Shown here: positions 1-64,000 of the stretch, in pieces
Numbering within the stretch: position 1 is the first letter of the stretch
How the letters are laid out: each line of letters begins with the position of its first letter
Source: Candidatus Scalinduaceae bacterium
GTDB taxonomy: Bacteria > Planctomycetota > Brocadiia > Brocadiales > Scalinduaceae
DNA: 64,000 nucleotides
Direction: 5' to 3'
Assembly (NCBI GenBank): GCA_046759445.1
Contig: JBHICG010000003.1
Coordinates: 1 to 64,000 of the forward strand
Translations under genes and position numbers: made by a program
Notes under the pieces: model-generated
Seen by the model: only the letters and a program-made list of their open reading frames with translations
Told to the model about the DNA's origin: nothing
Databases searched by the model: none

Positions 1-144
1 AAGGGTCTTAAGGGCTTGCCAATTATAAATAATATTACAATGCCTGAAAAGGAGAGCAAAGAGCCTGACTGGAAATATGTCAGAAACACAAATTTCAGGA
101 AGGTGATTGAAACGGTTACATCTTTTATCCCTGTTAGGATATAA
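1..144 (+). CDS. 3' end of a truncated ORF, possibly a decayed DDE transposase fragment
   Basis: Frame 1 is open from the window edge to TAA at 142-144 (...EPDWKYVRNTNFRKVIETVTSFIPVRI). RKxIET resembles the C-terminal motif of IS982/IS5-like transposases; weak. Confidence 0.3.
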   Translation, partial: KGLKGLPIINNITMPEKESKEPDWKYVRNTNFRKVIETVTSFIPVRI

Positions 145-179
145 GGGTAAAAAAACAACTGTTTCTTTTGAGAGAGCAA

Positions 180-788
180 TTATATACTTCTAGTTGGTAG
201 AACTTCCTGTTTTTTTTTCGTCCATTTATAAATCTTTTCTAATAGTGTAATTTCTTGAAATGGCTTAATTAAGTAATCATCGGCTCCGGATTCAATTGCC
301 TTGATTACGTCTTTTTTAGTGTTTTTTGCTGTGCAAAAGATTACGGGGATATTCAATTTCATATTTTTTTTTACCTCACGACACAGAGTGTAACCGCATA
401 TACCAGGCAGGGTAATATCTAACAATATTGAGTCAATTCGTTTGATACCACTTCCAGTTTTAGCCATCTTACGTAGCATACTTAATGCTTCTATACCATT
501 CCCAACTTCAAGAACATTATAATTATCATTAAGATATTCTGTAATAATTGAGCGGGCGTCGATATCGTCCTCAACAAGGAGTATGTTTGGTAAGAATTTT
601 TCACGGAGATATTGTAGTTTTATTCTCAATGAATCATTAGTAGCTTTAAGGGATGCCATCTCACCCCTTAAAACCTTTACCAAAGCTGTATCATAGTCTC
701 CATTAACAATGTTTGCGTCTGCTTCCTTTATGATCTCGGCTTCACAAACATTTTGATTTTTGTTTTCCATTTTGTTTTTGTGTGACAA
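180..788 (-). CDS. Response regulator receiver protein with N-terminal coiled coil
   Basis: ILLVEDD...ILLDITLP...CTAK...GADDYLIKPF receiver motifs; no output domain. Confidence 0.85.
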   Translation of the reverse strand: MSHKNKMENKNQNVCEAEIIKEADANIVNGDYDTALVKVLRGEMASLKATNDSLRIKLQYLREKFLPNILLVEDDIDARSIITEYLNDNYNVLEVGNGIEALSMLRKMAKTGSGIKRIDSILLDITLPGICGYTLCREVKKNMKLNIPVIFCTAKNTKKDVIKAIESGADDYLIKPFQEITLLEKIYKWTKKKQEVLPTRSI

Positions 789-880
789 ATAATGGGAATA
801 ATTACTCAGTTGATTGTTAATTGCTTTATCTTTAATTCATTAATGTTTTCAGGTATAAAAAAGATGTGTTTATTTTAATA

Positions 881-896
881 CACAACTGTCATACCA
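881..896 (-). promoter_or_regulatory. sigma54-like promoter with variant -12 (TTGT)
   Basis: Minus strand TGGTATGACAGTTGTG; near-identical context duplicated at 57696-57711. Confidence 0.5.
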
Positions 897-1146
897 AAAT
901 AATAGTTTTGCAAAAAAAAAGCTGTAACATCCTGTGGTTATTATGCTTGTGGCAATTGTTAAAGGGGGAGGTTATAAGAAGGAAGACATTTTTTTTATTT
1001 AAAAATGTTTACTAAAGACATTAAATATTTATGTAAGTGTTTATATTGTATATACTTAAACATATTTCGCCTCTCTAAGCACTGTTCAACAATAATTGAC
1101 AGTAAACAGTCATGACTCTCAATCAACTATCAGATTTCTTAAATAC

Positions 1147-1296
1147 ACCTAAATTAAGCGATTTTGTAGCCGCAACCTTGAGGTTGCGTAACTTACGTGG
1201 ATCCATCAAATGATGAGAAACGCAGGCGGTCAATCTTAAGATTGCCTTAAGCCAGCGGCTACAATATCATATAATATAAAATCGCTCAATTTAGGT
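1147..1296. repeat. Nested palindromic element (GTAG-type REP/REPIN inside a 19-bp inverted repeat)
   Basis: Outer IR 1147-1165 / 1278-1296 (18/19); inner TGTAGCCGC...GCGGCTACA with hairpin CGCAACC-TTGA-GGTTGCG. Confidence 0.75.
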
Positions 1297-1322
1297 TAAA
1301 CTTGCAACAATATTTCTGCCAG

Positions 1323-2429
1323 CTAGTTATTTAAGCAGGCAAGGATACTTTCAGGGATTTTTTGTAACGGGACAACCTTATCTGCTGCACCTAATTTAAT
1401 GGCTTCTTTTGGCATGCCAAAAACTACACAAGTATCTTCATCCTGGGCTATAGTTTTTGCGCCTGATTCTTTCAACCTTAAAAGCCCGTTTGCGCCATCA
1501 CTACCCATACCCGTCATGATGACGCCAATTGCATTTGGTCCTAAGTATTTTGCTGCTGAATCAAAAAGGACGTCTACAGATGGTCTTTGATGATGTATGG
1601 GCGCATCCTGATTTGTTTCGATATGGTACATTGCACCGCTTCTCCGTAGGCTCAGATGATAATTTCCTGGTGCTATTATTGCCTGTCCTGGTGTCAGGCT
1701 GTCACCACTCTTTCCTTCCTTTACGTTGATAGAGCATAGAGAATCCAACCTTGTAGCAAATGCCCTCGTGAATAATTCCGGCATATGCTGAACAATTACA
1801 ATGGCAGGGGAGTCTAGTGGCATCTGGATTAATACCTCTTTTAAGGCTTCTGTACCTCCCGTTGAAGCCCCGATTACGATTACCTTGTGTGTACCCTTAA
1901 ACAGGATATGATTGTGTTCAACAACTTGACTTGTCCTGTTTTGGTGAGGTGGGCCTGATTTAGAATGGATGCTTTGTAGTGAATTTTTGTAGATATTGTT
2001 TTTTTTGTTATTATTTTTTCCCACCTTTGCCCTAGCCGCAATTTTAATTTTGGTATATAAGTCATCAATCACGTCCTTTACGTCGCTGGAAAGTCTACTG
2101 GTTGGTTTTGTGACATAGTCTATGGCTCCTATTTCTAAGGCCTTTAGTGTCGCATCACAACCTTCTTGTGTTAGTGAACTTACCATAACTGTTGGTATTG
2201 GATGATAGGTCATTATCTTTTTCAAGAACGTAAGACCATCCATCCTTGGCATTTCTACATCAAGAGTAAGGACATCTGGTTTAAGACTCAAGATTTTGTC
2301 TCTGGCAATAAAGGGATCTGGCGCCGCACCAACAACCTCAATATCTTTGTGTTTATTCAAGGCAGAGGATAATATCTTTCTAACAACGGCTGAATCATCT
2401 ATTACCAATACCTTTATCTTGTTTCCCAT
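1323..2429 (-). CDS. cheB: Chemotaxis methylesterase/response regulator CheB
   Basis: N-terminal REC; GASTGG, VQHMP and MTGMGSDG catalytic motifs. Confidence 0.97.
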   Translation of the reverse strand: MGNKIKVLVIDDSAVVRKILSSALNKHKDIEVVGAAPDPFIARDKILSLKPDVLTLDVEMPRMDGLTFLKKIMTYHPIPTVMVSSLTQEGCDATLKALEIGAIDYVTKPTSRLSSDVKDVIDDLYTKIKIAARAKVGKNNNKKNNIYKNSLQSIHSKSGPPHQNRTSQVVEHNHILFKGTHKVIVIGASTGGTEALKEVLIQMPLDSPAIVIVQHMPELFTRAFATRLDSLCSINVKEGKSGDSLTPGQAIIAPGNYHLSLRRSGAMYHIETNQDAPIHHQRPSVDVLFDSAAKYLGPNAIGVIMTGMGSDGANGLLRLKESGAKTIAQDEDTCVVFGMPKEAIKLGAADKVVPLQKIPESILACLNN

Positions 2430-2505
2430 TGTTATACCTTATAAAATAACAATTAATTTGAGGTTTCATATTTACGTCTCTTTTTTTAAACTTTTGACAT
2501 TACTT

Positions 2506-4059
2506 TCATTGTTCAACAGTTTGTAACTCGGTCTCGGCCAGTTGTTCTTCTGTTTTTACCAGGTTTCTTCCACTTTGCTTTGCCAGATACAATGATTTAT
2601 CGGCCCTGTTTAATAATGTTTCTGGTGTATCTGATTCCTTGCAAAATGCAACCCCAATGCTTATGGAGATGGGAATTGTTTCATCCTCAATTTTAAAGTT
2701 TAGGCTTTCAATGTTTGTACGAACTCTTTCACACAAGTTTATTACAGATCTTCTATTAATGTTATCTACTATTACGATAAATTCTTCACCACCATATCTT
2801 GCCACGAAATCATTTAATCGAAAGGCTTCCTTAATTGAATTTGCGACTTTCTTCAGGGCCTCATCACCCACTGTGTGACTATAGTCATCATTAAGCTTCT
2901 TAAAATAATCTATATCACCCATGATCAGGGCAAAGGAATTTTTTTGCATTGAGTTGTTTTCGAAGGCCTCTTTTAGCTTTCTATCAAATGCCTTCCTGTT
3001 GTATAGTTGAGTAAGTCCGTCTATGAGAGTTTCTTCTTTTGCTGAAACCAGTTCATTATCAAGTGTTCTTACCTTGCATGACAACATATTAATTACTTTA
3101 ATATCCCTGTCTTGTTTGCGTTTGATGGTTTCTCGTACTATCCCGATTTCATCTGTCATCCTTTTCCTAATTTCTTTAATTTCATCCAGCTCAATAGTTT
3201 TTTCGATAATTGAGATGCTGTTGTTGATCTGGCCGGTAAAATTTGTGTTGTCATTTGTGATAGATTCGAAATCCTTTCCTAATTCGTTTATGAGGGATTT
3301 TAATTCATCGAATTTAACTTTAATTAAATCTCGTGCCCTTTCTAAGTGTGGGGGTATGGCTCTGTTAATCTCGCCTTTAATATTCGTAAACGCTTCCAAT
3401 GTTGAGGATGCCTTAATCTCTTGTGTATGATTAGTTATAAAAGTATCTAGATCTTTATTTTTTGGGACAATACGGTTATCTGAATATTTATTTATTATCT
3501 GGAGTATTTCACAGATGATGTCTTTTGCTTTATTGATTACCTGAACACTATTTGTTGTTGTATTGCTCATAATTTTTTTTGCATTGATAGGTTCAGATAT
3601 TACTTCCTGTTCAACTTCTTCGTCTGCAATAACAGATCGACTCTTACGGGCAATCAAATAAAAGAACAAAAATCCAGATACGATAATAAGGCTGTTAAGA
3701 ACTAGAAAATTGGCAGACCGATTATTCCATATTTGAGTCTTTTGTTTTGTCTCCGAGTTTAGGTTGTAAGAAGTTGCAAGCATCTCTTGAACTTCAGGTT
3801 TAAGAATGTTATATGACAATACTTGCTGTTTTTCGGCTTCCAGTCTGGTGATTATGTTATCACTTTCTACAACAAAATGATTCCGCATTCTCTGTAATGC
3901 ATCTTTATCTTTATTAATCCAGATTGTGCCATCTGGGGTTTTATATACAAAAAAGTTTTTTGTATCATGAGTCTGCTCATCTATAGATGAACCGTAATGC
4001 ATGTACAGAAAGTTACTCATTAACGTAAAAATGCATATTATCGGGATTATGAATTTCAT
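2506..4059 (-). CDS. Membrane-anchored diguanylate cyclase
   Basis: Two N-terminal hydrophobic segments, coiled coil, DGLT...RLND-FVARY-GGEEF (RxxD I-site). ATG at 4059 follows a GAGG RBS; an in-frame GTG lies at 4074. Confidence 0.92.
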   Translation of the reverse strand: MKFIIPIICIFTLMSNFLYMHYGSSIDEQTHDTKNFFVYKTPDGTIWINKDKDALQRMRNHFVVESDNIITRLEAEKQQVLSYNILKPEVQEMLATSYNLNSETKQKTQIWNNRSANFLVLNSLIIVSGFLFFYLIARKSRSVIADEEVEQEVISEPINAKKIMSNTTTNSVQVINKAKDIICEILQIINKYSDNRIVPKNKDLDTFITNHTQEIKASSTLEAFTNIKGEINRAIPPHLERARDLIKVKFDELKSLINELGKDFESITNDNTNFTGQINNSISIIEKTIELDEIKEIRKRMTDEIGIVRETIKRKQDRDIKVINMLSCKVRTLDNELVSAKEETLIDGLTQLYNRKAFDRKLKEAFENNSMQKNSFALIMGDIDYFKKLNDDYSHTVGDEALKKVANSIKEAFRLNDFVARYGGEEFIVIVDNINRRSVINLCERVRTNIESLNFKIEDETIPISISIGVAFCKESDTPETLLNRADKSLYLAKQSGRNLVKTEEQLAETELQTVEQ

Positions 4060-4078
4060 ATTTGTAATCCTCACTAAA

Positions 4079-4180
4079 TTTTAGATTTCGGACTTCGGAT
4101 TGCAGATTGCAAAATAAAAGAAATGAATCCGAAAATCACATTTGGTACATTCCGAAATCCGCAATCTAAAATCCGAAATT
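4079..4180 (+). mobile_element. Empty (gene-less) copy of the heptamer-bounded four-helix-bundle cassette
   Basis: 4085-4134 matches revcomp 5468-5517 at 43/50; 4148-4177 matches revcomp 5035-5064 at 27/30. Confidence 0.7.
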
Positions 4181-4188
4181 GAATGTCA

Positions 4189-5022
4189 TTATTTCTGATA
4201 AACTGCCGGTTGTATATATTTGAATCCATGCGTTTTGTTTGTCAATGTTTCTGAATGACCAATAAAAAAATAACCATCTTTCGGTAAGCAATCATAGAAT
4301 TTTGAAATAAGCCCATGTTGCGTATCGGAATCAAAATATATCATTACGTTTCTGCAGAAGATAAAATCAAAGAGGTTGTTAAATGGGAAATTTTTAGTCA
4401 TAAGATTAAATCTTCTAAAGATGATGGTTTTTTTTAAATGATCTTTTACTATGAAATAATATGAATTATCTATAACTGCGCGAGAAAAGTGTGCATTAAC
4501 AATTGCAGGAGGAATGTCTTTTAACGAATCCCTTTTGTAGGTACCTTTGATGGCTTTTTGCAAGACTTTTGTCGAGATATCTGTTGCTAAGATCTTTACA
4601 TCCCATGAATTGTTTGGATTGATATGGTTGTATATGCTTATAGCCAGGGAGTAAGGTTCTTCTCCGGTTGAACTTGCCGCACACCAGATGCGAATTTTCT
4701 TGCTTTTTTCTTTTTCTTTTTTTGAAATCAGGTCAGGTAAAACTTTATTATTTAGAAAGTCAAAGTGCTTCTTTTCTCTAAAGAACTCTGTTTTATTTGT
4801 TGAAATACAATCAAGGAGATTGATTAATTCATCACCGTTTTTGTCTTCATTTGTGATGAATTTGTAATAGTTTTTAAAAGAATTGATTCCAGTTTTGGTA
4901 AGACGCTTTGATAATCTTGCCTTGACTAGCTCCTTTTTTGACGATGTAAGATTTATACCGCTGGTCTTATAAATAAGCTTTCTGAACAGTTCAAATTCTT
5001 TGTTTGAGAGGATATATTGCAT
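4189..5022 (-). CDS. cheR: Chemotaxis methyltransferase CheR
   Basis: TNKTEFFRE, IWCAASSTGEEPYS, ATDIS, IFCRNVMIYF, GHSE. Confidence 0.97.
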   Translation of the reverse strand: MQYILSNKEFELFRKLIYKTSGINLTSSKKELVKARLSKRLTKTGINSFKNYYKFITNEDKNGDELINLLDCISTNKTEFFREKKHFDFLNNKVLPDLISKKEKEKSKKIRIWCAASSTGEEPYSLAISIYNHINPNNSWDVKILATDISTKVLQKAIKGTYKRDSLKDIPPAIVNAHFSRAVIDNSYYFIVKDHLKKTIIFRRFNLMTKNFPFNNLFDFIFCRNVMIYFDSDTQHGLISKFYDCLPKDGYFFIGHSETLTNKTHGFKYIQPAVYQK

Positions 5023-5034
5023 GACAAGGCTCCA

Positions 5035-5517
5035 TTCGGATATTAGATTTCGGATTGCGGAATGCGGATTTTTTTATTTAGACTTTCTTGCAGTTTTGAT
5101 AGATGCAACAGTAATGGCCAAAAGTTCATCACCCTCTTTCATCAAGGATTCTAATTTTTTCGATTCCATAATTCCCGCTTCAATCAGCAGTTCCATCCAG
5201 TAGAGGGATTCATCCGTTTCTTCTTCCACAATTCCCATCTTGTAAACAAAATCAGCGGACGATTTAGCTCGGCATGCAGCCCGATAATTTGCTCCTACTG
5301 AAGTGCCTGATCGTAACAATTGGTTGCCAATCACATCAGCTATTCGCCCTTTAGGCGGCGATTCAACCAGGCGAATAACACGAAGCGCAAACTGCCTTGT
5401 CCTCTGTTTCATTTCATCCTTATTCATTCTTTATCTCATTTCAAAATGCGAGATTCGGATTGACTGATTTCAGATTCATTTCTTTTATTCCACAATCCGC
5501 ATTCCGAAATCCGAAAT
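5035..5517. repeat. Heptamer (ATTTCGG/ATTGCGG) ladders forming inverted repeats around the four-helix-bundle gene
   Basis: 5047-5070 ATTTCGGATTGCGGAATGCGGATT pairs with 5494-5517 AATCCGCATTCCGAAATCCGAAAT at 23/24. Confidence 0.85.
5074..5427 (-). CDS. Four-helix-bundle protein (23S rRNA IVP / TIGR02436-like)
   Basis: RTRQFALRVI...QLLRSGTSVGANYRAA...FVYKMGIVEEETDESLYWMELL signature. Confidence 0.92.
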   Translation of the reverse strand: MNKDEMKQRTRQFALRVIRLVESPPKGRIADVIGNQLLRSGTSVGANYRAACRAKSSADFVYKMGIVEEETDESLYWMELLIEAGIMESKKLESLMKEGDELLAITVASIKTARKSK

Positions 5518-5519
5518 TG

Positions 5520-5882
5520 TTAACTTCCTATGACTTCATTTAACGTTGAGATTACTCTTTCATGTTCAAAAGGCTTTACGATGTATGAAGATGCCCCTGC
5601 CTTGATTGCTTGCATTAACATTTTTTTTTGGTCTATACCAGAAACGATTACGACCTTTGCGTTTGTATCAAATGCCGTAATATCCTTTGTTGCTTGAATA
5701 CCATCAGCTTCTGGCATTACCATGTCCATTGTAACCACATCAGGCCTTAATTCTTTGTATTTTTCGAAGGCCTCTCTCCCATTTGCGGCTTCTCCTACTA
5801 CTGTAAAATCACCTTGATTAAGAATCTTCTTCATCATTAGCCTCACAACGCTTGCGTCATCTACTATTAATACTCTTTTCAT
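5520..5882 (-). CDS. cheY: Chemotaxis response regulator CheY
   Basis: Stand-alone receiver (VLIVDD, TMDMVMP, IVKPF) next to cheC; GGAG RBS before the ATG at 5882. Confidence 0.88.
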   Translation of the reverse strand: MKRVLIVDDASVVRLMMKKILNQGDFTVVGEAANGREAFEKYKELRPDVVTMDMVMPEADGIQATKDITAFDTNAKVVIVSGIDQKKMLMQAIKAGASSYIVKPFEHERVISTLNEVIGS

Positions 5883-5947
5883 AAGCAACTCCTTTGATTT
5901 TGTATCGTGAGATAAAAAAAATTAGTCCGTAATTACTAAATCAATGC

Positions 5948-6562
5948 TCAGTTTCCAATTGCTGATTTTTCCAGTTTATTTAGCGAATCTTCCAGGGTGT
6001 TAATGTCAGGGAGTAAAAAGAAATAGCAATCTATTTCAGTTTTATGTAATTTAAATATTGTTTCGATTAACAAAATCTTGTCTTGATATATAGCGTCTTC
6101 AAGAACGAGTAAAGAAAAGATTGTACCGGCAAAGTCGCACACAACTTGTGGTGGTGTTGGCAAAAGCGTTGTGCCAAAGTCGGCTGCGAATGAATTGCCG
6201 ATAGAACTTGCCAGGATGTTTCCAAGCTCTTGTACGGTTCCTTCCGTATATTCATCGAATTCCTTTGAAGTGCCTTGTGGTGAACCGATGTATAAATCCT
6301 GTAATACCATTGCGCCATCAAGGGGAATCATGAACAATAGTTTTCCCTGGAACCCACCCTTTAGCTTCAACATAGCTCCTACCATTTCACGGGAATCATT
6401 ATTCATTTCTTCAGTTATTTCACTAATATCAACCAGTTTTGTGCTTATTAGTTGTATTAATGCGCCCTTTTTTATGGTCTTTGAGAATGAGCGGGAGGCA
6501 TTGTCAATGCCAATTTTTACTAAGATATTCAGTATTTTCATATGTTCTTCTGATATCTGCAT
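5948..6562 (-). CDS. cheC: CheY-P phosphatase CheC
   Basis: QELGNIL (E-x2-N) motif, PTPPQV, adjacent to cheD; the first active site looks degenerate. Confidence 0.85.
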   Translation of the reverse strand: MQISEEHMKILNILVKIGIDNASRSFSKTIKKGALIQLISTKLVDISEITEEMNNDSREMVGAMLKLKGGFQGKLLFMIPLDGAMVLQDLYIGSPQGTSKEFDEYTEGTVQELGNILASSIGNSFAADFGTTLLPTPPQVVCDFAGTIFSLLVLEDAIYQDKILLIETIFKLHKTEIDCYFFLLPDINTLEDSLNKLEKSAIGN

Positions 6563-6590
6563 ATTTTTTTCAACTCCTTTATTTAATATT

Positions 6591-6621
6591 GTTTCGTGCT
6601 TCGGTTTTCGTATTTCGAATT
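6591..6621. repeat. Short heptamer ladder (TTTCG core)
   Basis: GTTTCGT GCTTCGG TTTTCGT ATTTCGA ATT between cheD and cheC. Confidence 0.55.
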
Positions 6622-6645
6622 TAAATGTAGCATCTACTCTCTGGT

Positions 6646-7140
6646 TTAATATTTTTTGACGGGTTCTCCAAATATCCGACTATGGACGATGCCAGTTTCT
6701 GTGTCCAGTGATATTTGATGACCTTTTGTACCTCCGATCCTGCTGGCTGTAATCCTTATGCCCATCGCGTCCAGAATTCTTTTTGTCTCTATAGCATTTG
6801 CTCTTCCAATGTCAAATAATTCACTATTTATGTTGAACATCTTTGCTCCACCGAAAATCTTGGCGGTTAAGACATTTTTGTTTGAATTAGCTTTGTTTAC
6901 CATTAAGTCTATGAGTAAAGGAATTCCGGTGTCAGCATATTTGCTTGGTTTACCATCTCTGTTATTACATTTGGGGAGCATTAAATGCAGTAATCCTCCA
7001 ATTTTCTTTATGTTATCGTACAGGACAACTCCTATACATGAACCGAGACTTGTTTTTATTATTTTAGGTGAATGGTAGATTTTTACATCTCCAACGCCCA
7101 CTGTAATTACATTTCCATTGTTATTAAGAGCTGTCTTCAT
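6646..7140 (-). CDS. cheD: Chemoreceptor glutamine deamidase CheD
   Basis: TSLGSCIGV, HLMLP, KYAD, AKIFGGA. Confidence 0.96.
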   Translation of the reverse strand: MKTALNNNGNVITVGVGDVKIYHSPKIIKTSLGSCIGVVLYDNIKKIGGLLHLMLPKCNNRDGKPSKYADTGIPLLIDLMVNKANSNKNVLTAKIFGGAKMFNINSELFDIGRANAIETKRILDAMGIRITASRIGGTKGHQISLDTETGIVHSRIFGEPVKKY

Positions 7141-7160
7141 CTTTAATGATTATTAAATTC

Positions 7161-7306
7161 AAGGTTTAAGGGAACTAGTTCCCTTAAACCTTCTGGATTT
7201 TGGATTTCGAATTATTATTGGCAACCTTCATACTTTGTATGACCTTTGCGTAAACTGTTACTTCCTGTCGTTCTAATCCACAATCAGCAATCTGAATTCC
7301 GCAATC
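7161..7306. repeat. Perfect 32-bp palindrome plus inverted heptamer ladders
   Basis: AAGGTTTAAGGGAACT|AGTTCCCTTAAACCTT at 7161-7192; GGATTTTGGATTTCGAATT ... AATCCACAATCAGCAATCTGAATTCCGCAATCC. Confidence 0.8.
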
Positions 7307-8968
7307 CTAAAAATCCGTAAACCTTTCATCATGTTCAGAGATTTTTTCTTTACCCATTGGAATTAATGTGTCGGGATCTATTTTGTCTGAGACGTTTTTT
7401 GTACCACCCCCATTGCCATCAGCAGCATTTGGTTTGTCCTCCCGTACAATTTGCTTTGTTGGGCTAGTATGTCCAGATTGTGACTTTTTAGCTGTATGGA
7501 CATCTTTATTACGTATGTGTTCGGAATGCGCAGGCTGGTATGATGTGATATCTCTTGTTGTTTTTTTCCTATTATTATGCAATTCTCCATTGCTGCCAAG
7601 ATGATATGATAGTACCATAACCTGATCCATTAGACTATGTGTCTGAGCTGACAATTCTTCACTCGCTGCCGCCGTTTCTTCTGCACTTGCCGCATTCTGC
7701 TGGGTAACAGTGTCCACTTCGTTTATGGCTATATTCACCTGATCGATTCCATTTGACTGTTCTTGTGATGATGTGGATATCTCATTGATTAATGTGGTTA
7801 CCTTTTTTACATTCGTTACTATGCCACTCAATACTTCCTTACACTTTTCTGAAAGTTTTGTACCTGCATCAGCCTTGCTGACACAATCCTCAATTAATGA
7901 AGTGGTATCCTTTGCTGCATTTGAGCTTCTCTGGGCGAGGTTTCTGACCTCTTCTGCCACAACGGCAAAACCTTTACCATGTTCTCCAGCCCTTGCCGCT
8001 TCTACCGCTGCATTAAGTGCCAATAGATTTGTTTGAAATGCTATACCATCTATTACCTTTATGATGTCTCCAATCTTTTTACTGCTTGCATTAATGGCTC
8101 GCATTGCATCGTTCATCTCTTTTACTGATCTGTTGCCAGAATCTGCAGTAAGATTGCATAGTGAGGCAAGTTGGGATGCCTCCTTTGCATTATCAGTATC
8201 TTGTTTTATCATGGATGCCATCTCTTCCAAAGAAGCTGATGTCTCTTCGATAGAAGATGCCTGCTCTGAAGCTCCCTGAGCAAGATTCTTGCTTGAGGTT
8301 GATATCTGGCTCGATGCAGATGCAGCCTGATCTGTACTATTTGATAGGTTATTAATTATTTCCGTAAGTGACTTCACAAGAGGTCGTACAACTACTACCC
8401 ATGCTAATATAATTGTTACGACCGTTATTATTGCAATGATGGTATTTGACCAGCGTAGTGTTGCAGCTTTTTTCGTAGACTGTTCTTCATACATTCCCAC
8501 TGCCTTGTTCATTTCTTTCAGCAGTTGGATGTTCTTGCTACTTACGTAAGATACTGAATCCAAATATTCTGGTGTTGTGGAATCTTTATTGATTATGACA
8601 TCAATATGAATTCTGAAGCCATTCCACAATTTTTTGATATAATTAAGTTGATCGAGAATCTCCGTGTTTTGGGTCGGTGGAAGTTTAAGTTCTTCATCAC
8701 CTGAGATCAGGCCTTTTAATGTTTTGTCAAATAGGGCGCTCGTCTTTGCTAGAGACTTTTTATGTGCTTCCTTCATCTGTTCTCCATTAGTTATTGTGGA
8801 CAGTGCTTCCTTTGTCATCTTTTGTGTAAGCATTCGCTGTTTTCCCGCAAGATTAATCACCACACTATCATCTCGTTGGCTGTTCATTGTAACAATGACT
8901 TTACCTGCTATACCTAAGGCCAGAAAAACACCAAATATCACTGCGAGTTTAGACTGCATGGTCTTCAT
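7307..8968 (-). CDS. Methyl-accepting chemotaxis protein with PilJ/NarX-like periplasmic sensor
   Basis: Two TMs; [13 protein letters not shown] box; [35 protein letters not shown]-terminal RFTDF pentapeptide. Confidence 0.96.
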
Positions 8969-9061
8969 AGAATGTCCTCCTTATTTGATAAGTTATCTCT
9001 GATAATTCGATCTTGTAGATTGAATCAAATGTTGTCGTCCCAAGTGCCCAATCAACAATCA

Positions 9062-9547
9062 TCAATTTTCTACTATCTGTTCAACCATTTCTAATTCTTC
9101 AGACGATAGCACCTTCTCGATATCAAGGAGTATTATTATCTTCCCTTTGGCCTTGCCCAGACCCATTATAAAACTCGTGTCTATCTCCTGCCCGAATTGG
9201 GGGGGGTCTTCAATCTCTCCACTCTTGATGTCTAATACTTCTGAGACATTATCTACTATAATTCCTATAAGTGACTTACTAACCTCTACCACAATCACAC
9301 ACGTCTCCTGTGTGTATTCCACCTCTTCCATCGAAAACTTCAGCCTCAGGTCTATTACGGGTATGACCTTCCCTCTCAAATTAATAACCCCCTTCATATA
9401 ATCGGGAGTCTGAGGCACTGTCGTAATATCCATGATACCTATGATTTCTCTAATCTTAAGGATTTCAACACCGTATTCTTCTTTACCTAAAGAAAATGTT
9501 AAAAACTTTCCTTCATCAATTGTAATTTTTGTTGTTATCGCTTCCAT
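9062..9547 (-). CDS. cheW: Chemotaxis coupling protein CheW
   Basis: FLTF...EYGV...GVINLRGKVIPVIDLR. Confidence 0.97.
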   Translation of the reverse strand: MEAITTKITIDEGKFLTFSLGKEEYGVEILKIREIIGIMDITTVPQTPDYMKGVINLRGKVIPVIDLRLKFSMEEVEYTQETCVIVVEVSKSLIGIIVDNVSEVLDIKSGEIEDPPQFGQEIDTSFIMGLGKAKGKIIILLDIEKVLSSEELEMVEQIVEN

Positions 9548-9581
9548 TTTATCCCTCCATCATTTATGTTGAAAATTTACT

Positions 9582-11609
9582 TTAAGCTGCAAAGATCGCC
9601 TCTCTTATTCCACTTGTGTCCAGGATTAGACCAACTTTTCCATCACCAAGTATGGCGCCACCTGAAATACCTTTAATATTTTTGAACCTCTCTCCCAAAC
9701 TCTTAATAACAACCTGTTGTTGGCCTAATAATTCATCAACCAGGAGACTAAATCTTCCCCCTTCTGCCTCTACGATTACGACGATAGCCTCCCATGGACT
9801 GGTCTTTGTTGTATTTATGTTATAAAGTTTATGCAGGCGAACCAGTGGGAACAAATTTCCCCTCATGTTAATCACTTCGCCCTGATTCTTAATGGTGCTT
9901 ATTTCTTCTTTTTTTGGACGTATAGATTCTTTAATAGAGGTTGTTGGTATAATGTATCTTGCATCACCTACGTTAACGACGATACCATCAATAATGGCAA
10001 GGGTTAATGGTAGCTTGATGGTAAATAAAGTTCCTTTTCCTTCATCTGAAGTGACCTCTACCTTGCCACGAAGCTTCTCTATGTTTTTCTTCACTACGTC
10101 AGTGCCAACACCGCGGCCTGAAATATTAGTAACCTTTTCAGCCGTGGAGAATCCTGGTGTGAATATTAGGTTGTATATCTGATTATCACTTAATCCTGAA
10201 TGGTCGTCTATTAGCCTTTTTTCTGTGGCTTTTTTTAATATCTTATCCTTTTGCAATCCTTTGCCATCATCCTCTATCTCTATTACTATGTTTCCGCCTC
10301 TGTGGAAGGCGCTTAGCCTTATAGTTCCTTCTTTTGACTTACCTTTAGAAGCCCTTTCGTCCTCAGGTTCAATGCCGTGGTCTATTGAGTTTCTCAGGAT
10401 GTGGACAAGGGGGTCGGCAATTTCTTCAATTACATTCTTGTCCAATTCTGTGTCTTCGCCTGAGACTATTAATTTAATCTTTTTCCCGGCATGTAAGGAG
10501 ACATCTCTTACCAACCTTGACATCTTCTGAAAGGTTTGCTTTAAGGGGACCATCCTCATTGACATTACCTGGTCTTGAATATCCTTGGTTATCTTACTTA
10601 GCTGTGACAAGTTTTTGCTTATCCCATTGTTACCTACTGATTCCATCTCTCCACAGACAAGTGTGTTGGTTATGACGAGTTCACCTACCAGGTCAAACAG
10701 ATTGTCAAGTTTAGTAGTATTAACCTTAACGGTTCTTGATTGTAATCTTGACTGTCGTTGAGCTTGCTGAGCTTGTAAAGCGGCATCTATCTGGTCAGGG
10801 GTTATCGCTCCATCATTTACTAAAATCTCTCCTACTTTCCTGTTTTGCTCATTTAGAGCGTCTTCAACCTTGTCAGGAGTTGTTGCCCCAATGTCTACAA
10901 GGATTTCTCCTACCTTTCTATCTTTATCTCCGAGTGCTTTATCAAGTTGTTCTTGAGTGATGTCATCATCATTCAGCAGGATGTTGCCTATGCAGTCTTC
11001 GTCAGATGCTTCAGATTCTTTTTCTGATTTATGGGTTTCTTCAATTGTAGGAGACAATCCAGAATCTCCGATTTTACTATGCTCATTTTCAAATTCTGAG
11101 TCTGTTTCTTTCGTATTTGTTTCTTTGTTTAGTATAGATAGTATCCTTTCTATTAATGGGTTTATGTTTACGGGTAGTTCGTTAAGGGAATCAGAATTTG
11201 CTGTTTTTCCCAGTGCTTTATTAACCATTACGGCTAGATTTTCTCTTAGCCTTCTCAGCGCATCTATTGAATCTAAAGATACACTTATTATTTCCTGAGT
11301 AATGGTGATTTCGGCTTTTCTTGCCCTGTCTAAGAGCGTCTCCAATTCGTGGCTGAGTTTCTGTATGTCTGTTAGACCAAGAAAACCGGCGCTTCCCTTT
11401 ATACTGTGAATGCTTCTGAATATTGCGTTAATAAGATCAAGGTCACAAGCATCTTCTTCAATGTTAAGTATATTACTTTCTGACTCTTCCAGATGATCAT
11501 GAGATTCTGATAGAAACTCGAGGAATATTTCTGAATCTTCCTTAATGTCCATAGCAAAGTTATTACTTTCTGGGTTAATATTTTGGTCTTCCATGTTATT
11601 TTTGCTCAT
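9582..11609 (-). CDS. cheA: Chemotaxis histidine kinase CheA
   Basis: Hpt FRSIHSIKG, HILRNSIDHG, DDGKG, GFST...SGRGVG, C-terminal CheW domain. Confidence 0.98.
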   Translation of the reverse strand: MSKNNMEDQNINPESNNFAMDIKEDSEIFLEFLSESHDHLEESESNILNIEEDACDLDLINAIFRSIHSIKGSAGFLGLTDIQKLSHELETLLDRARKAEITITQEIISVSLDSIDALRRLRENLAVMVNKALGKTANSDSLNELPVNINPLIERILSILNKETNTKETDSEFENEHSKIGDSGLSPTIEETHKSEKESEASDEDCIGNILLNDDDITQEQLDKALGDKDRKVGEILVDIGATTPDKVEDALNEQNRKVGEILVNDGAITPDQIDAALQAQQAQRQSRLQSRTVKVNTTKLDNLFDLVGELVITNTLVCGEMESVGNNGISKNLSQLSKITKDIQDQVMSMRMVPLKQTFQKMSRLVRDVSLHAGKKIKLIVSGEDTELDKNVIEEIADPLVHILRNSIDHGIEPEDERASKGKSKEGTIRLSAFHRGGNIVIEIEDDGKGLQKDKILKKATEKRLIDDHSGLSDNQIYNLIFTPGFSTAEKVTNISGRGVGTDVVKKNIEKLRGKVEVTSDEGKGTLFTIKLPLTLAIIDGIVVNVGDARYIIPTTSIKESIRPKKEEISTIKNQGEVINMRGNLFPLVRLHKLYNINTTKTSPWEAIVVIVEAEGGRFSLLVDELLGQQQVVIKSLGERFKNIKGISGGAILGDGKVGLILDTSGIREAIFAA

Positions 11610-11670
11610 TTTGATTGATCCTCCACCTCTTCATTTTTGTTTTGTTCCTCATTCTGCATACCATAATCAA

Positions 11671-11804
11671 TATCTGTTGCGGAAAGCTTAAATACCCAAA
11701 AATGTCATTGGCAATTCCGCAACAGCAGAGACCCTGAAACGATACTGAAACAGGTTCAGCACAGGATTCAGGGTGACAATATATTGTTTCCGCCACAGAT
11801 ACTA
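11671..11804. repeat. Dispersed palindromic element, copy 1 (GACCCTGAA...TTCAGGGTGACA family)
   Basis: Outer IR TATCTGTTGCGGAAA / TTTCCGCCACAGATA; 11727-11804 recurs inverted at 51206-51284. Confidence 0.8.
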
Positions 11805-11825
11805 ATTAGAACATGATTTGTCTTA

Positions 11826-12821
11826 TCAAAGCAGTGAAACCTGCTTTTTTTTGAATTTATATTTACTTATTTTTTTTAGAAGTAAATCTTTGCTGAATGG
11901 TTTTACCAGAAAGTCTCTTGCCCCAGATTCTAACGATTCAAGTACGGCAGCTTCTGTCGGTTTGCCGGAGATCATTATTATTGGAATTCCTCTGGTATAT
12001 GGTGTTTTTTTAATTTTTTTACATACTGTTATGCCATCTTCTTCCGGCATAACGAGATCCAGCAGAATCAAGTGTATTTTCTCCTTATGCAATAAAGTAA
12101 AGGTTTCGGTGGTATTGTTAGCAGCCAGGAGTCTGAATTCTGTATTAGCAAGATATTTCCTGATTATCTTGATATCAGTCAAAGAATCATCCAGGACAAG
12201 AACGTTTGTGCTTTTTTCGCAAAGCAGTTCTCCGTATAGGTCTTCTACCATACCAATAGGTATAAGCATGCTGAACTTCCCCGTTTCAAATCCTTTGATT
12301 AAGAGAAGCGAGGAAATATGTAAGTATTCTTCCTTTAAAAGATCTTTAAGAACTTCTTTTGAATTATCTTTATTCAGGGGTGAGCATAAAGATAATTTGA
12401 CATGCACTGGTTTTGGCAATTTATTTCTAAACACATTGTCAATTATACCTGAGAACTGATTGCCAAATTCCTTAAATCCATCAGTATAATCTTCATCAAG
12501 TTCTTCTTTCTTTATCTTTTCCTTTATCTTTTCGTCTTCAGAGCCAAGCAGAGCGCCGCCTATTTTGATAGTGTCCTTTAGTTGAAAAATAGCGCATATA
12601 TGACCTTCGTAGGAATCTTCAATATTTGATTTAATCAAGAAAAAATTACCCTCATTTTTAGCTACGATTTCTTCAAGGGTATTTGCTTCAAAATTTGGCT
12701 TTGAGATGCCAAAGTTCCTGCCGATTAAGCTGGTACAGTCTGTATTTAATTTACTTAATGTGCTATCTATTAGTTCTTTTGCCCTTGGCGGACAAATATT
12801 TGCTTCTAAGGTTTCTGCCAT
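11826..12821 (-). CDS. CheC/CheX-like domain fused to a C-terminal receiver domain
   Basis: DGFKEFGNQ (E-x2-N) in the N-terminal half; VLVLDD...LLDLVMP...LVKPF receiver. Confidence 0.75.
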   Translation of the reverse strand: MAETLEANICPPRAKELIDSTLSKLNTDCTSLIGRNFGISKPNFEANTLEEIVAKNEGNFFLIKSNIEDSYEGHICAIFQLKDTIKIGGALLGSEDEKIKEKIKKEELDEDYTDGFKEFGNQFSGIIDNVFRNKLPKPVHVKLSLCSPLNKDNSKEVLKDLLKEEYLHISSLLLIKGFETGKFSMLIPIGMVEDLYGELLCEKSTNVLVLDDSLTDIKIIRKYLANTEFRLLAANNTTETFTLLHKEKIHLILLDLVMPEEDGITVCKKIKKTPYTRGIPIIMISGKPTEAAVLESLESGARDFLVKPFSKDLLLKKISKYKFKKKQVSLL

Positions 12822-12968
12822 TATTCTGTGAACGGGGATAAAATGGTTCCTGGTTTTTTAAACAATGTCTTTAAGCATTGTAAAACAAATTCAAGCCATA
12901 AAAAGTGCGAGAATTTGCGTTTAAGCGCCCCAACCCTGTGGGTGGAATTCTTTACTCAGATATATATG

Positions 12969-13496
12969 TCAGTCATTTTTCTTAACAATCAGGCCGACGT
13001 TAAAGGTTTCTCCATTTGAGTAGAAAGGCGTCATCAGCCATGAGCTCTGGCTATTGCACGTTACTGATGCAGAAATTTTCAAATCATTATTTTCTCTAGC
13101 GCTGGAAGAAATTGTGAGATCGGCGCCACCTATGACAATCGGTACGGAGAGATGCATTGCTCCGAATTTTTCGCAAATCTTATTCTTTAAGGTGCCTGCT
13201 ATCATATTTGTCACCTCACCCATAGCATCCTTTGTATCATGATCTAATTCAGTAACTTCCGTGCCCAGCATGCTTGACGTAATCTTAAGTGCAATATCCT
13301 TAGCGCAAAAAAGGGCAATTATGCCAGAGTGTTCGCCCGTAAAGCTGACGAGTGATATTACGTCTGTAGTTATCATTTCTTCCTTCTGGTAGAATGGGTC
13401 TTTGGGATCGATTTTTATTGGTATCATTGTTGAAAATATTTCCTGAGTAGAAACAACAATGTCTTCAGCGACATTTTCATATATAGTGGTTATCAT
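12969..13496 (-). CDS. cheX: Chemotaxis phosphatase CheX
   Basis: DAMGEVTNMIAG and LSVPIVIGG motifs. Confidence 0.9.
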   Translation of the reverse strand: MITTIYENVAEDIVVSTQEIFSTMIPIKIDPKDPFYQKEEMITTDVISLVSFTGEHSGIIALFCAKDIALKITSSMLGTEVTELDHDTKDAMGEVTNMIAGTLKNKICEKFGAMHLSVPIVIGGADLTISSSARENNDLKISASVTCNSQSSWLMTPFYSNGETFNVGLIVKKND

Positions 13497-13521
13497 TGAA
13501 TATCCTCCCTATAAATTCAAA

Positions 13522-13899
13522 TTATTTAACTAAAAGGTAATCTCCAAGGGTATCGCGCAATTGATCTGCCGTAAATGGTTTTGTGAGATAGCCGTCGGCT
13601 CCATTCTCTTTTGCTTCAGTCATCTTAGACTCGGCACCTTCTGTTGTGACCATTACGATTGGTATCTTTTTTGGGAGATTTAAGGACCTTAATGTCTTAA
13701 TAAATTCCATTCCTGACATATTGGGCATGTTCCAATCACACAAAATTAAATCTACTGTATCTTTGGTTACCACTTCTAAGGCCTGTGCACCATCTCCTGC
13801 TTCGAAAAATTCATTAACAATCATTCCGGATTCTTTTATGTTTCTTTGAATTATTTTTCTCATAACGGCAGAATCATCTACCAGTAAAACTTTTGACAT
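13522..13899 (-). CDS. cheY: Chemotaxis response regulator CheY
   Basis: LLVDDS, CDWNMPNMSG, MVTTE, LTKPFT. Confidence 0.93.
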   Translation of the reverse strand: MSKVLLVDDSAVMRKIIQRNIKESGMIVNEFFEAGDGAQALEVVTKDTVDLILCDWNMPNMSGMEFIKTLRSLNLPKKIPIVMVTTEGAESKMTEAKENGADGYLTKPFTADQLRDTLGDYLLVK

Positions 13900-14167
13900 C
13901 TGGTCACAACTCCTTTCTACAAAAATCTAAGTTTATGCTAATATAATAAGTTTTATTCGTTTATGTTTTGTGTTTTGAATTAAGTTCCGTATCTAAAAGC
14001 AGGGAGGAAAACGTTTTTGCGCTGTGTCATTAATTTGTATAACCGTAGGAAACAAAACGCCCAGTTTTTTGACATACTTTTAAGATTTTCGGCAAAAATA
14101 TTAAAAACTTTAATCATAACTTGGTCTCTAAGTTATAAAGCTTTTGGTGGTGACATTGTGGTATGTC

Positions 14168-14183
14168 AGCAAAATGGTTGCCA
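14168..14183 (-). promoter_or_regulatory. sigma54 promoter for the che operon
   Basis: Minus strand TGGCAACCATTTTGCT (GG-N10-GC). Confidence 0.6.
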
Positions 14184-14372
14184 TTTTTGTACACATGAAT
14201 AAAGTTACTCTTATCGGTTACCGCTTATACCGAGGTTTGAAGTGAAGTATTCTACATAATTGGATGGGTGGAGTTCTATTGGCATGCATGTGGGTATATA
14301 CAAGATTTAAATTACAGATGCTTTATTTTGCTGTGTTTTCATCTAAGTCAAGGTATAGAAGGAGTATGATTG

Positions 14373-14442
14373 GGAAAATTTTTCCATGGGGAAAGACCTT
14401 AATCACAGTTGTTATTTTGAGCACAGCGTTGAATTTCTAAAC
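14373..14442. promoter_or_regulatory. Candidate enhancer boxes between divergent sigma54 promoters
   Basis: GGAAAATTTTTCC at 14373-14385; 20-bp-period pair GTTGTTATTTTGAGC / GTTGAATTTCTAAAC at 14408-14442. Confidence 0.45.
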
Positions 14443-14548
14443 AAAATCTGTACTACAGTTGGTACAGTGTTGGCAGTAAAACAATTTTATGTGATTGTGA
14501 AGGCGAATTTATCCCGAATAATTATGGGCGTTGAGTGAATGTTAATTA

Positions 14549-14564
14549 TGGCACAAATATTGCG
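14549..14564 (+). promoter_or_regulatory. sigma54 promoter (flgM transcript)
   Basis: TGGCACAAATATTGCG, consensus -24/-12. Confidence 0.8.
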
Positions 14565-14587
14565 TGTTTCCATCCTAGATTTTTATG

Positions 14588-14614
14588 TAAAGGATTTTTA
14601 GCGCGTGACGATAA
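14588..14614 (+). promoter_or_regulatory. sigma28 (FliA) promoter (flgM transcript)
   Basis: TAAA-N15-GACGATAA. Confidence 0.75.
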
Positions 14615-14781
14615 TAAAGGAAAGTTGAGATTAGGGCTTGTTATAGAGATTATTGAATGAGGAAACGTATCATATGGTTGATTTGTTGTAATCTTTTTTA
14701 ATAGATTTTATGTATTCTCTTCGAATGTGACCTCAAAAGTAGTTAAAAAAAAGTTGAATCTTTTTTATAAGGAGATTACAA

Positions 14782-14937
14782 TTGAGGCAATTAAAATATG
14801 AGTTTTTTTATGATGATATTTATCCATCAATCTTAAAGCAACAACCATCGCTTTTTAAGAATATTTTATTAAACATATGTTGTGGCTTTATGTTCTTATG
14901 GCGTAAAATTCTTCGGAAAAAAAAGGCTCTGGGATGA
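14782..14937 (+). CDS. Small 51-aa protein, not in the ORF track
   Basis: AAGGAG RBS then TTG; MRQLKYEFFYDDIYPSILKQQPSLFKNILLNICCGFMFLWRKILRKKKALG. Confidence 0.5.
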   Translation: MRQLKYEFFYDDIYPSILKQQPSLFKNILLNICCGFMFLWRKILRKKKALG

Positions 14938-15119
14938 GCGACTATAGTATCACTTTGCCAAACTAAAACAAATAAAAAAAGGATAGAATATCGTCGACTT
15001 CAATAATAAGATAATTAGAATCGCGATGATTTCCATACTTAAAAATAAAGGTGCTGGCAAATAATACTATAGGATCTCGATAACGGGGCTTTTTTTTCAA
15101 CACTCTGGAGGTATTAAAA

Positions 15120-15464
15120 ATGTCAATCGAAAAGACATCTGGTATTACTAATAATCATATAGATAATATTATAGGACATAAATCTCTTAAGAAAGCCGAA
15201 AATATCAATGCCGAACTTGATGTATCAAAGGGTAAAGACGGGTTAAAGAACGTTGATAAAGTAGAGATTTCCAGTGAAGTAAAAAAGTTACTAAAAATTT
15301 TATCAAGCTTGAAATCTGAGTTAAAGAAAATACCGGATGTTCGGGAAGACAAGGTGAAAGATGCTAAGGCTAGAATAGAAAGCGGTTATTACGATAAAAA
15401 GGAGATTATAGAAAAAATTGCGAGTTCAATAAGTAAATTAGCTCATTTTAAGCCATCTGAATAA
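15120..15464 (+). CDS. flgM: Anti-sigma28 factor FlgM
   Basis: DKVEISS...PDVREDKVKDAKARIESGYY; GGAGGT RBS. Confidence 0.9.
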   Translation: MSIEKTSGITNNHIDNIIGHKSLKKAENINAELDVSKGKDGLKNVDKVEISSEVKKLLKILSSLKSELKKIPDVREDKVKDAKARIESGYYDKKEIIEKIASSISKLAHFKPSE

Positions 15465-15517
15465 CATCGCTTACGCATTACAGTTCCCAAAGAAAAGCCA
15501 GATAGAATTATAACAAG

Positions 15518-15706
15518 ATGTCAGACAAATCTTTAAAAAAAAATTTTATTGGAATTCTTTTTAAGTGTTGCGAAATTTATGCTCGAATCTATATAAATAA
15601 TCTAGGAGATGCTTATGAAGGTAGATGTCCGGGTTGTCTTCGCTATTTGACTGTAAGGATTGATAAAGAAAATGGAGTAAACGATAGATTTTTTGTTGCA
15701 TATTAA
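15518..15706 (+). CDS. Small Cys-rich (CC...CxxC) putative zinc-ribbon protein
   Basis: FKCCEIYARIY...GRCPGC...RFF; directly follows flgM. Confidence 0.7.
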   Translation: MSDKSLKKNFIGILFKCCEIYARIYINNLGDAYEGRCPGCLRYLTVRIDKENGVNDRFFVAY

Positions 15707-15737
15707 AATTTGAATATTACTAAAATACTTTTTTAAT

Positions 15738-15787
15738 AAAGATCATTATTAACAGTATAATGCTGATAATAATGATCTTTTTTTTTT
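15738..15787 (+). terminator. Intrinsic terminator after the flgM operon
   Basis: AAAGATCATTATT...AATAATGATCTTT stem followed by a T-tract. Confidence 0.65.
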
Positions 15788-15802
15788 GGCATTAAATATG
15801 CA
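15787..15802 (+). promoter_or_regulatory. sigma54 promoter
   Basis: TGGCATTAAATATGCA (GG-N10-GC), about 70 bp before ORF 15872. Confidence 0.6.
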
Positions 15803-15871
15803 TATTTTATATGAAAAAAGATACGGGTAAAAGGGGGTCAGGCTATTTTTGCCCTTCATTCATTAAATACA

Positions 15872-17083
15872 ATGTTTGCTAGTACAGGAGAGAAAATTTT
15901 GGGTAGTGCAATCCTTCCTTTTTTTACAAGAATAGTATTAATAATCTTTATTTCAATAATTTTCGTTAAGCAGGAATGTGAGGCTAGAGATAAATATAAG
16001 ATTATTATATTGCCATTTAGAAACAACGCACAAAATAATTTAAGTGAGATGATCCCAGATGTATTGAGGAGTACACTTACACAAACAGGATATTTTGAAG
16101 CCGTTGATAGAGAGAAGATTTACGAGGAGATAATAACGGTAATACCATATGATCTTATATATATTGATAACGCAAGAAGAATAAGGGGAGGGTTTACGGC
16201 AGATCAGATTGATTTAATTGCTCGGTTAGAAACGAAAAGAATTCAAAAGTTTGGAAAAAAGCTGAGAGCAGACTATGTGGTAAGAGGTAGCATATCGCAG
16301 ATTGCAGATAGTTTGAGGATAGACGCTGAAATCACAGATATTAAAGTTAATAAAATGTTAGGTTTTATAAGTGCGGGGGGAAAACCAGAAGAATTATTAA
16401 ATGGAATTTTGAAAGATTTGACTGAGAAAATAACAAGCTTTTGCAGGAGTTTAAATGCTTATGATGATGCATTGTGTATTATTGGAATGTACCATCAGGG
16501 TCAGTATACATTTGGTGTGACTGAAAAAAAACTTAAAGAATTGATTTCAATCAACGGAGATGCAGTTGGTGTATATGCTGTTTTGATGACGCTTTATCTT
16601 TCAGAAGTTCATTCTATGGAGAATCCTTTACTTGAAGACAAGGTGATAAAGGCGGGCGGAAGAATCTTATCTCTTTTAAATCAAAATTATGATGAGAAGG
16701 TATTAGAAATATTTCTTTCTTCCGGCTTTGACCCGTTTGACGAAATAGCAAAGATTTATTTAAAAAGGGGTGATAATGACAAGGCTATTGAAATATTTAA
16801 AAAGGCAATAAGCATTTACCCAGTGAACATTGCAGGTCATTATAAGTCATTGGGTATGTTGTACTTAAAAGAAGGTTTTGAAGACATGGCGATAAAGGCA
16901 TTTGAGAAATCACTCGACGCTGATAACACCAGCTACGAGTTACATTATATTTTAGCTTCTATATTTGAAAAAAGGAATCATCCTGAGAAGACGCATAAAC
17001 ATCTTGAAGAATGTATAAAATATGCACGTAATGTTGAAGAGATTAAGGTTGCAAGTGAAAAGATTAATAAATTAAGAGAATAA
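15872..17083 (+). CDS. Exported protein, CsgG/TolB_N-like domain plus TPR repeats
   Basis: N-terminal hydrophobic segment; IIILPFRNN...GKKLRADYVVRGSI fold pattern; C-terminal TPRs. Confidence 0.7.
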   Translation: MFASTGEKILGSAILPFFTRIVLIIFISIIFVKQECEARDKYKIIILPFRNNAQNNLSEMIPDVLRSTLTQTGYFEAVDREKIYEEIITVIPYDLIYIDNARRIRGGFTADQIDLIARLETKRIQKFGKKLRADYVVRGSISQIADSLRIDAEITDIKVNKMLGFISAGGKPEELLNGILKDLTEKITSFCRSLNAYDDALCIIGMYHQGQYTFGVTEKKLKELISINGDAVGVYAVLMTLYLSEVHSMENPLLEDKVIKAGGRILSLLNQNYDEKVLEIFLSSGFDPFDEIAKIYLKRGDNDKAIEIFKKAISIYPVNIAGHYKSLGMLYLKEGFEDMAIKAFEKSLDADNTSYELHYILASIFEKRNHPEKTHKHLEECIKYARNVEEIKVASEKINKLRE

Positions 17084-17205
17084 TTGTTTATCTTTTCAGC
17101 ATTTTGTATATAATTCCAACATTACATTATTTTCGGTATTCTATTAAATATTATCGTGAAAATAATGGATAGAATCCGAGAGGCATAATTTAAAGGGGTA
17201 TAAAA

Positions 17206-18627
17206 ATGGAGAGTAATACAGAAAACATGCAAGATGTAAAGGCGGGAATTTTAGTTGTGGATGATGAAGAAACGATAAGGTTTTGTCTAAAAGAAACATT
17301 GGAAGAGGAAGGGTATAAGGTTTATGCAGAAGAGAAGGCAGAAAATTCCTTGGGGCTAATAAAGAAAGTGATTCCCGATTTAATCATATTAGATTTAAAG
17401 ATGCCTGGAATGAATGGTATTGAATTGTTAAGGGAGATAAAATCTTTTGATCAAAACATATTGGTAATACTTTTAACAGGTCATGCTTCAGTGGATTCAG
17501 CCGTAGATGCTATGAAAGCAGGCGCCTTTGATTACCTGGAGAAACCATTCAAAATTGAACATATAAAAGTAGTAGTTGATAGGGCCTTGAGCACTCAGAC
17601 TCTAATGAGAGAGGTCGTAAGGTTAAGAGCAAAATCAGGTGTTACGGGCTTTGAAAATATTATTGCTGTGAGTAAAGAGATGAAGAAGGTCTTTGAAGAC
17701 TCAGAAATAATTGCGAAAACTCCTTCCAGCACAGTATTAATTCAAGGTGAGAGTGGAACTGGTAAAGAGTTGATAGCCAACTATATCCACATGATGAGTT
17801 CAAGAGTGAAGCACAGGTTTGTGGAGATTAATTGTGCTGCTTTGACAGAAAATTTACTAGAGGCAGAGCTATTCGGTTATGAAAAAGGTTCATTTACGGG
17901 GGCTTCTTCTTTAGGAAAAGCAGGTTTGTTTGAAGCTGCCCAAAGAGGTTCTATATTTCTTGATGAAATCGGAGAGATGGGTTTGCCACTACAGGCTAAA
18001 CTATTAAGGGTATTACAGGAAAAGAGGTTTAAGAGAGTAGGGGGGATAGACGATATAAATATAGACGTAAGGATAATAGCATCCACAAATCGTAATCTGG
18101 AGGAGGAAGTTGAGAAAGGAAACTTCAGAAGAGACCTTTATTTTCGTTTGAGAGTATTGCCGATATATATTTGTCCGTTACGCGAGAGGAAGGATGATAT
18201 TCTCCCACTTGTGAAATACTTCATTAACAAATTTAATAAAGAATTTAATAAAAACGTTAATAATATTTCACCAGAAACTGAAGAGGTCTTAATTAACTAT
18301 GGTTGGCCTGGAAATGTAAGAGAATTAAGAAACGTTATTGAAAGGGCTGTGCTTCTTTCTAATAAAGATACACTTACTGCCGAACACGTATTATTAGTCA
18401 ATGTGCTAGGTACAAAACGTAAAAATGAAGATGATGATGGGGGTTGTTCTATTGCGGCAATTGAGAGAAAACATATAGCTAAAGTTCTTAAGGAAACATC
18501 ATGGCGTATGACAAAAGCATCTAAGATTTTAGATATAAACCGTACCACTTTATACAATAAGATAAAGCAATACGGAATAAAACAACATAGTGACAAACTT
18601 TCGACTGAAAATAGTGAAGTATTGTAA
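17206..18627 (+). CDS. sigma54-dependent activator (REC-AAA+-Fis HTH)
   Basis: GESGTGKE, ELFGYEKGSFTGA, LDEIGE, WPGNVREL, C-terminal HTH. Confidence 0.95.
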   Translation: MESNTENMQDVKAGILVVDDEETIRFCLKETLEEEGYKVYAEEKAENSLGLIKKVIPDLIILDLKMPGMNGIELLREIKSFDQNILVILLTGHASVDSAVDAMKAGAFDYLEKPFKIEHIKVVVDRALSTQTLMREVVRLRAKSGVTGFENIIAVSKEMKKVFEDSEIIAKTPSSTVLIQGESGTGKELIANYIHMMSSRVKHRFVEINCAALTENLLEAELFGYEKGSFTGASSLGKAGLFEAAQRGSIFLDEIGEMGLPLQAKLLRVLQEKRFKRVGGIDDINIDVRIIASTNRNLEEEVEKGNFRRDLYFRLRVLPIYICPLRERKDDILPLVKYFINKFNKEFNKNVNNISPETEEVLINYGWPGNVRELRNVIERAVLLSNKDTLTAEHVLLVNVLGTKRKNEDDDGGCSIAAIERKHIAKVLKETSWRMTKASKILDINRTTLYNKIKQYGIKQHSDKLSTENSEVL

Positions 18628-18711
18628 TGGTTTCTCAGGAAAAAAAGGGGAATCCTAAATGTGTAACCAAAATTATTAGAATTAGTCGATTAACAAAAAG
18701 GAATAAATTCC

Positions 18712-18996
18712 ATGGGAAACAACTTAGGGAGCGATTTTTGCGATAAAGAGGAAATAAAGAAGATTGTAGATAAATACAAGGAATCTGAATACTCTAATGA
18801 CTTAAATGAGTTGATCAGTGTTATTACGCATAAGATACGTAATCCGTTGGCTGGCATTTCAGCTGCTGTAGAAGTCCTTAGAGATAAGGTAGAAACAAAT
18901 GATATTAATGAAAAGTTTTTTAATATGATTTTTAAGGAAATCGATCGTTTAGAAAAAGTAGTGAAGGACTTATTTGAGACATTTTCAAATAAATGA
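18712..18996 (+). CDS. Stand-alone HisKA (DHp) domain protein without ATPase domain
   Basis: ITHKIRNPLAGI...KEIDRLEKVVKDLF, then stop; AAGGA RBS. Confidence 0.75.
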   Translation: MGNNLGSDFCDKEEIKKIVDKYKESEYSNDLNELISVITHKIRNPLAGISAAVEVLRDKVETNDINEKFFNMIFKEIDRLEKVVKDLFETFSNK

Positions 18997-19020
18997 ACAT
19001 CTGAAACGGGAAATCAGTAA

Positions 19021-20172
19021 ATGAAGAGCAGAATTTTATTAGTGGATGATGAAGAAACTCTGAGATATGTTCTTAGAGAGACATTAATTAATGAAGGTTA
19101 TATGGTAGACATTGCAAAAGATGGATTCCAGGCCCTGGAACGGTTCAGACAAGAACCATATGATTTGATTATAACAGACATTAAAATGCATGGTATGGAT
19201 GGTCTTCAGTTAATACGTAAAATAAAGAAAGATAATTCTGATTTGAAAATAATCATTATCACAGCATATGGGTCTCTTGAAACCGTAAAAGAAGCAATGA
19301 GATTGGGTGTTGTAGAATTTATTAGTAAACCGTTCAAGTTACAGGAAATAAAAGACGGAATAACGAGAAGTCTTTGTGATTATAATACGTTATCAGATTT
19401 TGATAATAATCCAACTCAATTCAGAGTTAAAGACAACGAACAATTATCAATAACAGACAACCTTTTAGTGCCAACTGGATTGTCGTATTATTTTGGAGGT
19501 CCAGCGTCACAGCCAAAAAGTACAGTTTTTTTTGATTTCGTTGCTATTAATAAAAACAGAGCTGTTTTAATATTTGGGAATGTTAATAGTCAAGATGGAA
19601 AGTGTAAAGAGTGGTGGGAAAACAGGCAAATGGGGATAATGATTAAGACATTATTTAGATCAAAGATAAGAAATTCACCAAAGAAAACAATAGATGATAT
19701 TAATAATTTCTTATATAAAAATGTTTTGCCTCATATTAATGTATCGATGTTATGTGCACATGTTAACAAAAGAAAAAAAAATATTAGCTATGTAAATTGT
19801 GGAAACAATCTTGTTTGTTCCGTGTTTGCACCAAATGGGCAGGTAGAGATAATGGAATCTTTTCATAGTCTTTTAGGTAATTCTCCTAAGATTGAAACAT
19901 TTGAAAGGTTCGTGCCGTATTCAAATGAAAGCAGGTTGGTTTTATCAAGTAGTGATACAGTCTCAAATATTAAGGAAAAAGGAGGACTCATAAAACAGGC
20001 AGTTGAAGGTGTTGTACAATCTGTCAAGAGTTCGCAAAAGAGACAATCTAAGGAGATTGATTTATGTTCCTCGTTTGCGAGTAACAACAGGGATATAAAT
20101 TTTGATGAAGAGACTGTGTTATTGATGAGCCTTGACTGGGATTGTGTGCAAATGCAAGATTCACTTAATTAG
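19021..20172 (+). CDS. Receiver plus degenerate SpoIIE/PP2C-like domain
   Basis: Intact REC; FFDF...IFGNV, YVNCGN, LSSSD, DEETVLL remnants of PP2C motifs. Confidence 0.75.
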   Translation: MKSRILLVDDEETLRYVLRETLINEGYMVDIAKDGFQALERFRQEPYDLIITDIKMHGMDGLQLIRKIKKDNSDLKIIIITAYGSLETVKEAMRLGVVEFISKPFKLQEIKDGITRSLCDYNTLSDFDNNPTQFRVKDNEQLSITDNLLVPTGLSYYFGGPASQPKSTVFFDFVAINKNRAVLIFGNVNSQDGKCKEWWENRQMGIMIKTLFRSKIRNSPKKTIDDINNFLYKNVLPHINVSMLCAHVNKRKKNISYVNCGNNLVCSVFAPNGQVEIMESFHSLLGNSPKIETFERFVPYSNESRLVLSSSDTVSNIKEKGGLIKQAVEGVVQSVKSSQKRQSKEIDLCSSFASNNRDINFDEETVLLMSLDWDCVQMQDSLN

Positions 20173-20195
20173 TTTCTGTTGCGGAAATTTAAGAA

Positions 20196-20918
20196 ATGAA
20201 TAAATCTATATTAAAGAGGTTAAATTCGTTTATAATAAATGCTGGTGGGTATAAAGGTTTTTTATTCATAAATATTGCCATTCTATTATTGGTATTAGCG
20301 CTTGTGTTCTTACAACAGAATTGGATTAAAGAAGAGCGACGCGCTATTGAATCCGTAATAGATAGAAAAAGTGTACTTAAAAGGACGACGGGAACTAATT
20401 CTTTAAAAGAGTCTGAAAAACAATTGGTAGAAAATTCTTCAACAAAAAATCATATTGATGTTTCTGCAAATATTTTACTTTCGGAAAAAGAAACATCCCT
20501 AAATATAGAGAAAATGATAAAGGAAGCGGATATGTATTTCGAATATGAGCAATACGAAAAGGCATTAAGGATATATGAGCTTTTAACCGACAAAAACTAT
20601 TTTCTTGATGAAGAAGATAAAGTATATAGTCGTATTGCAGAATGTTATTATAATTTAGATGACTTTAAGAAGTCTTTAGAAGCATATAGGAAAGTATATA
20701 AAGATTTTTTAGATAGCCATTATAGGTTAAGTGCTCAACTGGGGATGGGAAAGTGTCTAATCTTAATAGGTAATTATGATGAATCGCGTAGAGTTTTATA
20801 CTCGATAGCGGGTCAGGAAGCGAAATATAAACAAACCGCAGACGAGATTAATGTTATAGAAGCATATTATAAAATAGCCGATAGCTACATTGAGCATGCA
20901 AAGGCGCATTTAAAATAA
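20196..20918 (+). CDS. Membrane-anchored TPR protein
   Basis: Single N-terminal TM; TPR helices (IAECYY, GMGKCL, KIADSY). Confidence 0.8.
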   Translation: MNKSILKRLNSFIINAGGYKGFLFINIAILLLVLALVFLQQNWIKEERRAIESVIDRKSVLKRTTGTNSLKESEKQLVENSSTKNHIDVSANILLSEKETSLNIEKMIKEADMYFEYEQYEKALRIYELLTDKNYFLDEEDKVYSRIAECYYNLDDFKKSLEAYRKVYKDFLDSHYRLSAQLGMGKCLILIGNYDESRRVLYSIAGQEAKYKQTADEINVIEAYYKIADSYIEHAKAHLK

Positions 20919-20919
20919 G

Positions 20920-21007
20920 GGGGGTCAGGTCTTGAATATTGACAAAAACAAAAAGCGACATATAGCCATAACTATGGCATTTTGTCAATATTCAAGACCT
21001 GACCCCC
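20920..21007. mobile_element. 88-bp MITE/REP-like element with perfect 28-bp terminal inverted repeats
   Basis: GGGGGTCAGGTCTTGAATATTGACAAAA at 20920-20947 and its exact revcomp at 20980-21007. Confidence 0.85.
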
Positions 21008-22704
21008 TGCGGCATGTTTTATGGGTGTTTGTACTCTTATTCAACATGGTTACACTTGCCGATGCAGGTATTCAAAATGAGAAGGACTTGGGGTTGTCGG
21101 TATTCTCATTTAATAATTATGCAGAAAAGTTAGAGTATGAAAAAAAAATATTAGAAGGGTTAAGAAAATTGCTGGAATTAGAAGAACATGAGATTAAGCC
21201 TGATGAGATTGTAGCTTCAGAATTAGTAACTGAGAGTGAAAATTTATCCATAAACAAGGAAACAGGCAATTATGGCACAAAATTATATACCATCAAGGCT
21301 GATTTGGCGCCTATAAAAGAGGTATTATTTGCTTTGGCTTCCACAAGTGGAAAAAGGCTCATTATAGATGAGGATATTACTAAAAAGGAAATATCTTCAA
21401 TGGAATCAATCTTTTTAGAACATGCTCCATTAGTAGACATAATAGATATTATCCTTCTTGCTAAAGGGTTTGAATCAATTATAAGCGATGACATAATTTT
21501 TATAACAATACCTGCCAAATTAAATACAGGTTCTCTTTACGATTATTATCAAGAAAAGGCCATACAAGCTTACCAGAGGGCAATGATAAAATATCCAAAC
21601 TATGAAGGAATCGCAAGGGCTTATTATGAACTAGGAAATTTTTACTTTACATCTGGATTTCCTACAATTGCGTTGCAAGAATACAGGGTTGCGGCAGAGA
21701 AATATCCAGCTCATCCGGTGGCAAATTCATCCATGTTTCAAATTGGTAAGTGTTATGAAATGTTGGGAGATATAGAAAATGTGAGACAGAGTTATTTGAA
21801 TTTTGCGGAGAAATATCCTATAGATTCAAAGGTTGATGATGCATACCTAGTTGTAGGTGATTTATGGAGAAAACAAAAGGCATACAAAGAAGCCGTTGAA
21901 GTCTATGGGTATATAATTGAGGAGTATCCGGAAGAAAAGACTGCCAGGCTAGCTCAAATGAGATTGGGATATGTTTACGTTGAGTCAAATGATTATGCTT
22001 CTGCATTAAAGACATTTATGGATATGAAGAATAAATCCTTACAGGATGAATTACGGTTTGAATTAGAATATCAGATAGGTAATTGTTATTACTTAATGGG
22101 GAAATATACTGAAGCAATCAAGTTGTTAGGTGAATTCGTCTTATATGAACGCGAAAATGATCTACTGGATGATGCTTATTATAAACTGGCTGATTGTTTC
22201 TTTAAACAGGAGGATTATATAACGGCATACCAACTGTACAAAGATGTGTTAACAAAGGTACCTGATAGCAAGCTGTCTCCATACGGTGTTCTTTTTAGTG
22301 GGAAATCCTTACGGATGATAAATATGAACGAATCCGCTGTAAAAACTCTCAGAGAAGGTTTAGGTAATTTTCCTGATAGTGCTTATACAGAAAACATGAA
22401 ATTTGAGATTGGCTTATGTTATTTTGATGATGAAAATTTTGACAGAGCTTTTGAGATATTTGAAGAAGTTTCTGCACAAAAGAATAATAGTGAAGATATG
22501 TCTGTTCAAGCCAATATATATGCGGGACTTTGTTTAAGCCGAGAGGGGCAATATAAGAAGGCAATAGAATTTTATCAGAAGGCGCTTAACGAAAACGTAG
22601 CTATACAAGAGAAAAATAGGATTTATAAATTAATAGGTGATTGTTATACTGAACTTGGTGCACTGGCCGAGGCCGTAAAAGCATATCAAGGAGAAATTTT
22701 GTAG
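20932..22704 (+). CDS. Exported multi-TPR protein with an STN/secretin-N-like domain
   Basis: Signal peptide RHVLWVFVLLFNMVTLADA; IKEVLFALASTSGKRLII segment; about 10 TPRs; first 25 codons derive from the inserted element. Confidence 0.8.
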   Translation: MNIDKNKKRHIAITMAFCQYSRPDPLRHVLWVFVLLFNMVTLADAGIQNEKDLGLSVFSFNNYAEKLEYEKKILEGLRKLLELEEHEIKPDEIVASELVTESENLSINKETGNYGTKLYTIKADLAPIKEVLFALASTSGKRLIIDEDITKKEISSMESIFLEHAPLVDIIDIILLAKGFESIISDDIIFITIPAKLNTGSLYDYYQEKAIQAYQRAMIKYPNYEGIARAYYELGNFYFTSGFPTIALQEYRVAAEKYPAHPVANSSMFQIGKCYEMLGDIENVRQSYLNFAEKYPIDSKVDDAYLVVGDLWRKQKAYKEAVEVYGYIIEEYPEEKTARLAQMRLGYVYVESNDYASALKTFMDMKNKSLQDELRFELEYQIGNCYYLMGKYTEAIKLLGEFVLYERENDLLDDAYYKLADCFFKQEDYITAYQLYKDVLTKVPDSKLSPYGVLFSGKSLRMINMNESAVKTLREGLGNFPDSAYTENMKFEIGLCYFDDENFDRAFEIFEEVSAQKNNSEDMSVQANIYAGLCLSREGQYKKAIEFYQKALNENVAIQEKNRIYKLIGDCYTELGALAEAVKAYQGEIL

Positions 22705-23098
22705 TGAAACGGTTCTGTGTGCAAAAGAATGATATAATAAGTTCTGGATGTTTAAAAATTACACGAAACGTATAAAAAATATATAAGATGAACCAGAAAA
22801 TCCGCTCTCTTACCACATTCTTCCCCCAATTTACCACTATATTTCTTATCAATAAATAAAATCATTTTGCTTAATAAGCTATAGCATTTTGTTCTACAGT
22901 TACTGCTTTATTGCTTAGTAATTACGAATACATAGTGAATGGTTTAAATAAGTTGTCTCGTTTTGTTATATGTTGATTTATTTTCGGTAGTTACGAACTG
23001 CACTTCTAACATTGTCTTTCTAGACTTTATACACTCCAGGTAAAATAAAGACGTTTGTATAATTATATAATTTTAAGTCTTTAACTCTTAAGGAATCA

Positions 23099-23114
23099 TG
23101 GCATTTCATTTGCT
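23099..23114 (+). promoter_or_regulatory. sigma54 promoter
   Basis: TGGCATTTCATTTGCT. Confidence 0.75.
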
Positions 23115-23194
23115 AATTTCTAAAACAGTTTTGTTAAGTAGATTTGTAGTTTCTATGAGAGATATCTTGTGTTCTATCTGGGGCGTAATTTGAA

Positions 23195-23935
23195 ATGAAC
23201 ATTAACAGACAAATATTAAATCTTATCGCTTTTAATCTGTTTTGTTTTTTTACCTTGCAAGTGGTTTTGGGGGAAGACTTGAATAATGGAAACAAGGACA
23301 TAAAGACAAATGAAATTAAACCTGATGCTGAAAGCGAAAAAACACAAAAAACGACAGGCGTAAATAATGACGAAAAATTAGAGTTAAAAAAGATGAGTGA
23401 AGGATTAGAAAAAGAGAGGAAAGAATTAGAGAAACTAAAGACTGAATTCCAGAGGGTATCTCAGTCAAACAAAAAAATTGAAGAGGATAAAATGGAGAAT
23501 AATATTACCTCCTCAAACACTGATGGAAAAATAACAGAAAACAAAGAAACCATATCAAATGTACAAAATAGCGTAGAGCCTTCAGTGGACAAAAGCGAAA
23601 AAGTAGAGGTTGATATTAAGAAGGATGAAGAAATCATAAACCCGCTTGAGATTGCTGAGAGTCTATACAAACTTGGTGAATACAAAACATCCCTGGATAT
23701 TTATGAGTTGGCAAATAAGAATGATCTGGATGATGAAAGAAAATTGTGGATATCATATCAGATTGCGAATTGCTGTAGGAAACTAAAATTATTTGATAAA
23801 GCCCTGAAGGTTTACAAAAAAATCCAGGATGAGCATGAAGGTACTTACTGGGCAAAACAGGCTAAGTGGTATATTAATGATATTGAATGGCAAACAGAAG
23901 TGCAAGACGAATTAAAAACGGTTGTTGGAAAATGA
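23195..23935 (+). CDS. Exported protein, charged linker plus TPR
   Basis: Signal peptide, E/K-rich region, IAESLYKLGEY / YQIANCCRK TPRs. Confidence 0.75.
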   Translation: MNINRQILNLIAFNLFCFFTLQVVLGEDLNNGNKDIKTNEIKPDAESEKTQKTTGVNNDEKLELKKMSEGLEKERKELEKLKTEFQRVSQSNKKIEEDKMENNITSSNTDGKITENKETISNVQNSVEPSVDKSEKVEVDIKKDEEIINPLEIAESLYKLGEYKTSLDIYELANKNDLDDERKLWISYQIANCCRKLKLFDKALKVYKKIQDEHEGTYWAKQAKWYINDIEWQTEVQDELKTVVGK

Positions 23936-25281
23936 ATAACATAATCTCTAATAAAGGAATTAGACAAGTCCGTAAGTTTAAAGAGCTGTCACATATATTT
24001 GATAGTTTTAATGATAATGCTCAAAAACTTGAAGCCTCTTATAGACAGCTTCAAGGCAGGGTAAGAGAAATTGATCGGGAAATGGCTTATACGAATGAAT
24101 GTCTTAACAAGAAGGTACAGGAGTTAAATGATTTAACTAGTTACTTAAACAGCATACTCGAGAGTATGCACAGTGGTGTAGTTGCCATCGACATAAGTGG
24201 TAAGATTACGACGTTTAATGAGGCTGCCGAAAAAATCTTAAAAGTTAATGCTAAAGGCGTAATAGGAAAAGATATTAGAAATGCGCTAAATCATATAAGT
24301 GGTTTTACTGATTTATTAGTAGAACTATTGTCAAAAAGGAAGAACATCGTTAATCTTGAGAGAATAATAGGAACAAAAAATGGCAGTACAAAGTATATAG
24401 AGAGCAGTATATCTATTCTTAAAGATGGGAGAGGGAAAATTACGGGAATTGTTGAAATTTTCCAGGACTTGTCAGAAATTTATGAATTAAAAGGACGCCT
24501 GCATAGTGCAAATAATCTTGTTTCGGTGGGTACTATGGCCGCAAGTATCGCTCACGAGATAAGAAACCCGTTAAATGGTATCGAAGGTTTTGCCAGCCTT
24601 CTCGAACGGGAAATTACCAGCTCGAACGGCTTGACCGGGATGGCGACATTCAAGCGGGGAGGAGACAGCCTTAAACTTGTTAAGAACATCATCCAGGGGG
24701 CAAAAAACATAAATAAAATAGTAACAGATTTACTGCTTCTTGCCCGTCCGATTAAACTAAATCTAAGAAAATATAAACTTACAGAAATTATTGATAGATC
24801 TCTTATCTTCATTTCTCAAGAGTTAAGTCAAAAAAACAGCAAAAGCATTCTAGTCAATAAAAATTATTCTTGCCAGAATGATATTATTTTGTGCGACCCG
24901 GAACGTTTACAACAGGCATTCTTAAATATTATGCTTAATGCTGTCCAATCAATGAATGAAGGTGGAGAAATTACGGTATTTACTCAAGAGTTAACCCTAG
25001 ATGGTGGACAGGGTATACAAGTTGGTTTCACCGATACAGGTGACGGCATTAGTAATTATGCTATTAAAAAGGTGTTTGAACCATTTTTTACCACAAAAGA
25101 TGATGGTACGGGTTTGGGCTTAGTGATTGTTCGCAAAATCATAGAACTTCATGATGGGCAAGTAACTATTAGTAGTAAACATAAACAAGGGACAACCTTT
25201 TTGGTAGATTTACCACAAGATCAACATGTGAAATTGAAACCGTTAAAGGACACAAACTTTTTGAGTAATGTCGTGGCTTGA
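23932..25281 (+). CDS. PAS sensor histidine kinase (FleS/FlrB/FlgS-like)
   Basis: Coiled coil, PAS, AHEIRNPL, NAVQS, DTGDG, FFTTK-GTGLGL; ATGA overlap with the upstream gene. Confidence 0.92.
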   Translation: MNNIISNKGIRQVRKFKELSHIFDSFNDNAQKLEASYRQLQGRVREIDREMAYTNECLNKKVQELNDLTSYLNSILESMHSGVVAIDISGKITTFNEAAEKILKVNAKGVIGKDIRNALNHISGFTDLLVELLSKRKNIVNLERIIGTKNGSTKYIESSISILKDGRGKITGIVEIFQDLSEIYELKGRLHSANNLVSVGTMAASIAHEIRNPLNGIEGFASLLEREITSSNGLTGMATFKRGGDSLKLVKNIIQGAKNINKIVTDLLLLARPIKLNLRKYKLTEIIDRSLIFISQELSQKNSKSILVNKNYSCQNDIILCDPERLQQAFLNIMLNAVQSMNEGGEITVFTQELTLDGGQGIQVGFTDTGDGISNYAIKKVFEPFFTTKDDGTGLGLVIVRKIIELHDGQVTISSKHKQGTTFLVDLPQDQHVKLKPLKDTNFLSNVVA

Positions 25282-25391
25282 GAAAAGGATTTTACGGAAA
25301 ACAATTTGTAGATATACATAGGTTATACTATTGCACTTATTAAGACTGAGGATTATTTCAAATTGACTTGAAATGAAGAAATTTTATATTT

Positions 25392-26831
25392 TTGGAGGAA
25401 AAGAAATTGAGTATAGAGAAAATATTAGTGGTTGATGATGATGCCCTCAGCAGAGATTACTTAAGTGAGGCATTATTGAGAAATGGCTATGTGGTAGAAA
25501 ATGCAAGTGACGGACATGAAGCTATTAAGATGGTTGAAAATAATAATTATGATATGGCATTCCTTGATATGAAGATGCCAAGGTTGAGTGGGTTGGAGGT
25601 CTTAGAAAGAGTAAAAAAAATCTCAAAGGAAACTATAGTCGTAATTATGACGGCTTACGGTAGTATTGAATCTGCAGTTGATGCAATGAAGAAGGGGGCT
25701 TACAACTATGTCATAAAACCATTTTCACTTGATCAGATTGAGGTACTTCTAAAGAGAGTACAGGAACGTCAGTCATTAATAGATGAAAATAAATACTGGA
25801 GGTCGAGGTCAGATGGTAAGGGGGATTATGAACTTATAATGAATAAGCATTCTAAGATGTATGGAGTCTTTGAGAATGTGGAAAGAATTGCACGGAGTAA
25901 GGCAAGTGTACTTATACAAGGTGAAAGTGGTACAGGGAAGGAGCTTATTGCACATTCGATTTATTCGCATAGCCAGAGGAATTCTAAACCGTTTATTAAG
26001 GTTAATTGTGCCGCACTCTCTGAAAATTTACTGGAAAGCGAATTATTTGGACATGAAAAGGGGGCATTTACGGGCGCAGATGCAAGGAGAATAGGACGTT
26101 TTGAGTTGGCAAATGGTGGAACTTTATTACTGGATGAAATTAGTGAAATATCACAGAAGATTCAAGCAAAATTGTTAAGAGTTTTAGAACAGGAGGAATT
26201 TGAAAGGGTTGGTGGTTCCAAGACGCTTAGAGTCGATGTTAGGATTATTGCTACTACAAATAGAAATATACCTCTGGAGATTGAGCAAGAAAGGTTTCGA
26301 CAAGACCTTTACTTTAGACTTAACGTAATCCCCGTAATATTGCCTCCTTTAAGAGAAAGGAAAGAAGACGTGCCTACTTTAGTTGAATATTTTCTAGATA
26401 AATATAAACATGGAATAGACACACCTGTTCAAAAAGTGAGTAAAGAGGCAATCAGGATATTGTCTCAGTATGACTGGCCTGGCAATGTCAGGGAATTGAA
26501 AAATCTAATTCATAGATGTATTGTAATGATTGATTCAGATGTATTATTGCCTGAACATTTTGAAAATATGCTAAACGTCAATGTTGTTAAGAAAAAGAAT
26601 GAATTATCAGTAGGGCAAACTATAGAAGACATAGAAAAAGTTCTTATTTGCAAAACGCTTGAGAATACAGGCGGTAACAAGACTAAAGCCGCAGAAATAC
26701 TGAAAATTACACCCCGTACATTGAGAAATAAACTAAACAAATATAAAAATTCACAATCTGATTTTCATTTAAATATTAATACAGAAATCTATAGTGAAAG
26801 TGAGGTTGTTGAGGAAAGTATTTCCTATTAA
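25392..26831 (+). CDS. sigma54-dependent flagellar activator (FleR/FlrC/FlgR-like)
   Basis: REC, GESGTGKE, GAFTGA, LDEISE, HTH; lies between the kinase and flgB. Confidence 0.93.
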   Translation: MEEKKLSIEKILVVDDDALSRDYLSEALLRNGYVVENASDGHEAIKMVENNNYDMAFLDMKMPRLSGLEVLERVKKISKETIVVIMTAYGSIESAVDAMKKGAYNYVIKPFSLDQIEVLLKRVQERQSLIDENKYWRSRSDGKGDYELIMNKHSKMYGVFENVERIARSKASVLIQGESGTGKELIAHSIYSHSQRNSKPFIKVNCAALSENLLESELFGHEKGAFTGADARRIGRFELANGGTLLLDEISEISQKIQAKLLRVLEQEEFERVGGSKTLRVDVRIIATTNRNIPLEIEQERFRQDLYFRLNVIPVILPPLRERKEDVPTLVEYFLDKYKHGIDTPVQKVSKEAIRILSQYDWPGNVRELKNLIHRCIVMIDSDVLLPEHFENMLNVNVVKKKNELSVGQTIEDIEKVLICKTLENTGGNKTKAAEILKITPRTLRNKLNKYKNSQSDFHLNINTEIYSESEVVEESISY

Positions 26832-26845
26832 GGGAAAAATTTTCC
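26813..26845. promoter_or_regulatory. Paired palindromic enhancer boxes upstream of flgB
   Basis: GGAAAGTATTTCC and GGAAAAATTTTCC, 20-bp period, 120-155 bp upstream of the sigma54 site. Confidence 0.6.
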
Positions 26846-26965
26846 ATTGTATAGAATGCATAACTGTCATATTTCCAATTTAGTTTATTTTCAGAAAAGC
26901 ACAATTATTACCTGAGTATAAAGGATAATGAAGTTGTTTTATGAATGATTATTCAAGTTTTAAAG

Positions 26966-26981
26966 TGGTATGGGTTTTGCT
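26966..26981 (+). promoter_or_regulatory. sigma54 promoter of flgBC-fliE
   Basis: TGGTATGGGTTTTGCT. Confidence 0.75.
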
Positions 26982-27039
26982 CTTTTCTGTTTATAAAGAC
27001 TACAAAATTATAACAGTCTAATATACACCCTTCTTTCAT

Positions 27040-27381
27040 ATGGACATTTTTGATAAAAACACAGAGCTATTATCCAAGATATTAGATTTGACTTCTGTAA
27101 GAAACAAGGTGATTGCGAATAATATTGCGAATGCAAATACTCCTGATTATAAAAAATTAGAGGTTAAGTTTCAGAAAGAACTAGAAAAAGCTATAGAAAA
27201 CCGTAATAGTCTGGAAAAGATTAAGGACATAAAAGCAAAGATAATATTCTCCAAAAATAAAGAAAATGATATAGACAAGGAACTGGTAGAATTTTTCAAA
27301 AGTTCAGACAGGTATAACATGACTCTGGAAATAATAACAAAAAAATATAAATCCTTAATATCTGCAATAGATGGTAGATAG
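27040..27381 (+). CDS. flgB: Basal-body rod protein FlgB
   Basis: IANNIANANTPDYK. Confidence 0.93.
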   Translation: MDIFDKNTELLSKILDLTSVRNKVIANNIANANTPDYKKLEVKFQKELEKAIENRNSLEKIKDIKAKIIFSKNKENDIDKELVEFFKSSDRYNMTLEIITKKYKSLISAIDGR

Positions 27382-27408
27382 GAATAACAAGGGAGGAAAT
27401 TAAGAGAT

Positions 27409-27852
27409 ATGCCTTTATTTGAGAAATCATTATCTGTATTAGATGTAAGCGCTTCCGGTCTTGCAGCAGAAAGAATGCGCATGAGCACTATTGCAAATAA
27501 CATTGCAAATGCTCAAGTTACTGAGACGCCAGGTGGTGGGCCATATAAGAGGCAGCAAGTCGAATTTGCCAGTGTGTTAAGAAGATCTTTAATTGGTAAA
27601 TCAGCAAAAAATCTTGCAATGAGTGGTGTAAAAATTAAAGGAATTAAAGAAAGTAGTGAACCTCCAAATATGGTGTACATACCGGGGCATCCCAAAGCAA
27701 ATGAAAAAGGTTTTGTAGCGATGCCGAATGTAAGTATTGCAAAAGAAATGGTAGACCTTGTTGCAGCATCCAGATCTTATGAAGCTAACACAGCAGTTAT
27801 TACTACTTTCAGAAAGATGAACGAAAGGGCGCTTAATATTATAAGGAGGTAA
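27409..27852 (+). CDS. flgC: Basal-body rod protein FlgC
   Basis: SASGLAAER, GGPYKRQ, PGHPKA, MPNV, SRSYEAN. Confidence 0.97.
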   Translation: MPLFEKSLSVLDVSASGLAAERMRMSTIANNIANAQVTETPGGGPYKRQQVEFASVLRRSLIGKSAKNLAMSGVKIKGIKESSEPPNMVYIPGHPKANEKGFVAMPNVSIAKEMVDLVAASRSYEANTAVITTFRKMNERALNIIRR

Positions 27853-27857
27853 GAGAT

Positions 27858-28154
27858 ATGGAGATTGTTCCCATAAATCCAGTTACAACTGGTAAGATTG
27901 AACAGAAATCAGAAAATGGTGAGCAAAAGACTGGTTCTAGCTTTAAAGAAACGGTAGGTAATTTTGTTACTGAGGTAAATGATCTTCAAGTTAAAGCGGG
28001 AGAAGCAATTGAGAACTTTGCCAGCGGTAAGGCAGAAAATGTTCACGAAGTAATGATAGCAATGACAAAAGCTGAGGTTAGCTTTAAGTTTATGATGGAA
28101 ACGCGCAATAAACTTATTGATGCATATAAAGAAATAATGAGGATGCAAGTGTAA
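27858..28154 (+). CDS. fliE: Hook-basal body protein FliE
   Basis: VHEVMIAM...RNKLIDAYKEIMRMQV. Confidence 0.97.
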   Translation: MEIVPINPVTTGKIEQKSENGEQKTGSSFKETVGNFVTEVNDLQVKAGEAIENFASGKAENVHEVMIAMTKAEVSFKFMMETRNKLIDAYKEIMRMQV

Positions 28155-28157
28155 GAT

Positions 28158-28178
28158 AACCCACATGTTGGGTTTTTC
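28158..28178 (+). terminator. Possible terminator after fliE
   Basis: AACCC-ACATGTT-GGGTT then TTT; short stem. Confidence 0.35.
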
Positions 28179-28552
28179 AGTTCGTAAGGAGGGCAATCCT
28201 GCAATTGCCGACTAATGTATCGGCAGCAAAATACGTCATTTAAAATATACGAATTATCTGAAGTTATATACCTCTTTTCAACACTCTATATTTTCACAAA
28301 GAATATTTCACTTCCAAGATTGAAGTTGCAATATACCGATTTTCACTCGTAGCGAAATTGCCACAATCCTTCTTAGATATCGTCTTTGATTGAGATTATG
28401 CATTTCCAATTGACATCCCAGATATACAAATCGTGTATGAAGTAAACTTACACCGTGCCTCTTAATACAAAAAAGAACAGACGGACTGATAGGGCCCTTT
28501 ATCTCCAGTTCGTTGAGAGATGTTGGACTTGTATTTGTGCATATAATTTCTT

Positions 28553-28587
28553 GTCTAAAAAAACTACGATTGGTTTAAAAAGACTAC
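28553..28587. promoter_or_regulatory. Paired enhancer boxes upstream of fliF
   Basis: GTCTAAAAAAACTAC-N5-GTTTAAAAAGACTAC; the same element is upstream of fliO. Confidence 0.7.
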
Positions 28588-28726
28588 TATTTTAATCATT
28601 CGGATTATTTTAAGAGATTGCATACTCTTACTTTATGTGAAAAGATTTAGTAAGGTTTGTTTATTCTTAAACATCTTATGTGGTTCAATTAAATAGAAAT
28701 AGAGCTAAAACAAAATAAATGTCTTG

Positions 28727-28742
28727 TGGTATATAATTTGCG
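28727..28742 (+). promoter_or_regulatory. sigma54 promoter of the fliF operon
   Basis: TGGTATATAATTTGCG. Confidence 0.8.
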
Positions 28743-28802
28743 AAATTTACTATTTGACATAAACGAAGCAATTATTTTACCCGTTTTTAATGAGAGTATA
28801 AA

Positions 28803-30368
28803 TTGAGTCAGATAATAGAACAGATTGGTAATATATGGCAAGGTTCAAATTCAGCACAAAAGCTAATGTTTGTTGTTTTAGCATTAGGATTAGCGCTTGG
28901 CTTATTAGGAATTACATATTGGGTTCAGAAGCCAGAATATGCTCTTTTGTATAGTGACTTGAATCAAAAAGAAGCCGCTGATATTGTGGCAAATTTAAGA
29001 GATAATAAAGTACCTTACGAGTTGAGAGACAAAGGATCGACTATAATGGTGCCTAGTAATAAAGTATATGAACTAAGGATGACACTGGCTAAAAATGGTT
29101 TGCCAGGAGGGAGTGTTGGTTTTGAGATATTTGATAAAGTTAAATTTGGTATGTCAGATTTGGCTCAAAAGGTTAATTATAGAAGAGCCCTTCAAGGTGA
29201 ATTATCTAAAACCATATCAAGCCTGCAAGGAGTTGAAATGGCAAGTGTTCAAATAGTTATTCCGGAACCTTCATTATTCATAGAGGACAAAAAGCCTTCA
29301 ACGGCCTCAGTTATTTTAAAAACAAGAAATGGATATAACCTTAAACCCTTACAAATAGCGGGTATTACACACTTTGTTAGTGCAAGTGTTGAAGGATTGA
29401 GTCCTGAGAACGTTACAATAGCTGATAATAAAGGTAATTTATTAACCAGAGCTGGGGATTCAGCATTATCGGGAACGATTACAAATCAGTTAGATCTGAA
29501 AAAGCAAATAGAAGATTATTATGCGTCAAAGGCGTTAAGTATAGTAGAAAAGATTACGGGTTCAGGCAAGGCAATTGTAAAGGCAAGTGTGGATTTAGAT
29601 TTCAAACATATTGATGAAAAACAAATAGAATACGATCATGAAAACAAGGTGCCTATAAGTCAGACAATTACCACTCAATCGACTGAGATGCCACAGATGT
29701 TAGAAGCCGAAGAAGGTAAGAGTCAACTTGAAAGCTCAAAAGAAAAGGAGGAAACGGAGACAACACAATATGCAATTAGCAAAATAGAGCGAGCTGTTTC
29801 TGAACATGTAGCAAGTGTTAAAAGATTGACTGTTGCCGTTCTTATAGACGGGAGATACGAGGAAGAAAAAATGGAAGATGGCACGATAAATAAAAAATTT
29901 ATAGAAAGGCCTAAAGAAGAATTAGACCAGATTGCCGCCATCATTAAACAAGCAATTGGTCTTAATGAATCACCTCCAAGAAATGATAAATTTGAAATTC
30001 AGAGTATTCGTTTTCGAGGTCGTGAACCTGTTTTCATAGACGAGGAAAGTATTGAAAAGGAAAACAAAAGAGAATTTATGTTGGCAATTGTTAAGAACGG
30101 TTCTTTGGCAGTAGCTATTATTGCCTTTCTAATATTTGTCTTAAAGGCTTTGAAGCGAATGTCAAATTCCCAATTAGGATATGCCACATATGCGCCTAAT
30201 GAGCTTCAGGATGATTATAGCGAGAGTGATGATTTAGCAATGAAGGAAAGGCGTAGTAAGGAAGATAAAAAGAGGTTATCATTAAGGGATAATATAATCA
30301 ATAATACGAAAGAAGATCCTAAAACTACAGGTAATCTTATCAGAAAGTGGATGAGAGAGGGTGATTAA
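28803..30368 (+). CDS. fliF: MS-ring protein FliF
   Basis: Two TMs, GFEIFD, RALQGELSKTI, ASVIL, RLTVAVLIDG. Confidence 0.97.
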   Translation: MSQIIEQIGNIWQGSNSAQKLMFVVLALGLALGLLGITYWVQKPEYALLYSDLNQKEAADIVANLRDNKVPYELRDKGSTIMVPSNKVYELRMTLAKNGLPGGSVGFEIFDKVKFGMSDLAQKVNYRRALQGELSKTISSLQGVEMASVQIVIPEPSLFIEDKKPSTASVILKTRNGYNLKPLQIAGITHFVSASVEGLSPENVTIADNKGNLLTRAGDSALSGTITNQLDLKKQIEDYYASKALSIVEKITGSGKAIVKASVDLDFKHIDEKQIEYDHENKVPISQTITTQSTEMPQMLEAEEGKSQLESSKEKEETETTQYAISKIERAVSEHVASVKRLTVAVLIDGRYEEEKMEDGTINKKFIERPKEELDQIAAIIKQAIGLNESPPRNDKFEIQSIRFRGREPVFIDEESIEKENKREFMLAIVKNGSLAVAIIAFLIFVLKALKRMSNSQLGYATYAPNELQDDYSESDDLAMKERRSKEDKKRLSLRDNIINNTKEDPKTTGNLIRKWMREGD

Positions 30369-31315
30369 TGGTAGAAGATCTTTCAAGAAAGGAAAAAGTT
30401 GCAATACTCCTTTTAAATCTGGGTGCAGAAGCAGCCGGTGATATCCTTGGAACCTTTGGAGAGAACGAGATTGCGGAGATTAGCGATATTATATCAAGGA
30501 TGAGTAATGTTGATAAAAAAACCTCTACGCAAGTACTTGATGAGTTTTTAAAGCAGCATGAGTCATGGCGCCACAGCGAACAATTAATAGATGTTATTAA
30601 GGATCACAAGCCAAATATTATACCTTTCAGATCCTTCAGGCATCTTACAAATGAAGAAATTATGTCTATACTTACTGGAGAACATCCACAGCTAATTGCA
30701 TTAGTATTGTCCTATCTTGATCCTCAGAAGTCTGCAGATGTTGTTTCTATGTTAACTGATGAATTGAGAGCAGACATAATAAACAGAATGGCTATTGCTT
30801 CGCCACCTCCGATTCAAATAATTAAACAAATAGATGAACTATTAGAGGCGAAGGTTATGTCGTTAGGAGACAGGTTAGATACACCAAACGAAAGAAAATA
30901 CAGGACAATTGCGGAAATACTTAATCGCACGGATTCTACAACAGAGAAAACAATTATGCGGCGTATCAAGGAGGAAGACCCCGGTATTGCACACGAGATA
31001 AAAACACTCATGTTTGTATTCGAGGATATCTCAAAAGTAGAAGATAAGGCATTAAGGAAAGTGTTGAGTGAGACAAATAGCACTGTTATTGCCTTGTGTT
31101 TGAAAACTGCTAGTGAGGATGTTCAAAATAAGATATTCAAAAACATGTCTAAACGTATGGGCGACATGGTCAGAGAAGAACAAGAATTGTTGGGGCCAAA
31201 ACCCTTAGCCGAAGTAGAGGCGGCACAGAAGGAAATAGTTGATAGTCTTAGCAAAATGGAGGCACAGGGAGAAACGGTAAGGAATAAATCTAATGACTCT
31301 GGGCCAATGGTATGA
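30368..31315 (+). CDS. fliG: Motor switch protein FliG
   Basis: KVAILLL, EHPQLIALVLSYL, MFVFEDI, NMSKR. Confidence 0.96.
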   Translation: MVEDLSRKEKVAILLLNLGAEAAGDILGTFGENEIAEISDIISRMSNVDKKTSTQVLDEFLKQHESWRHSEQLIDVIKDHKPNIIPFRSFRHLTNEEIMSILTGEHPQLIALVLSYLDPQKSADVVSMLTDELRADIINRMAIASPPPIQIIKQIDELLEAKVMSLGDRLDTPNERKYRTIAEILNRTDSTTEKTIMRRIKEEDPGIAHEIKTLMFVFEDISKVEDKALRKVLSETNSTVIALCLKTASEDVQNKIFKNMSKRMGDMVREEQELLGPKPLAEVEAAQKEIVDSLSKMEAQGETVRNKSNDSGPMV

Positions 31316-31938
31316 GTAGAAAAACTATTTATAAATTGCCAATTATTGAAAAGACAATGGTTCTGGAATCTAAAATTTCAGCAAAACTGTTGGATTGTAA
31401 CAATGATGAAAATAAAAATAAGGAAATATTAGAAACTCTATCTCGTGAATCATATCAAAGGGGTTACGACGATGCGCTTAAAAAGACACAAAATGATGTT
31501 GAACATATATGTCAAAGCTTAAAGAAAGCAATTGAAGTTTTAAAGTGTGAAAGAAATACTATTTGGGAACAATGTGAGCATGAAATTATCAAACTTGCTT
31601 TGGCAATAACAAAAAAAGCCGTATATCATGAAATCTCTAAGGATAGCAGCAAGATAATTGAGAGGGTTGTAGCAGAATCGATTAACAAGGTTAAGGAAAG
31701 TAAGATTTTAAAGATTCATTTGAATCCTGTAGATATCGAAGGATTAAGAAGGCAGAAAACAACTGAATTCATGAAAGTTAATGAAGACTATGAGCTAGTC
31801 AGTGATACTAATATTACCTCTGGAGGATGTAAGGTTGTTACAGATTTTGGGAACGTTGATGCTAGGCTGGAAACGCGCTGGAGCGAGATAAAAGAAGCTT
31901 TAGGGGTAGATAATCCAGAAGAGGATTATGCAGAATGA
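31312..31938 (+). CDS. fliH: Export protein FliH
   Basis: IHLNPVD...GGCKVVTDFGNVDA; between fliG and fliI. Confidence 0.9.
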   Translation: MSRKTIYKLPIIEKTMVLESKISAKLLDCNNDENKNKEILETLSRESYQRGYDDALKKTQNDVEHICQSLKKAIEVLKCERNTIWEQCEHEIIKLALAITKKAVYHEISKDSSKIIERVVAESINKVKESKILKIHLNPVDIEGLRRQKTTEFMKVNEDYELVSDTNITSGGCKVVTDFGNVDARLETRWSEIKEALGVDNPEEDYAE

Positions 31939-33302
31939 AAGAAAAAGAAGAACTACTAGTAAAGTATCATCATAGACTTAAACGCTTAGATACTATGAGA
32001 CTGACAGGATCACTTTCTAGGTCAACCAGTTTGTTAATGGAATCTTTGGGACCTGAAGTGCCAGTTGGAGAATTATGCAAATTGACAACAAAAACTTATA
32101 ATAAATCTGTACTTGCAGAGGTAGTTGGTTTTAAAGACAAGAGAACATTATTAATGCCAATTGGGGATACAAATGGCATTAGTCCTAAAAGTGAGGTGAT
32201 TGCTACCGGGCAACCACTAAATATAAAACTTGGCACTTCATTGACAGGCAGGATTCTTGATGGATTGGGTAATCCTATGGATAACAAAGGGCCATTTCAT
32301 TACGATGAAATTAGACCGGTATATAGTCAGCCTCCTGCACCGCTTGAGCGGCGTCTAATTACTGAATATATTAGTACAGGTGTCAGGGCTATTGACGGCT
32401 TACTTACGTGTGGAAAGGGCCAAAGGTTAGGAATATTTGCTGGTAGCGGAGTGGGAAAAAGTACACTTTTGGGAAAGATTGCCAGATCTTCCATGGCAGA
32501 CGTAAATGTGATTGCCTTAATAGGTGAACGGGGAAGAGAGGTGCGTGAGTTTATTGAGCATAATTTGGGTGAGGAGGGGTTAAAGAAATCTGTAGTAGTT
32601 GTGGTAACTTCTGATAAACCAGTAATAGTAAGATTAAAAGGGGGATTTGTTGCGACGACTATAGCTGAATTTTTTAGAGATTTAGGTATGGATGTGATGT
32701 TGTTAGTGGATTCAATTACCAGGTTTGCGAATGCGCAACGAGAAATAGGTCTGGCTATAGGTGAACCTCCTACTACAAGAGGTTATACACCTTCTGTATT
32801 CTCTTTGCTCCCAAAATTGCTGGAAAGGCCTGGCCCAACTTCAAAAGGAAGTATTACGGCAATGTATACTGTGCTGGTTGAAGGAGACGATTTTAATGAA
32901 CCTGTCTCTGATACAGTCCGTGCCATATTGGATGGACATATTGTTCTTTCAAGAAAGATAGCTGCACAAAACCATTATCCAGCAATAGATGTCCTTAATA
33001 GTGTTAGTAGATGTATGATAGATATTGTATCGTCAGAGCATACGAAAACGGCTCAGAGGTTGAAGACAACGTATGCAATTTATAAGGATGCAGAGGACAT
33101 GATAAATGTGGGTGCTTATGCAGAGGGGAAGAATCGTAAGATTGATTATGCAATAAAAATGATTGATAAAATAACAGAATATCTTCAACAGGATATTCAT
33201 GAGCAAAGTAATTTTAAAGAGGATATTGATAGATTGAAGGATTTGATGACAGATATTGATGAAGAAGGCGTAAGAAAAAAAGCCGCAGCAATGAGATCTT
33301 AG
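31935..33302 (+). CDS. fliI: Export ATPase FliI
   Basis: AGSGVGKSTLL, GERGREV, DSITRFA, LDGHIVLSR. Confidence 0.98.
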   Translation: MKEKEELLVKYHHRLKRLDTMRLTGSLSRSTSLLMESLGPEVPVGELCKLTTKTYNKSVLAEVVGFKDKRTLLMPIGDTNGISPKSEVIATGQPLNIKLGTSLTGRILDGLGNPMDNKGPFHYDEIRPVYSQPPAPLERRLITEYISTGVRAIDGLLTCGKGQRLGIFAGSGVGKSTLLGKIARSSMADVNVIALIGERGREVREFIEHNLGEEGLKKSVVVVVTSDKPVIVRLKGGFVATTIAEFFRDLGMDVMLLVDSITRFANAQREIGLAIGEPPTTRGYTPSVFSLLPKLLERPGPTSKGSITAMYTVLVEGDDFNEPVSDTVRAILDGHIVLSRKIAAQNHYPAIDVLNSVSRCMIDIVSSEHTKTAQRLKTTYAIYKDAEDMINVGAYAEGKNRKIDYAIKMIDKITEYLQQDIHEQSNFKEDIDRLKDLMTDIDEEGVRKKAAAMRS

Positions 33303-33335
33303 GCATTTGTTTGTTTTTATGGTTAATAAGAGAAA

Positions 33336-33800
33336 ATGCAAAAATATCATTTCAAATTGCAACCATTGCTTGATAAGGAGTTAATTTATGAGGATAAATG
33401 TGTACGAAGCATGAAAAAACTTCAAGATGAATTTCTGGATACTAAAGACAAATTAGAAAAACTTGTGAAGCATGTAATTAAATACCAAAAAGAGCTAAAG
33501 ATTAAGAAGGAGCATCAAATAAGTCCCTCAGAATTAAAGTTATATGAAGACTATTTTTTAAGACTTGATAAAGAAACTATTAACCGAAAATATACGTTGA
33601 AAGAAAACAAAAAAAAACTAGAAACTGCTCAAACGAAATTATTAAAGATTGTTAAAAGGAGAAAGGCCTTAGAAAAGCTTAAGGAGAGAGGAATGGAAGA
33701 GCACAGAAACAACCTGGCTTTATTGCTGAATAAGGAAATGGATGACATAGCAATGTTGAAATTCATTAATAGCAGGGGCGTAAACGCCATATATCATTGA
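33336..33800 (+). CDS. fliJ: Export chaperone FliJ
   Basis: YHFKLQPLL...KALEKLKE...EMDD coiled coil after fliI. Confidence 0.88.
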   Translation: MQKYHFKLQPLLDKELIYEDKCVRSMKKLQDEFLDTKDKLEKLVKHVIKYQKELKIKKEHQISPSELKLYEDYFLRLDKETINRKYTLKENKKKLETAQTKLLKIVKRRKALEKLKERGMEEHRNNLALLLNKEMDDIAMLKFINSRGVNAIYH

Positions 33801-33913
33801 GTATTAAGTTTAATAAGGTTGAAAGTTGAAAATGTATTTTACTTTTGAGTTTCACAAATATGGCTGTAACTCTTTTACATTAATTTTGTGTTAAGTAGAT
33901 ATATATAAGGTAA

Positions 33914-34825
33914 TTGATTATGTCTTATTTTAAAAAGTTTTTATCTTACATAATTTTCTTCTTTATCACATTTTCTTTATCTTTTTTTGTGATGATGTTT
34001 TTAAAAGAAAGAATTACTAGTGAACTAAGAGGAAAATATGCTAAGCAATTAGAAAAAAATAATGAGAAAACCATAGAGCAATCTGAGTCAAAGGAGTTCT
34101 TGAGGATGTTCAGGCAATTGTCTTCTGAGGAGATTAATGAATTTCTCTCAGAACTTAAGCAAAGGATAGATTTATATGAGAATAAGACCGGATTGCTTAG
34201 TAAAAAGGAAAAGGAGATAGATTCATTCAAATCAGATTTAGAAAATCAGAAAAAAGAACTCGTTTCTATAAGAGAGAAGTTGTCCAAATCATTGTTATTA
34301 ATAAGTAAGGAAAGGATCGCCCTTGATAATGACCTTATTTTGTTTGATAAAAATGAAAGAAAAACCCTGAAACGTATAGCTGATATTTATGCATCTATGG
34401 AGGCGCCTAAATCGGCAGTGGTTTTGAGTCAGCTAAATACTAAGACAGGCGCCAAGATCTTGTCCAGTATGCCTTCAAAAAAGTCTGCTATAGTTCTAGC
34501 GGAAATTAATCCTACAGGAGCAGCAAAGCTTATTGAACAAATGAAAAAGTTGGAAATATTAAATCAAACTGCAGGAGAATCACTTAAGCAAAGGAACCTT
34601 AAGAAACTTGCCTTAATCTATCAGGTAATGGAAGTGGACAAAGCCGTAACTATCATAGATAAGCTGGATGAGGAAACTAAAGTTAATATCCTATCATATA
34701 TGAATGAAAAAAAATTAGCTAAGATATTAGAGTTTATGAAAGCAGAAGAGGCATCAAAATTAACTGAAAAGATTAGAAGCAAGATTAAGGAAAGAGAAAT
34801 GTCCAAAAACCAGAAAAATGCATAG
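33914..34825 (+). CDS. MotE/FlbB-like (MgtE-N-like) flagellar protein
   Basis: N-terminal TM, coiled coil, two IYxxMxxxKA...IL..M...K.A.IL modules. Confidence 0.7.
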   Translation: MIMSYFKKFLSYIIFFFITFSLSFFVMMFLKERITSELRGKYAKQLEKNNEKTIEQSESKEFLRMFRQLSSEEINEFLSELKQRIDLYENKTGLLSKKEKEIDSFKSDLENQKKELVSIREKLSKSLLLISKERIALDNDLILFDKNERKTLKRIADIYASMEAPKSAVVLSQLNTKTGAKILSSMPSKKSAIVLAEINPTGAAKLIEQMKKLEILNQTAGESLKQRNLKKLALIYQVMEVDKAVTIIDKLDEETKVNILSYMNEKKLAKILEFMKAEEASKLTEKIRSKIKEREMSKNQKNA

Positions 34826-34900
34826 ATTGCATTCCTAAAGTTACCGAATATTAATAAATTTAAAACTCAATTTGGGTCAAGGATTTTCAAAAAGATAACG

Positions 34901-35047
34901 GGGGTATGCACTTGACTGACCCAATTAAATCGTAAGCACTTGAAAAATAATTAGTTAAGGTGTTTTAGGCCGATTGTCAAATTATTACCATTAAGTTATG
35001 CATGATCAATATCTTATGGAAATTTTAGGTCAGCCAAGTGAATCCCC
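34901..35047. mobile_element. 147-bp MITE-like element upstream of motA
   Basis: TIRs GGGGTATGCACTTGACTGACC / GGTCAGCCAAGTGAATCCCC; AAAGATAA on both flanks. Confidence 0.65.
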
Positions 35048-35080
35048 TTAAAGATAAATTAACAAGTAGGAGTAAATAGT

Positions 35081-35887
35081 ATGGATGTTGCAACACCTGC
35101 AGGAATGTTAATTGGTTTTGTTTTGCTAATAATGGGTATTATTTTGGGTGGAGGAGTATCCGGTATATCCGCATTTATAAATATTCCTTCATTACTTATT
35201 GTTGTTGGTGGGACTATTGCTGCTACGCTTGTCAGGTATCCTTTAGAAAAGGTTATAGGATTGATGGGTATTGTTATGAAAACTATATTCTTTAAATTGT
35301 CTACACCTCAAGCTGAGATGCAGAGGTTAGTGGGATACGCCAAGCTTGCGCGAAGAGAAGGACTGTTGGCTTTAGAGAACAAAATTTCTGATACCAAGGA
35401 TGCCTTTCTTGCAAAAGCTATTCAGTTATTGGTTGATGGGACCGATGCTGATGGACTTCGTTCAATACTCGAAAAAGAAGTTGATAATATAAGTCAGAGA
35501 CATTCTATAGGGAAAGGCATTTTAGAGTCAATGGGGGCAGTGTTACCGGCATTTGGAATGATGGGTACGTTGATAGGATTGGTTTTAATGCTTCAGGAAC
35601 TAGAAGATCCTTCGAAAATAGGAGTAGGTATGGCCACGGCACTTATAACTACATTTTATGGTGTTTTGTTGGCAAATTTAGTATGTCTGCCAATGGGCGG
35701 AAAACTTGATCTAAGGTCAAAAGAGGAAAGACTGCTGAAAGAGTTAATAGTTGAAGGAGTTGTGGCAATACAATCTGGAGATAATCCAAATATTGTTGAA
35801 GAAAAACTAAAGGGTTTCCTTGCTCCAGCTCAAAGAAGAGAAAAGAAATTAGAGGATGTAAAAGAAAAGATAAGGGAAAAGCAATAA
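35081..35887 (+). CDS. motA: Stator protein MotA/PomA
   Basis: ARREGLLALE, PAFGMMGTLIGL, ALITTFYG, GDNP. Confidence 0.96.
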   Translation: MDVATPAGMLIGFVLLIMGIILGGGVSGISAFINIPSLLIVVGGTIAATLVRYPLEKVIGLMGIVMKTIFFKLSTPQAEMQRLVGYAKLARREGLLALENKISDTKDAFLAKAIQLLVDGTDADGLRSILEKEVDNISQRHSIGKGILESMGAVLPAFGMMGTLIGLVLMLQELEDPSKIGVGMATALITTFYGVLLANLVCLPMGGKLDLRSKEERLLKELIVEGVVAIQSGDNPNIVEEKLKGFLAPAQRREKKLEDVKEKIREKQ

Positions 35888-35890
35888 AAT

Positions 35891-36604
35891 ATGGAAGAAG
35901 AAAGCAAGGGTGACCCTAACGCATGGGTGGTGGCATTTGGAGATTTAATTACTTTATTGATGACATTCTTTGTATTAATAATTTCTATGAGCACAATTAA
36001 AATGGATAAGATTGTAGAGGTAATAAATAACAATGAGGGTTTTGGCGATAGTATTTTTCGTGCCGACCTTAAGGAAACAGGTGTATTTAATGAGAAAATT
36101 ATGAGTAAAATGAATTTCTTGGTTGACAAAGGCGAGCTTCCTGCACCCGTAAATAACTTAGACTTGGTAAATGAGGCAATGATTGTCTTTATAAGTGAAA
36201 ATGAGTTGGTAAGGGTAATAGATCTAGAAATGACTAAAAAAGGGTTCATAATTAGAATAAGAGCTGATATTCTTTTTGAACCAGGGCTGGCAAGGTTAAA
36301 AGAAGAATATTTATTTTTATTGGATAAGATAGCTGAATTGTTAAGTATGGTGACAAACGATGTTAGAATCGACGGACATACTGATGATCGTTATTCTGAT
36401 GATGATTACGCTAACCATAAACTTTCCATTGAAAGGGCTACAAGTGTTTGCAGTTATTTTATTGAGGAAGGAATGCTCTCTCCTTCCCGCTTTGGAGTTG
36501 CAGGATATGGCGGAAACAAGCCTTACCTGCCCAATATTAGTGAAGAGAATCGAGCTAAAAACAGGAGAGTGGAAATAATAATAAAGGAAAAGGCTGAAAG
36601 ATGA
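35891..36604 (+). CDS. motB: Stator protein MotB/PomB
   Basis: WVVAFGDLITLLMTFFVL TM with the conserved Asp; OmpA-like GHTD, LSIERA, NRRVEI. Confidence 0.95.
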   Translation: MEEESKGDPNAWVVAFGDLITLLMTFFVLIISMSTIKMDKIVEVINNNEGFGDSIFRADLKETGVFNEKIMSKMNFLVDKGELPAPVNNLDLVNEAMIVFISENELVRVIDLEMTKKGFIIRIRADILFEPGLARLKEEYLFLLDKIAELLSMVTNDVRIDGHTDDRYSDDDYANHKLSIERATSVCSYFIEEGMLSPSRFGVAGYGGNKPYLPNISEENRAKNRRVEIIIKEKAER

Positions 36605-37377
36605 GCGAGGATAAAAATACAAATGTAATTGATACACGAGCAAATACCGTAATTGGGAAGACAACATCGGTTCTTAGCAAATTGTTGAAGAAAAAGAAGA
36701 CTGATAATAAACCTCCAACCACGGATATGTTATCTTTTGCGTCAATCATGACAATCCTTTTAGCGTTTTTTATTATGTTATCTACATATGCTGGCAGGCC
36801 CAAAGATGAGCTTGCAAAAGAAGCAGTAGAATCTTTTAAAGGGGCGCTAAAGAATTTTGGACTAAGTAGGATCATAGACGGCAGTAGTGATTCCATAATG
36901 AATCTTCAACTTACATTAAGAAACTTTGGTATAAAATCCAAAAATGAGCAGTCGGAAACATTTGCGAATTTGATAGATAAGGAAATTGAAGTTGAGTACG
37001 AACGTAATGGGCGTCAATTAATCTTTCCCACGAATATTGATTTCGTAAAAGGAGGATTGGAACTTTCTCCTTCAAGCAAGGCTTATCTCAACAACTTAAC
37101 GACAATTATTAAAGATAGAGATTGCGAGGTTGCTGTATTTAGTTATTCGGACAAGGGCTTTGTTTCAACGGAAGATTATCCTACAAGCTGGCAATATTCA
37201 GCTGAACGCGCTGCTGTGGTTACAAGTTATCTTAATAAAACAGGGGGTATTGATTATAAAAGAATGACTGCTGTAGGGTATGGGAAATACCAGCCATTAT
37301 TAGGAGAAGAATCATCTTTTAATGCTGAAGCAAACAATAGGATAAATATAATAGTATCTTATAAAGAAGGATATTGA
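36601..37377 (+). CDS. Second MotB-like protein lacking the TM aspartate
   Basis: LSFASIMTILLAFFIML TM; degenerate OmpA-like domain (SAERA, GYGKYQP, NNRINI). Confidence 0.85.
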   Translation: MSEDKNTNVIDTRANTVIGKTTSVLSKLLKKKKTDNKPPTTDMLSFASIMTILLAFFIMLSTYAGRPKDELAKEAVESFKGALKNFGLSRIIDGSSDSIMNLQLTLRNFGIKSKNEQSETFANLIDKEIEVEYERNGRQLIFPTNIDFVKGGLELSPSSKAYLNNLTTIIKDRDCEVAVFSYSDKGFVSTEDYPTSWQYSAERAAVVTSYLNKTGGIDYKRMTAVGYGKYQPLLGEESSFNAEANNRINIIVSYKEGY

Positions 37378-37414
37378 ATCGTAGTATTGAAATTGAAACT
37401 AAAGGAGACATATC

Positions 37415-38119
37415 ATTTTTAAGAAAAAGAAAAAAGAAACAAAAGCTGACCAAGACGTTAAACAGGAAGTTGATGTAGTTGCAACTGAAAAAGTTGAGAA
37501 CACTAAAACTGATAAAAAAAGTGTTGTTAATATTAACCTGAAGACTACATTAATTATGTCTGTAATTGCCATAATCTCTATAGTATGCTCTTTTGTATTT
37601 GTAACAAAGTTATCTACACCTTTTGGGGAATATGACTTTGAAACGCAAGACGTAGGTAGCGCATATACTACCGAAGAGACTATTGGTGTACAAGGGGAAG
37701 ATACAAAAATTGAATCAAAAAAGAAGAAGAAAAGTGCTAAAGAAACAGAGAGCAAAAGCGCTGAAAAGAGCGGCGTTAAAAATAATAATGAAGAGATAAA
37801 GAATGCACAGGATAAATTTATTATTATGCCGATGGAAAAAATCGTTGTTAATCTTGGAGGTGTAGATGGCAGGAGATATCTAAGGGTTCAGATCAATATG
37901 GAGATAAAAAACGAGGAGTCGCAAAATATCGTAAATAAAAATATGGTGATATTAAGGGATAAAATGATTTCTTTTCTTACGATAAAGACTACAAATGAGA
38001 TAGAAATGGGAGGTGATCTGTTTAAATTGCGGTTAGAAATAAAAAACATTCTAAATAAACTTTTAGGATCTAATGACATTATTAAACAAATATACTTTTC
38101 TGACTTTATTGTACAATAA
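37415..38119 (+). CDS. fliL: FliL (start probably upstream of the tracked ATG at 37556)
   Basis: IVVNL...RYLRV...LRDKMI...IYFSDFIVQ; frame open from ATT at 37415 behind AAAGGAG. Confidence 0.9.
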   Translation: MFKKKKKETKADQDVKQEVDVVATEKVENTKTDKKSVVNINLKTTLIMSVIAIISIVCSFVFVTKLSTPFGEYDFETQDVGSAYTTEETIGVQGEDTKIESKKKKKSAKETESKSAEKSGVKNNNEEIKNAQDKFIIMPMEKIVVNLGGVDGRRYLRVQINMEIKNEESQNIVNKNMVILRDKMISFLTIKTTNEIEMGGDLFKLRLEIKNILNKLLGSNDIIKQIYFSDFIVQ

Positions 38120-38121
38120 CT

Positions 38122-39108
38122 ATGGCAGACATAAACAACACAATTCTTAGTAGTGAAGAAGTAGAGAGCTTATTGGAATCCTTTCATGAAGGTCAACTTC
38201 CTATTGAACAGACGGAAGTAGTTGATGAAGGAGGAATGATTAAGTATTATGACTTCAGGCGTCCTAACACAATATCTAGGGAAAAGAAGCGCATGCTGTA
38301 TAAGTTATATGAAGGTACTGCTTATCATATGGGCAGAGGAGTATCTAATTATTTGAGGTCAACCGTGAAGGTTAGCCTGGATTCTATAGATGAATTAAGT
38401 TTTGAAATCTTTAAGAATACGTGTCCAGAACTTCTTTTTGTAAATACTATCAGGCTAAGACCACTGCAGGGCTTAGGATGTATTACAATGGATTTAGGTT
38501 TGTGTCTGTCTTTTGTAGAGAAGGCTTTTGGAGCTTCAGGAAGATCTGAAAATGCAATAAGAAAACTGACTGATATAGAGATAAAGATTCTCGGTAATAT
38601 AATATCGATTATGTTGGAAAAATTTAAAAGTGCATGGGAACCGTTTATGTCTATGGACTGGAGAAGTTTTGAGAACATAACGGAAACAAGGTATCTTAAC
38701 ATTGCTTCAGAAACGGAAGTTGTATTATTGGTCTCGTTTACGGTAAGTTTGGATTACAGTTTTGGTGAAATGAAGCTTTGCGTGCCTGTTTCTAGTATGT
38801 CTTCTGTCCTGGAACGAATGAGTGATAGTGAACGGCCTGATGATTCGAAGGGACGTAATAAGGCAAACGCTGAGATTCTTGGTAAATTAGTAAAGGAATT
38901 AAAACTTGTCATGGCTGGAATATTGGATGAGACTAATATTGCTGTAGATGATTTAATAAATCTCAAAGAGGGTGACGTAATTAAGCTGGATAGTAAAATT
39001 TCAGATGATATAAAGATTGCTGTAGAGGGCAAAAATAAATTTTATGGTAAATTAGGGCTTTTAGGGAAAAAAAAGGCCACGCAAATCTCTACATTAATAA
39101 ATAAGTAA
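38122..39108 (+). CDS. fliM: Motor switch protein FliM
   Basis: ILSSEEVESLL, YDFRRP, C-terminal SpoA domain. Confidence 0.95.
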   Translation: MADINNTILSSEEVESLLESFHEGQLPIEQTEVVDEGGMIKYYDFRRPNTISREKKRMLYKLYEGTAYHMGRGVSNYLRSTVKVSLDSIDELSFEIFKNTCPELLFVNTIRLRPLQGLGCITMDLGLCLSFVEKAFGASGRSENAIRKLTDIEIKILGNIISIMLEKFKSAWEPFMSMDWRSFENITETRYLNIASETEVVLLVSFTVSLDYSFGEMKLCVPVSSMSSVLERMSDSERPDDSKGRNKANAEILGKLVKELKLVMAGILDETNIAVDDLINLKEGDVIKLDSKISDDIKIAVEGKNKFYGKLGLLGKKKATQISTLINK

Positions 39109-39190
39109 ATAATAAATCGCATTGACGGGAATATTGTAGTTTATGTTTTGTTAGTTTATAAAACTTTATTTTCTACAAGGGGGATTATAT

Positions 39191-39574
39191 ATGGAAGAAA
39201 AAACAAATGAAGATCAGGCGGTATCTACTCAGGATGTAAGTGATAAAGATACTATAAAATCTGTTAAATTAACTCCTCTAAATCCAGCACAGACTCAATC
39301 TGACAAAAAAAATGTAAATAATATGGATTTATTAATGGATATTCAAATTCCTATACTTGTAGAACTTGGAAAGACTGAGATGTTATTACAGGACGTACTG
39401 GCATTGACTCAAGGATCAATAGTTGAGCTGGATAGTTTAGCAGGAGAACCAGTTAAGATAACAATTCGCGGTAAAACAATTGCATATGGTGAGGTTGTTG
39501 TTGTTGACGAAAATTTTGGTGTAAAAATAATAAAGATCGCAAAACCTCAGGACAGAATTAAAAGCATGGGTTAA
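39191..39574 (+). CDS. fliN: Motor switch protein FliN
   Basis: LMDIQIPILVELG...GEVVVVDENFGVKI. Confidence 0.96.
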   Translation: MEEKTNEDQAVSTQDVSDKDTIKSVKLTPLNPAQTQSDKKNVNNMDLLMDIQIPILVELGKTEMLLQDVLALTQGSIVELDSLAGEPVKITIRGKTIAYGEVVVVDENFGVKIIKIAKPQDRIKSMG

Positions 39575-39952
39575 AGTACTATTGAGTATGCAGTCAAGCT
39601 CTTTATACATAAACATATACTAGGTTTACAACTAAAATATTTATTACTCCTCTGTCATTTTAACATGGAGGTGGACAAGGAGTATACTAACGAATTGCAT
39701 TGAAGACCGTTCAAAATATTGCATGCCATTATCCAACGTAGAAAGGGGTGAATGCATTACGTTGGTTTGAAAAAATGTTTTTTTCCAACCATATTTTTTA
39801 CTGCATCTTGCTCGTGTTGTAATATGAGCAGGTTTCATTTCTACATATAAAATCACATAACAGAGAGACAAAATTGTTTGTTGCATTTGATTCGTCGTTT
39901 TATCCCTGCAAGTGCTCCATTTCATGTAACTTCTTTCTATAGATGGTTGTTT

Positions 39953-39987
39953 GTTTAAGAAAACCACGATTAGTTTAAAAAGACCAC
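39953..39987. promoter_or_regulatory. Paired enhancer boxes upstream of fliO
   Basis: GTTTAAGAAAACCAC-N5-GTTTAAAAAGACCAC. Confidence 0.7.
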
Positions 39988-40124
39988 GATACCTCTTGTT
40001 CTAATAATCCACCAGTAGTGATTCAGGTTATACAATTAATATTTTTAAGATCTAAAAACGTGTAAGTCGTGAAATTATAATGAGATAGAGCAGTGATGTA
40101 TATTGAAAATTTAAGCAAACAATG

Positions 40125-40140
40125 TGGTATATGATTTGCT
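40125..40140 (+). promoter_or_regulatory. sigma54 promoter of the fliO-flhF operon
   Basis: TGGTATATGATTTGCT. Confidence 0.8.
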
Positions 40141-40163
40141 AATTTCCACTTTGAGGGTTTTCT

Positions 40164-40652
40164 ATGAAGAAAAATTGTCATAAAACTGCTTTGGTAACAA
40201 TACTTATTTTACTGTGTGTTTTATTGTCATCTATAGAGGCATATAGTGAAAGCCTTGTGGGGGGGGGAGAGTGGATTGTAAATGGTTCTACCAAGAAGTC
40301 TAATCCAAACGTATTTCAGGATTATATAAGGATAGCAAGCACACTGCTTATGATCATACCCCTAATAATCATTACAGTATACGTTCTCAAGAGAAAATAC
40401 GGAATAAAAACAGGTATCGGTATAGGTAAGAAACACATACAGATAATCGATCATACACCATTGGGAGTAAAGAAGTCAATGTTTTTGGTTAAGGTACCAG
40501 GAAGGCATTTATTGATTGGTGTAACTAATGACAAAATAGAATTGATAACCGAGGTTTCAAACGAAGATGTGGTTGATACTGGTGAGAATGTTAATAAAAA
40601 CGAATTTTTAAGTTTAATTAAAAAATCCTATTTAGGAAAGAAACAAAGATGA
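40164..40652 (+). CDS. fliO: Export protein FliO/FliZ
   Basis: TM then IQIIDHTPLGVKKSMFLVKV...LLIGVT; precedes fliP. Confidence 0.9.
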   Translation: MKKNCHKTALVTILILLCVLLSSIEAYSESLVGGGEWIVNGSTKKSNPNVFQDYIRIASTLLMIIPLIIITVYVLKRKYGIKTGIGIGKKHIQIIDHTPLGVKKSMFLVKVPGRHLLIGVTNDKIELITEVSNEDVVDTGENVNKNEFLSLIKKSYLGKKQR

Positions 40653-41416
40653 GATACTTATCCAGGACATTGATAGTGTTGGTGTACTGTAGTATTGTTT
40701 TACTCTTCGTGCAAACAATACAGGCAGAAGAAACAGTTGATAGTCAAACAAAGATGGCAATAAACCTGGGAGACCTTGGTGATCCAAAGGAGTTTGCGAA
40801 TGTTATAAAGATACTACTGATAATGACCTCTTTAACTGTCTTGCCCGGTTTATTATTGGTTATGACTTCATTTACGAGAATTATTATAGTTCTGTCATTT
40901 GCAAGAAAGGCATTGTCGTTTCAACAAATGCCATCCAATCAGATTTTAATTGGGATTGCTCTCTTAATAACTTTTTTTGTGATGTTTCCCATATTTAATC
41001 AGATTAACGAGAATGCCATACAGCCATATATGAATGAAGATATTACCCAAAAAGAGGCTTTTAATAAAGGCATAGATCCATTAAAAAGCTTTATGGCCAA
41101 ACAAACAAGAGAAAAAGATATAGCATTATTTTACAACATTGCAAAAATGGGAAAACCTGATTCCCTTAATGATGTTCCCATTCACATTTTGATGCCAGCT
41201 TTTGTTTTGAGTGAATTAAAGACGGCCTTTCAAATGGGTTTTGTAATTTATCTGCCTTTTATAGTAATAGATCTGGTTGTTGCTAGTGTTCTAACTTCTA
41301 TGGGCATGTTCATGCTCCCACCAATGATGATCTCCATACCCTTTAAGGTTGTTTTATTTGTATTGGTTGATGGTTGGCATCTAGTTATTCAATCATTGGT
41401 TTCAAGTATTAGGTAG
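40649..41416 (+). CDS. fliP: Export gate FliP
   Basis: MTSFTRIIIVL, PAFVLSELKTAF, PFKVVLFVLVDGW. Confidence 0.98.
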   Translation: MRYLSRTLIVLVYCSIVLLFVQTIQAEETVDSQTKMAINLGDLGDPKEFANVIKILLIMTSLTVLPGLLLVMTSFTRIIIVLSFARKALSFQQMPSNQILIGIALLITFFVMFPIFNQINENAIQPYMNEDITQKEAFNKGIDPLKSFMAKQTREKDIALFYNIAKMGKPDSLNDVPIHILMPAFVLSELKTAFQMGFVIYLPFIVIDLVVASVLTSMGMFMLPPMMISIPFKVVLFVLVDGWHLVIQSLVSSIR

Positions 41417-41422
41417 GAGATT

Positions 41423-41692
41423 ATGGGACAAGATATTGTAGTTTTTCTTGGCAAGGAAACGTTATGGATTACGATTATGCTCATTGGGCCACTTATCGGA
41501 ACAGCTTTGGTAGTTGGACTTTTAATAGGAATCTTTCAGGCGGCGACAAGTATTCAAGAACAAACACTTACATTTCTGCCAAAATTATTGGCAGTATTAG
41601 GAGTATTTATTCTTGCTATGCCCTGGTTGTTACAAAGATTAATGACATTTACTTCAATGCTATTGGGGAATCTTTCTAAATATTCTTTCTGA
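41423..41692 (+). CDS. fliQ: Export gate FliQ
   Basis: FQAATSIQEQTLTFLPK. Confidence 0.98.
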   Translation: MGQDIVVFLGKETLWITIMLIGPLIGTALVVGLLIGIFQAATSIQEQTLTFLPKLLAVLGVFILAMPWLLQRLMTFTSMLLGNLSKYSF

Positions 41693-41698
41693 ATAAAA

Positions 41699-42469
41699 AT
41701 GTTACTAAATATTATTAACCTTTTCCCATTATTTATTATAGTACTATTCAGGACGGCCGGTGTTCTTTTTTTTTCTCCAATTTTTAATCAAACAAGTTTA
41801 CCCCTTATCGTAAAAGTGGGTCTGGCGCTTGCAATTACTATTGCCATATTTCCTGCCGTAAATAGCTCTCAACAAACATTGCCTGATAGTATGTTGGCCT
41901 TTATTTTCATAATCTTCAAGGAGATTGCAATTGGTTTCATTATTGGGTATGCAGCAACCTTGGTATTTGAAGCCTTTGTTTTTGCGGGAGACCTTATAAG
42001 TGCTGAAATGGGATTACAAATGGCAGTAATGGCTGATCCGTTATCTGAAAATCAGATAACCGTAGTTTCACAACTGATTCAGGTGATAGGATTCCTTGTA
42101 TTTTTGGCAATAAACGGACATCACTGGATAATCAATGCACTGGTTCTAAGTTATAAGACTGTTCCTATAACTGAATTTTTTGGATCAGGTATAACAATAA
42201 GCAAAACAATGCAAATGTTTGAAGGATTGTTTATATCTGCAATTAAGATAGCTGCTCCTGTTATGATTATTATGTCTCTTATTGTGATTGTTACCGGATT
42301 GATTGGTAGATCTATACCGCAGATAAATATTCTCATGACAGTTTTTCCACTGAAGATTATTGTTGGTTCTTTAATCCTGGCCATAATCTTTCCATTTATA
42401 GTGCGCGCAATGGAATATTTATTGAATATATTTCGTAAGGATTTGTTTAGCCTGGTAGGAGGCATGTAA
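41699..42469 (+). CDS. fliR: Export gate FliR
   Basis: Hydrophobic; AGDLISAEMG, NGHH, PQINI. Confidence 0.96.
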   Translation: MLLNIINLFPLFIIVLFRTAGVLFFSPIFNQTSLPLIVKVGLALAITIAIFPAVNSSQQTLPDSMLAFIFIIFKEIAIGFIIGYAATLVFEAFVFAGDLISAEMGLQMAVMADPLSENQITVVSQLIQVIGFLVFLAINGHHWIINALVLSYKTVPITEFFGSGITISKTMQMFEGLFISAIKIAAPVMIIMSLIVIVTGLIGRSIPQINILMTVFPLKIIVGSLILAIIFPFIVRAMEYLLNIFRKDLFSLVGGM

Positions 42470-43531
42470 ATGGCTGAATCATTTAGTGAAAAAACAGAAC
42501 CTGCCACTCCCAAAAAGAGGCAAGAAGCTCGGCGTAAAGGCAATGTTGCAAATAGTCAAGACTTTAACAGTGCCATGATGTTATTGTTTGGAGCTATATT
42601 TTTATATTATTTGGGAGGTAATATGTTGGGGTATATGAAAGATACGATGAGCTTGTTTTTAGGAAATCTTTTTTTTGAAAAATTAGACGTTAATATTTTA
42701 CAAGCTTTGATGATTGATATTTATAGCAGAAATTTAAAAGGCATTCTGCCTATACTGGGCGCTTTTATGGTAATAGGAATAGTAAGCTCATACACGCAGG
42801 TTGGTTTTCTTCTAAGCCCGAAGGCGCTTGTGCCGGATTTTAAGAAATTAAATCCTGTTACGGGTATAAAGAACCTTGTATCAAAGAGGTCGTTGGTAAG
42901 GCTTTCGATGTCTCTCGTGAAATTGTCAATAATGGTACTTGTGGCATATTTTTCCATAAGGAAGGATATAGAACCATTGATGGAATTAGTAAGCATGAGG
43001 CTGGACGGTATGTTTAGTGCTGCATCTAGTTTGATATTCTATCTTACTCTGAAAATTACAATCATCTTGTTTATTTTGGCGCTCATTGATTTTATGTACC
43101 AGAAATGGCAGTATTCTAAGGATTTAATGATGACCAAACATGAGGTTAAACAGGAATCAAAACAATCCGAAGGTGATCCTTTGGTAAAATCCAGAATTAA
43201 AAGTGTTCAGCGTGAGATGGCTAAAAAAAGAATGATGAAGGCAATACCAGAGGCAGATGTAGTTGTTTCCAACCCTACGCATTATGCAATAGCGCTTAAA
43301 TATGATGCATCCACAATGAATGCGCCAAAAGTTGTTGCAAAGGGGGTCGATCTTATAGCATTAAAGATAATGGAAATAGCAAGGGAGAATTATGTTCCTA
43401 TAGTTGAGGACAGGCTTCTTGCACGAATTTTATATGATACCGTTGAAATAGATGGTGAAGTTCCTCCCAAACTTTATCAGGCAGTGGCAAAGGTTCTTTC
43501 TTACGTTTATCAATTGCGTAATCTAGTCTAA
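42470..43531 (+). CDS. flhB: Export switch protein FlhB
   Basis: EKTEPATPKK, EGDP, NPTH autocleavage motif. Confidence 0.98.
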   Translation: MAESFSEKTEPATPKKRQEARRKGNVANSQDFNSAMMLLFGAIFLYYLGGNMLGYMKDTMSLFLGNLFFEKLDVNILQALMIDIYSRNLKGILPILGAFMVIGIVSSYTQVGFLLSPKALVPDFKKLNPVTGIKNLVSKRSLVRLSMSLVKLSIMVLVAYFSIRKDIEPLMELVSMRLDGMFSAASSLIFYLTLKITIILFILALIDFMYQKWQYSKDLMMTKHEVKQESKQSEGDPLVKSRIKSVQREMAKKRMMKAIPEADVVVSNPTHYAIALKYDASTMNAPKVVAKGVDLIALKIMEIARENYVPIVEDRLLARILYDTVEIDGEVPPKLYQAVAKVLSYVYQLRNLV

Positions 43532-43559
43532 AAAAACAATCAATATGGTGATGCACTAA

Positions 43560-45656
43560 ATGGCTGAAAATGAAATAATTAAATACAGACCTGCAGTACA
43601 GTTGTTGTTTAAAAACAGTGAATATGGTCTTGCTATTGGAGTGGTGTGTATTTTAGTTGTTCTCATAATCCCGCTCCCTACATTTTTACTTGATATTTTA
43701 ATAACCGTCAACATCTCACTGTCATTTTTGGTGCTTCTCGTTACCTTAAACGTAAAACAGGCGTTAGAGATTTCTACATTTCCGTCTCTTCTACTTTTTG
43801 TCACGCTTTTTCGACTTGCCTTAAATGTTGCATCAACTCGCCTTATCCTTATGAATGCCGATGCTGGTAATGTGATAGCATCTTTTGGTAATTTTGTAGT
43901 AGGTGGTAATATAGTGATTGGATTAGTGATTTTCTTAATCCTGACAATCATTCAATTTATAGTGATCACAAAAGGCGCCACAAGAATATCAGAAGTAGCT
44001 GCCAGATTCACTTTAGATGCAATGCCTGGTAAGCAGATGAGTATTGACGCTGATTTAAACTCAGGTGCAATTACGGAAGAGGAGGCAAGAAGCAGGCGAA
44101 ACGTTATTTCACAGGAAGCAGAATTCTATGGTTCAATGGATGGTGCAAGTAAATTTGTAAGTGGTGATGCTATCGCTGGGATTGTCATTACCATAATTAA
44201 CATTGCCGGTGGCATAGCCGTTGGTAGCTTGATGCAGGGGATGCATATTTCTGAAGCGTTATCTACTTATACAATTTTAACTGTTGGTGATGGATTGGTA
44301 TCTCAAATTCCTTCTTTAATTAATGCAACAACCGCGGCAATACTCATTACAAAGGCATCAACTAAATCCAGTCTGGGCAATGAGTTATCATCCCAAATAC
44401 TTACAGTGCCAAGGGCAATTGGGTTTGCTGCAGGGATCTTGGGCTTTTTTAGTATTATTCCGGGCATGCCAAAAGTTCCTTTTATGATCATGGCAATTTT
44501 ATTTGGATTAATGTATTACTTTACAAGAAAGAGTTCAACCAGTGGTGTCATGGGGAAGGAAGGCAAAGAACAAAAATTAAGAAAATCAAAGGAACTTAAG
44601 GAACCGGATGGTGGGATAGAAACCCTGTTACAGGTGGATAGAATGGGAATTGAAGTAGGTTATAAATTGGTCTCCTTGGTTGATCCCAAGAAGACAGGGG
44701 GGGTCTTAAGTAGAATCAGCACCCTTAGAAGACAACTTGCCAAAGATATGGGAGTAATAATTCCTCCCATACGTTTGAGAGATAATCTCCAACTTGGCCC
44801 AAATGAGTATCACATAAAGATAAAAGGGCAAACAATTGCTAAAGGAGAAATAATGCCAGATAGTTATTTAGCTCTTGGTGGAAATGAACAAGAACCAATA
44901 GAAGGTATTAAGACTGTGGATCCAGCTTATGGCTTGCCAGGTGTATGGATTGCCGAGTCTAAGAAGGAATCTGCTGAATCTGCAGGTTATACAGTAATAG
45001 ACCCTACATCCGTCTTAATCACACATTTGACAGAGATTATAAAATCTCATGCTCATGAAATAATAACCAGAGAGGATATTCAGAAATTGATTGAAAATTT
45101 AAAAAAAGATTCACCGACCTTAGTAAATGAATTGACGCCAAATGTTCTTACATTGGGTGTTGTGCAAGAGGTAATCAGGAATTTACTAAGAGAGAGAATT
45201 GCAATAAGAGATTTTTCAACTATCATTGAAACTCTTATTGACCACGCGCCTAGTACAAAGGATACAGAGGTATTGTCCGAATATGTGCGGCAGAAGTTGT
45301 GCAGAACGTTATGCGGTCAATATCAAGACGAATCAAACAAGATTAGTGTGATTTCGTTTGACCCAAAATTGGAACAAGAAATTGCAAATTCTATTCATGC
45401 AACCGAAAACAAATCTATACTTGCTTTAGAACCAAACTATGCCCAAAAAATAATAGATGCAATTGCCGCAACTATGAAGAAGACTTACTCGTCCAGTAGT
45501 AATCTGGTGCTTTTGACGTCTTCAACACTAAGAAATCACATCAGAAAATTAATCGAAAATGCAGTGCCATATTTACCGGTTTTGTCATATAAGGAGATCG
45601 CTCCGGGGGTTCAAATTGAATCACTTGGGGTTGTGAGTCTAACAAATGAGAATTAA
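43560..45656 (+). CDS. flhA: Export protein FlhA
   Basis: EVAARFTLDAMPGKQMSIDADL, FYGSMDGASKF. Confidence 0.98.
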   Translation: MAENEIIKYRPAVQLLFKNSEYGLAIGVVCILVVLIIPLPTFLLDILITVNISLSFLVLLVTLNVKQALEISTFPSLLLFVTLFRLALNVASTRLILMNADAGNVIASFGNFVVGGNIVIGLVIFLILTIIQFIVITKGATRISEVAARFTLDAMPGKQMSIDADLNSGAITEEEARSRRNVISQEAEFYGSMDGASKFVSGDAIAGIVITIINIAGGIAVGSLMQGMHISEALSTYTILTVGDGLVSQIPSLINATTAAILITKASTKSSLGNELSSQILTVPRAIGFAAGILGFFSIIPGMPKVPFMIMAILFGLMYYFTRKSSTSGVMGKEGKEQKLRKSKELKEPDGGIETLLQVDRMGIEVGYKLVSLVDPKKTGGVLSRISTLRRQLAKDMGVIIPPIRLRDNLQLGPNEYHIKIKGQTIAKGEIMPDSYLALGGNEQEPIEGIKTVDPAYGLPGVWIAESKKESAESAGYTVIDPTSVLITHLTEIIKSHAHEIITREDIQKLIENLKKDSPTLVNELTPNVLTLGVVQEVIRNLLRERIAIRDFSTIIETLIDHAPSTKDTEVLSEYVRQKLCRTLCGQYQDESNKISVISFDPKLEQEIANSIHATENKSILALEPNYAQKIIDAIAATMKKTYSSSSNLVLLTSSTLRNHIRKLIENAVPYLPVLSYKEIAPGVQIESLGVVSLTNEN

Positions 45657-46770
45657 ATCTTTTATTGCTCCAACAATACAGCAGGCGTTATTAGACATAA
45701 AAAGGGAGATGGGAGATTCTTCCTTAATTCTTGAAACCAGGAAGATAGAAGAAGGAGATGTGAGAGGGATATCGGGTCGTAAACTGATTGAAATTATTGC
45801 AGCAGAAAAATTTATCAGGCAAGATCCCGATAGAAAGCTTAATTGTAATAATCGTATAAGTGCCTTTAAGAATATAGATCATGAAGGGGCAATGCCTTTA
45901 TCAGATCGACATAATTACGGCTTAGAGAATGATTTACCAGTAGCAAGCAGAGAATTATTTCGTGAGCTTAGAGCCCAACAGGTAGAAAAAGAACATGCTC
46001 AGGTTTTGATAGGAGAGACACTACGTGAGTTTGACAAAGTCCCCACTGCTAGCCCCGCTGCTTCCTTGCGGAAGCAAGGATGCGGGGCTGTGGGGAAAGA
46101 TGGTGTTGAAAGAAAGGATTTGCAACGACATGTAATTAAAGAAAGGATTGCTAGTAAAATAAAAATCCCTGATTCTAACTCTGCAGGTATGAAAACTCAT
46201 AGAATAATGGCATTTATGGGGACCACTGGAGTTGGAAAAACAACAACACTCTCGAAATTAGCATCTGATGCAAGAAAGCATACAGATAAGGGTATAATAT
46301 TAATAAGTGTTAAAGATGATTCTGTAGGAAAGTTAAACAAAACAGCAGACCTAATAGGAGCAACGGTATGGGATGTAACTACACATCAAGAGCTTAGAAC
46401 AATTATAGAGGAATTTGGGAGTACTTCCCTTATTTTTATAGATACGCCGGGAATAAATCATCTTGACAACGTCGAGTTGTTAAAATTGAAGGCATACATT
46501 CATAACATACCAAATCTGGAGACACATCTTGTCGTCAATGCTACATCGAGATATACTGATGTTATTAATATCGTTAAGAATTTTAATACTATTCCCGTCC
46601 ATAGATTACTTTTTACCAAGGTTGATGAAACCAACATTTATGGGACATTGTTTAGTGTTGCAATGAAGACTCAGATACCTCTCTCTTATATTACTGATGG
46701 ACGAAAGATTCCTGAGGACATCAAACCTGTAACAAAACACATGATTGCAAAAATGGTTTTGGGACAATAA
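45646..46770 (+). CDS. flhF: SRP-family GTPase FlhF (divergent)
   Basis: MRIKSF N-terminus, GTTGVGKTTT, DTPG, TKVDE, GRKIPEDI. Confidence 0.92.
   Translation: MRIKSFIAPTIQQALLDIKREMGDSSLILETRKIEEGDVRGISGRKLIEIIAAEKFIRQDPDRKLNCNNRISAFKNIDHEGAMPLSDRHNYGLENDLPVASRELFRELRAQQVEKEHAQVLIGETLREFDKVPTASPAASLRKQGCGAVGKDGVERKDLQRHVIKERIASKIKIPDSNSAGMKTHRIMAFMGTTGVGKTTTLSKLASDARKHTDKGIILISVKDDSVGKLNKTADLIGATVWDVTTHQELRTIIEEFGSTSLIFIDTPGINHLDNVELLKLKAYIHNIPNLETHLVVNATSRYTDVINIVKNFNTIPVHRLLFTKVDETNIYGTLFSVAMKTQIPLSYITDGRKIPEDIKPVTKHMIAKMVLGQ
46041..46095. repeat. GC-rich nested palindrome inserted in frame in flhF
   Basis: CCCCAC..AGCCCCGC..TGCTTCC-TTGC-GGAAGCA..GCGGGGCT..GTGGGG with AAAG on both flanks. 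Confidence 0.8.
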
Positions 46771-46843
46771 TAGATTGGCAACCGAAAGGAGCTAATTTAT
46801 ATTAAATAATAAGATAGAAGTTAAAAGTAGTGTGCCATAGATG

Positions 46844-46859
46844 CGGCAAATATATTGCA
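46844..46859 (+). promoter_or_regulatory. Possible sigma54 promoter of fliA
   Basis: CGGCAAATATATTGCA (GG-N10-GC). Confidence 0.45.
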
Positions 46860-46942
46860 ATGTATATTTTTTCCTTTGAGAGTATTTTATTTTTATGTCA
46901 AAACGTGTTAACTGTTGCCCTTATGCTATAAGGAAATCATAA

Positions 46943-47719
46943 ATGCAAACGTCCGTAACCAAAGAAAAATTGTCAAAATGTGAAAAAAAGATTTTAAATA
47001 AATCAAAGAGAGATAAGTTCATAATGGACTATCTTCCTCTTGTAAAATATATAGTGGGAAAGATTATGGTACGTCTTCCCTCGCATGTTGATTATGAAGA
47101 CCTGATTGAGTCAGGTATCTTGGGGTTAATAGAGGCAGCTGAAAAATTCAATGAAAAAAAAGGTGTTAAATTTAAAACATATGCTTTTCACAGGATCAGA
47201 GGTTCAATTCTTGATTATCTTCGATTAGAAGATTGGGTGCCGCGTTCGGTTAGAGAAAAAGATAATAAGATTAAAGAGGCGTATAATTTACTGGAACAAA
47301 AACTTAAAAGGACTCCCAAAGCTGAAGAGGTGGCAAATGAGTTGGGTATTAGTTGTGATGAGCTTGACAAGATGTTAGCGGAAATAAATATGTGTTCATT
47401 GTTATATCTTGAGGATATTAATTTTGAAGAGAGTAATGGTTCACAAACAAAGACAAAAGAAATCCTTAAAGACAATCAAACTTGTGAACCATTAGAAACG
47501 TTAGAGTTGCAGGAAGAGCAGGGAATTCTTAAACATGCTATTACTGAGCTCAGACCTAAAGAAAGGTTAGCTATTACTCTATATTATTACGAGGATATGC
47601 TTTTAAGAGAAATAGCTGAAGTTATGAATATATCTGAATCAAGGGTTTCACAGTTGCATCATAGAGCTTTGATGTCGATTAGAGCGAGGGTAAATAAGTT
47701 TAAGACTGCTCAAAAATAA
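46943..47719 (+). CDS. fliA: Flagellar sigma factor sigma28
   Basis: RIRGSILDYLRLEDWVPRS, LYYYED, SESRVSQLH. Confidence 0.97.
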   Translation: MQTSVTKEKLSKCEKKILNKSKRDKFIMDYLPLVKYIVGKIMVRLPSHVDYEDLIESGILGLIEAAEKFNEKKGVKFKTYAFHRIRGSILDYLRLEDWVPRSVREKDNKIKEAYNLLEQKLKRTPKAEEVANELGISCDELDKMLAEINMCSLLYLEDINFEESNGSQTKTKEILKDNQTCEPLETLELQEEQGILKHAITELRPKERLAITLYYYEDMLLREIAEVMNISESRVSQLHHRALMSIRARVNKFKTAQK

Positions 47720-47748
47720 TAATTTAGGCGTGTCCTTATTCTTGAATC

Positions 47749-48030
47749 ATGAGCGACGGTATTCAACCTATACGTTATAATGCCCCACAGATAAAACGGA
47801 TTGACCGGAAGGGGAGTAGTCGTGGTAAAAATGAAAATAAGAAAGAGGAACAGGAATTTTTAGATTACCTATCTGCTAAGGATAAGGGTGGAAAAGGTAA
47901 AAGTCAAGATAAAGAGAAAAACGATCAGAAAAGTAAGGTTGACGACATAAAAGAAGATGAAAATACATTGCAAAAGGAAGATTATAAATTAGATGATACC
48001 TGTGGAACAATAATAGATGAAGAGGCATAA
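47749..48030 (+). CDS. Hypothetical charged protein
   Basis: 93 aa, K/E/D-rich, ends GTIIDEEA; abuts the next ORF. Confidence 0.65.
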   Translation: MSDGIQPIRYNAPQIKRIDRKGSSRGKNENKKEEQEFLDYLSAKDKGGKGKSQDKEKNDQKSKVDDIKEDENTLQKEDYKLDDTCGTIIDEEA

Positions 48031-49020
48031 ATGAACGATTATGTTGCCATTACTCATGAATCTTTAATAGAGAATACAAAAATAGGATGTGATTTGTATT
48101 TGCAAACTAATGTCAATGGGAGTCACAGATACGTCTTGTTCTGTCGTGGAGATGAGATATTTTGTAATGAGAGAAGAGAGGTATTAATAGAAAAACACAT
48201 AAAAAGGCTTTTTATTTCTACAAAAGATTCTAAAAGCTTTTTCAGGTATCAGGAAGACAACCTAAAAGACATCCTTGCAGACAAAGATAAGAGTTCGCAG
48301 GAAAAATCCCAAGTGGTTTATCAAGTTGCAAAATACCTGGTCATGGACCTTATGAATGACCTTAGGTCCGGAGCCAAATTAAAAAGGGTTGCAAAATGGG
48401 TGGATAACACAATTGACTTTATTCTCCATGACGAAAATGCATTCGTTTGTCTGTTACAGGTATCTTCCCATGACTACTACACATATACGCATTCAGTAAA
48501 TCTAGCAGTCCTAGGATTACTTTTTGGCAAACATCTTTCTTTTGATAAACATGGTCTGAATTCCTTTGGCACAGGTATGTTACTGCATGATGTGGGCAAG
48601 GCGGAAATTCCATTAGAAATCATTAATAAACCTGGCAAGTTAACAAAAGATGAGAGAGAGATACTGGAGAAGCATCCAGAAAATGGATTAAAGCTTTTGC
48701 AAGGTAAAGAATTAGAAGAGAAAGCCTTAATAGCAGTTATTCAACATCATGAGAACTTTGATTGTACTGGCTATCCTAATAAGATTGGAGGCAAGGATAT
48801 TCATTTGTTTGGAAGAATTTCTCGGATAATTGATGTGTATGATGCAATGACCACAAACAGACCTTATGCAGATGCACTGAGACCATTTGATGCTCTTTTG
48901 GAGATGAAGGTAAAAATGCTCAAATGCTTTGAAAAGGAATTGTTTAATGAGTTTATTTATTTTTTAGGATCTAAGGATGCGGATGGAAAGCAAAGGAAGT
49001 ATGAAATACCACATACCTGA
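48031..49020 (+). CDS. HD-GYP phosphodiesterase
   Basis: YTYTHS, LHDVGK, HHENFDCTGYP, DVYDAMTTNRPY. Confidence 0.93.
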   Translation: MNDYVAITHESLIENTKIGCDLYLQTNVNGSHRYVLFCRGDEIFCNERREVLIEKHIKRLFISTKDSKSFFRYQEDNLKDILADKDKSSQEKSQVVYQVAKYLVMDLMNDLRSGAKLKRVAKWVDNTIDFILHDENAFVCLLQVSSHDYYTYTHSVNLAVLGLLFGKHLSFDKHGLNSFGTGMLLHDVGKAEIPLEIINKPGKLTKDEREILEKHPENGLKLLQGKELEEKALIAVIQHHENFDCTGYPNKIGGKDIHLFGRISRIIDVYDAMTTNRPYADALRPFDALLEMKVKMLKCFEKELFNEFIYFLGSKDADGKQRKYEIPHT

Positions 49021-49161
49021 AACTTTTGCTTTGGTGGAATTTAGGCTTTAGCCTTTTATAAAATCCTAAAGGATTAATTCCTGAATATACTTATTTTTTT
49101 TGCCAAAATTGGTCAAAATATTTCTATTAAGTAACTAATTTGTTTAAATTGAGGAAAAATA

Positions 49162-50151
49162 ATGATTAACTACTTCCCTATTAGCCTAAACAGTTTAAAA
49201 ACTGAAACAATAATTGGCTGTGATATTTACATACTTATGAATGTTAAGGGTAGTACTCGTTATGTATTATATTGTAAAGGAGATGCAGTCTTTGGGGGTG
49301 GGAAAAAGGAACAACTGATTAAAAAAAATGTCAACAGGCTTTTTATTAGAAAAAATGATGAACAGAAATATTATGAGTATTTAGAAACTAATTTTCAAGA
49401 TATCATATCTGATAAAAAAATCCCTTCTGATGAAAAGGCGCAAATCGTACACGGTACGGCTACAAACCTGGTTAAGGATGTCTTCAATGACCCAAGAACC
49501 GGAAATATCGACAGGTCTAAAACATTTGCTTACAATATGGTTGATTACATACTTAAAGATGAGAAGGCCGTGCATAGCTTACTTAAAATAGCGACACATG
49601 AATATTATACATATACTCATTCAGTGAATGTTGCTGCAGTAGGTACCTCATTTGTGAAAAACCTTGGTTTAGGTGAGGAAGATATGAAGTCGTTTTGTAC
49701 GGGGATACTCCTTCACGATCTTGGTAAAACTAAGATCAGTCCTGATATTCTTAATAAAAAAGGTAAATTGACAGAAGAGGAATTTGAACAGATAAAGAAA
49801 CATCCTGAATTAGGTGTAGAGGTTTTGAAGGAAACGGGAAATGAATTGAAAGACGTATATACGATAGTGTTGCAACATCACGAGAACCTTGATGGTAGCG
49901 GATATCCATACGGGCTTAAAAGAAATGAAATTCATCCTTGTGGTAAGATTGCTCGTATAATAGACATATATGATGCCTTAACCACAAACAGGTCATATTC
50001 TGGTGCGATGAGACCATTTGCCGCTCTTACAGAGATGAAGGAAAAGATGCTTAATTGCTTTGAGAAGGAACTATTTAAAGAATTTATATGCTTTTTAGGT
50101 CCCTATGATCCGCGTAGAAAGAAAAGGAAGAAAGACATATTATATACTTGA
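49162..50151 (+). CDS. HD-GYP phosphodiesterase
   Basis: LHDLGK, HHENLDGSGYP, DIYDALTTNRSY. Confidence 0.93.
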   Translation: MINYFPISLNSLKTETIIGCDIYILMNVKGSTRYVLYCKGDAVFGGGKKEQLIKKNVNRLFIRKNDEQKYYEYLETNFQDIISDKKIPSDEKAQIVHGTATNLVKDVFNDPRTGNIDRSKTFAYNMVDYILKDEKAVHSLLKIATHEYYTYTHSVNVAAVGTSFVKNLGLGEEDMKSFCTGILLHDLGKTKISPDILNKKGKLTEEEFEQIKKHPELGVEVLKETGNELKDVYTIVLQHHENLDGSGYPYGLKRNEIHPCGKIARIIDIYDALTTNRSYSGAMRPFAALTEMKEKMLNCFEKELFKEFICFLGPYDPRRKKRKKDILYT

Positions 50152-50215
50152 AGTCTTAGTATTCATTTGGCGCCTTAATACTTAATATTGAAGCCGTAAT
50201 CGAAGGATAGAAGTA

Positions 50216-51166
50216 ATGATTGATTATTTACCTATAAAACTGAACAGTTTAAGAACAGATACAATAATTGGTTGTGATATTTACTTGCTCATGAATGTTA
50301 ATGGCGCTAGTCGTTATGTATTATATTGCAAAGGTGATACAGTCTTTGAGGACGGGAAAAAAGAACTGCTGGTAAAAAAAAATGTCAATAGACTTTTTGT
50401 TAACAAGGACGATGAACAGAAATACTACAAGTATTTGGAATCTAATTTTCAGGATATCATGTCTGATAAAAGAATTCCTTCTGATGAAAGGGCGCAAATC
50501 GTCCATAGTGCAGCCACAAACCTGATTAAGGATGTCTTCAATGACCCAAGAACCGGAAATATCGAAAGGTCAAAAACGTTTGCTTACAATATGGTTGATT
50601 ATATTCTTAAAGATGGTAGAGCGGCATTCAGCTTACTTAAAATAGCATCGCATGAGTATTATACATATGAGCATTCAGTAAATGTTGCTGCCATAGGGAC
50701 TTTGTTTGCAAAGAATCTCGGTTTAGGCGAAGATGATTTAAAACGCTTTTGTACAGGGACGCTCCTGCATGATCTTGGTAAAACAAAGATTAACCCTGAT
50801 ATTCTTAATAAGAAAGACAAATTAACGGAAGGAGAATTTAAAGAGATTAAGGAACATCCCGAGTTAGGTGTAGCAATATTAAAGGAGACGGGAAATGGTT
50901 TTAGGGATGAGTATACAATAATTTTGCAGCATCACGAGAACCTTGATGGTAGCGGATATCCTTATGGGCTTAAAAAAGGGGAAATACATTCTAGTGGCAA
51001 GATTGCTCGTATTATAGACGTATATGATGCATTAACTACAAAAAGGCCATATTGTGATGCGCAAACGCCATACAACGCCTTAATAACAATCAAGGATGAA
51101 ATGTTCAGTATGGTTGATCCTATTATGTTTAAGAGGTTTGTAAGATTTCTTGGCGGCTATAATTGA
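50216..51166 (+). CDS. HD-GYP phosphodiesterase (tandem paralog of 49162)
   Basis: LHDLGK, HHENLDGSGYP; long identical stretches with the upstream gene. Confidence 0.93.
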   Translation: MIDYLPIKLNSLRTDTIIGCDIYLLMNVNGASRYVLYCKGDTVFEDGKKELLVKKNVNRLFVNKDDEQKYYKYLESNFQDIMSDKRIPSDERAQIVHSAATNLIKDVFNDPRTGNIERSKTFAYNMVDYILKDGRAAFSLLKIASHEYYTYEHSVNVAAIGTLFAKNLGLGEDDLKRFCTGTLLHDLGKTKINPDILNKKDKLTEGEFKEIKEHPELGVAILKETGNGFRDEYTIILQHHENLDGSGYPYGLKKGEIHSSGKIARIIDVYDALTTKRPYCDAQTPYNALITIKDEMFSMVDPIMFKRFVRFLGGYN

Positions 51167-51205
51167 TGACAATATGTAATTTTCAGAACATGGTGAAATG
51201 TTGAG

Positions 51206-51284
51206 TAGTATCTCTTGCGGAGGCACTACATTGTCTCCCTGAATCCTGTGCTGAACATGTTTCAGTATCGTTTTCAGGGTCTCT
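51206..51284. repeat. Dispersed palindromic element, copy 2
   Basis: About 70/79 identical to revcomp of 11727-11804. Confidence 0.8.
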
Positions 51285-51378
51285 TAATATCTTGATATAT
51301 ATAAATTCTGAAACAAACTTTTGAAAAAAAAGAAATAAAACTGAAATCTGCAATTTAATGTAGATCAAAGGATATTAG

Positions 51379-52329
51379 ATGAAATCAGAAATTATAAGAG
51401 TCTTGATAATCGAGGACAACCCGGATAGTGCACAGCTTATTCTGGAAGAACTGACAGAGGTTAATTCTGGTAAATTTGAGCTGAAATGTGCAGAACGGCT
51501 TTCGACAGGACTGGAGTGTCTTGGAAAGGGGGATGTTGACGTTGTACTGTTGGATATGTCACTACCGGATAGTAATGGCCTTGATACACTTATTAAGGTG
51601 CGTGCGCACTCACTTGAATTGCCAATTGTGGTGTTAACCAGTTTAGATGAAGAAGAATTTGCAATTAAGGCAGTGCAAAATGGCGCGCAAGATTATCTTG
51701 TAAAGGGAAGTGTGGATGGCAATGTGCTCGTACGTTCTATACGCTACGCCATCGAAAGACACAGGATGCTTAAAGAATTGGAAGAAGTTAAATTACGTTT
51801 GGAACATCTGGCACATCATGATAGCCTTACTGGCCTGCCTAATCGACACTTGTTCTATGACCACCTGAACAAATCAGTGGCGCGCGCATACCGTCATAAA
51901 AGTATGCTGGCTGTTTTATTCCTCGACCTTGATGAATTTAAGCAAATCAATGACACGCTGGGTCACTCAAGTGGTGATCTCTTGCTACTATCAGTCTCAA
52001 AACGTCTGACAGATTGTATACGTATGAGTGATATTGTTGCTCGCCTTGGAGGAGATGAATTTACGGTGATACTTGATACTATTAATTCTGCAAATGATGC
52101 CGCTAAAGTGGCACAGAAAATTTTAAGAGAAATGTCCAAGGTGTGTGTGCTGGATGGCCAGAAATACTTTGTCTCTACCAGCATTGGGATCAGTATATAT
52201 CCAGATGACGGTTTAGATGTGGAGACTCTAGTCAAAAAAGCAGATTCTGCCATGTATAGCGCAAAGGGAAGCGGTAAAAATAACTATAAATTTTTTCTTA
52301 CGAGTTTGAATAAAGAAATTGCAACCTAA
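51379..52329 (+). CDS. REC-GGDEF diguanylate cyclase
   Basis: Receiver; HDSLTGLPNR; RMSD-IVARL-GGDEF. Confidence 0.95.
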   Translation: MKSEIIRVLIIEDNPDSAQLILEELTEVNSGKFELKCAERLSTGLECLGKGDVDVVLLDMSLPDSNGLDTLIKVRAHSLELPIVVLTSLDEEEFAIKAVQNGAQDYLVKGSVDGNVLVRSIRYAIERHRMLKELEEVKLRLEHLAHHDSLTGLPNRHLFYDHLNKSVARAYRHKSMLAVLFLDLDEFKQINDTLGHSSGDLLLLSVSKRLTDCIRMSDIVARLGGDEFTVILDTINSANDAAKVAQKILREMSKVCVLDGQKYFVSTSIGISIYPDDGLDVETLVKKADSAMYSAKGSGKNNYKFFLTSLNKEIAT

Positions 52330-52576
52330 AATTGAGCTATTCTCTGAATTGCCTTAAGCAGGAGGTTTTTTCTCCTTATCAGGAGGATTCCAGAGTTTAT
52401 TTTCGTGTCCGCAAGGAAAGTTTTAACAATATGAGGAAAAAAGGGACATGAGTTTTCAGTAAACGAACTTCAAATCTCTCAGTTAACATGAATGTAAATT
52501 CTTACGATTAACTATAAGTTATTTAACTTAAATATCTTATAAAATTTAGAGATTATAAAAAGGTCTGATATGCTTT

Positions 52577-52592
52577 TGGCACTTTAGTTGCT
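52577..52592 (+). promoter_or_regulatory. sigma54 promoter
   Basis: TGGCACTTTAGTTGCT; box pair GGAAAGTTTTAAC / GGAAAAAAGGGAC at 52415 and 52435. Confidence 0.8.
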
Positions 52593-52670
52593 TTCTTTCT
52601 TAGTGTTAGTGTGAGGAAAAATTGTTTAATGGTGTAAGATTGCTACAGGGGATTATGGGAAAGTCTTACA

Positions 52671-52898
52671 ATGAAACAGTTAGCCAAACGTTCCAATAAA
52701 TACACAAAAATGAAAAGCTTGAAAAGGAAAGTTAAGGTAAGGAAGTATAATACAAGATTGACATTAATGGATTTGGTTACAATCTTTATGGATGAAGCTA
52801 ACAAAGTTTGCAAAAATAAAGATACGGCTTACATAATTGCCTTAAAATCTCTACAAGATTATATAAGCAAGCACGTTAGTAATATAAAGATAATATAG
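52671..52898 (+). CDS. Small basic hypothetical protein
   Basis: 75 aa, directly behind a sigma54 promoter and in front of the GAF/HD-GYP gene. Confidence 0.6.
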   Translation: MKQLAKRSNKYTKMKSLKRKVKVRKYNTRLTLMDLVTIFMDEANKVCKNKDTAYIIALKSLQDYISKHVSNIKII

Positions 52899-52909
52899 TA
52901 TAAGGATAG

Positions 52910-54550
52910 TTGATTATGCCAACAGTCAAATACATAAATTCATCTGGAATAAAAAATAATGAGGGCGATTCTCAAACAAATAAGACAGAGATAAAAAACT
53001 TACACTATAATATGAAGGGGATTGAAAAAATAGGTATAGCATTGAATTCAGTGTTTAAGATTGAGAAGCTTTATAAATTGATACTTGATATAACTACAGA
53101 TGTGCTGGAGGCGAATTATGCATCACTGATGATATTAGAAGGAGATAGTCTTTACATAAAGTCTTCCATACATCTTCCCAAAGAAATAATTAAACAAACC
53201 AGAGTAAGAGTAGGAGTGGGAATATCGGGATGGGTAGCCTTAAAGGGTGAACCATTAGTGGTTAAAGATATAGAGAACAACATCAAGTTTAAGAAAAGAA
53301 ATAACAAGAGGTATTTGAGTAAGTCTTTTATTTCAATGCCGATTATCCACAATAATAAGGTCTTAGGAGTAATTAACGTTAATGATAAGAATAATAATGA
53401 ATTGTTTGGTGAGGAAGATGTTGAGACGCTCAAGATAATTTTGAAATATGCTGCTATTGCCATCAGAAATGCCCATTTAATCGAGCAATCTGGAAAGCAT
53501 ACAATTATTGATAAGCTGGAAGGTTTTTACAATAATGATAAAAATAAGTTTTTGCCAGTGACTCTACAAAGTCTCAAATCTGGCCCATTTAGCACAAACG
53601 AATTGTATTTACATAGTCAAAATAATGGGAAGAATAATTATGTACTGTATTGGAAAGGTGGCGATAGCTTGTTTGTTAATGAGAAAAGGGAGGAATTTGT
53701 AAGAAGGAATATTAACAGACTTTTTGTTCCCAAGAATGGTAGAAAACAATATTTGCGATTTATGGAAACAAATCTTGAAAGAATTGTCGAGGATAATGAT
53801 GTTGGCCTAAAAGAAAAATATCACATAGTCAATAACGTTGCTATTAACATCGCTAATGATGTTAGTACTGCACCTGATGGAGTATGTAACATAGAAAGGT
53901 CGAAGCATTGGGTATGTCTCATGGCAGATTTCATTTTTAACAGCCAAGATAATTTTTTGGCCCTGGTTGGAGTTATGAGTCACAATGGGAATTCCTTCGA
54001 ACATTTCATAAATGATGCAATGTTAGGTTTAATTTTTGTAAATCATCTTGGTTTGAGCCTTGATGAATCAAAAAAATTAGGTTTGGGTCTATTTCTTCAA
54101 GATATCGGTATGCGCAAGATTGACCCTTTAATAATCAACAAACCTACTAGATTGAGTAAAGATGAGTTTATTATTGTGAAAAAGCATCCAGAGATAGGTT
54201 TCCAGACATTACAGGATACAGGAAAGATTGCAATTGAATCATATCTGCTTGCCCTGAACCATCATGAAAACTTTGACGGTAGCGGTTATCCGTATGGTTT
54301 GAAAGGGGTTGATATTGATTATAATTGTAGAATATCCCGGATTATCGACGTATATAATGCGCTTACGTTTAACAGACCATATGCAAGTGCAAACAGTCCT
54401 GATAAAGCATGCATGATAATGAGAGATGTTATGAAAGGGGCTTTTGATACGGATGTATTAGATAGTTTTATAGATTTTTTGAGATCAGTTCAGGTTACAA
54501 CAAACACTACTTCGTCTAACAGGCCAATCAAAAAGGTTTCTTACTGCTAA
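52910..54550 (+). CDS. GAF plus degenerate HD-GYP protein
   Basis: GISGWVA...SFISMPI...GVINV GAF; LQDIG replaces LHDIG; HHENFDGSGYP. Confidence 0.9.
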   Translation: MIMPTVKYINSSGIKNNEGDSQTNKTEIKNLHYNMKGIEKIGIALNSVFKIEKLYKLILDITTDVLEANYASLMILEGDSLYIKSSIHLPKEIIKQTRVRVGVGISGWVALKGEPLVVKDIENNIKFKKRNNKRYLSKSFISMPIIHNNKVLGVINVNDKNNNELFGEEDVETLKIILKYAAIAIRNAHLIEQSGKHTIIDKLEGFYNNDKNKFLPVTLQSLKSGPFSTNELYLHSQNNGKNNYVLYWKGGDSLFVNEKREEFVRRNINRLFVPKNGRKQYLRFMETNLERIVEDNDVGLKEKYHIVNNVAINIANDVSTAPDGVCNIERSKHWVCLMADFIFNSQDNFLALVGVMSHNGNSFEHFINDAMLGLIFVNHLGLSLDESKKLGLGLFLQDIGMRKIDPLIINKPTRLSKDEFIIVKKHPEIGFQTLQDTGKIAIESYLLALNHHENFDGSGYPYGLKGVDIDYNCRISRIIDVYNALTFNRPYASANSPDKACMIMRDVMKGAFDTDVLDSFIDFLRSVQVTTNTTSSNRPIKKVSYC

Positions 54551-54564
54551 GATTTATTATACAA

Positions 54565-55827
54565 TCACGTTTGATGTCCTAACATCGTTATAAAGTCCCT
54601 CACTATTTTCTCATCATAATCTTCCTTTATTTCAGACATTAACTGTAGCGCCTCAAAAGGCTTATAGGCTTTTCTGTAAGGCCGTGTAGTTGTTAGGGCA
54701 TCAAAAAAATCTACAATTGCCGCAATGCGACCAAAAAGATGAATTTGTTCACCTTTTAATTTGTATGGATATCCTTTGCCGGATATTTTTTCATGGTGCT
54801 GTAGAATAGGTATATAAGCATTTTTTGAAATCTTGTTATTACTGTTTTCCAATAACATCTTTCCTGCAATAACGTGATTTTTTACATTATCATATTCATC
54901 TTTAGTTAGCTTGCCAGGTTTATTAAGGATGTATGGGTCTATCGAACTCTTACCAATGTCATGTAAAAGCGCTCCCAATCCCAGTTCTGTTATTTCTGGA
55001 TATCTTTTCAGATTAAGCGCTGTTCCTAATCCAATACTGATGGTACAGACATTTAATGAATGTGTGTATGTGTAATAATCGTGCGAAGTAATTTTTAGCA
55101 GATTGTAAAAGTTGTTTTCGTTGTTCAGTATAGTGTCAACCAACGTTTCTACAACAGCGCTTGATTTTTGAATATTCTCTCCATTTCTGGGATCATCAAG
55201 AACTTCCTTGACAATTAGTTTGGAATTTTCCTGAATAATACTGCATTGTAGTTCCTGTGGCAATTCTTTATCTTTTGAATATTCCCGTGTAAAATTCTCT
55301 AAGTATGTTTTATATAAAGGTAGATCTGAATTCTGGATCACGATTGGCAAGATGTTTTTTTGAATGTCCTCTGGTACAGCGTCTGGTTTATCATTTTGAC
55401 TTTCGGGTCCAAAAAACAGTTTAGTATCAAAATCATTTATTTCATAAACGTTGAAATCGACTTTAGAACCTGGAATGAGGGTCTTTGTTCCAATAGGGTA
55501 ATAATCTGAATGTAATTTATAATGTTTTTCTACATTTTCTGGTTTGTCAAACGGGGAAGCAAAATCTTTTTTTGTTAAATCGAAGTCGTCATTTTCTTGA
55601 TGAGTATGGAAGTAATCTTCAAATGCTCCCATCTCATCTTCTGAAACGAAGATAGTGCGTATTTTATTATCGATGAGTCTGTTTAGGGTCTCTTCTGTGA
55701 AGGGGTGGCTTTTCTTACGAAATAAAATAATACGGTGGTCTTTTGGCTGAATAAATATATTGAAATTTGGTATCGTATTGACCTTTAAATTTTCTGTAGA
55801 AACAGATATGTATTTTTCTTCGCTCAT
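54565..55827 (-). CDS. HD-GYP phosphodiesterase
   Basis: YTYTHS, LHDIGK, HHEKISGKGYP, RPYRKA. Confidence 0.93.
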   Translation of the reverse strand: MSEEKYISVSTENLKVNTIPNFNIFIQPKDHRIILFRKKSHPFTEETLNRLIDNKIRTIFVSEDEMGAFEDYFHTHQENDDFDLTKKDFASPFDKPENVEKHYKLHSDYYPIGTKTLIPGSKVDFNVYEINDFDTKLFFGPESQNDKPDAVPEDIQKNILPIVIQNSDLPLYKTYLENFTREYSKDKELPQELQCSIIQENSKLIVKEVLDDPRNGENIQKSSAVVETLVDTILNNENNFYNLLKITSHDYYTYTHSLNVCTISIGLGTALNLKRYPEITELGLGALLHDIGKSSIDPYILNKPGKLTKDEYDNVKNHVIAGKMLLENSNNKISKNAYIPILQHHEKISGKGYPYKLKGEQIHLFGRIAAIVDFFDALTTTRPYRKAYKPFEALQLMSEIKEDYDEKIVRDFITMLGHQT

Positions 55828-57068
55828 AACAGTTTTTGTTCCAATTGTTCCTTTAATATACGTCTAGGCTTATGACAATATGCATCGATTCCGTTCTCTC
55901 GGGTAAATTTCTTCACAAGATATCCTCTCTTATTCTTAAACATCTTGGCTTGCATCAAAATCTTCTCTTCTGCTTCCTGATGACTCATTTCCATAGTCTG
56001 TCTGTAAAAAGATGCAACCCTTGCAAAATAAAGAGGTTTCAGGGCCTCTACCACGTCTTCTTTATTCTCCGATACCTCGTATGCAAAGATAAAGTCGTAG
56101 AGTTTCTTTGCCCAAAGTTCTGATCCGATGTTCCATCTCTTTGCCAAATACATTTTCTTGGTTATATGGTAATGGGATGGTGAAAGGATGTTTAAGATCA
56201 TCTTATCCATCCTTGAAAACGCATCAAAGCTTACTTTTTTGAGGTACTTATAGTCGACAGAAAGGCTCTGTGGTTCTTCATAACTTAAATCACCCAGGAT
56301 AGGACACTCTTTATTACTATTCCCATGCATCCATGTTTCCCTAAACCTTGAGATGTTGGAAAAGAGAGTTGTTACAACCTGAGTAAACATAGATCCCAAC
56401 TTTGGTGCACTTGGCTTATGGACCTTAGACCCCAATAAGACTTGACAAACCCTGAATCCATTTAAGAGGGCTGAAGTAGTCATAAATATGTCTATACCAT
56501 ATTGTCGGGTATTCCTTTCCCATGCCATTCTAAGCCAGTAGCTTGCCGTCCTTGGTGAGAAAGAGAAATCACCGCCTATAGGCTGTCTGATGTTTGCCTT
56601 GAAGATTGAGTATATCAACGGATAGGTTATGTGGTTTGTTATAGTGCCGTCATATTCGTTTCTTGTGTATATGGGTGTTACGAAGTCATATCCCTCCAAA
56701 ATAGGTGTAGCAAGGGTTTTAACCCATTCAGGGTTGATACTCTTTAGATCAGCATCTACAACTATTACGGATTTTGCCTTTAGTTGCACAACCTCTATAA
56801 GCAGATTCCTTATATTGTTTCCCTTGCCTATCGCAGCTTCACCTGTGCTGATATACTTCTTTGGTATGTTTCCTGTTTCGGCACCCAGAAAAGCTTCCTT
56901 TGTTCCATCCTTAGAATTGTTATCAACATTGATAATTATGGCAGAGTTGGTTGGGAAGTATGTCTTTAACCCTAATGCCAATTGACGGGTAACAAATGCA
57001 ATATTGTCTGCTTCGTTCAGTGATGGTATGCCAATAACAATGTCTGCCTCTTTGCATATTTTGCCCAT
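55824..57068 (-). CDS. GT-A glycosyltransferase, glucosyl/mannosyl-glycerate synthase-like
   Basis: GIPSLNEAD, GKGN, VDADL, YDGTITN, RQPIGGDF, YGIDIFMT. Confidence 0.8.
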   Translation of the reverse strand: MGKICKEADIVIGIPSLNEADNIAFVTRQLALGLKTYFPTNSAIIINVDNNSKDGTKEAFLGAETGNIPKKYISTGEAAIGKGNNIRNLLIEVVQLKAKSVIVVDADLKSINPEWVKTLATPILEGYDFVTPIYTRNEYDGTITNHITYPLIYSIFKANIRQPIGGDFSFSPRTASYWLRMAWERNTRQYGIDIFMTTSALLNGFRVCQVLLGSKVHKPSAPKLGSMFTQVVTTLFSNISRFRETWMHGNSNKECPILGDLSYEEPQSLSVDYKYLKKVSFDAFSRMDKMILNILSPSHYHITKKMYLAKRWNIGSELWAKKLYDFIFAYEVSENKEDVVEALKPLYFARVASFYRQTMEMSHQEAEEKILMQAKMFKNKRGYLVKKFTRENGIDAYCHKPRRILKEQLEQKLL

Positions 57069-57087
57069 AGTATTTTCCTTATCTTTA

Positions 57088-57114
57088 TTATCGTCTTTAT
57101 GAGCCTGGGCTTAA
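57088..57114 (-). promoter_or_regulatory. sigma28 promoter
   Basis: TTAA-N15-GACGATAA; shares GACGATAATAAAG with the flgM sigma28 site. Confidence 0.6.
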
Positions 57115-57273
57115 GCTTAAATTATGTAAATAGTTACATATTTTTTAATGAAAAACATGTTTCCGGTCTTTCTTTGATACGGCAAGCATAAAAAGATAGT
57201 GTTTCAAAAAAACCTTCACTTTCATATAATTACACGATTTTTTTTGTTTTTCTTAATGTTTTCTATCTTGAAC

Positions 57274-57537
57274 TCATCCGTTCATCCTCATTCTCATTCC
57301 TTGATGATGTTCTGCTGTGTGCCGTGATTTGGCTGTTTTCTTTCTTCGTTCTTTAGCCCTATTTGATAAATGTTTTTCTAAATTTTTTAAGTATTTATTG
57401 TAAAGTATCTTATCATTGTAGTTAGAGCACTTTGAGTGGTGCCATCTTGCATGTGGGTCTTCGTAAACGGCACAACGGTTATCTAAATTTAGGATACAAC
57501 CGTAACATTTTCTTGTAGGTTTACCATTTCTATTCAT
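57274..57537 (-). CDS. Small Cys/His-rich basic protein
   Basis: CYGC...RC...WHHSKC; AAAGGA RBS. Confidence 0.7.
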   Translation of the reverse strand: MNRNGKPTRKCYGCILNLDNRCAVYEDPHARWHHSKCSNYNDKILYNKYLKNLEKHLSNRAKERRKKTAKSRHTAEHHQGMRMRMNG

Positions 57538-57695
57538 GTTAATTCCTTTCTTACTAATATCAAGCTAACTTTGCGACTAAACTTAGTAGATTCCTTTTTC
57601 CCATTTTCCCCCCTTTCTGTTAGTATCCTTTTAATGATTATGCCATATATTCCTTATACTCAAATCATAATAAACTTTTTGTTATTATTTTAGTA

Positions 57696-57711
57696 CACAA
57701 CTACTGTACCA
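57696..57711 (-). promoter_or_regulatory. sigma54-like promoter with variant -12 (TTGT)
   Basis: TGGTACAGTAGTTGTG; duplicate of 881-896. Confidence 0.5.
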
Positions 57712-58147
57712 AAGTTAATAGTTTGAAAAGAAAAACTGTAATGTATCATTAATATTACACTTGAGAATATATCTTAAGGGATTGGATGAAGAAGGAAAAA
57801 CCTTTTTAAGTTAAAAATGTTTACAAAAATCAACATCGGGTTTCAAAGAAACTCAGTTTTCCCGTAAGTATTTATTCTGTATGAAATAAGATGTGTTTGT
57901 TTTTTTGTAGTTATTTTCAACAAGAGTTGAAAATAAATTTAGTTTCTTCTTGGTAGACTCTAGAAATTTCAACAAGTATTGTAAGAATATTAGTCAAGCT
58001 GATATGGACTATAGATCAATAGAGTGCGGAGTGAGGATTGCAAACGTTATCAATGTTTGTTCTGGTTTATGAAAAAATAGTTCTCAACCAAATTTTGTTT
58101 TCGTTAAATTCTGAAAGGTAAAGGTTTATTGCGAATTTATTACTTAC

Positions 58148-58615
58148 TTATTGGACTACATCAATAAAACTTGGAGGGCGAATTGCTTGCATTCTTGATG
58201 ATTTTAGCTTTCTTCTTCTTTTGCTAAGGTTGCTTGCTTTTAATTTTATGTCATCTATTAATGAAGATAATGCTTTTATGCTGTCTTGGTCGTAGTTCAC
58301 TAAATTAGTGATTATGGAATATATTTGTCTTAGAAGAGACGTAATTCTGTTATCTCTAGTAAGTATTAGGGGATTCAACATAATTTCTTCCTGTAGTTTT
58401 ATGTTAAGTTTCTCCAAACGTTTGATATCCTTAATATGGTTTTCCTTTTCCGTTATTAGTAAATTTAATTCTTTTATATTATCGGATTTTATTGCTTCTT
58501 CCTGTTTTTTTGTTAGATATGATACCTTTTTGTAACATTCTAACATTCTTTTTAAGCAGGAGATTATTTCTTCATTTTCCATTTCTGTTCTTTCTATAAT
58601 CCTCAATCCGATCAC
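58148..58615 (-). CDS. FlgN/FliT-like flagellar chaperone
   Basis: Helical; QEEAIKSDNIKELNLLITEKE; ends FIDVVQ; follows fliS. Confidence 0.65.
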   Translation of the reverse strand: MIGLRIIERTEMENEEIISCLKRMLECYKKVSYLTKKQEEAIKSDNIKELNLLITEKENHIKDIKRLEKLNIKLQEEIMLNPLILTRDNRITSLLRQIYSIITNLVNYDQDSIKALSSLIDDIKLKASNLSKRRRKLKSSRMQAIRPPSFIDVVQ

Positions 58616-58744
58616 AAATCCAAAATATGAAATTATGGAAGGTGTGCCATTCTATCGAATGCCCTTAAGCCTTCCGCTACGGGTCAGCATAGACTTCGTT
58701 TTGCGCAGCAAAACGCCATAAATTAGCGAACAACTGGAACTAAT

Positions 58745-59170
58745 TCATCCAGATAAATCAATCTCTATTTTGGTATTATCAGTATTGTTGTATTCCACCT
58801 TTGGGTTGTTCCTTATACTATCCCATGAATTTCTTAATTCTGATAAAATCCCTTTTGCATTATCTAATGCTTTTGTGTTCAAATTCATTTCTGCATCGGT
58901 TATCTCGTGTATGACAAAGTCATATAATTGTGATAGTCGCGAAGCTATCTCTCCCCCTTTATCCTTGTCAAGTGATGCCAACAGCTCAAATACGATATTT
59001 TTTACCTTAGTTAACAAATTCCCTTTTTCTTCATATTTCTTCTCTGATATTTCTTCCTTTGCCTTTTCAATGGAGGATATTGCTCTATCATATAACATTA
59101 AAATCAGGCTTAATTGATCGGCAGTTTCAACTTGTGATTTTTTATATGAATCAGCGTTATATGTCTTCAT
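58745..59170 (-). CDS. fliS: Flagellin chaperone FliS
   Basis: LILMLYDRAI, ELLASLD..GGEIA..L..LYDF, ELRNSW. Confidence 0.96.
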   Translation of the reverse strand: MKTYNADSYKKSQVETADQLSLILMLYDRAISSIEKAKEEISEKKYEEKGNLLTKVKNIVFELLASLDKDKGGEIASRLSQLYDFVIHEITDAEMNLNTKALDNAKGILSELRNSWDSIRNNPKVEYNNTDNTKIEIDLSG

Positions 59171-59199
59171 TTATTTCCCCCAATTCTTAAGAATGACCC

Positions 59200-59515
59200 G
59201 CTTCGGGAGAGACTCCCGAAGCACAAGAGAATTTTAAAATTTATTATAATTGCATGAGTTCGGGAAATTGTTTTCCAATCCCCCCCTTCCCCCTTTGATA
59301 AAGGGGGTAATCCCCCTCAGTCCCCCTTTGGAAAAGGGGGATATAGGGGGATTTTCTTCTGCATCTGGATTACCCGTCCGAACGGCACCTGCCCGAAAGA
59401 CATGGTCGGGCGTGTGGCTGGGCGGGCAGCCGCTACAAAGGAACAGGCATCTTTCTTTTTGAAAAAAAGAAGCCTGTTCCTTTGATATTCCGTGTTTTTC
59501 CGTTGTGAACTTCGT
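59200..59515. repeat. Cluster of several distinct palindromic elements between fliD and fliS
   Basis: Hairpin 59200-59222; CCCCCTTT/AAAGGGGG units 59277-59353; CCCGTCCG..GGGCGGG 59373-59426; 13-bp stem 59436-59484. Confidence 0.8.
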
Positions 59516-59517
59516 GT

Positions 59518-62500
59518 CTAACTCAATAACTTAGTTAGTGAGCCAAGTTGTTGTGTCAAAAATGAACTTATTGATTGAAGTCTTGAAAGAGATATTTCTA
59601 GTTGAACAAATTGATTCTCTATCTTTATTTGTTCTAATGCTAAACGTCCTTCCATACCCTCAATTGTATCTTGTAGATTATCAACTGTTACTTGAATACC
59701 ATCCATCCTAATCGTGAGGAGACCATCAAATTGGTCAGTAAAGGAGTCAAGGTCGTTGTACATCTCCTCTCCAACTCCTATTGTCAGCTTTACGTTGCCC
59801 TTCGAGCCTGTGGTTGTAGAGGCAACATTTATCGAGAGCCCCCCAACACTTGTTGTGGATCCGGTATCACCGGTTAAGATCTGTCCTACACCGGTAGCAG
59901 CCTCGCCGTTTATGGTACCCGCAACATCGGCGCCAACGAAGGTACCGGCTGTTCCAGTGAGAGCGTTCATCTCAGTTATTGTAAAACCCTGAGCGCTTCC
60001 AAAGCTATCATGTGTGATTACGAGTTGATCGCTGCCATCTTTAGATGCCGTAATTTCCATTGCATATTTTCCAGTTATACCGCCTGTATTTGTTGTTAAT
60101 ACCGTCCCAAAGTCCAGATTACGTCCTGCAGGTTCTGTTATCGCAATTGAGAGTTGGCTGTCTCCAACTGTATTGTCTGTTAACACTATCTCTCCCGAGC
60201 TATTGATTGTGGCTGATATACTGTTACTATATGCGCTTTCTATTGCAGAAAGAAAACCTTGAACTGTATCTGTAGAGACGTCACTTATTGTATATGAACC
60301 ACTTATAGATAGTCCTGAACGTGTTGTTCCTGTAAAGGAAATTATATCACCATTTACCAAGTCGCTTGCGTCTCCACCTGTATTAATCTCAGAGAATTTT
60401 GTGCTGCTGGTTATTACACCTCCACCTGCGGCGGTGGTTTTAGAGTTGGCTACACTTCCAACAAGGGTTTGTGTGCGTTCTATATCGAGTTCCGAATTGA
60501 TGGCATTGACAATATTGTCTATAGAGCTGCCATTTTGTCCGGCGTTTCCATCAAGGGTTATGGTTGCAACCCTGCCAGTAGCGGTATCCGTAATCGTTAA
60601 TGTCTCGGTATTTCCTGCTCCTATTCCATTGGTAAGGATGTTTCCGGTCACGGTTGCCTGAGTAGCAACTGTGGTAATGTTAACTGCGTACTCGCCTGCT
60701 ATAGTATTTTTATTATGCCCTATAAACGTAATCTCGCTATTTGTTGCCGTACCTTCCGCAATAAACATCCTCTTGACGGCATTGAAGTCAGAGCTGATTG
60801 CTGACAGGAAATCACTATCTTTTAAAGACAACTTACCATTTACGTCAGAGGTTATTCCAATCAAAGAAAGGGCATTTGAACCACCTGGTAGTAAAGAAAT
60901 GGTGCTCGTAATTGTTGATTGAATAATACTCTTAATTGAAGATAAGAAGGTTTCACCTGAAAGGATACCAGCGCTTTCTGTTTCTTCATTAAACGTGAAT
61001 TGATCGTTTATAAATTCAATGACGCCGTTATAGGCAGATACAAAATCATTCACACTGGATTTAATGCTATCCGTATCTCTGGACACAGTCAGGTTTACGG
61101 TGGTGCCGTTTTCGATCCTTGATAAGTCTATGGTAACCCCGCTTATGACGTCATCAATTGAATTGGTACTTCGCGTAACGGCGACACCATCAATTTTTAC
61201 ATTTGCATCCTGCCCTGCCGTAGTTTGCATGGTGAAACCCTGGGTTGTTGCGGAGACAACGCCAAAATCAAGTGTACCACCACCCTCATTGTTAGTTATT
61301 ATGTCTACACTCAATTGACTATCTCCGGCAGTGTCGTCTGTTATCACAATCTGCCCTGTAGCATCTATTGTCGCACTGCCTGCAGTAAGGCCAAATACTG
61401 TTTCTATCTGTGTTAATAGTCCCTGAATAGTATCGGTATTTATATTGCTTATTGTATATGTCCCAGATACAGAATTTCCATTGTGGTCTGTTCCCGATAT
61501 AGTGATTGTATCATTATTCTGAACATTATTTAAACCTCCACCTGTATCTATATCATCAAATGTTGTACCGGAGTCGATTGCAAGTCCTGTAGAAACCTTT
61601 ATATTCGCTGTAGATGCCGTGTGAACTTCTGCGACGGAACTTTGCTGCCCTTCAAGGATACCTAAGGTTTCAAGTATATTATTGCTATCTGTAAAGGACG
61701 TGGTGCCGCTAATATCGATTCGGAAAGTAGTTACACCATTAGTAGTCGTACTCACAACGGAGGCTGTTCCTTTTGATGCTGCTGTAAGTGCAGTATTGAT
61801 ATTGCCGGCAATAGTAGATAGAGATTCGCTGGAAAGGTCTATAACGATGTTTTCACCCGCAATGGTTACAGTACCATTCTGAGCATTTGTCAAATTGAGT
61901 AGAGATTTAATAGTAGTTTCGCTGTTAGAGAATTCATCTGATTTAGCGCCATCACTTGTAGAGTTCTTAATTGTGGTACTGCCATTAGTAAGGCCTAGTG
62001 TTTGGAGTATGTTTGTGGCACCGGATGATGCATCGAGTATGCTGAATGAATCTTTACCTGTATTATCACTTGTAAGGATCAGGCGATTGTCTGTACTTGA
62101 GACAGAAAGTATGGTAGCCGTTACTCCCGTTGCATTAGAGCCAGAGTTGGCATTGTTAATCTTAGTGGCAATATCAGCAAGAGTGTCTGTTGTGATAACG
62201 GTTATTGCCTTACCGTTTATTACAAAATCACCTGAAAGATTTAGCGCCGTTGATGTGCTGCTATAACTCTGCGATGATAATTGTCTTGCCTGTGCTAATT
62301 GTGATGAAGATGTAAATTGTACCGTGTGGGTGCCAGGGCTTGCATCAGTTGTTGTTAAGACTGAGAGGAGGTCACTTGCCTTGAAATTAGTTGAGTTGGT
62401 TGATATTGCCGATTTAAAGACATTGAAAGTCTTACTATCTTTAAGTGTACTTGCCTTAGATTTGAAGTCTAATAACTGTGTGTTAAAGGATTGATAAGCC

Positions 62501-62637
62501 TTTAGTTTGTTACTCTGTGCGGTTTGGTTGTTAACAACTACATCGATACGTTTTCTGCTTATGGAGATAAGTTGTTGGATTAAGGTTGCAGTATCAAGGC
62601 CGGAAATCAAACCACCTATAGAACTTGTGCCAGGCAT
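59518..62637 (-). CDS. fliD: Filament cap protein FliD, unusually large
   Basis: GLISGLDTATLIQQL N-terminus; QDANVKIDG...NSIDDVISGVTI; C-terminal QFVQLE...LTQQL. Confidence 0.95.
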   Translation of the reverse strand: MPGTSSIGGLISGLDTATLIQQLISISRKRIDVVVNNQTAQSNKLKAYQSFNTQLLDFKSKASTLKDSKTFNVFKSAISTNSTNFKASDLLSVLTTTDASPGTHTVQFTSSSQLAQARQLSSQSYSSTSTALNLSGDFVINGKAITVITTDTLADIATKINNANSGSNATGVTATILSVSSTDNRLILTSDNTGKDSFSILDASSGATNILQTLGLTNGSTTIKNSTSDGAKSDEFSNSETTIKSLLNLTNAQNGTVTIAGENIVIDLSSESLSTIAGNINTALTAASKGTASVVSTTTNGVTTFRIDISGTTSFTDSNNILETLGILEGQQSSVAEVHTASTANIKVSTGLAIDSGTTFDDIDTGGGLNNVQNNDTITISGTDHNGNSVSGTYTISNINTDTIQGLLTQIETVFGLTAGSATIDATGQIVITDDTAGDSQLSVDIITNNEGGGTLDFGVVSATTQGFTMQTTAGQDANVKIDGVAVTRSTNSIDDVISGVTIDLSRIENGTTVNLTVSRDTDSIKSSVNDFVSAYNGVIEFINDQFTFNEETESAGILSGETFLSSIKSIIQSTITSTISLLPGGSNALSLIGITSDVNGKLSLKDSDFLSAISSDFNAVKRMFIAEGTATNSEITFIGHNKNTIAGEYAVNITTVATQATVTGNILTNGIGAGNTETLTITDTATGRVATITLDGNAGQNGSSIDNIVNAINSELDIERTQTLVGSVANSKTTAAGGGVITSSTKFSEINTGGDASDLVNGDIISFTGTTRSGLSISGSYTISDVSTDTVQGFLSAIESAYSNSISATINSSGEIVLTDNTVGDSQLSIAITEPAGRNLDFGTVLTTNTGGITGKYAMEITASKDGSDQLVITHDSFGSAQGFTITEMNALTGTAGTFVGADVAGTINGEAATGVGQILTGDTGSTTSVGGLSINVASTTTGSKGNVKLTIGVGEEMYNDLDSFTDQFDGLLTIRMDGIQVTVDNLQDTIEGMEGRLALEQIKIENQFVQLEISLSRLQSISSFLTQQLGSLTKLLS

Positions 62638-62660
62638 TTAAACTCCCATACGTTTATTAT

Positions 62661-62703
62661 GGATTGCAGATTTCGGATTAAGAGAAATGAATTCGAAAAC
62701 CAC
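62661..62703 (+). repeat. Isolated left end of the heptamer cassette
   Basis: 36/43 identical to 4097-4139. Confidence 0.65.
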
Positions 62704-62727
62704 TTTCCAAGATTTTTAAATAATATT

Positions 62728-62961
62728 TTAAAGACAACTAATAGGGTGAAGTTCTCGTATTATCCCTTTTGGATGTGACGTATATTCGAACAAGTGTCTT
62801 GACCTATTTATCTTCTCAATTTCATATGCATATTCATTGGTTAATCTCTCTACTGCTGCCTTATTAGTCTTTTTTGCCTTTTCAATGTCTTCAGGAGTAG
62901 CATACCAGCAGTACCAATTAATAAAGTTTCTTTTTTCCTGTTCTTTTTCTATCCCAACCAT
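62728..62961 (-). CDS. Hypothetical 77-aa protein preceding fliD
   Basis: AAGGAG RBS before the ATG at 62961; NWYCWYATPEDI motif; sigma54 promoter just upstream. Confidence 0.7.
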   Translation of the reverse strand: MVGIEKEQEKRNFINWYCWYATPEDIEKAKKTNKAAVERLTNEYAYEIEKINRSRHLFEYTSHPKGIIRELHPISCL

Positions 62962-62991
62962 AAGATTATCTCCTTTTTCCATTTTTGATAT

Positions 62992-63007
62992 CGCAATATT
63001 AGTACCA
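62992..63007 (-). promoter_or_regulatory. sigma54 promoter of the fliD operon
   Basis: TGGTACTAATATTGCG; box GGAAAAAATTTAC at 63124-63136. Confidence 0.75.
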
Positions 63008-63152
63008 AAAATTTATTAATTTTGTCTTAACTTATTGTTGTTACAAGACAATGACTTATAAATTGTTTATGACGTATCCGTTTTATACTAAAAAATTTAA
63101 CAGGTTAAAATTCACATGCAGTGGTAAATTTTTTCCCCTAACTTCAGAATTA

Positions 63153-63692
63153 GTCAAATTGTTAAATAGTTAAATGGTCGATTAGTATAATTCAAATACA
63201 TTTTGAAATTAGCTATTTATCTATTTAACGAATCAACCATTTAACCATTTAACTCTTTCACGATTATTCGTATTTTTTCCTATTCTTAAGATATTTTATG
63301 TAGCCATTGAGAATTATTATGGCTGTTTTTATTTCATCAATCATTTTTTCGGATTTGGTATTTTCCATATACTTACATTCTTCGGCTACGAGAATATGGT
63401 CTATCAACTCATAAAGTGATCCACGCGATTGTCTACAGAATTGTATGTTCTCTTGGTAATGAAATCGCCCGTATCCTTCTGCTATACAAGCTGTTGAAGA
63501 TCTTGATGCCCTGATCATTTGATCTGATAATCTGTGTTTTTCTTCTTTAGAAAAATTATTGCATAACTGCCAGACCTTCTTTCTTATGTCTCTACATCGT
63601 TGCCAAACTTCCAGATCACGAAAATCATTGTACTTCGATTCTGCCATTTAACCATTTCTCAATTTAACAATTCAGCTATTTGACCATTTAAC
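63153..63692. repeat. Octamer (AACCATTT/AAATGGTT) ladders around the second four-helix-bundle gene
   Basis: Units at 63650-63692 and 63211-63258 (same sense) and 63156-63187 (inverted). Confidence 0.85.
63264..63647 (-). CDS. Four-helix-bundle protein (23S rRNA IVP / PF05635-like)
   Basis: FRDLEVWQ...EEKHRLSDQMIRAS...IAEGYGR...SRGSLYEL. Confidence 0.93.
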   Translation of the reverse strand: MAESKYNDFRDLEVWQRCRDIRKKVWQLCNNFSKEEKHRLSDQMIRASRSSTACIAEGYGRFHYQENIQFCRQSRGSLYELIDHILVAEECKYMENTKSEKMIDEIKTAIIILNGYIKYLKNRKKYE

Positions 63693-63709
63693 GACACCAG
63701 TCTATGTAT

Positions 63710-63743
63710 AAAAAAGGGAGGGTGGTATATTACCACCCTCCCT
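63710..63743 (-). terminator. Intrinsic terminator of flagellin
   Basis: AGGGAGGGTGGTA-ATA-TACCACCCTCCCT followed by a T-tract on the minus strand. Confidence 0.9.
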
Positions 63744-63785
63744 GCTTACTTATATTGCAACAAACTTAATAAGCGTTTATGTTGC

Positions 63786-64000
63786 TTAACCAAGTAGACT
63801 CAATACTGCCTGCGGTGCAAGGTTGGCCTGTGCAAGCATTGCAGTACCTGCCTGAATCAATATCTGATTCTTGGTAAAGGAGACTGTCTCAAAAGCCAGA
63901 TCAGCATCACGAATGATAGATTCTGCGGCAGATAAGTTTTCAATGCTTGTAGCCAGGTTAGCGCTGGCGAATCCAAGCCTGTTTTGTGCAGAACCAATAT
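63786..64000 (-). CDS. fliC: Flagellin, C-terminal part (truncated by the window edge)
   Basis: IGSAQNRL...[14 protein letters not shown]...[26 protein letters not shown]. Confidence 0.97.

Follow-up and report, generated by a model that had tools for sequence, protein, structure and literature searches.

A mobile cassette of one four-helix-bundle gene and its octamer ladders at a flagellin locus of a Scalinduaceae bacterium

Described systems and their relation to the cassette

Tandem heptamers beside a gene of the PF05635 family have been published for the 23S rRNA intervening sequence (IVS) carried by Coxiella burnetii, in which two to three heptamers and one degenerate copy precede the start codon and an RNase III site is located in the first repeat; a mobility role for the IVS open reading frame was proposed as one hypothesis, and the accessible text of the article neither generalises the repeats nor relates them to protein clade (PMC4990558). 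The same gene family was found at scattered sites in rRNA insertions of CPR bacteria (10.1101/2024.02.27.582315, available text). The cassette analysed here lies in a stretch of 64,000 nt from a Candidatus Scalinduaceae bacterium (the window). It shares with the S23p-bearing IVSs of C. burnetii and Leptospira, as these are described in the available sources, the gene family, complementary ends and sporadic horizontal spread, but it lies outside an rRNA gene, between fliC and an 84-aa ORF, has an 8-mer instead of a 7-mer, and has three ladders; furthermore, the cassette family displays no RNA-stem signature. An earlier note on this DNA had found no match to a named system, which is correct only in part because of the published Coxiella heptamers.

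RAYT genes and their REP/REPIN repeats resemble the cassette in having one gene between inverted cognate repeats, gene-less doublets, and congruent gene and repeat histories (PMC2817692, PMC6006769, accessible portions). The corresponding features found here were inverted cognate repeats that co-evolve with the gene, and gene-less doublets, with just one other 8-mer ladder in this genome. However, RAYTs are HUH tyrosine transposases whereas no catalytic domain is known in the cassette protein; REPs are palindromic and headed by GT(A/G)G, whereas the cassette units form periodic, degenerate tandem ladders; and the cassette, unlike RAYT-REP systems as described in those portions, crosses phyla.

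Avd of diversity-generating retroelements (PDB 4DWL, 8UB7) is a pentamer with the same fold as the cassette protein (TM 0.74) at 8-10% identity. According to the accessible part of a structural study, all five protomers of the Avd complex touch one stem-loop and hold flipped-out RNA bases, and the Avd RNA, unlike the cassette ladders, is not periodic (10.1101/2023.10.23.563531). The Avd setting includes a reverse transcriptase, a template and a variable region, none of which is present at the cassette, whose neighbours are flagellar.

Intergenic arrays of the heptamers TAACTGA (PMC4679880) and GGGAATC / GGGGA(C/T)T (PMC4692102) are, like the cassette ladders, short, tandem and often located by start codons or in inverted pairs; the available text of the former suggests that a repeat-binding protein could be the mobile element, and in the available text of both the arrays are not tied to this gene family. 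Two further articles, in their accessible parts, list only the annotation of the family (PMC8700078, PMC5524665). One homologous locus (L050) has a downstream arm of tandem TAACTGA units, the array type of Beggiatoaceae, cyanobacteria and Bacteroidetes in the portions of the literature available. On a Nostoc plasmid (NZ_CP054697.1; L351:1050-1730) a family gene lies antisense between nrdA and nrdB within nearly perfect 8-mer arms that resemble the Nostoc G-rich heptamer, as given in the accessible text, plus one base.

Judged by defining features, the locus belongs with neither intervening sequences nor RAYT elements nor retroelements; in its workings it comes closest to a RAYT unit that lacks the enzyme, and its gene and arms make it kin to the intervening sequence. 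No description of gene-plus-ladder cassettes as a class was found in the literature searched, mostly open main texts, and the class is barely described, the heptamers of the Coxiella rRNA intervening sequence being the one case in print. Structures have been solved for the large family PF05635, which has no function assigned, and the short, periodic arrays that lie between bacterial genes have long been puzzling; the present locus ties the two together.

Layout, host context and insertion of the cassette

The earlier note had described a gene flanked by period-8 ladders, and this was confirmed, with six upstream units and six direct plus four inverted downstream units (Table 1); its ladder ends were off by a few bases owing to the choice of phase. 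The ATG (63645-63647) was likewise found inside a repeat unit at this locus, as the final three bases of the sixth upstream unit. The proposed position between the fliC terminator and the fliD promoter stood on the terminator side and failed on the other, where the cassette borders the conserved upstream region of the 84-aa ORF, which is followed by fliD.

Table 1. Positions of the cassette, its parts, its host surroundings and the comparison cassette in the window
Feature	Position	Strand	Remark
Whole cassette: ladder > gene > ladder, loop, < inverted ladder	63153..63692	-	ends approximate; ~550 nt inserted
Upstream ladder, six 8-nt units, last one ending in start codon	63645..63692	-	
PF05635/TIGR02436 four-helix-bundle gene, 127 aa, pI 8.9	63264..63647	-	
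Downstream ladder, six units, oriented like upstream ladder	63206..63253	-	repeat family D1
Loop of downstream hairpin	63185..63205	no strand	
Inverted ladder, four units	63153..63184	+	
Host context: intrinsic terminator after flagellin gene	63715..63743	-	conserved in relatives
Host context: flagellin gene (fliC), 3' end	63786..64000	-	
Host context: conserved 84-aa ORF between cassette and fliD	62728..62982	-	no named family
Comparison 7-mer cassette: ladder > 5489-5517, loop, ladder < ~5438-5476, gene 5074-5427, ladder < 5039-5068	5035..5517	-	

The period-8 scores of the two gene spacers, 12.4 and 20.8, were each reached by none of 2000 dinucleotide shuffles. The downstream ladder is 80% identical to the upstream ladder over 45 nt, and the inverted ladder can pair with either, forming a 23-bp stem with the downstream one. 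The complementary ends of the cassette can form a stem, with a fold z of -6.2, a value that includes the terminator.

The cassette protein matched the PF05635 profile at E 2.2e-28 (99 bits, curated cut-off 33.8) and TIGR02436 at E 5.3e-28 (97.4 bits, cut-off 24); PF05635 was the sole family matched, and no HUH/Y1 or other transposase is encoded in the cassette. The structure model consists of four helices (pLDDT 92.6). The closest solved structures are Xcc0516 (PDB 2GSC; TM 0.84, rmsd 1.2) and BT_0352 (PDB 2RLD; TM 0.76), with a sequence E of 1.2e-6; both have the same fold as the cassette protein and five chains per PDB entry. The surface of the cassette protein is basic. Close homologs are under purifying selection, with dN of 0.13-0.34 and dS undefined through saturation in 12 of 15 pairs, and 116 of 306 fourfold sites were identical among them.

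The flagellin gene, the 84-aa ORF and fliD were found together in 12 of the 30 relatives searched, and the cassette gene was absent from this site in all 12. No 8-mer ladder was present in the spacers of these relatives, the criterion being a 4-unit ladder scoring >7.5, compared with 42 here. The distance from the terminator to the next conserved block was ~20 nt in four of six aligned relatives, ~50 nt in two, and ~570 nt in this genome. These comparisons show that a block of ~550 nt was inserted at this site as a unit; the empty sites are too diverged for the junctions to be read, and a target-site duplication is unreadable in these alignments.

The host encodes hydrazine synthase alpha, and from this one marker it appears to be an anammox bacterium. 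The best intact match to the cassette protein among the 30 relatives had 61% identity, and one relative (G005) additionally contained a 25-residue remnant at 92%. The closest homologs, among the best 80 of 528 confirmed stretches in the genome collection, were 68-78% identical over nearly the full length and came from records titled Deltaproteobacteria, Desulfobacteraceae, Syntrophobacter and, in one case, the archaeal Promethearchaeota; these homologs in other phyla carry the same repeat motif, G-T-Y-R-A-W-T-V. This distribution suggests that the gene was acquired horizontally. Carriage by phage or plasmid was rejected, as no match was found among 50,697 phage records, all 23 matching plasmid records were below 60%, and the best of 13 matches to viral contigs was 44%.

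The 84-aa ORF is retained in the 12 relatives and had no Pfam or NCBIfam match; its start is probably near 62964, and additional copies occur in relatives. In the Atlas it resembled clusters of HTH_16 / sigma region 2 (0.89-0.92), sharing few features with them, and this is no more than a lead. A non-coding block upstream of it (63000-63140) is conserved in all aligned relatives and may be a portable promoter-leader. A sigma-70 promoter scan gave 6 sites where 6.3 were expected by chance, and the Rfam scan gave nothing close to a gathering score and no rRNA match in 62600-64000.

Since the cassette gene lies behind a strong terminator, it may be silent. Assembled contigs from two DNA sequencing runs, possibly those of origin, contained the stretch whole, with no joint crossing the cassette, although contigs drop rare variants. 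One RNA run yielded contigs of ~94% identity over 62881-63176 and 63619-64000, the latter spanning the flagellin end, the terminator, the ladder and the gene start with mid-gene uncovered; contigs of this kind cannot show transcription.

Linkage of the repeat motif with the protein clade

The 8-mer unit has the consensus G-T-Y-R-A-W-T-V. In 146 unfiltered units from 13 loci the positions were G (.97), T (.89), T/C, A/G, A (.95), A/T, T (.95) and any base, values somewhat inflated by the selection of segments for their periodicity and by phasing to the best match with a single unit; G1, T2, A5 and T7 were the majority base in all 23 arms. Sixty-five of 141 units were distinct, and adjacent units were identical in 3.4% of cases versus 3.6% at random. 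Slippage makes neighbours alike, so ladders whose adjacent units are no more alike than random units point to an array of binding sites instead.

Ladders of at least three units had a median of 5 units for the 8-mer (range 3-12) and of 4 for the 7-mer (range 3-28), shorter ones having been left out of the counts. The suggestion that ladders of 4-6 units would suit one unit per subunit of a pentamer fits the majority, 34 of 58 8-mer ladders and 131 of 177 7-mer ladders, but not the ranges, which extend to 12 and 28. A candidate start codon inside a unit-like 8-mer was found in 7 of 23 close homologs; it is a minority trait, better seen as a side effect of a unit that ends in ATG than as design.

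In this genome, 19 matches to TIGR02436 were located at 17 loci, with repeat periods from 6 to 10. Flank windows were taken from the HMM ends for family loci and from start and stop codons for other genes. Both flanks scored at least 10 at one period at 6 of the 17 family loci and at one of 2814 other genes, which itself adjoins the 5074 cassette; at a score of at least 7 the counts were 7 of 17 and 23 of 2814, and three family loci scored only 4. The earlier note had named an equal frequency of ladders elsewhere as grounds for abandoning its idea; in this genome they were commoner near family genes than near other genes at both scores.

An 8-mer matrix trained on 17 foreign loci marked three clusters in 3.6 Mb, namely both ends of this cassette and a lone ladder on contig C26; in shuffled genomes there was one apiece. 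For eleven paralogs, the matrix marked in each case the genes of its own clade plus gene-less ladders, with two overlaps between neighbours or related 7-mers. The parallel drawn by the earlier note between this locus and the cassette at 5035-5517 also held, the latter having a 7-mer and its extra hairpin on the 5' side. Gene-less 7-mer ladders of that type were observed at 4075-4111, 6590-6622, 7191-7213 and 62658-62682, at other junctions between genes of the chemotaxis cluster and upstream of fliD. Two period-6 stretches, 53201-53221 and 53373-53398, lie ~150 nt apart.

For a wider comparison, 308 loci were reduced to 234 intact genes with enough flank by dropping broken, cut and duplicate loci. 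The sample is biased, 79 loci having been picked by likeness to this protein and 80 by likeness to the 5074 paralog; the remaining loci came from family searches in 17 genomes with at most 30 loci per search. Ladders on both sides were found for 206 genes, 137 with period 7 and 52 with period 8. Cross-genome pairs had the same period in 98% of cases at 70-80% identity (375 pairs), 86% at 60-70%, 66% at 50-60% and ~40% below 40%. The Mantel correlation between protein and repeat was 0.61, in a sample whose kin are not independent. A better test, permutation of repeats among paralogs within genomes, gave at most 0.15 in 1000 runs versus an observed r of 0.32 (80 genes, 13 genomes). In 59 of 80 cases the repeat of the nearest protein from another genome was more alike than that of the mean same-genome paralog, and in only 40 of 80 more alike than that of the best paralog.

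In a 77-row tree of the wider clade, built from few columns by a quick search, this protein fell in a 21-row clade (SH-aLRT 96) of 19 period-8 loci, one period-7 locus and one unscored locus, and the period changed 13 times versus at least 17 in 300 shuffles. All 13 genes at 68% identity or above, a set that overlaps the training set, had both flanks scored by the 8-mer matrix, as did 7 of 18, 11 of 45 and 0 of 158 genes in successively lower identity bands. Below ~65% identity the period is labile; L050 has a 7-mer inside the 8-mer clade, and by eye a distant clade (21-38% identity) carries the 8-mer G-N-N-R-A-T-K-N, which overlaps the present motif.

Repeat type follows protein clade and not host genome, and the link is real but loose. 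The claim that each paralog travels with its own repeat was borne out, near-identical proteins across genomes sharing period and motif while paralogs of the same genome differ. The protein-repeat code proposed with it survives as congruence with protein clade; it is not one-to-one, given the 13 period changes and the overlapping 8-mer of a distant clade.

Shared sites were found in several states. Among 43 pairs with at least 84% identity, many had nothing in common beyond the gene and at most ~100 nt of flanking DNA, two 96%-identical copies within G005 among them, and others shared whole neighbourhoods. Two loci (L198 and L185) have the same two neighbour genes with the cassette in opposite orientations. 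At a CoA-transferase junction, relatives of G036 have empty sites, short ladder remnants, a cassette of this clade, or a cassette of another clade (21-38% identity). At the 5035-5517 site, the spacers of eight of nine relatives are too short for the gene and the ninth holds another insert; a hairpin with the same loop is present without the gene in G005, and in this genome two copies of that hairpin's right arm enclose the gene. The present locus mirrors this with its gene between two left arms, a layout seen in 5 of 22 close loci, and the commonest layout, in 11 of 22, was the gene between inverted arms. Gene-less 8-mer arms occur in G005 (L311) and at L324.

The CoA-transferase junction suggested that arms might be resident at a site while the ORF is swapped. 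This seems unlikely: the second clade has period-8 arms elsewhere and a different 8-mer at that junction in two genomes (six homologs from 121 genomes), so the arms follow the protein. The cassette moves between sites and phyla, with protein clade and motif inherited together, and we have high confidence that it is a real, mobile, cross-phylum cassette with a clade-linked motif. Near-identical 7-mer cassettes at L188, L195 and L201 occupy two sites, apparently antisense to host genes, and by eye their first arm bases complete the host stop codon.

Proposed mechanism and alternative explanations

The explanation that we favour, at a probability of roughly one half, is a small selfish cassette without an enzyme of its own, in which a ring protein binds its own motif and the ladders are exchanged by another enzyme. 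The selfish unit would comprise a single four-helix-bundle gene flanked by arrays in which a short, degenerate motif recurs. The protein probably forms a five-membered ring, as its structural relatives do, and the ring would bind its motif unit by unit, with an unpaired strand as the likeliest target, the ladders being arrays of binding sites. A host or trans-acting enzyme might then bring bound ladders into contact and exchange them, a step of which we are less sure. Such exchange would allow the gene to move into or out of hairpins that carry the same motif but no gene, giving direct ladders around it as seen here, and equally to replace a hairpin loop or to invert. The gene would ride on host transcription and do little harm by landing between genes.

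Ladder-to-ladder exchange is a plausible route, as it accounts for the filled, gene-less, inverted and swapped states. Two observations weigh on the other side: a gene between inverted ladders, the layout of 11 of 22 close loci, cannot excise by direct repeats, which counts against the proposal, and relatives have no resident 8-mer hairpin at this site, so that entry into a new site is unexplained by ladder exchange. The chances that the protein recognises its own motif, as the earlier note suggested it may, are about even. Retention of the fixed positions while synonymous sites are saturated speaks indirectly for recognition; congruence of clade and motif also arises from linkage in a mobile unit without recognition.

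An alternative that we consider unlikely, although the best placed of the rivals, is an RNA-level element like the rRNA intervening sequence, in which the arms pair in the transcript, RNase III excises the element and an Avd-like ring holds the RNA, perhaps for a reverse transcriptase acting in trans. Consistent with it are the Coxiella intervening sequence, which combines a gene of this family with tandem heptamers and is excised by RNase III, the binding of Avd to RNA and to a reverse transcriptase, and the downstream hairpin, whose gene-strand form is the more stable and contains two G-U pairs (-30.1 versus -23.0 kcal/mol). Family genes were co-oriented with the upstream gene in 202 of 212 cases versus 82% of all genes here (crude gene calls), which is equally explained by a need for read-through expression. 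However, the enclosing stems at 192 of 234 loci contained 234 G-U versus 229 A-C appositions, the same as the null, and selection on an RNA stem was therefore rejected. In addition, antisense cassettes such as that of the Nostoc plasmid exist, and the present copy lies behind a terminator. A reverse transcriptase in trans was rejected as well, with no match in the genus (this genome and two congeners). No match to PF00078 was found in G000 (this genome, 97% complete), G001, G002 and G025 despite 15, 9, 5 and 9 family matches, respectively, with the caveat that multi-copy introns are often unassembled; G021 had 50 PF00078 and 8 family matches. By inspection of 31 genomes, whose kin are not independent, reverse transcriptases had no visible relation to family copy number.

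It is improbable that the ladders are read in trans by an HUH/Y1 transposase or a GxxExxY nuclease with the four-helix-bundle gene as cargo. This genome has 22 PF01797 and 8 GxxExxY matches, and four of the GxxExxY genes are themselves enclosed by inverted periodic arms. The motif, however, follows the cargo protein across phyla and not the host, the GxxExxY arms carry other motifs, and the HUH genes have no ladders: none of the 19 scorable HUH transposase (PF01797) loci reached a two-flank ladder score of 7, two of 21 lying at contig ends, so that this enzyme was rejected as ladder owner and not found as a catalytic partner. The four GxxExxY genes (G000 C90:6030-6398, C60:9116-9445, C46:797-1156 and C7:2854-3201) show the same packaging with different cargo.

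Passive linkage, by which the ladders would be slippage products beside a gene with a host-level role, appears no less improbable. Unit number does vary between arms, period drifts by one-base changes, and arms of the same locus pair better than arms of two homologs (19.3 versus 15.6; 118 versus 55 of 176). Neighbouring units are nevertheless not homogenised, four positions stay fixed while synonymous sites saturate, and inversion symmetry and the patchy, shifting sites are left unexplained.

Autoregulation by a TRAP-like ring, which would bind the ladder over its own start codon and repress its translation, would suit the codon inside the last unit, the ring fold and the basic surface, but it is very improbable as the main role and may be a side role of the ladder, because the start lies outside a unit in 16 of 23 close homologs and the downstream and inverted ladders and gene-less copies are unexplained by it.

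Extending the preferred reading of a ring protein that binds its own motif, we tentatively propose an undescribed class of autonomous mobile cassettes whose sole protein is a non-enzymatic pentameric ring, each clade reading its own 6-10-nt motif with one unit per subunit and driving exchange between ladders with host enzymes. The class would have rRNA intervening sequences among its landing places, and many of the heptamer and octamer arrays that lack an explanation in bacteria would represent its empty arms. If so, hundreds of natural ring-motif pairs would constitute a readable recognition code. If the ring does recognise its motif, the spread of S23p intervening sequences would be explained, an origin for Avd suggested, and a small ring-shaped scaffold made available in many natural specificities; should recognition fail, a real cross-phylum mobile unit without a known enzyme is left. 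The two paralogs in one window, with sharply defined and different motifs (an 8-mer with four fixed positions and a 7-mer), offer a direct test.

Elsewhere in this genome, at C8:34009-36001, two copies with identical protein cores and near-palindromic 9-mer arms lie 1.5 kb apart; next to them a third paralog, with 6-mer arms, is followed by a short gene with a Cas2-like beginning as read by eye. Ladders or cassettes of one motif were also observed in or beside hairpins of another motif at G000 C26:37539-37595, L125 and L127, L311, and L001 and L002, as if hairpin loops attract further insertions.
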